Notes under the pieces: model-generated
Seen by the model: the letters and a program-made list of their open reading frames with translations, nothing else
The model's database searches: none
Told to the model about the DNA's origin: nothing
In this document: positions 1-18,208 of the stretch, in pieces
How positions within the stretch are numbered: position 1 is the stretch's first letter
How the letters are laid out: the number at the start of each line of letters is the position of its first letter
IMG/VR virus record: IMGVR_UViG_2879754190_000001
DNA length: 18,208 nucleotides
Direction: 5' to 3' (one strand)
Source of the DNA: a virus
Taxonomy: Duplodnaviria; Heunggongvirae; Uroviricota; Caudoviricetes
Translations under genes and position numbers: made by a program

Positions 1-45
1 GTGATAGTCTTAATACTAGTTTTTAGACTTGTCATTGGAGAACAG

Positions 46-477
46 ATTATTGATGTCTTAGGGCCGGAGAAACGCAGACGGCGTACCACACAGGAAAAGA
101 TCGCAATTGTTCAGCAGAGCTTTGAACCGGGGATGACGGTCTCCCTCGTTGCCCGGCAACATGGTGTAGCAGCCAGCCAGTTATTTCTCTGGCGTAAGCA
201 ATACCAGGAAGGAAGTCTTACTGCTGTGGCCGCCGGAGAACAGGTTGTTCCTGCCTCTGAACTTGCTGCCGCCATGAAGCAGATTAAAGAACTCCAGCGC
301 CTGCTCGGCAAGAAAACGATGAAAAATGAACTCCTCAAAGAAGCCGTTGAATATGGACGGGCAAAAAAGTGGATAGCGCACGCGCCCTTATTGCCAGGGA
401 TGGGGAGTAAGCTTAGTCAGCCGTTGTCTCCGGATGTCGCGTGCGCAGTTGCACGTCATTCTCAGACGAACCGATGA
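46..477 (+). pseudogene. insC: IS2 orfA (InsC-like), defective: expected ATG start is ATT at 46-48, and a 1-nt loss in the G-run at 397-400 removes the normal stop so the frame reads on to 477
   Basis: Translation [91 protein letters not shown]...; A6G slippery heptamer at 363-369; orfB lies in the +1 rather than the -1 frame relative to orfA. Confidence 0.8.
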
Positions 478-1270
478 CTGGATGGATGGCCGCCGCAGTC
501 GTCACACTGATGATACGGATGTGCTTCTCCGTATACACCATGTTATCGGAGAGCTGCCCACGTATGGTTATCGTCGGGTATGGGCGCTGCTTCGCAGACA
601 GGCAGAACTTGATGGTATGCCTGCGATCAATGCCAAACGTGTTTACCGGCTCATGCGCCAGAATGCGCTGTTGCTTGAGCGAAAACCTGCTGTACCGCCA
701 TCGAAACGGGCACATACAGGCAGAGTGGCCGTGAAAGAAAGCAATCAGCATGGTGCTCTGACGGGTTCGAGTTCTGCTGTGATAACGGAGAGACTGCGTG
801 TCACGTTCGCGCTGGACTGCTGTGATCGTGAGGCACTGCACTGGGCGGTGACTACCGGCGGCTTCAACAGTGAAACAGTACAGGACGTCATGCTGGGAGC
901 GGTGGAACGCCGCTTCGGCAACGATCTTCCGTCGTCTCCAGTGGAGTGGCTGACGGATAATGGTTCATGCTACCGGGCTAATGAAACACGCCAGTTCGCC
1001 CGGATGTTGGGACTTGAACCGAAGAACACGGCGGTGCGGAGTCCGGAGAGTAACGGAATAGCAGAGAGCTTCGTGAAAACGATAAAGCGTGACTACATCA
1101 GTATCATGCCCAAACCAGACGGGTTAACGGCAGCAAAGAACCTTGCAGAGGCGTTCGAGCATTATAACGAATGGCATCCGCATAGTGCGCTGGGTTATCG
1201 CTCGCCACGGGAATATCTGCGGCAGCGGGCTTGTAATGGGTTAAGTGATAACAGATGTCTGGAAATATAG
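434..1270 (+). pseudogene. insD: IS2 orfB (InsD-like transposase catalytic part) with an internal out-of-frame patch at about 748-793
   Basis: 278-aa ORF matching InsD except residues [14 protein letters not shown]; the expected [14 protein letters not shown] (first Asp of the DDE motif) is readable in a different frame of the same nucleotides, implying a 1-nt and a 2-nt deletion flanking the patch. Confidence 0.8.
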
Positions 1271-1326
1271 GGGCAAATCCAGTATAAGCCATTATCAAAC
1301 CCACCCGTAGATAGGCTTTGTAATGG

Positions 1327-1637
1327 CTACTTCTTCAGAAATGATTCGATGAATTCACGTCGAGGATGACGATAGTTCAGAATATCTTCTGGCATCCTCA
1401 TAAAGCGGTTGTTGCCGTCTTTGGCAGTAACAAAACAGCTGTGAACTCCGCAGACATCCGTTTTGATCGTGTCGCTATACTCAAAAAGCAACTGAGCCAT
1501 CTTCTCTTGCCATTCTGGAGGCATAGCCTCCATGAATACTCGCGGCATCACGCAGAACGACGCATGCGTAAGACCAAACCACAGTTGCAGGTCTTTACGA
1601 TATTCTTCATCCATCGTCTTTACCTTTGTTGCAATGA
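1327..1637 (-). pseudogene. C-terminal fragment (about 103 codons) of an unidentified gene, N-terminally truncated by the IS911 insertion
   Basis: Minus-strand ORF 1327-1710 whose first 24 codons are IS911 terminal sequence; the remainder (IIATKVKTMDEEYRKDLQLWFGLTHASF...MPEDILNYRHPRREFIESFLKK) has coding-like composition. I do not recognise the family. Confidence 0.3.
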
Positions 1638-1709
1638 TGAAGTGGCACACTGAATTTGGCCACCTGAACAGAGGTGATATGCTCACCTCAGAACAACACA
1701 GGTGCTCCA

Positions 1710-1904
1710 ATGAAAAAAAGAAATTTTAGCGCAGAGTTTAAACGCGAATCCGCTCAACTGGTTGTTGACCAGAAATACACGGTGGCAGATGCCGCCAAAG
1801 CTATGGATGTTGGCCTTTCCACAATGACAAGATGGGGCAAACAACTGCGTGATGAGCGTCAGGGCAAAACACCAAAAGCCTCCCCATTACCCGGAACAAA
1901 TTGA
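1710..1904 (+). pseudogene. IS911 orfA (OrfA/InsN-like), frameshifted by 1-nt deletions; slippery heptamer reduced from A6G to A5G at 1959-1964
   Basis: [59 protein letters not shown] then premature stop; the remaining OrfA sequence [21 protein letters not shown] is readable in the +1 frame from 1900. Confidence 0.8.
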
Positions 1905-2004
1905 AATCCGTGAGCTCAGGAAAAAGCTACAACGCATTGAAATGGAGAATGAAATATTAAAAAGGCTACCGCGCTCTTGATGTCAGACTCCTGAACAGTT
2001 CTCG

Positions 2005-2394
2005 ATAATCGGGAAACTCAGAGCGCATTATCCTGTGGTCACACTCTGCCATGTGTTCGGGGTTCATCGCAGCAGCTACAGATACTGGAAAAACCGTCCT
2101 GAAAACCAGACGGCAGACGGGCTGTATTACGCAGTCAGGTACTTGAGCTACATGGCATCAGCCACGGTTCGGCCGGAGCAAGAAGCATCGCCACAATGGC
2201 AACCCGGAGAGGCTACCAGATGGGACGCTGGCTTGCTGGCAGGCTCATGAAAGAGCTGGGGCTGGTCAGCTGTCAGCAGCCGACTCACCGGTATAAACGT
2301 GGTGGTCATGAACATGTTGCTATCCCTAACTACCTTGAAAGGCAGTTCGCCGTGACCGAACCAAATCAGGTGTGGTGCGGTGATGTGACCTATA
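2005..2394 (+). pseudogene. IS911 orfB, 5' portion (exon 1 relative to the intron), containing one further frameshift near 2115-2119
   Basis: [33 protein letters not shown] (frame 1) then ...[66 protein letters not shown] (frame 0), ending exactly at the intron 5' junction. Confidence 0.75.
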
Positions 2395-3062
2395 GTGTGC
2401 CCGGAGTTCAGGGCGGGCATGGATGCTTAAATGAACCGCGAGTCTGTCTGGAATATTGAACCGGTAACTCACGATGAGAAACCCAACAATCCCACCGGGT
2501 GTGACGGTGGAGAACCTGAGCGGCAGTGACCTGCGGCATGCCCGCAGGGTGATGTAACCCGCTGACAACGGGGATTGAGGCGAGATCACTAAGCCGAGAT
2601 GATCCTCAAGGTTAAGTACTGAAAGGCTGAAGAACATGAACCCGTTAATCCGCCTCTGTGGGTTGAAAACGTCACCACGGCCTACGTGATCTGACAGGCC
2701 GTGCAGGAGGAACTGGCAGTGATACGTAAGCACTGCCGGTCGAAGGTGTTTTGACATGTATGCGAAACACCGGGGCAGCAGCGTCTATCACACTTGCGTT
2801 GCTGACTTCTGCCAACTTGCGGCAAGCAAGGATAAAGAGTGCGACGGGCAGCCTCCTCAGTATGCCTGAGTCCGGCAGGTAAACCGGGAAGGTCAGCGAC
2901 GGATGTTAAGGGGCATGGCTCCGATGACGCGCTGGCTGGCGGAGCTTCCGTAGTAGTCCGCGATGGGGAAAGCCCATTACATGGCGAAGGGAAGCAGTTT
3001 GAATGTGTTTGCGACGTGAATTAACTGACCTAACGAGGTGAAGACCTTTGATAATCAGCGAA

Positions 3063-4570
3063 ATGCAACGCAAGCTTGCCACATGGGCAGCCACCGATCC
3101 GTCCCTACGGATTCAACGGCTGCTGCGTCTGATAACACAACCAGAATGGCTGGCTGAAGCGGCGCGGATCACGCTTTCATCAAAGGGGGCCCATACCCCC
3201 GGCGTTGATGGCGTGAACAAAACAATGCTACAGGCCAGACTGGCTGTTGAGCTGCAAATCCTCAGGGATGAATTACTCTCAGGCCACTACCAGCCCTTGC
3301 CCGCCAGACGGGTTTACATCCCTAAAAGCAACGGCAAACTGCGACCACTGGGTATCCCCGCGTTGCGGGATCGTATTGTTCAGCGGGCCATGCTGATGGC
3401 GATGGAGCCGATATGGGAGAGTGATTTTCATACGCTCTCATATGGCTTCCGGCCTGAGCGCAGTGTCCACCACGCGATCCGCACGGTGAAATTACAGCTC
3501 ACAGACTGTGGTGAAACCCGGGGACGCTGGGTGATTGAAGGCGACCTGTCCAGTTACTTCGACACCGTACATCATCGACTGCTGATGAAGGCTGTACGCC
3601 GCAGGATCAGTGACGCACGTTTCATGACTCTGCTGTGGAAAACCATCAAGGCGGGACATATCGATGTCGGTCTCTTTCGGGCGGCCAGTGAAGGTGTGCC
3701 ACAGGGCGGTGTTATATCGCCGCTATTATCGAACATCATGCTGAATGAGTTCGATCAATACCTGCATGAGCGCTACCTGAGCGGGAAAGCCAGAAAAGAT
3801 CGGTGGTACTGGAATAACAGTATCCAACGGGGCCGAAGTACGGCGGTCAGAGAAACTGGCAGTGGAAACCCGCGGTGGCGTACTGCCGCTATGCCGATGA
3901 TTTTGTCCTCATCGTCAAAGGCACCAAAGCACAGGCGGAAGCCATCAGGGAGGAGTGTCGGGGTGTGCTCGAAGGCAGTCTGAAACTCAGGCTGAACATG
4001 GATAAGACTAAAATCACCCATGTTAATGACGGCTTTATCTTTCTGGGGCACAGGATCATTCGCAAACGCAGTCGTTATGGCGAGATGCGAGTGGTCTCAA
4101 CGATCCCGCAGGAGAAAGCCAGAAACTTCGCCGCATCGCTGACAGCACTGTTATCAGGCAACTACAGTGAAAGCAAAGTCGATATGGCTGAACAACTCAA
4201 CCGAAAACTGAAAGGCTGGGCCATGTTCTATCAGTTCGTTGATTTTAAGGCCAAAGTCTTCAGTTATATCGACCGTGTCGTGTTCTGGAAGCTGGCTCAC
4301 TGGCTGGCCCGCAAATACCGTACAGGTATCGCTTCCCTGATGAGGTGGTGGTGTAAATCACCGAAACCGGGTCAGAGCAAAACGTGGGTTTTATTTGGTA
4401 AAACCAATCACGGCAAGCTCAGCGGCGAAATACTGTACCGGTTGGTGGGGCAAGGCAAGAAGCTGTTCCGCTGGCGGCTACCCGAAGGTAATCCCTATCT
4501 GAGGACGGAGACCAGAACACGTATACATCGCGCTTTACAGAAGTGGCAATGGCGTTCGCCAGGCATTTAA
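3063..4570 (+). pseudogene. Group II intron-encoded reverse transcriptase/maturase, split by a frameshift near 3850-3860; no HNH endonuclease motif seen
   Basis: RT motifs GVDGV, RRVYIPKSNGKLRPLGIPALRDRIVQ, SYGFRPERS, GDLSSYFDTV and GVPQGGVISPLLSNIMLNEFD in one frame; YADDFVL, LNMDKTKITHV, GFIFLGHRI and the maturase-like C-terminus in the -1 frame. Confidence 0.8.
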
Positions 4571-4575
4571 ATGGA

Positions 4576-4609
4576 GAGCCGGATGCGCTGAAAGGTGCAC
4601 GTCCGGTTC
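4576..4609 (+). other. Group II intron catalytic domain V hairpin (part of the ribozyme RNA)
   Basis: GAGCCGGATGCGCT-GAAA-GGTGCACGTCCGGTTC: 34 nt, AGC catalytic triad near the base, GAAA tetraloop, close to the domain V consensus; sits about 50 nt from the intron 3' end. Confidence 0.75.
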
Positions 4610-4631
4610 GGGGAGGAGAGCAGGGAAATAG

Positions 4632-5138
<507 letters not shown>

Positions 5139-5146
5139 CCACTTCA

Positions 5147-6115
5147 CCTTTCTTTCCGAACCTTGTTGATCACCTTCTGGTTAAGCATCACACGGCTGAT
5201 GGCGTTGAAGATGGCATTTCAATCTGCTACTTCAAGCCATACTCGCAAGGCCGTGCTCGCTGGCAGGGTGACACAATCCACGGCGTGTGGTTTGACGAAG
5301 AGCCACCATACAGCATTTATGGCGAAGGTCTTACCCGTACCAACAAATACGGGCAATTCTCAATTCTGACGTTTACCCCGCTGATGGGGATGTCTGACGT
5401 TGTTACCAAGTTCCTGAAGAACCCCAGCAAGTCGCAGAAAGTGGTCAACATGACCATCTATGACGCTGAGCACTATACCGACGAGCAGAAAGAGCAAATC
5501 ATCGCATCATATCCCGAGCATGAGAGAGAGGCGCGTGCTCGCGGTATTCCTACGATGGGTAGTGGTCGAATCTTCCAGATACCGGAAGAGACGATTAAGT
5601 GTCAGCCGTTCGAGTGTCCTGATCACTTCTACGTAATTGGCGGGATGGATTTCGGATGGGATCACCCACAGGCGCAAGTTCAGCTTTGGTGGGATAAGGA
5701 GGCAGACACAATCTACGTTTCACGCGTGTGGAAGGCGAAAGAAAAAACAGCCGTTCAGGCGTGGGGAGCCGTTAAATCATGGGCGCATAAAGTGCCAACC
5801 GCATGGCCTCATGATGGAAACCAGCACGAGAAGGGCGGCGGTGAGCAGCTCAAAGGGCAGTATGCAGACGCTGGATTTATGATGTTGCAGGAGCATGCGA
5901 CATGGCCTGATGGCGGTAACGCTGTTGAGCCAGGCATCACTGAATTGCGCGACATGATGCTCGATGGTCGCTTCAAAGTATTCAATACCTGTGAGCCATT
6001 CTTTGAGGAGTTCCGCCTCTATCACCGTGATGAAAACGGGAAAATCGTCAAGCTTAACGACGACGTGCTATCCGCCGTTCGCTATGCATACATGATGCGC
6101 CGCTTCGCAAAATGA
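5147..6115 (+). pseudogene. P22-like terminase large subunit (gene 2 equivalent), C-terminal about 322 codons only; the N-terminal ATPase region is missing, replaced by IS911
   Basis: Open frame begins exactly at the IS911 right end; the terminase assignment rests mainly on its position immediately upstream of the portal gene (gene order 2-1-8-5), with VIGGMDFGWDHP consistent with a nuclease-type acidic motif. P22 gp2 is about 499 aa. Confidence 0.75.
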
Positions 6116-6186
6116 TGCGCGACATCAAAAAACCAAAAGAGAAAAAGATACCAGCCCCAATCAGGCCCATCGCACGGAGAACTTAA

Positions 6187-8352
6187 ATGGCCGACGAAAA
6201 CAGACTCAATTCCATTCTGTGTAAGTTTGACGCAGACTGGATGGCGAGCGATGAAGCCAGAACCGAGGCGACAAATGACCTGTATTTTAGCCGAGTGTCG
6301 CAATGGGATGACTGGCTATCAAACTACACTACCCTGCAATATCGCGGACAATTCGATGTTGTTCGCCCGGAGGTCAGGAAACTGGTCGCAGAGATGCGCC
6401 GGAACCCTGTCGACGTTCTCTTCCGACCCAAAGACGGCGCTAATCCTGATGCAGCCGATGTATTGATGGGGATGTATCGTACTGATATGCGCCATAACAC
6501 GGCAAAGATTGCCGTTAACGTTGGCGTTCGTGAGCAGATAGAGTCAGGCGTTGGTGCATGGCGTCTGGTCACGCAGTACGAAGACAACGATCCAACAAGC
6601 AACAATCAGGTAATCCGACGCCTGCCAATCCATGAAGCCTGCTCACACGTCATATGGGACGCCAACAGCAAGCAGATGGATAAGAGCGACGCTAAGCACT
6701 GCACGGTGATTAACGCCTTGTCGCGCAATGGCTGGAAAGAGTTCGCAGAGGATTACGGTATTGACCCGGATACCCTGCCATCTTTCCAGAATCCTAACGA
6801 TACATGGCTATTCCCGTGGGTGTCGAATGATGTCGTCTACGTCGCTGAGTATTACGAGGTAGAAGAGGAGAAGGAGAAGGTCTTCATCTACCGCGACCCG
6901 CTGACAGGTGAGCCGGTCAGCTATTACCAGCAGGATATCAAAGACGTCATCGACGACCTGGCTAATCGTGGATTCATTAAGGTAGCAGAGCGCAAGGTGA
7001 AGCGTCGGCGTGTGTATAAGTCGATCATCACCTGTACGCAGATACTGAAAGACCGCGAGAAGATAGCCGGAGAGCATATTCCAATCGTTCCAGTGTATGG
7101 CGAATGGTCATTCGCTGGTGACAAGGAGTGCTACGAGGGTGTGGTAAGGCTGACGAAAGACGGTCAACGCCTTCGTAACATGATTATGTCGTTCAACGCC
7201 GATATTGTTGCTCGGTCACCGAAGAAGAAACCGACCTTCTTCCCTGAGCAAATCGAAGGCTACGAATACATGTACGGCGGAAATGATGACTATCCGTACT
7301 ATCTGCAGAACAGGACTGATGAAAACGGTAACGACCTGCCGATTGGTCCAATCTCCTACATGGAAAACCCTGAAGTGCCGCAAGCCAACGCTTACATGCT
7401 TGAGGCTGCCACCAACGCAGTGAAAGAAGTGGCTAGTCTTGGCGTGGATGCGCAGGCGGCAAATGGTCAGGTCGCTTTTGATACCGTCAATCAACTGAAC
7501 ATGCGGGCAGACCTTGAGACATACGTGTTTCAGGATAACCTGGCTACCGCAATGCGACGTGATGGCGAGATTTATGCCTCAATGGTCAACGATATTTATG
7601 ACGTTCCTCGTCATGTAACGCTGACACTTGAAGATGGAAGCGAGAAAGACGTTCAACTCTATGCGCAAGTTGTCGATTACCAGTCCGGCAATGTGGTCAC
7701 ACTCAACGACATTCGCGGTCGATATGAGTGCTATACAGACGTTGGGCCATCCTTCCAGAGTATGAAGGAACAGAACCGCGCAGAGATTCAGGAGTTGCTC
7801 ACCAAGGTTCCGCAAGGTACTCCAGAGTTCCAGATGCTGATGCTGCAATACTTCACGCTGCTTGACGGTAAAGGCGTCGAGATGATGCGAGAGTACGCGA
7901 ACAAGCAACTGGTGATGATGGGGCTGAAGAAACCAGAAACACCTGAAGAGATGGAGATGGTGCAGCAGGCACAACAACAGCCGCAGCAGCCATCAGCAGA
8001 GCAAATTCAGGCGCAGGGTATCCTTCTGCAAGGTCAGGCTGAATTGCTCAAGGCAGAGAACCAACAGGCGCAGATTCAGGTTGAAGCTGCCAAGGTTGAA
8101 GCCCAAAACCAACTCAACGCCGCGAAGATTGCAGAAATATTCAACAATATGGACCTCGACAAGCAGGCAGAACTGCGTGAGTACCTCAGGCTCGTAGGTC
8201 AATTCCAGCAACAGCGCAGCAAAGATGCTCGTGCTAACGCTGAGCTGCTTCTTAAAGATGCAGACCAGACTCATTCACAACGCATGGATTTCGCGAATCT
8301 TATGCGTCAAGTTCAAATCCCCTCCGGCGGAGTAGCCGAGACACCTCAATAA
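6187..8352 (+). CDS. Portal protein, P22 gp1 family (721 aa)
   Basis: Near-colinear similarity to the P22 portal as I recall it (MADENRL...[12 protein letters not shown]...[12 protein letters not shown]...[23 protein letters not shown]...[15 protein letters not shown]...NAELLLK...VAETPQ); GGAG RBS 8 nt upstream. Confidence 0.95.
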
Positions 8353-8365
8353 GAGAGAGTTAATC

Positions 8366-9277
8366 ATGGACCAAACCACCGACATTCAGGCTTCTGAAGA
8401 ATTAACCCTGCCCGGCAATCATGCAGCGGCATCTGCTGATGGCTTAGTTGTCGATAATGCCAACGACAGCGCAGGTCAGGAAGAAGGCTTTGAGATTGTC
8501 CGGAAAGACGATGAGAAACCAAAACAAGACCCGGCAACTAATGCTGAATTTGCCCGTCGCCGCATCGAACGCAAACGCCAGCGTGAGCTTGAGCAGCAGA
8601 TGGAAGCGGTTAAGCGTGGAGAGTTGCCGGAGCACCTGCGGGTGAACCCTGAGTTACCAAAACAACCAGACCCTAACGATTATCTTTCCGAAGATGCACT
8701 GGCTAAGTACGACTATGACCAGAGCCGCGCACTGGCTGCCTTCCAGCAGGCAAACAGTGAATGGCAGATCAAGGCTATGGACGCACGAAGCCAGGCTGTC
8801 GCCGAGCAGGGTCGCAAAACTCAGGAGTTCACCCAGCAATCAGCGCAATACGTCGAGGCGGCCCGTAAGCACTACGAGGCAGCGGAAAAGCTCAATATCC
8901 CTGACTATCAGGAGAAAGAGGATGCATTCATGCAACTGGTGCCGCCAGCAGTCGGTGCCGACATCATGCGCCTCTTCCCGGAGAAATCCGCCGCTCTCAT
9001 GTATCACCTTGGTGCTAATCCTGAGAAAACACGCCAGTTGCTGGCGATGGACGGGCAATCCGCGCTGATTGAACTCACTCGACTGTCAGAACGTTTAACT
9101 CTCAAGCCTCGAGCCAAGCCTGTTTCAGAAGCCCCGTTACCTGATGAACCCATTCAGGGACATGCTGTTGCTGCAAATATCTCTGCGATTGAAAAGCAGA
9201 TGGAGGCGGCAGCAAACAAAGGGGATGTAGAGACGTACCGCAAGCTCAAGGCGCAACTGAATAAAGGAATTCGATAA
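8366..9277 (+). CDS. Scaffolding protein, P22 gp8-like (303 aa)
   Basis: Position between portal and coat; same length as P22 gp8 (303 aa); charged, helix-rich composition; stop overlaps the coat start (TAATG). Confidence 0.8.
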
Positions 9278-10572
9278 TGGCATTAAATGAAGGTCAACTG
9301 GTCACGTATGCTCTGGATGAAATCATCGGAACCGTCCAGAACCTGACGCCAATGGCGTCAAAAGTGACAAAATACCCCCCTCCGGCAGAATCCATGCAGC
9401 GTTCAAGCAACACCGTGTGGATGCCTGTTGAGCAGGAAGCGCCAACCCAGACTGGCTGGGATTTAACTGGCAACGCAACCGGGATTCTGGAACTCTCCGT
9501 GAAGTGCAACATGGGCGATCCGGATAACGATTTCTTCGAGCTTCGTGCAGATGACCTGCGTGATGAGCGTTCTTACCGTCGCCGCATCCAGGCATCCGCC
9601 AAAAAACTGGCGAATAACATTGAGTCAGCGATTGCCAAACAGGCAACTGAAATGGGCTCGCTTGTTGTTCACGATACCCGCGCAATTGGTCCATCGACTG
9701 GCCTGCCTGGCTGGGATTTTGTGTCTGATGCAGAGCGACTGATGTTCTCCCGTGAGCTAAACCGCGACATGGGCATCAGTTACTTCCTGAACCCTGACGA
9801 TTACCGCAAAGCAGGCCGCAACCTGGTAGATGGTGACATCTTCGGGCGCGTTCCTGAAGAAGCATATCGAAACGGTACTATTCAGCGTCAGATTGCTGGC
9901 TTTGATGAAATTCTTCGCTCACCGAAACTTCCGGCAGTTACCAAGTCAACCGCGACTGGTGTAACTGTTTCTGGTGCGCAGAAGTTTAAGCCGCAGGCAT
10001 ACACCCTTGATACCGATGGTAACAAAGAGAACGTCGACAACCGTGTTGCAACGGTGACCGTATCCTCCACCACCGGATTTAAGCGCGGCGACAAAATCAG
10101 CTTCATTGGTGTGAAGTTCCTGTCTCAGATGGCGAAGAATGTGCTGACTGATGACGCGACTTTCTCAATCACCCGTGTGATCGATGGTACTCACATCGAA
10201 ATCACGCCGAAGCCGATTGCGCTGGATGACGCGTCACTGACAAAAGAAGAGAAGGCTTACGCTAACGTAAACACCTCTCTTGCTGATACCACTCCGGTAA
10301 ACGTTCTGAACGTGGCAACAACCACCGCTAACGTGTTCTGGGCTGATGACTCAATCCGCCTGCTGTCTCAGCCGATCCCGGTAACCCATGAACTGTTTGC
10401 TGGCATGAAAACGTCTTCCTTCAGCATTCCAGGTATTGGTGTTAACGGCATCTTCGCAACGCAGGGTGATATCAACACTCTGTCTGGTAAGTGCCGTATT
10501 GCTGTGTGGTATTCAGCATGTGCTGTACGACCAGAGGCAATTGGTGTTGGTCTGCCTAACCAGACCGCGTGA
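9277..10572 (+). CDS. Major capsid (coat) protein, P22 gp5-like (431 aa)
   Basis: Position and length (P22 gp5 is 430 aa); translationally coupled to the scaffold gene; followed by a strong intrinsic terminator. Confidence 0.85.
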
Positions 10573-10580
10573 TAACCAGA

Positions 10581-10604
10581 GGGAGCTTCGGCTCCCGTTT
10601 TTAT
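10581..10604 (+). terminator. Rho-independent terminator/attenuator after the coat gene
   Basis: GGGAGC-TTCG-GCTCCC perfect 6-bp GC-rich stem with a UUCG tetraloop, followed by GTTTTTAT; sits 9 nt after the coat stop codon. Confidence 0.6.
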
Positions 10605-10616
10605 CTGGAGACAAGC

Positions 10617-10841
10617 ATGACACACATGATCTTTCGTCATGGCGACATGAAGAAGTGGAAAGGCGTTGGCTACGACTTTGAAATCGTGAAAGCCGAAGAG
10701 CTTCAGGAATATCTGGATGCTGGCTGGTTTTCACATCCTGATGACCTTTTGAAGGATGTTGCAGAGCCAGAAGAAAAACAGCGTAAAAAGCCTGGTCGAA
10801 AACCTAAGGCGGCAGCAGATGAACCTGACAACGAAGGGTGA
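10617..10841 (+). CDS. Small hypothetical protein (74 aa) between coat and gp4
   Basis: ATG with GGAG 7 nt upstream, just after the terminator; [74 protein letters not shown]; overlaps the gp4 start by 23 nt in another frame. Confidence 0.35.
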
Positions 10842-11319
10842 TTTAGTTCTTGCGGCATTACGTAAGCTCGGTGTTGCATCAAATGCCACGTTAACCGATG
10901 TCGAACCGCAGTCTATGGAAGACGGCGTCAACGACCTTGAAATGATGATGGCTGAATGGCTTGGCGGTGATGCGTCACCTGGTATCAACGTTGGCTACAT
11001 TTTTGCTGATGCAGATGTTGCTCCGGATCCGGGCGATGAGCACGGTTTATCAAATAACGCTATCAATGCCGTCATTTTCAACCTTGCCTGCCGAATTGCT
11101 CCAGATTATGCGCTGGAAGCGTCTGCAAAACTTATAACCACTGCCAGATACGGGAAAGAGCGACTCGTCAAACTGTCTGCAATGGACAGGGCAAAAGCAG
11201 CTAAATGTAAGTCCGGTTATCCAAACCGTATGCCTGTTGGTAGTGGTAACCAGTTGGCGAAGTGGAATGGTTGGAATTACTTCCACCGAAAGGAACCTTG
11301 CGATAACGGGAGCGAATAA
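10819..11319 (+). CDS. Head completion / tail accessory protein, P22 gp4-like (166 aa)
   Basis: [33 protein letters not shown]...[14 protein letters not shown]...; length matches P22 gp4 (166 aa) when started at ATG 10819 rather than the upstream ATG at 10756. Confidence 0.75.
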
Positions 11320-12737
11320 TGCCTATTCAGCAACTTCCGCTTATGAAAGGTGTCGGCAAAGACTTCCGAAACGCCGACTATATCGACTATCTGCCAGTGA
11401 ATATGCTGGCTACACCCAAAGAAATCCTGAACAGCAGCGGATATCTTCGCTCATTCCCGGGCATTGCCAAACGTTCTGACGTGAACGGTGTATCTCGCGG
11501 CGTCGAGTACAACATGGCGCAGAATGCTGTTTATCGCGTGTGTGGCGGCAAGCTGTACAAAGGAGAAAGTGAAGTCGGTGATGTTGCCGGAAGTGGTCGT
11601 GTATCAATGGCGCATGGTCGGACATCACAGGCGGTAGGCGTTAATGGTCAACTGGTCGAGTATCGCTATGATGGCACGGTCAAAACCGTCTCAAACTGGC
11701 CTACAGACAGTGGATTCACTCAGTATGAGTTAGGTTCAGTTCGCGACATTACGCGCTTACGTGGGCGTTATGCGTGGTCAAAAGACGGAACTGATTCATG
11801 GTTTATCACTGACCTTGAAGACGAATCTCATCCTGACCGTTACAGCGCACAATATCGTGCCGAGTCTCAGCCTGACGGCATCATCGGTATCGGGACATGG
11901 CGAGACTTCATCGTCTGCTTTGGTTCATCGACTATTGAATATTTCTCCCTGACTGGCGCAACCACCGTTGGTGCCGCTTTGTATGTTGCACAACCATCGC
12001 TGATGGTGCAGAAAGGCATTGCCGGAACTTACTGCAAAACGCCATTCGCTGATTCGTATGCGTTTATCAGCAATCCGGCAACGGGTGCGCCGTCTGTGTA
12101 TATCATCGACTCCGGTCAGGTGTCACCAATTGCCAGCGCGAGCATTGAGAAAATCCTCCGCTCCTACACTGCTGATGAACTGGCTGATGGTGTGATGGAA
12201 TCGCTGCGATTTGATGCTCATGAGTTGCTGATTATCCACCTTCCGCGTCACGTCCTCGTGTACGACGCATCTTCAATCGCCAATGGCCCACAATGGTGTG
12301 TGCTGAAAACAGGTCTGTATGACGATGTGTACCGCGCTATCGACTTCGTTTACGAAGGCAATCAGATAACGTGCGGCGATAAGCTGGAATCTGTTACCGG
12401 GAAACTGCAATTCGATATCAGCAGCCAGTACGACAAGCAACAGGAACACCTGCTGTTTACTCCACTCTTCAAAGCGGATAACGCCAGAGTGTTCGACCTT
12501 GAGGTTGAATCGTCAACTGGCGTTGCGCAGTACGCCGACCGCCTTTTTCTCTCTGCAACCACTGACTGCATCAATTACGGGCGTGAGCAGATGATTGAGC
12601 AGAATGAACCGTTCGTTTACGACAAGCGTGTTTTGTGGAAGCGAGTAGGGCGCATCAGGAAAAATGTCGGCTTCAAATTGCGCGTTATCACGAAGTCACC
12701 TGTCACTCTGTCTGGCGCTCAGATAAGGATTGAGTAA
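11319..12737 (+). CDS. Tail accessory protein, P22 gp10-like (472 aa)
   Basis: Position after gp4; same length as P22 gp10 (472 aa); TAATG start/stop overlaps on both sides. Confidence 0.75.
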
Positions 12738-13534
12738 TGGCTGATTCGAATCTCAATGTGCCGGTAATCATCCAAGCTACGCGGCTCGATACATCAGTCC
12801 TTCCACGCAATATCTTCTCGCAGTCGTATCTGCTTTACGTTATCGCACAGGGCACTGATGTTGGTAACGTGGCTAACAAAGCCAACGAGGCCGGACAGGG
12901 CGCTTATGATGCACAGGTCAGGAACGATGAGCAGGATGTGATTCTCGCTGACCATGAGCAGCGAATTTCTGCTGCGGAAGCAACGCTTGTTAATCATGAG
13001 GAGCGAATCAGACAGGCAGAATCAACTCTTCAGGACCATGAAACACGAATAGCTCAGAATGAAAGCGATATTTCGTCGCTTGACACAAGAGTTCAGTCGC
13101 TGGAGTCGCAGGTTTCAGACCATGAAACGCGCATCGATGCTCTGGAGTATGCAACCACACGCAAGAAGTCAGAGGTTGTTTACTCTGGTGTATCTGTAAC
13201 CATCCCGACAGCGCCGACCAACCTTGTTAGCCTGCTGAAAACGCTCACACCGTCATCCGGCTCGTTGGCACCATTCTTCGACACCGTTAACAACAAGATG
13301 GTTGTGTTCAACGAGAACAAAACCCTGCTCTTCAAGTTGTCGATTGTCGGCACGTGGCCCAGCGGAACCGCCAACAGGTCAATGCAGCTAACCTTTTCCG
13401 GCTCTGTTCCTGACACACTGGTCAGCAGTCGTAATGCGGCGACAACAACCGACAACATCCTGTTAGCTACGTTCTTCAGCGTGGATAAAGACGGCTTTCT
13501 TGCCACAACCATCAAGATAATCGCGGAGCAGTGA
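12737..13534 (+). CDS. Tail needle (P22 gp26 family) with a conserved N-terminal domain, coiled-coil repeats and a divergent C-terminal domain (265 aa)
   Basis: N-terminus [43 protein letters not shown]...[20 protein letters not shown] matches the gp26 N-terminus as I recall it; central DHE.RI heptad-type repeats; the C-terminal 120 aa do not resemble P22 gp26. Confidence 0.8.
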
Positions 13535-13989
13535 TGATTACATTCAAACCAACGCGAAACATCGACCTGATAGAAGCAGTCGGAAATCACCCTGACATTA
13601 TCGCCGGGAGCAACAACGGTGATGGATACGACTACAAACCTGAATGCCGTTACTTTGAGGTGAACGTGCACGGTCAGTTTGGCGGCATTGTTTACTATCA
13701 GGAGATTCAGCCGCTGACATTAGATTGCCACGCCATGTACCTGCCAGAGATTCGCGGCTTCAGCAAGGAAATTGGGCTGGCGTTCTGGCGATACATTCTG
13801 ACTAACACCACCGTTCAGTGCGTAACATCGTTCGCTGCACGCAAATTCCGACACGGTCAGATGTACTGCGCAATGATTGGCCTTAAGCGTGTAGGAACCA
13901 TCAAGAAATACTTCAAAGGCGTGGATGACGTGACTTTTTACAGCGCCACACGCGAAGAACTAATCGACTTCCTGAATCACGGGAGATAG
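13534..13989 (+). CDS. Hypothetical protein in the P22 gp14 position (151 aa), Cys/His-containing
   Basis: ORF coupled to the tail needle stop (TGATG); [25 protein letters not shown]...KPECRYFEVNVHGQFGG...LDCHAMYLPEIRGF...; assignment by position only (P22 gp14 is 176 aa). Confidence 0.5.
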   Translation: MITFKPTRNIDLIEAVGNHPDIIAGSNNGDGYDYKPECRYFEVNVHGQFGGIVYYQEIQPLTLDCHAMYLPEIRGFSKEIGLAFWRYILTNTTVQCVTSFAARKFRHGQMYCAMIGLKRVGTIKKYFKGVDDVTFYSATREELIDFLNHGR

Positions 13990-13991
13990 CC

Positions 13992-14684
13992 ATGTTATAT
14001 GCATTTAAGCTGGGCAGAAAACTGCGCGGCGAGGAACCTTATTGCCCTGAAAAAGGCGGGAAAGGTGGCAGTTCTGATAAAAGCGCAAAGTATGCAGCAG
14101 AAGCCCAGAAGTATGCTGCAGACCTGCAAAATCAGCAGTGGCAGACGATCATGAAAAACCTTGCTCCGTTCACGCCTCTTGCGGAGCAGTATGTTAACCA
14201 GCTTCAGAACCTTTCCAGTTTAGAAGGTCAGGGGCAGGCACTTAATCAGTATTACAACTCTAAGCAGTATAAAGACCTTGCAGGGCAGGCGCGTTACCAG
14301 AGTCTTGCTGCTGCGGAGGCGACGGGTGGACTTGGTTCGACAGCCACAAGCAATCAACTGGCTACGATCGCGCCGACACTCGGTCAGTCTTGGTTATCAA
14401 ATCAGATGAGCAATTACAACAATCTGGCAAACGTTGGGCTTGGTGCGCTGCAAGGTCAGGCAAACGCCGGGCAGACGTACGCCAACAACATGAGCAGCAT
14501 TGCACAGCAAAGCGCAGCTCTTGCCGCTGCTAATGCCAATAAACCATCAAGTCTTCAGACTGCAATTAGCGGTGGCACGTCTGGTGCGATTGCCGGTGCA
14601 GGTCTTGCCAGCCTTTTGGGAACATCAACGCCTTGGGGCGCTGGTATTGGTGCTGGTATCGGATTGCTTGGCTCGTTGTTTTAA
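13992..14684 (+). CDS. Ejection (internal virion) protein, P22 gp7-like (230 aa)
   Basis: Position and length (P22 gp7 is 229 aa); Q/A/N-rich low-complexity body with a glycine-rich hydrophobic C-terminus (GAIAGAGLASLLG...GAGIGAGIGLLGSLF). Confidence 0.6.
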   Translation: MLYAFKLGRKLRGEEPYCPEKGGKGGSSDKSAKYAAEAQKYAADLQNQQWQTIMKNLAPFTPLAEQYVNQLQNLSSLEGQGQALNQYYNSKQYKDLAGQARYQSLAAAEATGGLGSTATSNQLATIAPTLGQSWLSNQMSNYNNLANVGLGALQGQANAGQTYANNMSSIAQQSAALAAANANKPSSLQTAISGGTSGAIAGAGLASLLGTSTPWGAGIGAGIGLLGSLF

Positions 14685-14693
14685 GGGGGAATC

Positions 14694-16025
14694 ATGGCTA
14701 CTTGGCAAGGAACAAACGGCGGATTGTTGGCTGGTATCGGCGGCGTCAACTCAAACGCTCCGAGCGTAAATGACATCGGCAATACGCTTCAGCTTATCAG
14801 GCAGAACAATGATATTGAGCGTTCAGGCGCTAACAATGTTGGGCTGACTGCTTTGCAAGGTCTTTCAGGTATTGCGGGTGTTTTTCAGCAGGAAAAGCAG
14901 GCTCAGCGGCAGAAAGAATTTCAGCAGGCGTACGCTAATGCTTATGCGTCTGGTGATCGCGGTGCTTTGCGTCAGTTGGCTACTCAATATCCAGACCAGA
15001 TTGAATCCGTTCGTAAAGGCATGGGATTCATTGATGAAGAGCAGCGTAATTCTATCGGCACCTTAGCGGCTGGCGCACGCCTTGCGTCATCGTCTCCAGA
15101 AGCAATGCAATCATGGCTGCAAAACAACGCCGGTGAGTTAGCTCGTGTTGGCGTTAATCCTCATGACGTCGCTCAGATGTACCAACAGAACCCGCGGCAG
15201 TTCGGCGAATTTGTCGATCACCTGGGGATGAACAGTCTCGGGCCCGAAAAATACTTTGACCTACAGGATAAAATGCAGGGTCGCCAGGTTACCATGCGCG
15301 GTCAGGATCTGGATTCGCAAACCGCCGCTCGGAATCAGGCAATCACAATGCGCGGACAAGATATCCAGGCGAATTTAGGTCAGCAGCGCATTAATCTGGA
15401 CGCAGAAACAAACCGCATTAACAACGAAAATAAGCGCCTTGACCGGATGCTATCAGCAGAAACTAACGACCTGAAGCGCCAGGAAATACAGAGCCGCATA
15501 GCAGCCAACAACCAGCAGTTGCAGCAGAAGCAGCAAGCGCTAAATGATGGCTACAAAGACGGCATCAACACCCTCACAACCAGCATGTTCACTCTGAACG
15601 ATATCGTTAGTTCTCCTTCACTTAAGAGCATTACAGGCTTACGTGGAGTAATCCCCAACGTTCCAGGCTCACAGGCTGCAGACACTCAGGCACGACTTGA
15701 TACCTTTAAATCACAAGCATACCTGACAGCGGTTCAGGCCATGCGAGGCATGGGCGCACTTTCTGATGCCGAGGGCAAAAAGCTCGACCAGGCTGTTGGT
15801 TCGCTGCAGAACTCGCAGAGCGAGGAGTCCTTTCGTCGCAACGCTGGCGTCATCCTGAACACGCTCAACCAGAAGCGTAATGAGGCGGTTGGTAAGTACG
15901 TTCAGCAAAACGGTATCAAGCGAGTGGAAGCGCCTCAGGCTTCTATAGATTACCTGAAGCAGCACCCCGAGCTGTCAATCGACTTCATTAATCGCTACGG
16001 ATATCTTCCATCTTTGGGGCAGTAA
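14694..16025 (+). CDS. Ejection protein, P22 gp20-like (443 aa)
   Basis: Position in the conserved 7-20-16 order; Q/N-rich; GGGGG RBS upstream. Confidence 0.6.
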   Translation: MATWQGTNGGLLAGIGGVNSNAPSVNDIGNTLQLIRQNNDIERSGANNVGLTALQGLSGIAGVFQQEKQAQRQKEFQQAYANAYASGDRGALRQLATQYPDQIESVRKGMGFIDEEQRNSIGTLAAGARLASSSPEAMQSWLQNNAGELARVGVNPHDVAQMYQQNPRQFGEFVDHLGMNSLGPEKYFDLQDKMQGRQVTMRGQDLDSQTAARNQAITMRGQDIQANLGQQRINLDAETNRINNENKRLDRMLSAETNDLKRQEIQSRIAANNQQLQQKQQALNDGYKDGINTLTTSMFTLNDIVSSPSLKSITGLRGVIPNVPGSQAADTQARLDTFKSQAYLTAVQAMRGMGALSDAEGKKLDQAVGSLQNSQSEESFRRNAGVILNTLNQKRNEAVGKYVQQNGIKRVEAPQASIDYLKQHPELSIDFINRYGYLPSLGQ

Positions 16026-17756
16026 ATGGCTAATTACCGTGATTTGTTAGAGCAGGCTGGCGCACGTTACGGTGTGCCAGAAGGGTTGATGACTGCACTG
16101 GGTGCCAAGGAGTCTTCTTACAACCCTGCCGCAGTAAGCTCCGCCGGGGCTGTAGGATTGACTCAGGTCATGCCTGGGACATGGCGTGATATGGGTTATA
16201 CCGATGAGCAAATGCAAAACCCCGAATATCAGGCTGACGCTGGCGCGCGCTATCTGGCAAAGATGTACCAGCAGTTTGGTAACTGGCGTGACTCTCTTCA
16301 GGCTTATCACGACGGTCCCGGCAACGTTATGAAGGCAAAGCGTGGTGAATATACGCCAGGACCTGAAGGCCGCGGTTACGTTGATGATCGCTTTGCTCAA
16401 TGGGCTGGTGACCCGGTGACAGACTCAACAGTCGAACAGCGCGCCACCTCTGCAAAGGTACATCCTCAGCAAGACCCTAACAACCCGTTTGCACAACTGG
16501 AAGTACAGTCATCCGAACAAGTATCGGCATCAGGTGTGCAGTCAGACCCAAATAATCCATTTGCTCAGATTGAGCAGCAGGCAGCCAGTCAGCAGCCACC
16601 TCAACCCGTAAGTTCTGTCGCACCGAAACCTGTTCAGCAACAAACAGTTAATCAGGCCAATAATGCACCAACACGGGAAGAACCATCATTGATGCAACAA
16701 GCTGGCGATTGGCTCACTGGTGGTCAAAGTGCAGGGCAAATTGCAGAACAGGCTGGTCGTGGTCTGGTAAACATACCATTTGACGTATTGCAGGGTGGCG
16801 CAAGTCTGATTAATGCAATCAGTCAGGGGCTTGGGGGGCCAAAAGTATTGGATGATGTTTATCGTCCAGTAGACAGACCGACAGACCCCTACGCGCAAGC
16901 TGGAGAGTCAATAGGCGGTTATCTTGTTCCTGGAGCAGGTGTAGCTGGAAACATGGTCATTGGTTCTCTCGCTGACGCGGCGAATCAACGGGGTGATTTT
17001 GCCGAAAATGCCGCTATTAATGCCGGACTTAGCATTGCTACGCATGGCCTGATAAATGGCGTTACCCGTGGTGTTCGTGGTGCATCAAATATAATTAGTG
17101 GCAATAAAACATCTGCACAGAGAGCGACCACTGCGCCAACAGAAACATCACCATTCTCCGGTGATGCCGCTGCAGCAACAAATCCTGCGGTTCATGCCGC
17201 AGAGGCAAGAGTAGCACAAGGTGTACCAATGACGCCTGCGACGAAGAACCCAGAGGAAGTCGTTCGCACAGTAGCAGCACAAAAAAGGCCAAATCTCGCT
17301 TCATCGCTTGATGAACTAGATATCAATCCTCAGGCTGAAGTTCTGGAGTCTGCTGAAAGGCTTAATGTTGATTCATTACTCCCTTCACACTTTTCCGGGA
17401 ACGAGCAATACAAGGCAGTTGAGCAAGCAATCAAGTCCCGTGCGGGTTCTGCTCTACAGGTGCAGGAAAATGAAGCAATCAGGCAGCTAGCACAGGGCGC
17501 GGGTGAGATAATTGATCGCGTTTCCGGTGCAAAAGATGCTCTTGGTATGAGCGACAAGTTTATTGATACGGTCAATGGAAGAATGTCTGCGCTGATGAAA
17601 CGAAGCGACCAGCTTTATCGCAATGTTGAAAAGGCGATGCCTGCAGGTGCAAAAATTGATGCGCCATCAACAAGGTCAATGCTCAAACAGGTGGCAGAAG
17701 ATCTTGGCGGGATGAAAAACCTTGACCCTATTGAAAAGAGAGTTGAGGTAGCCTGA
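16026..17756 (+). CDS. Ejection protein, P22 gp16-position, carrying an N-terminal lytic transglycosylase (SLT) domain (576 aa)
   Basis: N-terminal ...[34 protein letters not shown]...[14 protein letters not shown]...AYHDGPGNV has the family-1 lytic transglycosylase motif pattern (ES / GLMQ-type / AYN-like); followed by a long A/Q/G-rich region. Confidence 0.7.
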
Positions 17757-17807
17757 GTTTAACGGACACTCCTTCCTGAAATAGAATGGCATCAGAAGGA
17801 GCTAATA

Positions 17808-17827
17808 ATGAGCAGAAAAACCCAACG
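17808..17827 (+). pseudogene. First 6-7 codons (MSRKTQR) of a gene truncated by the IS629 insertion
   Basis: AAGGAG RBS at 17796-17801, ATG at 17808, reading frame runs straight into the IS629 left end at 17828. Confidence 0.3.
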
Positions 17828-18208
17828 TGAACCGCCCCGGGAATCCTGGAGACTAAACTTCCTGAGAAAGAGGTAAACAGGATGACTAAAAATACTCGTT
17901 TTTCCCCCGAAGTCCGTCAACGGGCAGTCCGTATGGTTCTGGAAAGTCAGGGCGAATATGACTCACAATGGGCGACAATTTGTTCCATTGCCCCAAAGAT
18001 TGGCTGTACGCCGGAGACTCTGCGTGTCTGGGGTCGCCAGCATGAGCGGGATACCGGGGGCGGTGATGGAGGGCTCACCACCGCTGAACGTCAGCGTCTG
18101 AAAGAGCTGGAGCGTGAAAATCGTGAACTGCGCCGCAGTAACGATATCCTTCGCCAGGCTTCCGCTTATTTTGCGAAGGCGGAGTTCGACCGCCTCTGGA
18201 AAAAATGA
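17828..18208 (+). mobile_element. IS629 (IS3 family), left end plus complete orfA; the rest of the element lies beyond the window
   Basis: Left terminus TGAACCGCCCCGGGAATCCTGGAGACTAAACTTCCTGAGAAAGAGGTAAACAGG followed by an orfA matching IS629 OrfA from memory. Confidence 0.9.
17882..18208 (+). CDS. IS629 OrfA (transposase N-terminal DNA-binding protein, 108 aa)
   Basis: [108 protein letters not shown]; helix-turn-helix plus leucine-zipper-like C-terminus. Confidence 0.9.

Follow-up and report, generated by a model that had tools for sequence, protein, structure and literature searches.

Canonical IS2 (E. coli K-12 insC/insD; WP_088895425.1, [quoted passage not shown]) is a known element of the IS3 family in which orfB lies in the -1 frame relative to orfA, yielding the fusion transposase OrfAB. 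The catalytic core of OrfAB comprises residues 236-398, with D306 and E342 (PMC3219604); the first aspartate of the DDE triad is taken here to be D240, the aspartate of WCSD, by our own count from those two residues. The DNA analyzed here (the window, 18,208 nt) comes from the chromosome of S. flexneri 2a FC906 (CP037996.1), and the element at its left end is, judged by its sequence, an ordinary IS2: nucleotide identity to the canonical element over positions 47-1331 is ~99%, and the IRR, the A6G frameshift window, and the domain order HTH_Tnp_1 / HTH_21 / rve / rve_3 are common to both. Unlike canonical IS2, the deposited copy has ATT for ATG and orfB in the +1 frame, and its D240 lies within a run of 14 recoded codons. 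The original prediction, which had assigned the element to IS2, read these differences as at least three independent inactivating lesions, one of them a compensated frameshift over the DDE aspartate.

The IRR (...CAAATCCA) is present and terminates at window 1281 (...GGGGCAAATCCA). The IRL (TAGACTGG...) and the first 46 nt of the element lie to the left of the window edge and are intact in the source contig, where the stretch upstream of the window (L007 9522-9567) contains TAGACTGGCCCCC..., with the IRL at L007 9522. Joined to the window part, this gives an IS2 of 1327 bp as deposited (1331 minus 4). The reference for comparison was two intact PGAP-annotated IS2 copies of 1331 bp, carrying the "programmed frameshift" note and aligned end to end with the window. 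The reference does differ from the window at all three predicted places, and the assignment to IS2 is upheld. In full, the window copy has eight substitutions (30 A>T, 48 G>T, 228 C>G, 322 G>A, 396 G>A, 434 G>A, 650 A>C, 850 C>G) and, through three deletions, lacks a C of the CCCGGGG run at 393, a G after 749, and the GA of GAGAGAGA after 787. The substitutions at 30, 228, 322, 434, 650, and 850 are additional to those predicted, and six of the eight are Shigella-lineage markers. Coordinates are collected in Table 1.

Table 1. Features of the window in the sequence as deposited (positions counted from the first nucleotide of the window).
Feature	Position	Strand	Basis or remark
IS2 positions 47-1331 of 1331-bp element	1..1281	+	98.6-98.9% identity to annotated IS2 copies
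orfA-frame ORF as deposited, 158 aa from in-frame GTG at position 1	1..477	+	HTH_Tnp_1; WP_252997111.1
GGAG Shine-Dalgarno (37-40), 5-nt spacer, ATT (46-48) in place of canonical orfA ATG	37..48	+	
A_AAA_AAG programmed -1 frameshift heptamer (A6G window), intact	363..369	+	PMC3219604 for A6G window
CCAGGG in place of CCCGGGG: one C lost and G>A at 396	393..399	+	alignment
G>A in GGG run; orfB-frame GTG becomes ATG	434..434	+	private to FC906 among orthologues
orfB-frame ORF as deposited, 278 aa	434..1270	+	HTH_21, truncated rve match, rve_3; WP_252997112.1
1-nt deletion junction (G of CAGCGATGG, IS2 position 797)	749..750	+	shared only with BA22372
14 out-of-frame codons (orfB ORF codons 106-119) replacing OrfAB R236-E250, including D240	749..790	+	
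2-nt deletion junction, (GA)4 > (GA)3, IS2 positions 836-837	787..788	+	recurs in 7 unrelated IS2 copies
IS911-like element (1638-2394 and 4660-5146) split by group II intron (2395-4659)	1638..5146	+	12 FC906-private 1-nt indels
P22-like portal gene	6187..8352		
P22-like scaffold gene	8366..9277		
P22-like coat gene	9277..10572		
then gp4-, gp10-, gp26-, gp7-, gp20-, and gp16-like genes			

As a description of the deposited sequence, the original prediction stands: each of the features it named is there. ATT is indeed found where the start codon is expected (ATG>ATT against the reference); annotation pipelines use the in-frame GTG at position 1 as the start. The 1-nt loss placed near 397-400 is real, but its actual site is a few bases further left, at 393-399, and because of it the orfA frame (frame 1) passes its normal TAA and runs to 477. 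orfB is in frame 2, i.e., +1 relative to orfA, and a -1 slip at 363-369 gives 15 codons and then a stop, so that slippage at the A6G site gives no fusion transposase, as had been predicted. The product of each frame has so far a single source: the 158-aa WP_252997111.1 is found on one contig only, as is the 278-aa WP_252997112.1 among about 15 billion proteins. An A at 434 is also a natural feature of another IS2 lineage, divergent but intact, which a CDC plasmid carries (L019, NZ_CP027551.1).

The 14 codons predicted at about 748-793, bracketed by a 1-nt and a 2-nt deletion with the frame restored beyond them, are likewise present. The expected 14-residue reading is legible in frame 1 at 751-792, and the reference has 15 residues in the patch. 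The Pfam rve match starts at profile position 23 rather than 3, losing positions 3-22 and falling from 67.8 to 49.1 bits. As deposited, then, the DDE triad is not intact: D240 lies inside the recoded codons, while the D306 and E342 regions are unchanged.

The same flanks (TCATTGTGTA on one side of the IS2, GTATAAGCCA on the other) are found in nine other chromosomes, seven of them recovered via the small phage gene adjoining IS2 and two more via pattern scan. At this junction the IS2 of all nine measures exactly 1331 bp and has ATT along with the remaining lineage markers, and none of the nine has the deletion at 393, 749, or 787, or an A at 396 or 434. Gene callers report an intact 424-aa product at the orthologous IS2; orfB is in the -1 frame relative to orfA in every orthologous copy, and the first DDE aspartate is in frame. 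Since the orthologues have both the frame relation and the aspartate that the deposited sequence lacks, it is the assembly that is at fault, not the assignment to IS2, and loss of the -1 relation in FC906 is most likely an assembly error. The first predicted lesion (ATT) is inherited; the second and third are, compared with the nine orthologues, private to the FC906 assembly. The lesions of a genuine pseudogene should be common to its orthologues or recovered by independent sequencing, and only ATT is shared here, being found also in pCP301.

FC906 was assembled at CMC Vellore with Canu, Unicycler, and Pilon from MinION R9 1D reads (Albacore 2.0.1) and IonTorrent PGM 400-bp reads, and the authors of the FC906 paper point out that MinION has a high error rate. 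Compared over 12.3 kb with the structurally identical locus L010, the assembly has 16 small indels, mostly in homopolymers (15 deletions and one insertion): three in IS2, five in the IS911-like element, seven in the group II intron, and one in single-copy DNA. This amounts to 15 indels in 4,836 nt of multi-copy DNA versus 1 in 7,437 nt of single-copy DNA (Fisher p = 8.5e-6). Private substitutions relative to L010 number only ~3, an indel-to-substitution ratio of 16:3, and a neutral 4.6-kb flank of T6SS pseudogene has zero indels and one substitution. The spectrum expected of genuine pseudogenes, with substitutions at least as frequent as indels and not confined to repeats, is not the one seen, 15 of the 16 indels being in multi-copy DNA. 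The differences in IS911 and IS2 are private also with respect to L009, L012, L014, and L017, and the IS911 and intron ORFs that are broken in FC906 are intact in the orthologues (389-aa and 502-aa products). Short-read polishing is unreliable in multi-copy repeats, and errors therefore persist there; the group II intron (Rfam Intron_gpII match at window 4574-4659) itself occurs in multiple copies in S. flexneri, a single pINV having up to 3 places, and those copies are 5 nt longer than that of the window.

Of 5,426 complete E. coli genomes, in which the patch query matched 9,912 places, one carries the pair of deletions at 749 and 787. This is BA22372 (E. coli, NZ_CP040397.1, L003 3241-4566), from the same CMC Vellore department as FC906; IonTorrent drafts are what the BA22372-department paper describes, and the method for the closed chromosome is not documented there. 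The BA22372 copy has none of the Shigella-lineage substitutions and belongs to a different IS2 lineage from the window copy. Its insertion site, at the yaiT locus, is common to 227 genomes, BA22372 included, and over 1.9 kb it differs from two aligned orthologous copies solely by A6>A4 and the deletion pair. That IS2 copies of two unrelated lineages should have the same private pair in assemblies from a single laboratory points to a context-specific consensus error. Parts of the FC906 pattern recur more widely, marking these sites as generally troublesome: the (GA)4 contraction is accompanied by changed A6-run lengths in four of the seven unrelated copies that have it, and is the only indel of one of them, the NDM6 copy; one-base losses in CCCGGGG are found in at least eight other assemblies, including a DH5alpha record; and CCAGGG is found in one other, unrelated E. 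coli assembly, FELIX_MS516 (L018, NZ_CP163516.1), in a K-12-type IS2 at the ygeQ locus. Copies with the GA loss only were considered as evolutionary intermediates, an idea rejected because they come from unrelated lineages and laboratories and most have altered A-run lengths.

Some of these copies have odd annotations. In BA22372 the A6>A4 change shortens the slippery run and so brings orfA and orfB into one continuous frame, as in the engineered A7G fused-frame mutant (the two run lengths being equal modulo 3), and PGAP calls a 407-aa "IS3 family transposase" there (WP_250376980.1), recoded DDE patch included. This is probably an artefactual RefSeq protein, like WP_252997111.1 and WP_252997112.1 of FC906. 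The CCAGGG copy of FELIX_MS516 is still labeled "programmed frameshift" by PGAP (WP_167551154.1).

On the comparison of these assembled sequences, the deletions in the FC906 IS2 are very probably uncorrected consensus errors in a normal S. flexneri-lineage copy; the technical cause is one we infer. The underlying element would be an ordinary member of the S. flexneri sub-lineage, with an inherited and transposition-compatible ATT, placed where a T6SS remnant meets a P22-like prophage, a junction that is conserved. Its three small deletions would be errors left uncorrected in the MinION R9 / IonTorrent hybrid consensus rather than bacterial mutations, the G>A changes at 396 and 434 are probably consensus errors too, and the "compensation" would be a chance total of 3 nt from two deletion errors, each specific to its sequence context. 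The compensated frameshift over the DDE aspartate is thus most likely an artefact, to be treated as not a real feature; as biology it finds no support, the deletions being private to one hybrid assembly and the same pair turning up in another assembly from the same laboratory. The same can be said of three independent inactivating lesions: ATT is inherited, and the other two are private to the assembly and sit among repeat-confined private homopolymer deletions. Some observations do weigh against an artefact. Simple homopolymer error does not describe the loss of the G from CAGCGATGG or of the GA from (GA)4, which make up two of the three IS2 deletions; small repeats are prone to genuine slippage in vivo, which may explain the (GA)4 contraction in individual copies such as NDM6; and IS pseudogenes do build up in Shigella genomes. 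Real private decay would have produced three small deletions and two transitions after FC906 diverged, with the frame restored by coincidence: the lesions do stand in the deposited sequence, decaying IS copies are abundant in Shigella genomes, and the sites are short and slippage-prone. This nevertheless seems unlikely, as it needs five private events in 1.3 kb next to 4.6 kb of neutral pseudogene with no indel and one substitution, the same private excess of 1-nt deletions affects the neighboring IS911-like element and intron (16:3 indel:substitution), and the identical deletion pair turns up in a second assembly from the same laboratory.

Could the pair itself be real, a frame-preserving DDE-dead allele that gene conversion or a site-specific mutational process brought into the unrelated IS2 lineages of FC906 and BA22372? 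If so, its product could be a protein that lacks catalytic activity and perhaps acts in regulation as a dominant negative, but we consider this highly doubtful. One form of the idea is an allele (del797 plus del836-837 in IS2 numbering) present in Vellore isolates, which spread by gene conversion or whose reads overwrote other copies during polishing. It accords with the fact that both genomes with the identical pair come from a single hospital laboratory, although their species differ, and that the interval between the deletions is otherwise identical in FC906 and BA22372. It is given a slighter chance still, however: the carrier copies are of different IS2 lineages with no flanking marker co-transferred; the 278-aa product occurs at only one place in FC906; no plasmid carrying both deletions was found in PLSDB (72,556 plasmids); and the pair is absent from the other E. 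coli genomes of the 5,426-genome set, from species-representative genomes, and from IMG/VR, although absence of the del749 junction from the last two collections in an exact-pattern scan carries little weight, GTDB merging most Shigella into E. coli. The least probable suggestion of all is a recurrent deterministic mutation, in which a template-switch, quasi-palindrome, or slippage event makes both deletions at once. Exact recurrence of the pair in two lineages and of the (GA)4 contraction alone in 7 copies would fit, but the only direct repeat is (GA)n, which cannot account for the loss of a G 38 nt upstream, and a biological hot spot should show in the assemblies of many laboratories rather than in two from Vellore. 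A quasi-palindrome or template-switch origin was set aside separately: no inverted repeat or complementary arms join the sites, and folding is slightly less favorable for the deleted form (-8.5 vs -9.7 kcal/mol, DNA).

The start codon is the part of the prediction that concerns real variation. From its distribution among sequenced copies, ATT is a real, inherited, S. flexneri-specific allele of an IS2 lineage. The combination 30T/48T is absent from 19,453 IS2 places in the 5,426 complete E. coli genomes and is matched at 100% identity by 22 S. flexneri pINV records; pCP301, a Sanger-era sequence, carries the ATT allele with 30A, and the allele can on that account be taken as real. Full-length ATT-bearing IS2 copies are found at at least five different insertion sites, two of which have perfect 5-bp target duplications (GCTGC, TGTCC); the lineage therefore transposed with ATT in place, and the allele is older than several transposition events. 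This distribution rules out ATT as a private inactivating lesion: its presence in every orthologue and at five or more sites contradicts the prediction that it was one of the changes that inactivated this copy.

Members of the S. flexneri ATT sub-lineage (CP0106/CP0105 of pCP301, and pINV and chromosomal copies) are annotated from the upstream GTG, giving a 424-aa product. The window copy shares with them 42T/43T, ATT, 228G, and 850G, as well as the variable markers 30T, 322A, and 650C; unlike it, they are full-length, without the three deletions, 396A, or 434A. All ATT-lineage copies examined have AA>TT at IS2 positions 42-43 (L007 9562-9563), upstream of orfA and close to the left end of the element. 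Loss of the orfA ATG did not stop mobilization of this sub-lineage, for which initiation in cis (at AUU) and supply in trans are both possible routes. The existence of an S. flexneri IS2 sub-lineage that spread with an ATT start is a small documented fact, of modest weight, and is the sole new biology here.

In the neighborhood of the element (L007 7800-9521 and window 1-1290), IS2 joins a decayed T6SS cluster, with remnants of TssF, TssE, ImpA, and ImpE, to the lysis-proximal end of a P22-like prophage. The 5-bp target-site duplication was not found at the window IS2, where the flanks are GTGTA and GTATA; since T6SS remnant and prophage DNA meet at the element, rearrangement after insertion is the likely reason. 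The T6SS-IS2-prophage junction is conserved in the nine other chromosomes, including one labeled E. coli (ECMA0423, 4.44 Mb), and its conservation without a target-site duplication implies an old IS2-mediated deletion or rearrangement. An additional 18 nt (window 1620-1637, TTACCTTTGTTGCAATGA) separate the IS911 end of FC906 from a 95-aa phage gene (window 1327-1614); they match native phage sequence of uninterrupted prophages (L011, L016) and are missing from the 6 other junction-sharing chromosomes examined, even from L013 with its inverted IS; the segment is either a real polymorphism or a chimeric consensus. In FC906 the intron RT/maturase is broken (ORFs 3048-3983 and 3875-4570), versus an intact 502-aa RT in L010. 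The IS911-like insertion truncates the N-terminus of the terminase in all strains. At window 6108, A5>A4 is private to FC906 compared with L009, L010, L012, and L014, and is the sole small indel in about 7-10 kb of single-copy DNA; it shifts the C-terminus of the terminase large-subunit remnant (ORF 5132-6115), which now stops at 6115 and no longer abuts the portal gene. The P22-like morphogenesis block (window 3862-16461) is apparently intact and 95-97% identical to E. coli prophages.

For the annotation of insertion sequences, the locus is a caution that calls of IS decay or pseudogenes from hybrid MinION/IonTorrent assemblies can be artefacts, and that two context-specific consensus errors can mimic an elegant frameshift compensation over a catalytic aspartate. 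Such calls from FC906 and BA22372 are already in RefSeq as the distinct proteins WP_252997111.1, WP_252997112.1, and WP_250376980.1. The FC906 pattern resembles the residual indel errors known from repeats of long-read and hybrid bacterial assemblies: its 1-base deletions lie mostly in homopolymers, are concentrated in multi-copy elements, are confined to this assembly among its relatives, and recur at the same k-mers in a second assembly from the same laboratory. It departs from the typical case in that two of the FC906 sites (GCGATG and (GA)4) are not homopolymers, and the likeness is one between assembled sequences, not reads.

For the ATT start there is a precedent within the IS3 family: OrfB of IS911 initiates at AUU, according to the work cited in PMC3219604 (Polard et al. 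1991, J Mol Biol 222:465). The ATT-start lineage may be an IS2 that is attenuated by nature yet still able to move, with initiation at AUU, a tentative reading that falls somewhat short of an even chance and is both milder and more probable than that of a real DDE-dead allele. The window ATT retains a GGAG 5 nt upstream. The two systems are comparable by analogy only, in that the AUU of IS911 starts OrfB, whereas that of the window copy would start OrfA and OrfAB.

Follow-up and report, generated by a model that had tools for sequence, protein, structure and literature searches.

Introduction

The group II intron E.c.I4 is 99% identical to S.f.I1, and its homing sites are specific positions within the transposase genes of IS3-family elements, namely IS629, IS911, ISEc16, and ISEc31 (Leclercq & Cordaux 2012, PMC3522654). 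The same study recorded that MG1655 has a fragment of E.c.I4 and that Shigella flexneri 2a strains have one full-length copy, and documented copies with disrupted ORFs in S. flexneri 2a 2457T and Escherichia coli SMS-3-5 (PMC3522654). The intron-encoded protein (IEP) of E.c.I4 belongs to bacterial class A and is among the ORFs that have no D/En region (Toro & Martinez-Abarca 2013, PMC3552965). For long-read bacterial assemblies in general, residual errors have been described as mostly homopolymer indels that lead to false frameshifts, and such indels survive alignment-based short-read polishing when they lie in repeats (Wick & Holt 2022, PMC8812927).

Here, we analyzed a stretch of 18,208 nt of DNA, referred to below as the window, in which a sequence-only reading had recognized an intron-encoded RT/maturase split by a single-nucleotide frameshift and had considered the intron probably non-autonomous. 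The window matched the chromosome of S. flexneri 2a FC906 (CP037996.1) at 18208/18208 bases. For comparison, ten S. flexneri chromosomal loci, CP037996.1 (L014) among them, were gathered by exact match to the portal protein of the window.

Results and Discussion

Identity, boundaries, and homing site of the intron

The element proved to carry a group II IEP as had been read from the sequence, with the Pfam domains RVT_1 and GIIM found across its two halves in the window. The orthologous S. flexneri locus L007 contains the same IS911 without interruption, and the intron breakpoints were taken from it. The intron and its ribozyme core were located as follows.

2395–4659, + strand: full-length copy of E.c.I4/S.f.I1, a group II intron of bacterial class A, with breakpoints set against the orthologous L007 IS911, which is uninterrupted
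4574–4659, + strand: ribozyme domains V–VI (Rfam RF00029 matched over the whole model at 64.9 bits; gathering score, 40)

The intron ends, GTGTG at 2395 on the 5′ side and ...CTAC up to 4659 on the 3′ side, fit the group II rule (5′ GUGYG, 3′ AY), and the intron spans 2265 nt in the window versus 2270 nt in intact copies. It lies inside IS911 (1639–5146) and interrupts the orfB transposase between ...GDVTY and IWTGK.... This intron junction within IS911 is shared with two E. coli loci (L005 and L001). To the left of the IS911 inverted repeat we observed an 18-bp stretch, TTACCTTTGTTGCAATGA (1620–1638), that is absent at the orthologous L007 junction.

When 5,426 complete E. coli genomes were searched by megablast, the 2.3-kb region was found at 99% identity or more in thousands of places, and full-length copies of the intron were present in about 1,870 of the genomes. 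These copies are annotated as ltrA (group II intron reverse transcriptase/maturase) with IS3-family transposase fragments on their flanks, and the window intron is 99.4–99.7% identical to them over 2.3 kb. The K-12 fragment ykfC (MG1655/BW25113), a truncation, matched 76% of the intron query. Judged by its near-identity to the E. coli copies together with the descriptions in the literature, we identify the window intron as the already known E.c.I4/S.f.I1.

The intron was absent from all 9 other S. flexneri loci sampled, and the orthologous IS911 is uninterrupted in three of them (L007, L011, and L015). Because the other sampled S. flexneri loci do not carry it, the insertion would be young, and it is probably strain-specific and the product of recent retrohoming. 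FC906 thus appears to carry E.c.I4 in an IS911 copy that lacks the intron in the other sampled S. flexneri genomes, in agreement with recent retrohoming in a species described as offering many free homing sites.

The frameshift in the IEP reading frame

The IEP ORF is distributed over two frames, and its parts and lesions are listed below.

3063–3852, + strand: upstream part of the IEP ORF, codons 1–263, RT0–RT4 (Pfam RVT_1 profile positions 1–145; ORF list)
3853–3855, + strand: frameshift site, AAA in the window versus AAAA in every other copy examined
3856–4570, + strand: downstream part of the IEP ORF in the −1 frame, with RT5 (YADD), RT6–7, and the maturase X domain (Pfam RVT_1 profile positions 147–205 and GIIM)
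4515–4562, + strand: two late ORF indels seen in the alignment, one shortening AAA to AA after 4515 and the other adding a G at 4561/4562

From the ATG at 3063 the ORF reads ...GVPQGGVISPLLSNIML...RGRSTAVRE, beyond which it is out of frame and meets a stop at 3983, and the continuation in the −1 frame, ...NWQWKPAVAYCRYADDFVLIV..., ends at 4570. The frame break between RT4 and RT5 that had been read from the sequence was reproduced by the division of the RVT_1 profile between the two frames. In a nucleotide-level alignment of the window with two intact copies, the lesion was placed at 3853–3855 as a 1-nt deletion, within the A-run at about 3851–3856 proposed earlier. The sequence-only reading was therefore right that an A is missing in the deposited sequence, and it fell short in taking this for the single lesion: six further 1-nt indels were found, two in the ORF and four in the ribozyme. 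The two late ORF indels jointly rewrite the last 17 residues and keep the length.

Intact copies encode a 502-aa protein (e.g., WP_001189111.1 in NCTC9080), and the intact homologue scored 341 bits on the NCBIfam equivalog TIGR04416 (cut-off 300). Reversing the three ORF indels in silico restored 502 aa with 100% identity to WP_001189111.1 and to the ORF of the S. flexneri SFBU1023 copy (L146). Intact homologues span the junction without a shift in thousands of copies, which counts against the earlier reading of the intron as non-autonomous. The observation that the C-terminus has no HNH endonuclease held, and it extends to the intact 502-aa protein, in which a search for an HNH/En domain at E≤1 returned only RVT_1 and GIIM. 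Since the IEP is of class A without an En domain, the missing HNH is normal for this intron and is not a sign of decay.

Private indels in the intron and in neighboring IS elements

Differences of the same kind were found to the left of the intron. The remaining indels, and the part of IS911 that is free of them, are listed below.

1–1296, + strand: IS2 copy whose transposase ORF is split by private indels at 396, 749, and 787
1639–2394, + strand: left part of IS911 (5′ exon), with four private 1-nt deletions after 1885, 1889, 1989, and 2101 (versus L007)
2873–2913, + strand: three 1-nt deletions in the 5′ part of the ribozyme, CCAGG to CCGG after 2873, G4 to G3 after 2885, and G5 to G4 after 2909 (alignment)
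4619, + strand: 1-nt deletion in domain VI, GG to G after 4619 (alignment)
4660–5146, + strand: right part of IS911 (3′ exon), with no differences versus the orthologous copy

The private indels between 396 and 4619 total 14, of which 13 are deletions and about nine lie in homopolymer runs. At the IS2 site 396 a substitution accompanies the deletion, and at 749 a G is lost from CAGCGATGG, which is not a homopolymer change.

Two of the intron indels fall at the Dcm motif CCWGG: the central A of CCAGG is lost at 2873, and the extra G at 4561–4562 makes a CCAGG. Nanopore basecallers of the R9 era made systematic errors at Dcm sites. Within IS911, the heptamer for programmed −1 frameshifting, A AAA AAG, reads A5G at 1954–1958 (TTAAAAAGG) in the window versus A6 in the orthologous S. 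flexneri copy. The A5 allele also occurs in one E. coli copy (L005) and may be natural or an error; if it is real, synthesis of OrfAB would be abolished.

We then compared the intron with its closest relatives. Against the S. flexneri SFBU1023 copy (L146), which encodes an intact 502-aa protein, and against two metagenome contigs, the window intron showed 0 mismatches and exactly 7 gaps over 2265 nt. Exactly 7 gap columns were also obtained with 78 of 91 full-length copies, and the only two positions at which the window intron differs from L001 by substitution are natural variants that other copies share. Under natural decay, the combination of 7 private indels with 0 private substitutions has P<1e-6, on the assumption that indels make up about 10% of natural mutations. 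Once the indels are set aside, the intron is donor-like, identical to intact copies as expected of a young copy.

The window alleles themselves were hardly seen elsewhere. Among 131 independent loci, none of the seven was found except G4 at 2909, which occurred in one locus. For the AAA allele, a 61-nt query across the site was matched at 99% or more at none of the 4,442 places found in 2,190 E. coli genomes. The corresponding AAA 26-mer had 0 matches in metagenome contigs and in species-representative genome contigs, versus at least 120 and 11 matches, respectively, for the AAAA 27-mer. At the protein level, the junction STAVRETGSG was not found in any protein of a set of 5.8 billion. The truncated 306-aa product had no exact protein record, a result that is uninformative for NCBI, whose pseudogenes get no protein entry.

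Other disrupted forms of the IEP ORF were encountered in the protein search. Look-alikes of 306 aa with the same out-of-frame tail turned out to be a different allele, in which the shift occurs about 20 codons earlier (SGK/PEKIGG). This allele was present in at least five entries (P0001 and P0123–P0126, from NCBI and Logan assemblies), with its shift at about window positions 3785–3795 in the A-rich tract GGGAAAGCCAGAAAAG, and it could be natural or a recurrent homopolymer error. In addition, an IEP relative of 89% identity (P0127/P0128) is truncated at ...RGRSTAVSKN*, within two codons of the window frameshift site, and this form is found on more than 500 E. coli contigs. The truncation of this diverged copy probably stems from a nonsense change of TGG to TGA.

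Confinement of the indels to repeats

The intron-bearing IS911 copy lies in a P22/Sf6-like prophage remnant. In this remnant, the portal, scaffold, coat, gp4, gp10, needle, ejection protein, and gp16 genes (6187–17756) are all intact ORFs. Compared with L007, the window showed 0 substitutions over 8.85 kb of phage DNA, and in IS2 and the left part of IS911 it showed the 7 further private 1–2-nt deletions. The density of private indels was 14 in 4,224 nt (3.3/kb) in the repeat stretch versus 1 in 17,879 nt (0.056/kb) in unique flanks (Fisher p=1e-9). Homopolymer density is alike in the indel-rich stretch and the flanks, and each of the 14 indels is 247 nt or more away from the edge of the repeat that contains it.

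The sole private indel outside the repeats is a change from A5 to A4 after 6108, which alters the last codons of the P22/Sf6-like terminase large-subunit gene (5147–6186). The 5′ end of this gene was removed by IS911, and its product matches Pfam Terminase_6N from profile position 68 onward. At 10761 the 6-bp unit CAGAGC differs in copy number without a change of frame, and we regard this difference as natural because three other S. flexneri genomes have it in common. The tail-needle gene (12737–13534) encodes 265 aa in the window versus 282 aa elsewhere among the S. flexneri loci, and a recombination boundary appears to lie near 13495.

Origin of the frameshift

The FC906 genome was sequenced with MinION R9 1D reads (Albacore 2.0.1) and 400-bp IonTorrent PGM reads, assembled as a hybrid with Unicycler 0.4.7, and polished with Pilon (PMC6836418). 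Its authors described the result in their own words as having an "acceptable error rate," thereby conceding residual error, and reported 735 pseudogenes (PMC6836418). This number is not decisive between artefact and decay, because Shigella is naturally rich in pseudogenes.

Weighing the assembled sequences and their comparisons, we consider it very probable that the frameshift arose through faulty base calling or consensus building in the deposited assembly and not through mutation of the bacterium. The copy that FC906 really carries is probably an intact intron that retrohomed recently. IS2, a 340-bp spacer, IS911, and the intron would together form a run of multi-copy repeats in which short reads could not be placed uniquely; as a consequence of this, the stretch from IS2 to the intron would have stayed essentially unpolished long-read consensus. 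Such consensus typically keeps deletion-biased errors in homopolymer length. The indels would also lie beyond the reach of most 400-bp reads anchored outside. If, as we assume, the intron is multi-copy in FC906, its interior may have been left unfixed by Pilon for that reason; alternatively, the homopolymer errors of IonTorrent itself may have left it so.

The main competing explanation is that the frameshift is genuine, possibly along with the other indels, so that FC906 would carry a pseudogenised, non-autonomous E.c.I4 that splices or moves only with an IEP supplied in trans, as the sequence-only reading had proposed. The deposited sequence does show the frameshift, natural copies with disrupted ORFs exist in S. 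flexneri 2a 2457T and E. coli SMS-3-5 (PMC3522654), other frameshift alleles of the IEP ORF occur in public assemblies, and Shigella genomes are pseudogene-rich (PMC6836418). We nevertheless regard a genuine mutation as unlikely, and the degenerate intron of that reading as probably wrong. The spectrum of 7 private indels without a private substitution in 2265 nt would be improbable under decay (P<1e-6 at the assumed indel share of about 10%), and a young, strain-specific insertion would have had no time to collect seven natural indels. Moreover, the private indels reach into IS2 and IS911 and spare the 17.9 kb of unique flanks, the window alleles are unseen elsewhere apart from G4 at 2909 in 1 of 131 loci, and the combination of MinION R9 and IonTorrent is a technology prone to exactly such errors. 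Against an assembly error stand the events that are not homopolymer changes (396, 749, and the insertion at 4561/4562), the recurrence of the other frameshift allele, SGKPEKIGG, in several assemblies, and the natural disrupted-ORF copies of E.c.I4 such as the SHI-1 copy of 2457T (PMC3522654), which might share the AAA allele.

Explanations that invoke a special biological process fared less well. A slippage-prone process, either a mutator deficient in mismatch repair or error-prone reverse transcription during retrohoming, would account for deletion-biased homopolymer indels, which resemble the spectrum of mismatch-repair deficiency, and the intron is itself copied by an RT. In a mutator, however, unique DNA should suffer too, and the 17.9 kb of flanks, where homopolymers are equally dense, show 1 indel and 0 transitions; errors of the RT would leave unexplained why IS2 and the left part of IS911, neither of which is reverse-transcribed, have indels as well. 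We therefore hold such a process to be extremely improbable. Programmed −1 ribosomal frameshifting, by which the two frames would be joined and the protein made anyway, agrees with the −1 frame of the downstream part and with the A-rich junction GAGAAAC. It has a next to negligible probability in our judgment, given that no slippery heptamer of the form X XXY YYZ is present at 3846–3856 and that every other copy examined has AAAA and a single continuous ORF, so that the split is not conserved. Finally, all 14 private indels might be real and the product of a localized, deletion-biased, substitution-free process within about 4.2 kb of repeats, for which slippage during recombination or repair between IS copies would be a candidate. 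We rate this as very improbable; if it were so, three mobile elements, the E.c.I4 copy and two IS elements, would have been inactivated at once.

With an assembly error as the preferred explanation, frameshifts in IS elements, introns, and other repeats of CP037996 and of similar early nanopore/IonTorrent hybrids should not be taken as pseudogenisation, and counts of "partial" IS elements and pseudogenes from such records are likely inflated. In two E. coli records that are labeled "complete genomes" and serve as species representatives (L137 and L136; CP178302.1 and CP178308.1), we observed 12–31 gaps over about 1.3–2.3 kb of the intron, which suggests similar indel noise in this repeat in other public long-read assemblies.

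Comparison with known systems

The pattern in the window resembles the residual errors of hybrid assemblies described with Polypolish (PMC8812927), in that its indels affect homopolymer length, are biased toward deletions, lie in IS-type repeats, and persist after Pilon-type polishing. It differs in that the short reads of FC906 were IonTorrent and not Illumina reads, which adds a homopolymer problem of its own. With the naturally disrupted copies of E.c.I4 (2457T, SMS-3-5, and ykfC of K-12), the window copy shares the family and an IEP gene that is non-functional as deposited. In contrast to ykfC, which is truncated, the window copy is full-length and carries only point indels without substitutional divergence. 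The biological weight of the locus is small, as it presents a well-described intron in a standard IS911 target. It agrees with E.c.I4/S.f.I1 in its homing site within IS911, in an IEP with RT and X domains and without D/En, and in its match to ykfC, and it differs only in its genomic location and in seven 1-nt indels that are private to the deposited sequence.

Follow-up and report, generated by a model that had tools for sequence, protein, structure and literature searches.

The closest described relatives of the locus analysed here are the phages APC_JM3.2, IME10 and Dewey and E. coli prophages, among them that of F1005, which share 96-97% nucleotide identity over positions 5144-17743 of the window, the whole 18,208-nucleotide stretch of DNA under study. 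These relatives have the gene order of the window, terL, portal, scaffold, coat, orf69-like, gp4, gp10, needle, gp14, gp7, gp20 and gp16. They also possess a small terminase, a full 499-aa large terminase (TerL), and lysis and regulatory genes, and the window lacks all of these. The gp16-type protein is full length in APC_JM3.2 (911 aa) and Dewey (875 aa) and truncated in the window, while the annotations of IME10 and F1005 give no complete gp16 coding sequence. A tailspike is annotated downstream in APC_JM3.2 and F1005 and none is present in the window, which, unlike these relatives, also bears derived replacements at conserved residues. Phage Sf6 has the same type of tail needle knob as the window. 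P22 is only about 78% identical at the nucleotide level, with protein identities of 92-93% for gp10 and gp14, 73-85% for the head proteins and gp7, and 60% for gp4, and gp20 and gp16 are only about 35% identical. The P22 lengths cited in an earlier note on this DNA agree with the P22 annotation (portal 725, scaffold 303, coat 430, gp4 166 and gp10 472 aa), and these five ORFs are nearly identical in length in the window. Compared with P22, the gp16-type protein of the window has an extra N-terminal SLT domain and is truncated.

Results

The window is 100% identical to the chromosome of Shigella flexneri 2a FC906 (CP037996.1), described in PMC6836418. Positions 5147-17743 derive from a P22/Sf6-like Lederbergvirus, whose virion-assembly module they comprise; the sequence is 96-97% identical to that of live coliphages and has the colinear genes 2-1-8-5-4-10-26-14-7-20-16 and matching protein families (PF16510, PF09306, PF11651, PF11650, PF11134, PF16532, PF11039, PF25688, PF16928 and PF26808). 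The IS elements reported on either side of the module are indeed present, and every lineage sampled, among them 2457T, 8401 and 2002017, has the same two IS-phage junctions, which points to a single ancestral truncated remnant. The remnant is a phage block without essential functions, vertically inherited at one chromosomal site in the sampled S. flexneri genomes. Three exact-protein look-ups show a left flank of type VI secretion (T6SS) genes and a right flank of psiF-phoA-iraP-ddlA, so that no intact prophage is hidden in the flanks, an outcome that the earlier note had considered and that is rejected here. A literature search turned up no description or functional study specific to this remnant; its matches concern other prophages (oac1b, Sf6, epsilon34) or are general remarks on P22 remnants.

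Within the module, all on the plus strand, the portal (gp1 homologue, 721 aa, 6187-8352, PF16510), the scaffolding protein (gp8, 303 aa, 8366-9277) and the coat protein (gp5, 431 aa, 9277-10572) are open, and the exact portal protein is listed in 2711 collection blocks. A GC-rich hairpin with a T run (10581-10596) lies 3′ of the coat gene, matching the position of the annotated stem-loop after the coat gene of P22. It is followed by a 74-aa ORF at the position of P22 orf69 (10617-10841, phrog_1175), which differs from the 2a lineage by a 6-nt repeat indel, and by the open genes for the tail adaptor gp4 (166 aa, 10819-11319, PF11650) and gp10 (472 aa, 11319-12737, PF11134). The tail needle gene (12737-13534) encodes 265 aa with an Sf6-type knob and matches PF16532 over profile positions 1-152 of 175. 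Relatives in S. flexneri and E. coli mostly have 282 aa; the shorter protein results from an in-frame deletion of 51 nt between TGCCACAA repeats, with the loss of 17 knob residues (ATNGSTLTIQSNGAAFT). The genes for gp14 (DUF2824, 151 aa, 13534-13989) and the ejection proteins gp7 (230 aa, 13992-14684) and gp20 (443 aa, 14694-16025, PF16928) are open, and an identical gp20 protein is also found in intact prophages. The assertion that the structural ORFs are full length thus holds for portal, scaffold, coat, the orf69-like ORF, gp4, gp10, gp14, gp7 and gp20, and fails for the third ejection protein, of which 573 codons remain, and for the needle. Ten ORFs are open in FC906, and the common 2a lineage has all ten together with a full-length needle.

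Both ends of the module are truncated. The large-terminase remnant (5147-6186, plus strand, aligned to APC_JM3.2 and F1005) lacks the first 456 nt (152 codons), as expected from the earlier description of a truncated terminase, and matches the Pfam Terminase_6N profile only from position 68. One nucleotide is also missing from it near 6108 (A5 to A4), which closes the frame at 6115; this deletion is absent from 16 other genomes with loci spanning the site and from further genomes. At the other end, the gp16-type ejection protein (16026-17743, plus strand) retains its N-terminal SLT domain and 573 phage codons, compared with 797-922 aa in its nearest homologues, and its PHROG match ('DNA transfer protein') covers only profile positions 3-349 of 668. 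The ORF runs over 16026-17756 (576 aa) and closes inside IS600, which cuts the phage sequence at 17743, so the last ejection protein is not full length as had been stated. The 84-nt left end of IS600 (17744-17827, plus strand, 100% identical to annotated IS600 copies) includes the first codons of IS600 orfA, and it is these, not a phage gene, that had been taken for a gene cut off by IS629. An IS629-like IS3-family element lies within IS600 (17828-18208, plus strand, orfA at 17882-18208), with psiF-phoA next in the genome. Careful alignment therefore uncovers frameshifts or truncations in gp16 and terL and, in part, in the needle, the kind of damage that the earlier note had said would count against it.

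An inducible P22-like prophage would have complete small and large terminases, a complete gp16, a tailspike, an integrase and an att site; here TerL is truncated and frameshifted, and IS629 followed by psiF-phoA lies downstream, in agreement with the reported lack of a tailspike. No small terminase gene was found in the window or in the 3.8 kb upstream of it, and no small terminase, tailspike or integrase gene within 10 kb in the FC906 lineage. In place of a late promoter and antiterminator, the upstream sequence holds IS2, the IS911-like element with its intron, and T6SS genes; in a promoter scan, which is a weak test, sigma-70-like sites are fewer than in shuffled sequence, with none upstream of the portal gene. 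As the late promoter, the antiterminator, the small and complete large terminases and the tailspike are all lacking, we infer that the module is unable to make or fill particles.

The block to the left of the module begins with IS2 (1-1282, plus strand, 99% identical to annotated E. coli IS2), which starts in the window at the orfA start, its left inverted repeat lying outside, and which shows three indel events (four missing bases) relative to orthologous copies. The 3′ remnant of a phage ORF follows on the minus strand (1327-1635, PHROGs match phrog_3527). In the 8401 lineage this ORF is complete (172 aa) and lies directly after Rz within an inverted lambdoid lysis cassette (holin, lysozyme, Rz); in 2457T-type lineages the cassette is present and the ORF is reduced to a 95-aa remnant, and at the locus in the window the cassette itself is missing. 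The left part of an IS911-like IS3-family element (1637-2394, plus strand) has five one-base deletions relative to orthologous copies. It is interrupted by a group II intron (2395-4659, plus strand; Rfam Intron_gpII at 4574-4659, the only family found by the Rfam scan), and in intron-free copies of the IS position 2394 is joined straight to 4660. The ltrA frame of the intron is broken by one-base indels in the FC906 assembly and is annotated in E. coli copies. The right part of the element (4660-5146, plus strand) is 100% identical in other S. flexneri, and its end (...CCACTTCA) meets phage DNA at a junction that all lineages share, whichever way the IS is oriented.

The contrast between intact phage genes and decayed IS and intron genes, which the earlier note had in effect used as a clock, probably does not withstand comparison with sister genomes. 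The count of at least ten indels in IS2, IS911 and the intron is correct for the record and is confined to the FC906 assembly. About 18 of 20 indels in this block are one-base deletions in the window and are missing from the orthologous IS copies of sister S. flexneri genomes, which show no base substitution across 16.5 kb of adjacent unique DNA (3.9 kb of T6SS genes and 12.6 kb of phage module). The FC906 genome is a hybrid assembly of MinION R9 and Ion Torrent reads (PMC6836418). The contrast is very probably an artefact of hybrid assembly in multi-copy repeats, which is strongly suggested as the cause of both the IS indels and the frameshift near 6108.

Other S. flexneri lineages have eroded the module in different ways. 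In some, terL′, portal, scaffold and the coat N-terminus are deleted and the IS911-like element adjoins the coat gene at 9418 or 9706; gp7 is reduced to 202 aa by an 84-nt deletion in the L014 group and is frameshifted by an additional C in strain 2002017, and terL′ carries an additional C in 2457T. The tail and ejection half, gp4 to gp16′, is present in every locus retrieved, a sample biased by the use of those very proteins as queries. Apparent short alleles of gp14 (107 aa, locus L019) and gp20 (432 aa, locus L018) were rejected as start choices of the gene caller and left out of the decay count, as their DNA is identical to the window. In the 8401 lineage (three genomes), a tract of roughly 4.6 kb has been replaced by recombination: about 150 coding SNPs relative to the window (127 synonymous, 23 nonsynonymous) fall at roughly 11.1-15.7 kb, whereas the remaining 8 kb has only 9, so that SNP density differs 29-fold; the IS junctions are identical. 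Sf6 matches this tract at about 96% identity and E. coli prophages at 96-97%, and no donor above 97% identity was found among the phages and E. coli genomes searched.

The earlier note had proposed dN/dS against P22/Sf6-family homologues as a check. That comparison gives omega values of 0.05-0.12 on the pre-Shigella branches, which alone are uninformative because they reflect the functional past of the phage; the comparison that does inform sets branches that precede truncation against those that follow it. The stem branch has 6 nonsynonymous and 15 synonymous substitutions (omega 0.12), and ten functional relatives pooled give an omega of 0.09. Since the shared IS truncations, S. flexneri has accumulated 14 nonsynonymous and 5 synonymous substitutions (omega about 0.84), a ratio compatible with neutrality (p=0.79) as opposed to the phage-like ratio (p=6e-6) and different from that of the stem (Fisher test, p=0.010) and of the recombinant tract (p=3e-7). 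When limited to SNPs in at least two independent genomes the counts are 10 to 2, a second sample adds three further SNPs, all nonsynonymous, and the result holds at 11 to 4 when four doubtful private SNPs of locus L008 are removed. Private variants of L046 and some CP1825xx assemblies were excluded as evidence owing to dense local errors or broken housekeeping genes, and the intact prophages L039 and L043, which have an identical gp20, were rejected as closer outgroups, being no closer at 94-98.5%. Derived changes include L46R and D171E in scaffold, E18G, T34P and T277I in coat and S320I in gp10, and residues L46, D171, E18, T34 and S320 are conserved in the ten relatives and in P22. With no more than 19-22 SNPs to count, individual genes may still be under weak purifying selection (omega about 0.3-0.5). 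Under neutrality 3.8% of substitutions create a stop codon, and with about 10 neutral substitutions the probability that all ORFs stay open is about 0.18-0.35.

Discussion

The locus is very likely what remains of a P22/Sf6-like Lederbergvirus, a cryptic (defective) prophage reduced to the late-operon virion-assembly module, which was recently inactivated and is drifting neutrally. The remnant is well annotated, and on this reading it is an ordinary cryptic prophage that is not being maintained for the host. The truncated module would have become fixed in the S. flexneri ancestor once IS elements had removed both ends: the IS911-like element would have removed all sequence upstream of large-terminase codon 153, and IS600, before itself being struck by IS629, would have cost the phage its tailspike, immunity and integration genes and at least the final third of the gp16-type gene. 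Most ORFs are still open because the truncation is too recent for many mutations to have arisen (about 10 substitutions on the FC906 lineage), which supports the very recent inactivation that the earlier note had put forward as one of two explanations. Since then, substitutions and lineage-specific deletions and frameshifts appear to follow a neutral pattern of relaxed selection and progressive erosion, in which decay would proceed mainly through IS911-mediated adjacent deletion, microhomology deletion and homopolymer slippage, and homologous recombination with related phages would now and then overwrite part of the module.

A reading in which the remnant is not merely inert and acts as a standing recombination partner for Sf6- and P22-like phages infecting S. 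flexneri is unlikely, though not negligible. The exchange of the tail and ejection tract in one lineage after truncation indicates that the remnant could donate or receive alleles of gp10, needle, gp14, gp7 and gp20; if so, it might shape phage host range or rescue defective phages. In a weaker variant, expression of the retained tail and ejection genes, or of the gp16 fragment with its SLT domain, could interfere with superinfection. It is quite improbable that the ORFs are intact mainly through repeated overwriting of decayed segments by infecting or co-resident functional P22-like phages. The 8401 tract, with its unchanged junctions and its similarity to E. coli prophages and Sf6, is the kind of event that such refreshing would produce; yet it is the single exchange among about 30 genomes, its donor was not found above 97% identity, the lineage of the window shows no import and has accumulated derived nonsynonymous changes instead, and recency by itself accounts for the open ORFs.

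Domestication, in which purifying selection keeps the capsid and ejection genes for a benefit to the host, be it protection against superinfection by Sf6-like phages, some function of particles or an enzyme with an SLT domain, is very unlikely, and the host-beneficial role offered as the second explanation in the earlier note is not supported. In its favour, most ORFs have stayed open, each of the exact proteins is found on at least 1000 contigs, thousands of collection blocks contain them, and both internal deletions (51 nt in the needle, 84 nt in gp7) are in frame; however, the wide occurrence is explained by clonal descent, and two in-frame deletions out of two have a chance probability of about 0.11. 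Against domestication stand the rise of omega after truncation, the replacements at residues conserved up to P22, the loss of head genes in several lineages, the frameshifts in gp7 and terL′ and the absence of a promoter signal in the weak scan. A domesticated machine such as a gene transfer agent (GTA) or tailocin would have a complete structural set under purifying selection, whereas here terminase and tailspike are missing, gp16 is truncated, omega is near 1 and head genes have been lost. That the prophage is intact and inducible, its truncation an assembly or window-edge effect, has only the open ORFs in its favour and can be dismissed, as the same junctions occur in 2457T (AE014073) and 8401 (CP000266), both Sanger-finished, and in many independent assemblies, the flanks are chromosomal, and small terminase, tailspike and integrase are absent within 10 kb.

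For the cryptic prophage favoured here, the value of the locus is mostly cautionary, and no new biological question is opened. For a young clone, the open ORFs of a truncated prophage do not argue for domestication, and the decay clock that adjoining IS elements seem to provide can arise from errors of assembly in hybrid long-read genomes. Compact and well sampled, the locus illustrates early prophage erosion in an IS-rich pathogen through IS-driven loss of adjacent DNA, microhomology deletions, amino-acid changes that drift neutrally and a single tract replaced by recombination, and it is usable for marker rescue with phage Sf6.

The DLP12, Rac, Qin and e14 elements of E. coli K-12 are IS-eroded cryptic prophages that are fixed in the clone and, like the remnant in the window, still able to recombine with related phages. 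They are grounded fragments bounded or cut by IS elements, as is the remnant in the window, which differs from them in having no recognised host-beneficial gene. A small P22 remnant with an Sf6-type needle gene has been reported from more than 100 E. coli genomes (PMC3741392). Compared with this remnant and with the K-12 prophages, the window retains a larger contiguous structural block of 12.6 kb.

Genome of origin and content of the module

The entire 18,208-nt window is identical to CP037996.1 (positions 3815-22022 of locus L028), the chromosome of the Shigella flexneri 2a clinical isolate FC906 (PMC6836418). Exact copies of its proteins are found on at least 1000 contigs each under database names such as 'putative coat protein [Shigella flexneri]', and the 576-aa truncated gp16-type product is a RefSeq 'MULTISPECIES [Shigella]' protein. 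The remnant is already annotated across thousands of Shigella genomes. AE014073, CP000266 and CP001383, which we take to be S. flexneri 2457T, 8401 and 2002017, respectively, also carry the locus.

From 5144 to 17743, the sequence matches the virion-assembly region of the live Lederbergvirus coliphages APC_JM3.2, IME10 and Dewey and of E. coli prophages at 96-97% identity and, judged by gene order and sequence, the module belongs to the P22-like virion-module family. Portal (721 aa), scaffold (303 aa), coat (431 aa), gp4 (166 aa), gp10 (472 aa), gp14 (151 aa), gp7 (230 aa) and gp20 (443 aa) are open and match the expected Pfam families, and the 74-aa ORF at the orf69 position is also open. The earlier note had called the structural ORFs full length by comparison with P22 lengths; these lengths agree with the P22 annotation and the description holds for the proteins just listed, but not for the tail needle or the third ejection-type protein. 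The needle measures 265 aa as a result of an in-frame 51-nt deletion between TGCCACAA repeats, which removes 17 Sf6-type knob residues and is found on 343 contigs, against 282 aa in most S. flexneri and E. coli relatives. The third ejection-type ORF (16026-17756) spans 576 aa, compared with 797-922 aa for homologues in the nearest relatives, and matches the PHROG 'DNA transfer protein' profile over only half its length. In the references this gene runs on from GAAAAGAGAGT directly into CTTTCGGGC, while the window from 17744 instead reads TGAGGTAGCCTGAGTTTAACGG, which matches annotated IS600 copies at their left end with 100% identity. What had been described as a gene cut off by IS629 is no phage gene but the beginning of IS600 orfA, IS629 being inserted in IS600 at 17828. 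The terminase was correctly read as truncated, as the large-terminase remnant terL' lacks its first 456 nt and in the FC906 record also shows an A5 run at ~6108 shortened by 1 nt.

For the prophages of E. coli F1005 (L002, 18942-20660) and EC581 (L034, 12541-14307), PGAP calls the gp16-type gene 'incomplete; missing C-terminus', with an endpoint exactly where IS600 cuts the Shigella copy (window 17743). The DNA was read for F1005, where the ORF continues to 2736 nt, and the truncated 576-aa RefSeq protein appears to have served as the reference for false pseudogene calls in E. coli prophages. An identical 443-aa gp20 occurs in two apparently complete prophages beside focA (L039 and L043), one of which has a wholly different, Sf6-type head module, illustrating module shuffling around a conserved ejection gene.

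Common descent and recombination

The junction between the IS911-like element and terL (CCACTTCA joined to CCTTTCTTTCC) does not vary between lineages, whichever way round the IS911-like element lies, and neither do the gp16/IS600/IS629 junctions. Because both IS-phage junctions are the same throughout, all copies descend from a single, already truncated remnant. We consider it very probable that the module is a late-operon fossil, recently grounded and transcriptionally orphaned, which would since have drifted neutrally while being nibbled away piecemeal by IS-mediated and microhomology deletions.

A different account of the open frames is that recombination with related phages has refreshed the module. 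The 8401 lineage (L022, L024, L026) differs from the window by ~150 coding SNPs (127 synonymous, 23 nonsynonymous; about 3-4.5% divergence) over ~11.1-15.7 kb (11100-15720), from the end of gp4 through gp20, and by 9 differences in the remaining 8 kb, a 29-fold lower density; the remnant is otherwise ~0.1% divergent. As this jump in density occurs with IS junctions identical to those of the window, one of the two alleles was imported from another P22-like genome after truncation. No donor was identified among phages and E. coli genomes, because the best identities are just ~96-97% (Sf6 ~96%, E. coli prophages 96-97%). Remnants are known to exchange DNA with live phages, and recombination can act as a secondary route that refreshes parts of the module. 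As the main cause of its intactness it is improbable, since the FC906 lineage itself has no imported tract of the 8401 kind.

Selection after truncation

The truncations are common to all copies and the differences within S. flexneri therefore postdate inactivation. With the recombinant tract left out, these comprise 14 nonsynonymous, 5 synonymous and 1 intergenic change, which at a nonsynonymous to synonymous site ratio of 3.33 corresponds to an omega (a dN/dS-type ratio) of ~0.84. The 14:5 count fits neutrality (binomial p=0.79) and does not fit the ratio of functional relatives (p=6e-6). Restricting the count to SNPs in at least two independent genomes, a guard against sequencing errors that mimic neutrality, leaves 10 nonsynonymous and 2 synonymous SNPs (p=2.5e-5 against the phage-like ratio), and all three further SNPs in a second sample are nonsynonymous. 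On the stem, i.e., for substitutions common to all S. flexneri copies and absent in ten functional relatives, the count is 6 nonsynonymous to 15 synonymous and omega is 0.12, whereas private substitutions of the functional relatives give ~0.09. The contrast of these values with ~0.84 within the species indicates that constraint persisted almost up to the S. flexneri radiation and has since been lost. Of the two explanations offered in the earlier note, very recent inactivation is thus borne out, and selection for a host-beneficial role finds no counterpart in the within-species ratio. Domestication of the module for host benefit, for which the open frames had been the argument, is more improbable still than refreshing.

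Seven amino acid changes are derived on the FC906 lineage, five of them at positions where the ten relatives and P22 all have the same residue (scaffold L46R and D171E, coat E18G and T34P, gp10 S320I), the other two being coat T277I and gp16 A90S; 'full length' is therefore not equivalent to 'intact'. Open frames need no special explanation under neutral drift. Stop codons arise from 3.8% of random substitutions in the module ORFs, and the ~10 neutral substitutions on the FC906 lineage lead to an expectation of 1.0-1.7 ORF-breaking events and a probability of 0.18-0.35 that all ORFs remain open, given an indel to substitution ratio of 0.1-0.2, an assumption based on mutation-accumulation work.

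Flanking DNA and indels in the IS elements

The left flank of the module comprises IS2, a 300-nt phage-ORF remnant and an IS911-like IS3-family element with a group II intron inside (2395-4659), with T6SS genes farther left of IS2 in the genome; psiF, phoA, iraP and ddlA lie to the right of IS629. With these flanks, no small terminase, lysis cassette, tailspike or integrase is present nearby in the FC906 lineage, neither beyond IS2 nor beyond IS629 where the earlier note had suggested looking, and a simple intact prophage hidden by the limits of the window is excluded.

In 8401, 2457T and other lineages, IS2 and the IS911-like element are still separated by an inverted lambdoid holin-lysozyme-Rz cassette, possibly the upstream portion of the same prophage in inverted form. 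It covers 2216-7362 in L022 (8401 lineage) and 4974-7724 in the compared locus L023, encodes a PF04971 holin, DUF1327, lysozyme, Rz and ORFs of unknown function, is bracketed by inverted IS911-like copies in 2457T, and is reduced in FC906 to the 300-nt ORF remnant (1327-1635). An 18-nt segment, TTACCTTTGTTGCAATGA (1620-1637), directly adjoins the IS911-like element on its left side in FC906 and is missing from three 2a-lineage loci (L021, L025, L029). The intron within the IS911-like element at this locus is restricted to FC906 among the genomes sampled, with its ltrA frame broken by probable assembly indels. Intron copies sit elsewhere in other S. flexneri, e.g., between gp16'/IS629 and psiF in L008 and L038, and the intron thus appears to be mobile within the species.

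The earlier count of at least ten indels in IS2, IS911 and the intron holds for the record itself, in which IS2, the IS911-like element, the intron and IS629 show ~20 indels relative to other copies, but probably not as a sign of decay. In about 18 of the ~20, the window lacks one base, usually within a short homopolymer, and these deletions exceed mismatches three- to five-fold. The one-base deletions are absent from the orthologous IS2 and IS911-like copies at the same locus in the 2a lineage (L021, L029), while in the same comparison 3.9 kb of neighbouring T6SS DNA shows 100% identity and the 12.6-kb phage stretch lacks any base substitution. Such a distribution is incompatible with a genomic mutational clock and can arise when multi-copy repeats are incompletely polished in a hybrid nanopore and Ion Torrent assembly; for FC906, Unicycler and Pilon were applied to MinION R9 1D and Ion Torrent PGM data (PMC6836418). 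For these reasons, the one-base deletions at 393-5105, and with them the contrast between decayed IS genes and intact phage genes, are probably an assembly artefact. The 6108 frameshift, absent from 16 of the 16 other genomes covering the site in the first sample and from the second-sample genomes, may be an artefact as well.

Erosion in other lineages

Several S. flexneri strains have lost terL', portal, scaffold and the coat N-terminus, the same IS911-like end joining coat codon 48 at position 9418 in four loci (L014, L016, L018, L019) and position 9706 in L017. The strains without head genes also carry an 84-nt microhomology deletion in gp7, and +C insertions are found in gp7 of 2002017, where the frame is shifted, and in terL' of 2457T.

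The 51-nt needle deletion (13491-13508) is common to FC906 and the L014 group, and FC906 shares three derived SNPs (12277, 14689, 16293) with the 2a lineage, in which the needle is full length. To account for this homoplasy, either the deletion recurred between its 8-nt repeats or the lineages recombined. Just past the IS elements, L014 (635-2620) contains an Acyl_transf_3 gene (390 aa) and an integrase fragment. An IS-flanked oacB element is located upstream of adrA (PMC8973906), and the L014 segment may be this element, which suggests that two islands were joined by IS-mediated rearrangement in this lineage.

Expression and classification of the module

The module is probably not expressed. 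A promoter scan, which is a weak test, was negative, and a GC-rich hairpin with a T run directly follows the coat gene (10581-10596), corresponding in position to the 'RNA stem-loop' that the P22 annotation places behind gene 5. This terminator-like element would halt unantiterminated read-through before the tail genes. Taken together, the analysis corrects the gp16 and needle calls, demonstrates neutrality and offers a probable assembly artefact as the source of the IS contrast. The module fails every test of a functional prophage, lacks the complete structural set under purifying selection expected of a domesticated particle system, and qualifies as a cryptic prophage remnant. Comparable cryptic remnants are the IS-eroded ones of E. 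coli K-12. The module is in this respect also like the small P22 remnants that occur in many E. coli genomes (PMC3741392).

Follow-up and report, generated by a model that had tools for sequence, protein, structure and literature searches.

A P22-like prophage remnant of Shigella flexneri carries an Sf6-type tail needle gene with a 51-bp deletion in its knob domain

Introduction

In a working phage of the P22 type, the N-terminal domain of the tail needle would plug the tail-hub channel, a trimeric coiled-coil would form the shaft and, in needles of the Sf6 type, a TNF-like jellyroll knob would form the distal tip, influencing the kinetics of DNA delivery. The Sf6-type knob, which is a trimer with a TNF-like jellyroll fold and three binding sites occupied by L-glutamate, was described in 69 of 164 P22-like phages and prophages; these knobs show no more than 4.9% divergence as proteins and are confined to phages of Escherichia and Shigella (Leavitt et al., 2013; PMC3741392). 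The two types of needle tip, their mosaic exchange within the shaft, the structure of the knob and the weakness of the link between tip and host range are all published.

The stretch of DNA analyzed here (18,208 nucleotides, hereafter the window) contains a gene that the original prediction described as a tail needle with a P22-like N-terminus, a coiled-coil shaft and a different, beta-rich C-terminal domain, a swapped tip that may mean a different host surface specificity. The locus raises the question of what this C-terminal domain is, and of whether the needle that carries it specifies anything about the host.

Identity and domain organization of the needle gene

The open reading frame at 12737..13534 (+ strand, ATG start, 265 amino acid residues) is a tail needle gene of the known Sf6 type, belongs to a P22-like (Lederbergvirus-type) prophage and is orthologous to gene 9 of Sf6 and gene 26 of P22. 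It matches PHROG 1030, "tail needle knob", with an E value of 2e-119, and it is flanked, in a P22-like late operon, by the gene for the homologue of the tail-hub protein gp10 (a 472-residue PF11134 gene, which ends at 12737) and by a gp14-like DUF2824 gene (which starts at 13534), in the same order as in Sf6 and P22 and within the syntenic series gp10-needle-gp14-gp7-gp20-gp16. The structure and the name of this needle family are already known and the exact protein is already public under the right name ("tail needle knob protein [Shigella flexneri]"), at least 343 contigs, spread over 635 index blocks, being recorded with it. Among their sources are the complete chromosomes CP034060.1 and CP037996.1, drafts assembled at NCBI and raw runs assembled by Logan. 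An antisense open reading frame (13180-13671, - strand, 163 residues) extends over knob-coding sequence and the first part of the gp14 homologue; it lies wholly inside well-supported genes of the + strand and was treated as a probable by-product of the coding strand.

The N-terminal domain, of the gp26 type common to P22-type needles, comprises residues 1 to ~73 (12737..12955, + strand), as delimited by alignment with P22 gp26, by the structures with PDB codes 8EAP and 2POH and by the DNA homology to phage APC_JM3.2, which extends to 12957. In residues 1-60, to which the original prediction had roughly confined the likeness, 49 of the 60 positions are identical to P22 gp26 (counted by hand from the alignment), and the likeness extends further, residues 1-137 being 58% identical to P22 gp26 as encoded in NC_002371 (E 3e-53). 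The structures of P22 gp26 match residues 1-144 of the window needle (E ~1e-43) and these matches end at residue ~144.

The shaft is a heptad-repeat coiled-coil formed by residues ~66-139 (12932..13153, + strand), in a region that aligns with the helical core of P22 gp26. The DHE.RI-type repeats noticed earlier at nucleotides ~12950-13150 resolve into four [DN]HExRI units, which start at residues 72 (nucleotide 12950), 86, 100 and 128 (ending at nucleotide 13147) and are spaced by 14 residues, or by 28 for the last pair, that is, by two and four heptads. Residues 66-140 show a clean 7-residue register, and AlphaFold2 predicts a single unbroken helix for residues 42-140, with pLDDT values up to 98. 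The same [DN]HExRI-type units are present in the first part of the P22 gp26 shaft (2POH, 3C9I), whose N-terminal tail-hub plug and helical core are homologous to those of the window needle.

From this point on the two proteins part: residues 141-233 of P22 gp26 form a different tip, and a one-to-one comparison of this segment with the last 126 residues of the window needle returned nothing significant (E 0.085), so the expectation that the C-terminus is unrelated to that of P22 was correct. The beta-rich knob that had been anticipated corresponds to the Sf6-type knob domain (13154..13531, + strand), which stands in place of the P22 tip and is incomplete, with 126 of the 143 residues that make up the domain in Sf6 (140-282). 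The comparison with Sf6-type knobs leaves little room for doubt about the family: Pfam PF16532 (Phage_tail_NK) matches residues 108-259 with 334.4 bits (E 1.6e-100; curated cut-off 27 bits), and the crystallized knobs of Sf6 gp9 (3RWN) and of the E. coli prophage HS1 (4K6B) match with E values of 1.2e-74 and 1.2e-73, respectively. The closest described relative is gene 9 of Shigella phage Sf6 (3RWN), which shares with the window gene 98.5% DNA identity, the N-terminal domain, a shaft length of 11 heptads, the knob family and the place between the gp10 and gp14 homologues. The window needle differs from it by the absence of Sf6 residues 256-272 and by its location in an IS-truncated chromosomal remnant, whereas Sf6 is a viable phage. 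It is, by descent, a member of the Sf6-type needle family, but a damaged copy.

A 51-bp deletion between short direct repeats

The first reading overlooked a shortening of the C-terminal domain, which has 17 residues more in all the complete relatives examined. Across 50,697 phage records and 5,426 complete genomes of E. coli, all full-length matches to the gene span 849 bp, whereas the window gene has 798 bp, and the alignment with Sf6 and with an E. coli prophage shows a single clean gap of 51 bp. Two copies of the 8-bp direct repeat TGCCACAA lie 51 bp apart in Sf6, in the E. coli prophage and in a sibling locus described below (L014), and the window retains a sole copy, at 13501..13508 (+ strand), which constitutes the deletion junction. 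The residues lost are those numbered 256-272 in Sf6 (ATNGSTLTIQSNGASFT), 17 amino acid residues in frame, and the reading frame is still open; outside the gap, three substitutions (T176S, F198L and S234A) distinguish the window protein from Sf6 gp9. The residues that contact glutamate (E146, K200, S248 and D250) and the S-R-N triad, at the distal tip, are kept at the same positions, as judged by alignment with the published residue list (PMC3741392). Since a 51-bp loss bracketed by short direct repeats is a signature of slipped-strand deletion, the Δ17 allele probably arose by mispairing between the two 8-bp copies.

The length of the knob is otherwise constant in the family. Among the 134 members surveyed, the knob of the complete proteins has 143 residues, the only other knob indel being a single-residue gap in one metagenomic sequence; two entries (P0034 and P0054) end early, at residues 246 and 238, and all remaining variation in length (267-345 residues) sits in the shaft, in multiples of 7 residues. 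The same pattern, a shaft that varies by whole heptads and a knob of 143 residues, is that of the family in the published account (PMC3741392); ~4,000 database proteins are annotated as "tail needle knob protein". Compared with this family and with the HS1 knob (4K6B), which is ~98% identical to the window knob over the retained residues, the window needle alone, among the complete proteins examined, has an internal knob deletion of more than one residue. Searches with the junction itself gave a concordant picture. With a junction-spanning probe, the top ranks among complete E. coli genomes were all two-piece matches of 121 bp, which represent the intact state (a contiguous match would rank first); an exact scan revealed no carrier among the species-representative genomes of the collection searched; and the two IMG/VR contigs that have the junction are both the same IS-flanked remnant.

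Predicted effect of the deletion on the knob

The 265-residue protein and an intact relative of 282 residues were modeled with AlphaFold2 from the same shallow alignment of 21 sequences, each as a monomer of what is an obligate trimer. The intact model shows a β-sandwich knob, with strands at residues 144-156, 198-206, 215-221, 241-248, 261-267 and 271-281, and recovers 3RWN in a Foldseek search (E 1.7e-20, target TM 0.77). In the 265-residue model the helix is predicted with confidence, and the knob (residues 142-265) has pLDDT values of 28-42, for a monomer and a shallow alignment, and retrieves no PDB match with Foldseek (best E = 3); this comparison has to be read in light of the fact that AlphaFold2 is an unvalidated predictor of the effects of deletions and that even the intact knob scored only moderately. 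According to the strand positions, taken from the model of the intact relative and not from a crystal structure, the deletion would take out the penultimate β-strand (261-267) together with its hairpin turn, and the last strand (271-281) would be shortened at its beginning. In the TNF-like jellyroll topology the penultimate strand sits in the middle of a sheet, and its loss should therefore expose the core of the knob. The Δ17 knob most likely can neither fold nor trimerise. That it still folds, for instance with the C-terminal strand TTIKIIA replacing the similar deleted strand STLTIQS, and that the needle is kept in S. flexneri as something useful, seems to us highly improbable; if it were true, the TNF-like needle knob would have a minimal form in nature.

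A prophage remnant cut at both ends by IS elements

Phage homology in the window is limited to 5144-17743. The phage genes, identified by homology and by Pfam domains, compose a P22-like prophage remnant (~5147..17743, + strand) with a 5'-truncated terL, portal, scaffold, coat, a small open reading frame, gp4, gp10, the needle gene, gp14, gp7, gp20 and a 3'-truncated gp16 homologue; ten consecutive open reading frames, from portal to gp20, are open. On the left, IS elements recognized by their transposase domains (1..5146, no strand assigned) truncate the terminase gene, whose remnant (5132-6115) matches the Terminase_6N profile only from position 68, with ~152 codons missing. On the right, the gp16 homologue is cut off after some 572 of 911 codons by an IS3-family element (17744..18208, + strand), which contains an HTH_Tnp_1 open reading frame (17882-18208) and has a multi-copy match in E. 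coli genomes, annotated "IS3 family transposase", that begins at about window position 17738. The TerL and gp16 homologues have 499 and 911 residues in phage APC_JM3.2, against 327 and 576 residues in the window. APC_JM3.2 served as comparator for the gp16 homologue in place of Sf6, whose gp13 is of a different mosaic type with no real similarity. Genes for a small terminase, lysis proteins, a tailspike or an integrase were not found in the window, and no tailspike gene was found in the flanks read of the sibling loci.

From 2737 to 18208 the window has the same sequence as CP037996.1 (locus L004, 100% identity), and the right flank of the remnant is the chromosomal series psiF-phoA-iraP-ddlA, which follows directly in L003 and L004 and beyond a further IS in L005 and L006. 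The remnant is therefore a dead P22-like prophage in the Shigella flexneri chromosome. Remnants of this kind are familiar, since small P22-like fragments with an Sf6-type needle gene, such as the defective prophage EC4113-1, were reported in more than 100 E. coli genomes, and their needle genes were considered "not exceptional" (Leavitt et al., 2013; PMC3741392). The window remnant is likewise a chromosomal fragment that retains the needle gene, but it differs from those of the EC4113-1 type in being borne by S. flexneri, in its own IS junctions and in the knob deletion. A literature search for an account of this S. flexneri remnant returned nothing specific.

The left border also includes a group II intron of ~2.27 kb (~2395-4659, + strand), which splits one IS into two parts (1637-2394 and 4660-5146) that are directly adjacent in L003 and L005-L008. 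The Rfam model RF00029, for the 3' domains of such introns, matches at 4574-4659 with 64.9 bits, and the end of this match coincides with the point at which the IS resumes. The reverse transcriptase/maturase of the intron appears to be frameshifted, judging from its spread over two overlapping open reading frames in different frames (3048-3983, with RVT_1, and 3875-4570, with the C-terminal part of RVT_1 and GIIM).

Sibling loci and the timing of the deletion

The homologue search returned a 296-residue S. flexneri protein (P0019) that has an intact knob and shares the three private substitutions of the window allele. Over ~12.6 kb, only 3 substitutions separate the contig that encodes it (L014) from the window; this contig begins at the boundary between terL and the IS, and its alignment with the window is unbroken across the junction between gp16 and the IS (~17743), up to 17824. 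All other differences between the two are of the slippage type: the 51 bp of the knob, a 42-bp tandem duplication, a 6-bp unit and 1 bp in a run of A. Chance could not restore a deleted segment of 51 bp, and the intact knob is therefore ancestral. As L014 is the same remnant and shares its right-hand IS junction with the window, the 51 bp were most likely lost in place, from a prophage already deprived of its right end.

Other changes in length were observed along the remnant. The tandem duplication in L014 is perfect (7811-7894, corresponding to about window position 12952) and adds two extra heptads to the shaft in the alleles P0019 and P0020, and two further alleles from S. flexneri and E. 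coli (P0022 and P0023) have one or two additional ANK units near residues 46-50. The window has AAAA at 6104-6112 where L014 has AAAAA, a loss of 1 bp (~6108) that stops the terL frame 24 codons early; in L014 and L009 this frame continues to the start of the portal gene. In the small open reading frame between coat and gp4, the unit GAGCCA is present once in the window (10761) and twice in L014, giving 74 and 76 residues, respectively, and the equivalent of this open reading frame in APC_JM3.2 is annotated with a repeat_region. The gp7 homologue (13992-14684) is full-length in the window, L004 and L014, and has an in-frame deletion of 84 bp at 14525-14598 in most of the sibling loci, L003 and L005-L012 (202 against 230 residues).

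Decay of the remnant is also visible in sibling strains in which the coat protein is truncated by an IS, to 383, 276 or 388 residues, and in L008, whose gp14 homologue is shortened to 107 residues. Adjoining the IS that truncates the coat gene we observed a gene for an acyltransferase-3 protein of 388-390 residues (635-2620 in L003, 791-1957 in L010 and 1623-3608 in L016), accompanied in L003 and L016 by a 154-residue integrase fragment. These were considered as a possible oac/int serotype-conversion module of the Sf6 kind, and this was rejected, because the acyltransferase is only 26% identical to Sf6 Oac and the integrase fragment does not resemble Sf6 Int.

Exchange of the needle tip and host specificity

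Over 5144-12957 and 13532-17743 the window shares 96-97% identity with phage APC_JM3.2, yet the needle of this phage is of the P22 type, with 233 residues. The identity on both sides places the exchanged module between about codon 75 of the needle gene and its stop codon, which points to a textbook case of mosaic exchange. The swap of the tip, proposed in the original prediction, is in this way confirmed and located. The different host surface specificity that was attached to it did not fare as well. P22 hybrids bearing the knobs of Sf6 or HS1 give normal yields and plaques on Salmonella, and P22 with a foldon-tipped needle is still infectious, with slower DNA delivery (PMC3741392). As the hybrids infect Salmonella normally, the idea has little support: the tip influences the kinetics of DNA delivery, and a role in specificity for the host species is not supported by the published experiments. 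For the window itself, the deletion in the knob and the lack of a tailspike gene, in the window and in the sibling flanks read, imply that this copy of the needle most likely specifies nothing at present.

Weighing of the explanations

Taking these observations together, we consider it very probable that the window contains an Sf6-type needle gene in a dead, IS-cut prophage remnant of S. flexneri, with a slippage deletion of 51 bp and a knob most likely unable to fold or trimerise. The succession of events would be the cutting of the prophage at both ends by IS elements within the S. flexneri chromosome and the loss of 51 bp by slippage between the 8-bp repeats, which would have kept the frame and removed the penultimate β-strand. 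The truncation of the prophage is directly observed, and the needle has presumably no function today. The frequency of the allele might be read differently, as database records of Δ17 (at least 343 contigs) far outnumber those of the intact sibling allele (3 contigs). This abundance could reflect a tolerated or favored allele; the clonal expansion of S. flexneri lineages explains it equally well. The short knob might be a functional, naturally shortened tip carried by a lysogenising phage, with an altered interaction with the envelope or altered kinetics of DNA delivery. The in-frame nature of the deletion and the intact reading frame, the retention of the glutamate-contact residues (PMC3741392), the wide occurrence of the allele and the tolerance of P22 to a tip as foreign as the foldon all speak in its favor. 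Nevertheless, it is largely refuted by L014, in which an intact allele sits in the same truncated remnant, so that the deletion post-dates integration and most likely also the truncation. Moreover, the junction was not found outside the remnant in phage records, IMG/VR, complete E. coli genomes or species-representative genomes, the length of the knob is otherwise invariant in complete proteins, a whole predicted β-strand is lost with a predicted collapse of the fold, and neither the window nor the sibling loci read offer a tailspike gene for a virion. We consider a functional short knob very unlikely.

Two other readings were weighed. One is that the gap is an artefact of sequencing or assembly and that the true gene is an ordinary Sf6-type needle of 282 residues, since a gap between short direct repeats marks a site prone to mis-assembly or to polymerase slippage during library preparation. 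However, independent sources, complete chromosomes and assemblies of raw runs among them, supply at least 343 contigs with the identical protein, and a repeat of 8 bp is far too short to mislead assemblers, which leaves this reading with practically no probability. The other is that the remnant has been domesticated, the block from portal to gp20, short needle included, being selected because it serves the host, for example through a product that is particle-like or acts on the envelope. Although the ten open frames of this block and the occurrence of the remnant in many strains would agree with it, copies that differ by ~3 substitutions per 12.6 kb point to youth, and not to purifying selection, as the reason why the frames are open. 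Loss is haphazard and ongoing (the coat gene by IS, gp14 reduced to 107 residues, the 84 bp of gp7, the terL frameshift of the window), and a complete terminase and a tailspike are absent from the remnant; domestication is thus hard to credit.

The dead, IS-cut remnant with a slippage-damaged needle is therefore our preferred reading, and the needle of the window probably exemplifies the usual decay of a prophage rather than a new means of recognizing hosts, with a deletion that probably ruins its tip domain. What it adds to the published picture of P22-like needles is a clean and datable instance of prophage decay, an in-frame, repeat-mediated deletion in a structural domain of an already truncated remnant, with several other slippage events within the same few kilobases. 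It also calls for caution, as an open frame with a strong match to a protein family can still encode a broken protein.

Follow-up and report, generated by a model that had tools for sequence, protein, structure and literature searches.

The window, i. e. the complete stretch of 18,208 nucleotides that was analysed, is an exact match to Shigella flexneri chromosomes and contains the remnant of a P22-like prophage. According to the Pfam assignments, the gene order of this remnant is TerL without its N-terminus, portal, scaffold, coat, gp4, gp10, gp26, gp14, gp7, gp20 and a truncated gp16. The last gene corresponds to an open reading frame on the plus strand (16026-17756) that starts with ATG and encodes 576 amino acids. 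The locus has the following features:

5144-17743, plus strand: P22-like (Lederbergvirus-type) prophage remnant; megablast to APC_JM3.2, Dewey and IME10 gives the start at 5144 and the end at or before 17743
14694-16025, plus strand: gp20 homolog, a periplasmic-tube ejection protein of 443 amino acids
15939-16022, plus strand: C-terminal tail of the gp20 homolog, ASIDYLKQHPELSIDFINRYGYLPSLGQ, of the class '..YL+xNPxLxxxFxAKYG[YLP / xGA..LG]'
16026-17743, plus strand: the stretch of the gene-16 homolog that comes from the phage; it comprises codons 1-572 out of 911, and 17742-17743 give the first and second base of codon 573
16026-16406, plus strand: N-terminal family-1 lytic transglycosylase (SLT) domain, residues 1-127 (Pfam, AF2, Foldseek)
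16110-16112, plus strand: codon of Glu29, the predicted catalytic acid/base of the ES motif (alignment to Slt70; invariance)
16407-16679, plus strand: predicted disordered linker rich in Gln and Pro, residues 128-218, with both repeats
16467-16502, plus strand: repeat copy 1, 12 residues (148-159)
16539-16574, plus strand: repeat copy 2, 12 residues (172-183)
16680-17015, plus strand: conserved gp16 core, residues 219-330 (alignments)
17016-17743, plus strand: variable gp16 body, cut after codon 572 (alignment)
17744-17826, plus strand: 83-bp left end of an IS3-family element, contributing the third base of the junction codon (listed as codon 572), the codons E-V-A and the stop of the reading frame
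17827-18208, plus strand: left end of a second IS3-family element nested in the first; orfA at 17882-18208 (PF01527 HTH_Tnp_1, E=9e-12)

The gene-16 homolog and its lytic transglycosylase domain

The open reading frame adjoins the gp7 and gp20 homologs on their downstream side (PF25688 P22_gp7 and PF16928 Inj_translocase lie directly upstream, the latter in the gp20 homolog with E=1e-67), which is the gene-16 position, and the synteny of the region, including gp20, matches that of Sf101, IME10 and P22. The protein matches phrog_21143 (E=0) and phrog_770, 'DNA transfer protein' (E=2e-107), and PF26808 (Phage_P22_gp16) is listed for exactly this protein. Sf101 gp13 is 98.5% identical to it at the nucleotide level over positions 1-1718, with 26 nucleotide and seven amino acid differences and no frameshift. 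As judged from its sequence, the open reading frame is the 5' two thirds of a gene from a temperate P22-like phage whose product is an ejection ('DNA transfer') protein of the gene-16 type. The intact relatives, such as Sf101 gp13 (YP_009153087.1, 911 amino acids), consist of four parts: the SLT domain (residues 1-127), a disordered linker of about 90 residues, the gp16 core and a variable helical body. The SLT module, both repeats and the upstream gp20 are all the same in Sf101, whereas the copy in the window retains 572 of the 911 codons, lacks codons 573-911 and has IS sequence at its end.

The sequence-only reading had assigned an SLT-family domain to the N-terminus of the protein, and both the profile search and the structure prediction agree with a lytic transglycosylase. 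The SLT profile (PF01464) matches residues 7-110 with E=9.3e-25 (86.9 bits versus a cut-off of 21.3), and the ES, GLxQ and AYxxG motifs of family-1 lytic transglycosylases are all present: KESSYNP at residues 28-34 (16107-16127), a ten-residue motif at residues 44-53, and AYHDGPGNV at residues 93-101. In an alignment with E. coli Slt70, Glu29 of KESSYNP falls on the catalytic Glu478, E29-S30 corresponding to E478-S479, and it is conserved in 67 of 67 aligned sequences, as are S30, G44, Q47, Y94 and G97; this agrees with the catalytic role that had been ascribed to this residue. In the AF2 model, the pLDDT exceeds 90 for residues 1-120 and 85 up to about residue 130. The model has a goose-type lysozyme-like α-helical fold: Foldseek gives a probability of 1.00 for 5ohu, 1qte, 4c5f and others, with matches to Slt, Slt70, MltC, MltE and MltF at E values of about 1e-5 and to the T7 ejectosome gp16 chain 7k5c_B at E=3e-4. 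By profile, motifs and predicted fold, the N-terminus is a family-1 lytic transglycosylase, and its predicted activity is the cleavage of MurNAc-GlcNAc bonds to 1,6-anhydroMurNAc products. It shares motifs and fold with E. coli Slt70, Slt, MltC, MltE and MltF; unlike these enzymes, it has no superhelical or other accessory domain and, as can be read directly off the sequence, neither signal peptide nor lipobox. Its delivery would be by phage ejection rather than by Sec.

Distribution of the domain and comparison with known systems

P22, HK620 and CUS-3 gp16 as well as Sf6 gp13 are encoded at the same gene position. The core is near-identical in P22, HK620 and CUS-3, and that of Sf6 is homologous but diverged. 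All four proteins start with a short N-terminal region of about 50-85 amino acids that contains other aromatic motifs, and none of them gave an SLT match. The sequence-only reading had supposed no such domain in P22 and had pointed to Sf6, HK620 and CUS-3 for comparison; its absence holds for P22 and for these phages.

Other phages do have the fusion. An SLT domain is fused to gp16 in the viable phages Sf101, IME10, APC_JM3.2, Huey, Dewey, IME_EC2 and IME279, and it is present in the gp16 homologs of the Murrayvirus and Sortsnevirus phages examined. In the Kosakonia phage Kc166B, SLT is encoded by a separate open reading frame upstream of a gp16-like body. Among the 150 best cluster representatives (50% identity) of the gp16 body, 25 carry an SLT domain, which is always N-terminal. 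Relatives of Sf101 gp13 occur in IME10, APC_JM3.2, Huey and Dewey and, under the RefSeq name 'lytic transglycosylase domain-containing protein', in E. coli prophages; the IME10-type proteins carry the same N-terminal module (residues 1-206) on a different, Sf6-type body. The fusion is not unusual: public records of Sf101 and RefSeq entries of E. coli genomes already carry the annotation, and such proteins are common across the gp16 family at large. Two other searches were less informative: residues 1-215 as query retrieved chiefly generic SLT proteins and fragments rather than full-length relatives, and the best 80 matches of a related-locus search with the core alignment had almost only P22-type N-termini, which makes them useless as a census.

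According to a 2022 review of ejection proteins, P22-like phages lack the gp16 transglycosylase. Contrary to this review, a sizeable minority of the gp16-family proteins carry an N-terminal SLT domain, including those of Sf101, IME10, Huey and Dewey. The literature searched contained no enzymatic, virion-proteome or genetic data on SLT-gp16 proteins of P22-like phages, and an earlier description of SLT-type gp16 is possible. The isolated SLT-bearing coliphages and Shigella phages are genetically tractable, and they may thus reveal what a virion-borne transglycosylase adds where close relatives do without it.

A parallel is gp16 of phage T7 (PDB 7K5C): the last and largest of the T7 ejection proteins likewise begins with a lytic transglycosylase, and in both proteins an extended segment comes next, which in T7 is a 'molecular tape' that binds gp15. 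The functional logic of the T7 domain has been described, and the domain is required only under some conditions (PMC8954989). The protein has no detectable homology to T7 gp16 beyond the transglycosylase domain, within which the identity is about 20%, and P22-like virions lack a core stack. The match to phrog_342 (E=8.5e-24) covers only residues 3-238, and the PHROG and tblastn matches to T7-like gp16 proteins end at about residues 120-240. By analogy, the protein would function like T7 gp16, but it is not a member of the T7 gp16 family.

The DPNNPFAQ repeat and the tail of gp20

The linker has a pLDDT of 34-55 in both AF2 models, and residues 111-215 contain 18 Q, 14 P, 12 A, 11 V and 10 S. 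Two copies of DPNNPFAQ, 24 codons apart and followed by a Gln/Pro-rich linker, had been noticed in the sequence-only reading; copies and spacing hold, but the nucleotide numbers given for them were one base too low. The cores occupy residues 150-157 (16473-16496) and 174-181 (16545-16568), and both continue as DPNNPFAQ[L/I]E. When the protein sequence was shuffled 5000 times, no shuffle reached an exact eight-residue repeat; the maximum was seven residues, in three of the 5000. The two 24-residue units are identical at 12 positions. A recent DNA slippage as the origin of the repeat was rejected, since the copies differ at 11 of 36 nucleotides.

Sequence comparison indicates that the repeat is no local peculiarity but one version of a tandem motif, N-x-F-[D/A]-Q-Φ, that is widespread. 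The motif usually reads MAN-x-FDQFD and occurs twice, 9-30 residues apart, at the N-terminus of a gp16-like protein. The strict motif was present ten times in 123 representatives, always within the first 210 residues, versus 0.18 expected from shuffles (about 50-fold). Copy 1 occupies the position of the post-SLT NxF[DA]Q motif in the homologs of IME_EC2, IME279 and Kc166B. Muralytic cargo domains are placed before or between the two motif copies: SLT, a SleB-type Hydrolase_2, a glucosaminidase, and an unknown 'domain X' (GNIDxxNRPxVxNxDGSISTV...) for which no Pfam or PDB sequence match was obtained. A tblastn search of cultured phages with one environmental MANPFDQFD protein gave no match, and the motif strings returned nothing relevant in a literature search. 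While the fusion is already known from public annotation, the repeat motif is the new part and apparently undescribed. Acidic-aromatic boxes such as the TolB box of colicins (DGSGW..ENNPW) resemble it superficially.

Where gp20 has the tail class seen in the window, the following gene tends to carry the NxF[AD]Q motif. The conserved tail, about 30 residues (..A-I-x-x-L-K/R-x-N-P-x-L-x-x-x-F-D-A-K-Y-G..), forms the end of the upstream gp20-like protein. The pairing was found from either side. Of 89 proteins encoded upstream of a motif-bearing one, 77 have the F..KYG tail at their end, and of 73 proteins that follow a tail, 65 carry the motif within their first 45 residues, most of the others having K/R variants. 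The tail of P22 gp20 is of another type (..GIKFTVE), as are those of HK620, CUS-3 and Sf6 (..SSLWGD). Across four classes the type of tail tracks the type of motif, not the presence of SLT, and gp16 bodies and cargo domains vary independently. Within Lederbergvirus, the C-terminal two thirds of gp20 and residues 1-206 of gp16 form a large co-inherited block. A gp20-gp16 fusion by readthrough or frameshift was rejected, since the stop-to-start spacing and the frame vary between loci.

Based on this pattern, we tentatively suggest that motif and tail are a widespread and apparently undescribed two-part signature of podophage ejection modules: the two may bind each other and in this way connect the channel protein of the inner membrane with the plinth of the periplasmic tube, and the motif pair may in addition be a landing pad for wall-degrading cargo. 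We see this as possible rather than probable, and the motif as a candidate docking element between gp20 and gp16.

Alternatively, the motif may be a genuine short linear motif for a partner other than the gp20 tail. This could be the portal, scaffold or coat in the virion (the motif then being a signal for incorporation), the surface of the inner membrane, or a periplasmic protein of the host. Its normal place at the extreme N-terminus, in two copies, would suit a packaging or threading signal, and Kc166B retains the motif (NMFAQY, NLFAEY) next to a different gp20 tail. Moreover, plain linkage could explain the co-occurrence, which is confounded because the gp20 tail and the gp16 N-terminus are DNA neighbours that would travel together in mosaic exchange. 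Against another partner speak the joint change of tail and motif types over the four classes while body and cargo vary independently, the high frequency of the pairing in both directions, and the biochemically known association of gp16 and gp20 in P22, where the two proteins co-purify (bioRxiv 10.64898/2026.09.03.749273). We regard another partner as somewhat unlikely.

It is clearly less plausible that the repeats have no specific partner at all and are part of a low-complexity flexible spacer that just gives the SLT domain its reach. The region is indeed rich in Gln and Pro and predicted to be disordered, and its length and sequence differ between lineages. However, across 21 distinct modules the eight-residue core shows little or no variation, in contrast to the spacer 12 residues away, and all six DNA differences between the cores of the two copies are synonymous. 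The same class of motif is present in very distant proteins, usually twice and in 50-fold excess over shuffles, and the protein next to it tends to end in a specific tail.

Docking on gp20 would fit into what has been described for P22, in which gp16 is the inner-membrane part of the channel and sits on the 'club foot' of gp20; in AlphaFold3 runs with residues 1-205 of gp16, the predicted placement of the gp20 C-terminal segment shifts (bioRxiv 10.64898/2026.09.03.749273). A point against docking is that the AF2 models, all of single chains, contain no ordered contact for the motif; for the 576-residue protein, modelled with an alignment of 30 sequences, confidence was low except in the SLT domain and a portion of the body. 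How the protein of the periplasmic tube contacts that of the inner-membrane channel was left unsettled by the in situ structure of the P22 channel from 2026, and the motif-tail pair is a concrete, testable candidate for this step.

The analysis shows that the locus encodes a truncated gene-16 ejection protein with an SLT domain, and how widely such proteins occur; from this we infer roles of the domain in entry and of the motif in docking, and we consider the explanation as a whole probable. The intact protein would be packaged in the virion and, as other gp16 proteins, be ejected into the periplasm after gp7. There, the SLT domain on its linker may cut glycan strands locally, so that the periplasmic tube of gp20 and the inner-membrane channel of gp16 could pass the murein. 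The two motif copies would probably dock the N-terminal region of gp16 on the C-terminal tail or the plinth of gp20; on the more tentative reading of a two-part signature, two motifs on each of six gp16 molecules would serve 12 gp20 molecules. By analogy with the transglycosylase of T7 gp16, the role of the domain is probably auxiliary and not essential. In principle the domain is dispensable, because P22-like phages without it infect well and P22 gp4 has been reported to be muralytic (PMC5380687).

Truncation by insertion sequences

The remnant has IS elements on both sides. On the left, its edge is marked by an inverted repeat that terminates at 5143 and that we take to be IS911-like. On the right, the homology to Sf101 breaks off at 17743 and the end of an IS3-family element, presumably IS600-like, starts at 17744; the element nested in it from 17827 onwards is, as we assume, of the IS629/IS1203 type. 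The junction sequence from 17744 matches 30,105 places in 4,429 E. coli genomes that are annotated as IS3 family transposase. The stop codon of the open reading frame (17754-17756) and the last three codons are derived from the IS and are not the natural end of the gene. In S. flexneri 2002017, psiF-phoA follows directly after the nested IS (of the 17827-18208 type), and in six S. flexneri genomes the 10 kb downstream were found to contain no coding sequence for the C-terminal part of gp16. Nothing is left of the 3' third of gene 16, of the tailspike or of the remaining prophage. The IS3-family element inserted after codon 572, the gene is dead, and the remnant is fixed in S. flexneri chromosomes.

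Gene position and the homology of core and body make the protein a gp16 member by descent; with the complete C-terminal third absent, it is a pseudogene in this genome. The sequence-only reading had envisaged a virion-borne murein-cutting enzyme. An SLT domain at the gp16 position agrees with this idea, but the protein encoded here cannot act as a virion protein because it is an IS-cut remnant in an IS-bounded prophage fragment. The locus itself is of little weight: it is a decayed S. flexneri prophage gene, the close intact copies of which are annotated as transglycosylase-domain proteins.

The exact protein is found, without any frameshift, in 1949 index blocks, among them many complete S. 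flexneri chromosomes. This unbroken frame might suggest that the truncated form is a domesticated Shigella gene, i. e. a cytoplasmic or secreted lytic transglycosylase under selection. We judge this to be very improbable: the identity among the S. flexneri genomes can be attributed to clonal descent, the N-terminus lacks a signal peptide and a lipobox, the terminal codons come from the IS, and the IS-flanked remnant has no phage late regulatory region. Finally, it is hardly credible that the protein is a 'lytic tail fiber protein' that sits on the exterior of the tail and degrades the cell wall from there: this idea stems from database labels only (PHROG 21143 and the RefSeq record of Sf101), whereas the protein shares homology, and in places identity, with P22 and HK620 gp16, contains no fibre or β-helix domain, and is encoded at the gene-16 position, the tailspike of Sf101 being a separate gene downstream.

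The SLT domain of the gene-16 homolog

The open reading frame follows homologs of the P22 ejection proteins gp7 (PF25688, E = 3e-134) and gp20 (PF16928, E = 1e-67). Among the PHROGs it matches phrog_21143 over its entire length (E = 0) and phrog_770, 'DNA transfer protein', with E = 2e-107, and its residues 219-330 are nearly identical to gp16 of P22, HK620 and CUS-3. The SLT assignment, made from motifs in the sequence-only reading, is borne out by the Pfam profile of family-1 lytic transglycosylases. From the domain match, the gene position and the homology to gp16 it therefore follows that the protein is a gene-16-type ejection protein with an added N-terminal SLT domain.

Features of the open reading frame (plus strand; aa, residues of the ORF)
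16026-17756: ORF with ATG start, 576 codons
aa 7-110: SLT domain (PF01464), E = 9.3e-25, 86.9 bits against a threshold of 21.3
aa 28-34: KESSYNP
aa 44-53: second SLT-type motif
aa 93-101: AYHDGPGNV
16431-16457 (aa 136-144): VEQRATSAK, another short conserved stretch, lying between SLT and the first repeat
16473-16496 (aa 150-157): DPNNPFAQ, first copy
16545-16568 (aa 174-181): DPNNPFAQ, second copy

The SLT motifs, the two DPNNPFAQ copies 24 codons apart and the Q/P-rich stretch are thus all where they had been described, except that the nucleotide positions of the repeats had been put one base too low. E. coli Slt70 is the best sequence match among solved structures, and Glu29-Ser30 stand opposite its Glu478-Ser479 (counted on the printed alignment), Glu478 being the catalytic residue of Slt70. 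In an alignment of 67 sequences (the closest database SLT domains), this glutamate of KESSYNP is invariant, as are S30, A42, G44, Q47, Y76, Y94 and G97. The AF2 model is confident for residues 1-127 and unstructured for residues 130-215. Foldseek against the PDB returned Slt, Slt70, MltC, MltE and MltF at probability 1.00, and the T7 ejectosome gp16 chain 7k5c_B at rank 31 (E = 3e-4). No signal peptide or lipobox was found on reading the N-terminus. VEQRATSAK, a short helix of low confidence in AF2, has the counterparts PTQYATSARS (IME_EC2) and PIQRATSARR (IME279) in distant homologs.

A pseudogene in a prophage remnant

The closest phage gene is Sf101 gp13 with 911 codons. The identity is 98.5% over nucleotides 1-1718 of the ORF (26 nucleotide and 7 amino acid differences, no frameshifts), and it breaks off abruptly at nucleotide 17743, so that the last codons, E-V-A and the stop, are IS-derived. 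At the other end, homology to P22-like phages begins at 5144 within the large terminase gene, beside a terminal repeat that we take to be IS911-like. The gene is truncated by an insertion sequence and lies in an IS-bounded prophage fragment (5144-17743); in the window genome it is therefore a pseudogene.

Mobile elements and prophage boundaries in the window
1-1270: complete-looking IS3-family element, presumably IS2-like; orfA 1-477 (HTH_Tnp_1), orfB 434-1270 (rve)
3048-4570: group II intron-type reverse transcriptase/maturase (RVT_1, GIIM) in two overlapping ORFs (3048-3983, 3875-4570), probably frameshifted
4722-5143: IS3-family transposase fragment (rve); the terminal repeat ends at 5143
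5144-6115: large-terminase gene without its N-terminal part, adjoining this fragment; left prophage break
from 17744, 83 bp: end of an IS3-family element (presumably IS600-like), broken at 17827
from 17827: second IS3-family element (presumably IS629-like); orfA 17882-18208

The exact 576-residue product occurs in 1949 index blocks, among them complete chromosomes such as CP001383.1, presumably Shigella flexneri 2002017, to which the tail of the window is identical at 2183 of 2183 positions. In genomes with this product, psiF-phoA-iraP-ddlA directly follow the second IS element, and no gp16 C-terminal coding sequence lies within 10 kb downstream. The gp16-IS junction is absent from complete E. 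coli genomes. The sequence-only reading is partly supported: it holds for the SLT domain and for its proposed role, but it had missed the truncation and the prior annotation.

Distribution of the fusion

In line with the sequence-only reading, P22 gp16 lacks an SLT domain: it has no Pfam match, nor have the homologs of Sf6, HK620 and CUS-3, the phages proposed there for comparison. An N-terminal SLT domain was detected by Pfam in the gp16 homologs of Sf101, IME10, IME_EC2 (Murrayvirus) and IME279 (Sortsnevirus). A 2022 review of ejection proteins had stated that P22-like phages have no gp16 transglycosylase; this generalisation does not hold. The fusion is not discussed in the Sf101 paper, and it is already visible in public annotation: the module is present in 70 of 5426 complete E. 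coli genomes, all 70 annotated as lytic-transglycosylase-domain protein, while the P22/HK620-type core is present in 610. The window protein, a pseudogene here, is a further example.

The N-module (residues 1-206) is at least 98% identical across Sf101, APC_JM3.2, IME10, Huey, Dewey and phiKp_30. It is joined to two different bodies, the P22/HK620-type core (Sf101, window) or the Sf6-type core (IME10), and is thus a mosaic unit that exchanges independently. The HK620-type N-terminus is likewise found with both cores. A HMMER search of the whole library with the gp16 body (residues 205-572) gave 428 cluster representatives; 25 of the best 150 carry SLT, always starting within 50 residues of the N-terminus. 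In Kosakonia phage Kc166B (3908-7058 of its locus), a 310-residue SLT ORF precedes a 734-residue gp16-like body, which reflects a split of the fusion in nature or else a frameshift from sequencing.

Gp16-like proteins seem to have at their N-terminus an exchange site for wall-degrading cargo, since Hydrolase_2 and Glucosaminidase domains take the slot of SLT, either ahead of both motif copies or between them. Another domain in this slot, domain X, has the consensus GNID[IL]xNRPxVxNxDGSISTVRS..GxEVLIPTVSDDGRI[ML]SDDEA.. and no sequence match in Pfam or the PDB.

Cargo domains beside the motif copies (L, related loci or contigs; P, gp16-like proteins)
Hydrolase_2, SleB-type (PF07486): L317 (IMG/VR contig); between the copies; E = 1e-16
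Glucosaminidase (PF01832): L325 (IMG/VR contig); before both copies, like the window SLT; E = 4e-21
Domain X, about 90 residues: P0142 (L146), L296, L335, L275, L343, L035, P0122; between the copies or after them

The motif and the gp20 tail

The interest of the case lies in a family-level signature of motif and tail and not in the window locus. In the window protein, both DPNNPFAQ copies lie inside a linker predicted to be disordered, residues 111-215 being rich in Q, P, A, V and S. The exact eight-residue repeat appeared in none of 5000 shuffles of the protein, and the two 24-residue units have 12 of 24 positions in common. Since the DNA of the two cores differs at six positions, all synonymous, the pair is an old duplication whose peptide was kept by selection, and not the product of recent slippage. 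Across 21 distinct Lederbergvirus-type modules the motif positions show little or no variation, unlike the 12-residue spacer that separates them.

The class N-x-F-[D/A]-[Q/E]-Φ recurs in distant SLT-gp16 proteins, typically once at the extreme N-terminus and once after SLT. Five of 123 full-length representatives contain the strict pattern, with 10 occurrences in all where 0.18 were expected, every one of them within the first 210 residues.

Motifs in distant proteins
IME_EC2: MANIFDQFDQ, GGNVFDQFGD
IME279: NFFDQFD, twice
Kc166B: NMFAQY, NLFAEY
P0246: MANPFAQFD, GNPFAQFD, DPNNPFVQFD

A motif-first scan of IMG/VR (ATG GCN AAY NNN TTY GMN CAR TTY) gave at least 120 loci. Among the matches listed, at least 101 begin ORFs whose lengths range from 150 to over 2300 residues; a second copy follows in 78 of 101, mostly 9-30 residues past the first. 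Upstream partners, defined as ORFs ending -8 to +10 nt from the motif ORF, number 89 among these matches, and 77 of them (about 85 by eye) carry by strict regular expression a conserved tail, ..P-A-A-I-x-x-L-K/R-x-N-P-x-L-x-x-x-F-D-A-K-Y-G, followed by YLP(EG) or xGAxxxLG. The C-terminus of the window gp20, ASIDYLKQHPELSIDFINRYGYLPSLGQ, is this tail. Reciprocally, a scan for QFDAKYG at most 25 residues from a stop gave 73 distinct cases: the next ORF starts with MAN-x-F-[DEA]-[QE]-Φ in 27, in another 38 it has the motif among its first 45 residues, and six of the other eight have K/R variants (NPFDKFD, NPFDRFD). The type of gp20 tail tracks the type of gp16 motif and not the presence of SLT. 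Kc166B, whose gp20 has a tail of another type than YGYLP, is an exception to the pairing.

N-terminal region of gp16 and tail of gp20
P22-type: ..GSYTSKSGIQFTVE; 69 loci
HK620/Sf6-type: ..SNFSSLWGD
SLT with DPNNPFAQ: ..INRYGYLP; 47 loci
P0142, no SLT, NFFDQFDE twice: ..FQAKYGYLP
P0246, SLT, NPFAQFD three times: ..FFDHYGFMPE
P0127, SLT, GPWEKYQ / DGPWSNY motifs: unrelated tail

Neither motif nor tail has a Pfam family, the environmental proteins sampled are covered by none, and none of the motif strings turned up in the literature searched. The signature appears to be undescribed and is the one truly new element here; its function we infer. The main caveat on the pairing is linkage, tail and motif being adjacent in the DNA, and in Lederbergvirus the C-terminal two thirds of gp20 and gp16 residues 1-206 form one co-inherited block.

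In an intact phage, the protein would be packaged and ejected like P22 gp16, which according to a 2026 in situ study enters the periplasm, diffuses there and, on the 'club foot' of gp20, builds the inner-membrane channel (bioRxiv 10.64898/2026.09.03.749273). The SLT domain, on a flexible tether of about 90 residues, would breach the murein locally to make way for the gp20 tube. A parallel for such a role is the transglycosylase domain of T7 gp16, which is needed only where peptidoglycan is highly cross-linked (PMC8954989). As in T7 gp16, the last ejection protein begins with this domain and continues with an extended partner-binding segment; homology to T7 gp16 ends after the domain, and the window protein falls outside the T7 gp16 family. 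By descent it belongs, incomplete as it is here, to the P22 gp16 family and to the family-1 lytic transglycosylases. The two motif copies would best be explained as docking peptides for the C-terminal tail or plinth of gp20. Docking on gp20 is compatible with the co-purification of P22 gp16 with gp20, with the shift of the C-terminal gp20 segment in AlphaFold3 once gp16 1-205 is included, and with the authors' channel model of 12 gp20 and 6 gp16 (bioRxiv 10.64898/2026.09.03.749273).

The paired gp20 end and gp16 start (window 15939-16022 with 16467-16574; L150-L372) are conserved across hundreds of highly diverse viral contigs in the form ..AIxxL[KR]xNPxLxxxF[DK]AKYG.. followed by MAN-x-FDQFD, usually repeated 9-30 residues on. 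Comparison of the window gp20 (14694-16025) with 39 related loci shows that, among SLT-type phages, its N-terminal third is mosaic, with 44-75% identity in some, and that its C-terminal two thirds travel together with the gp16 N-module, a pattern that fits pairing of the gp20 N-terminus with gp7 and of its C-terminus with the gp16 N-terminus.
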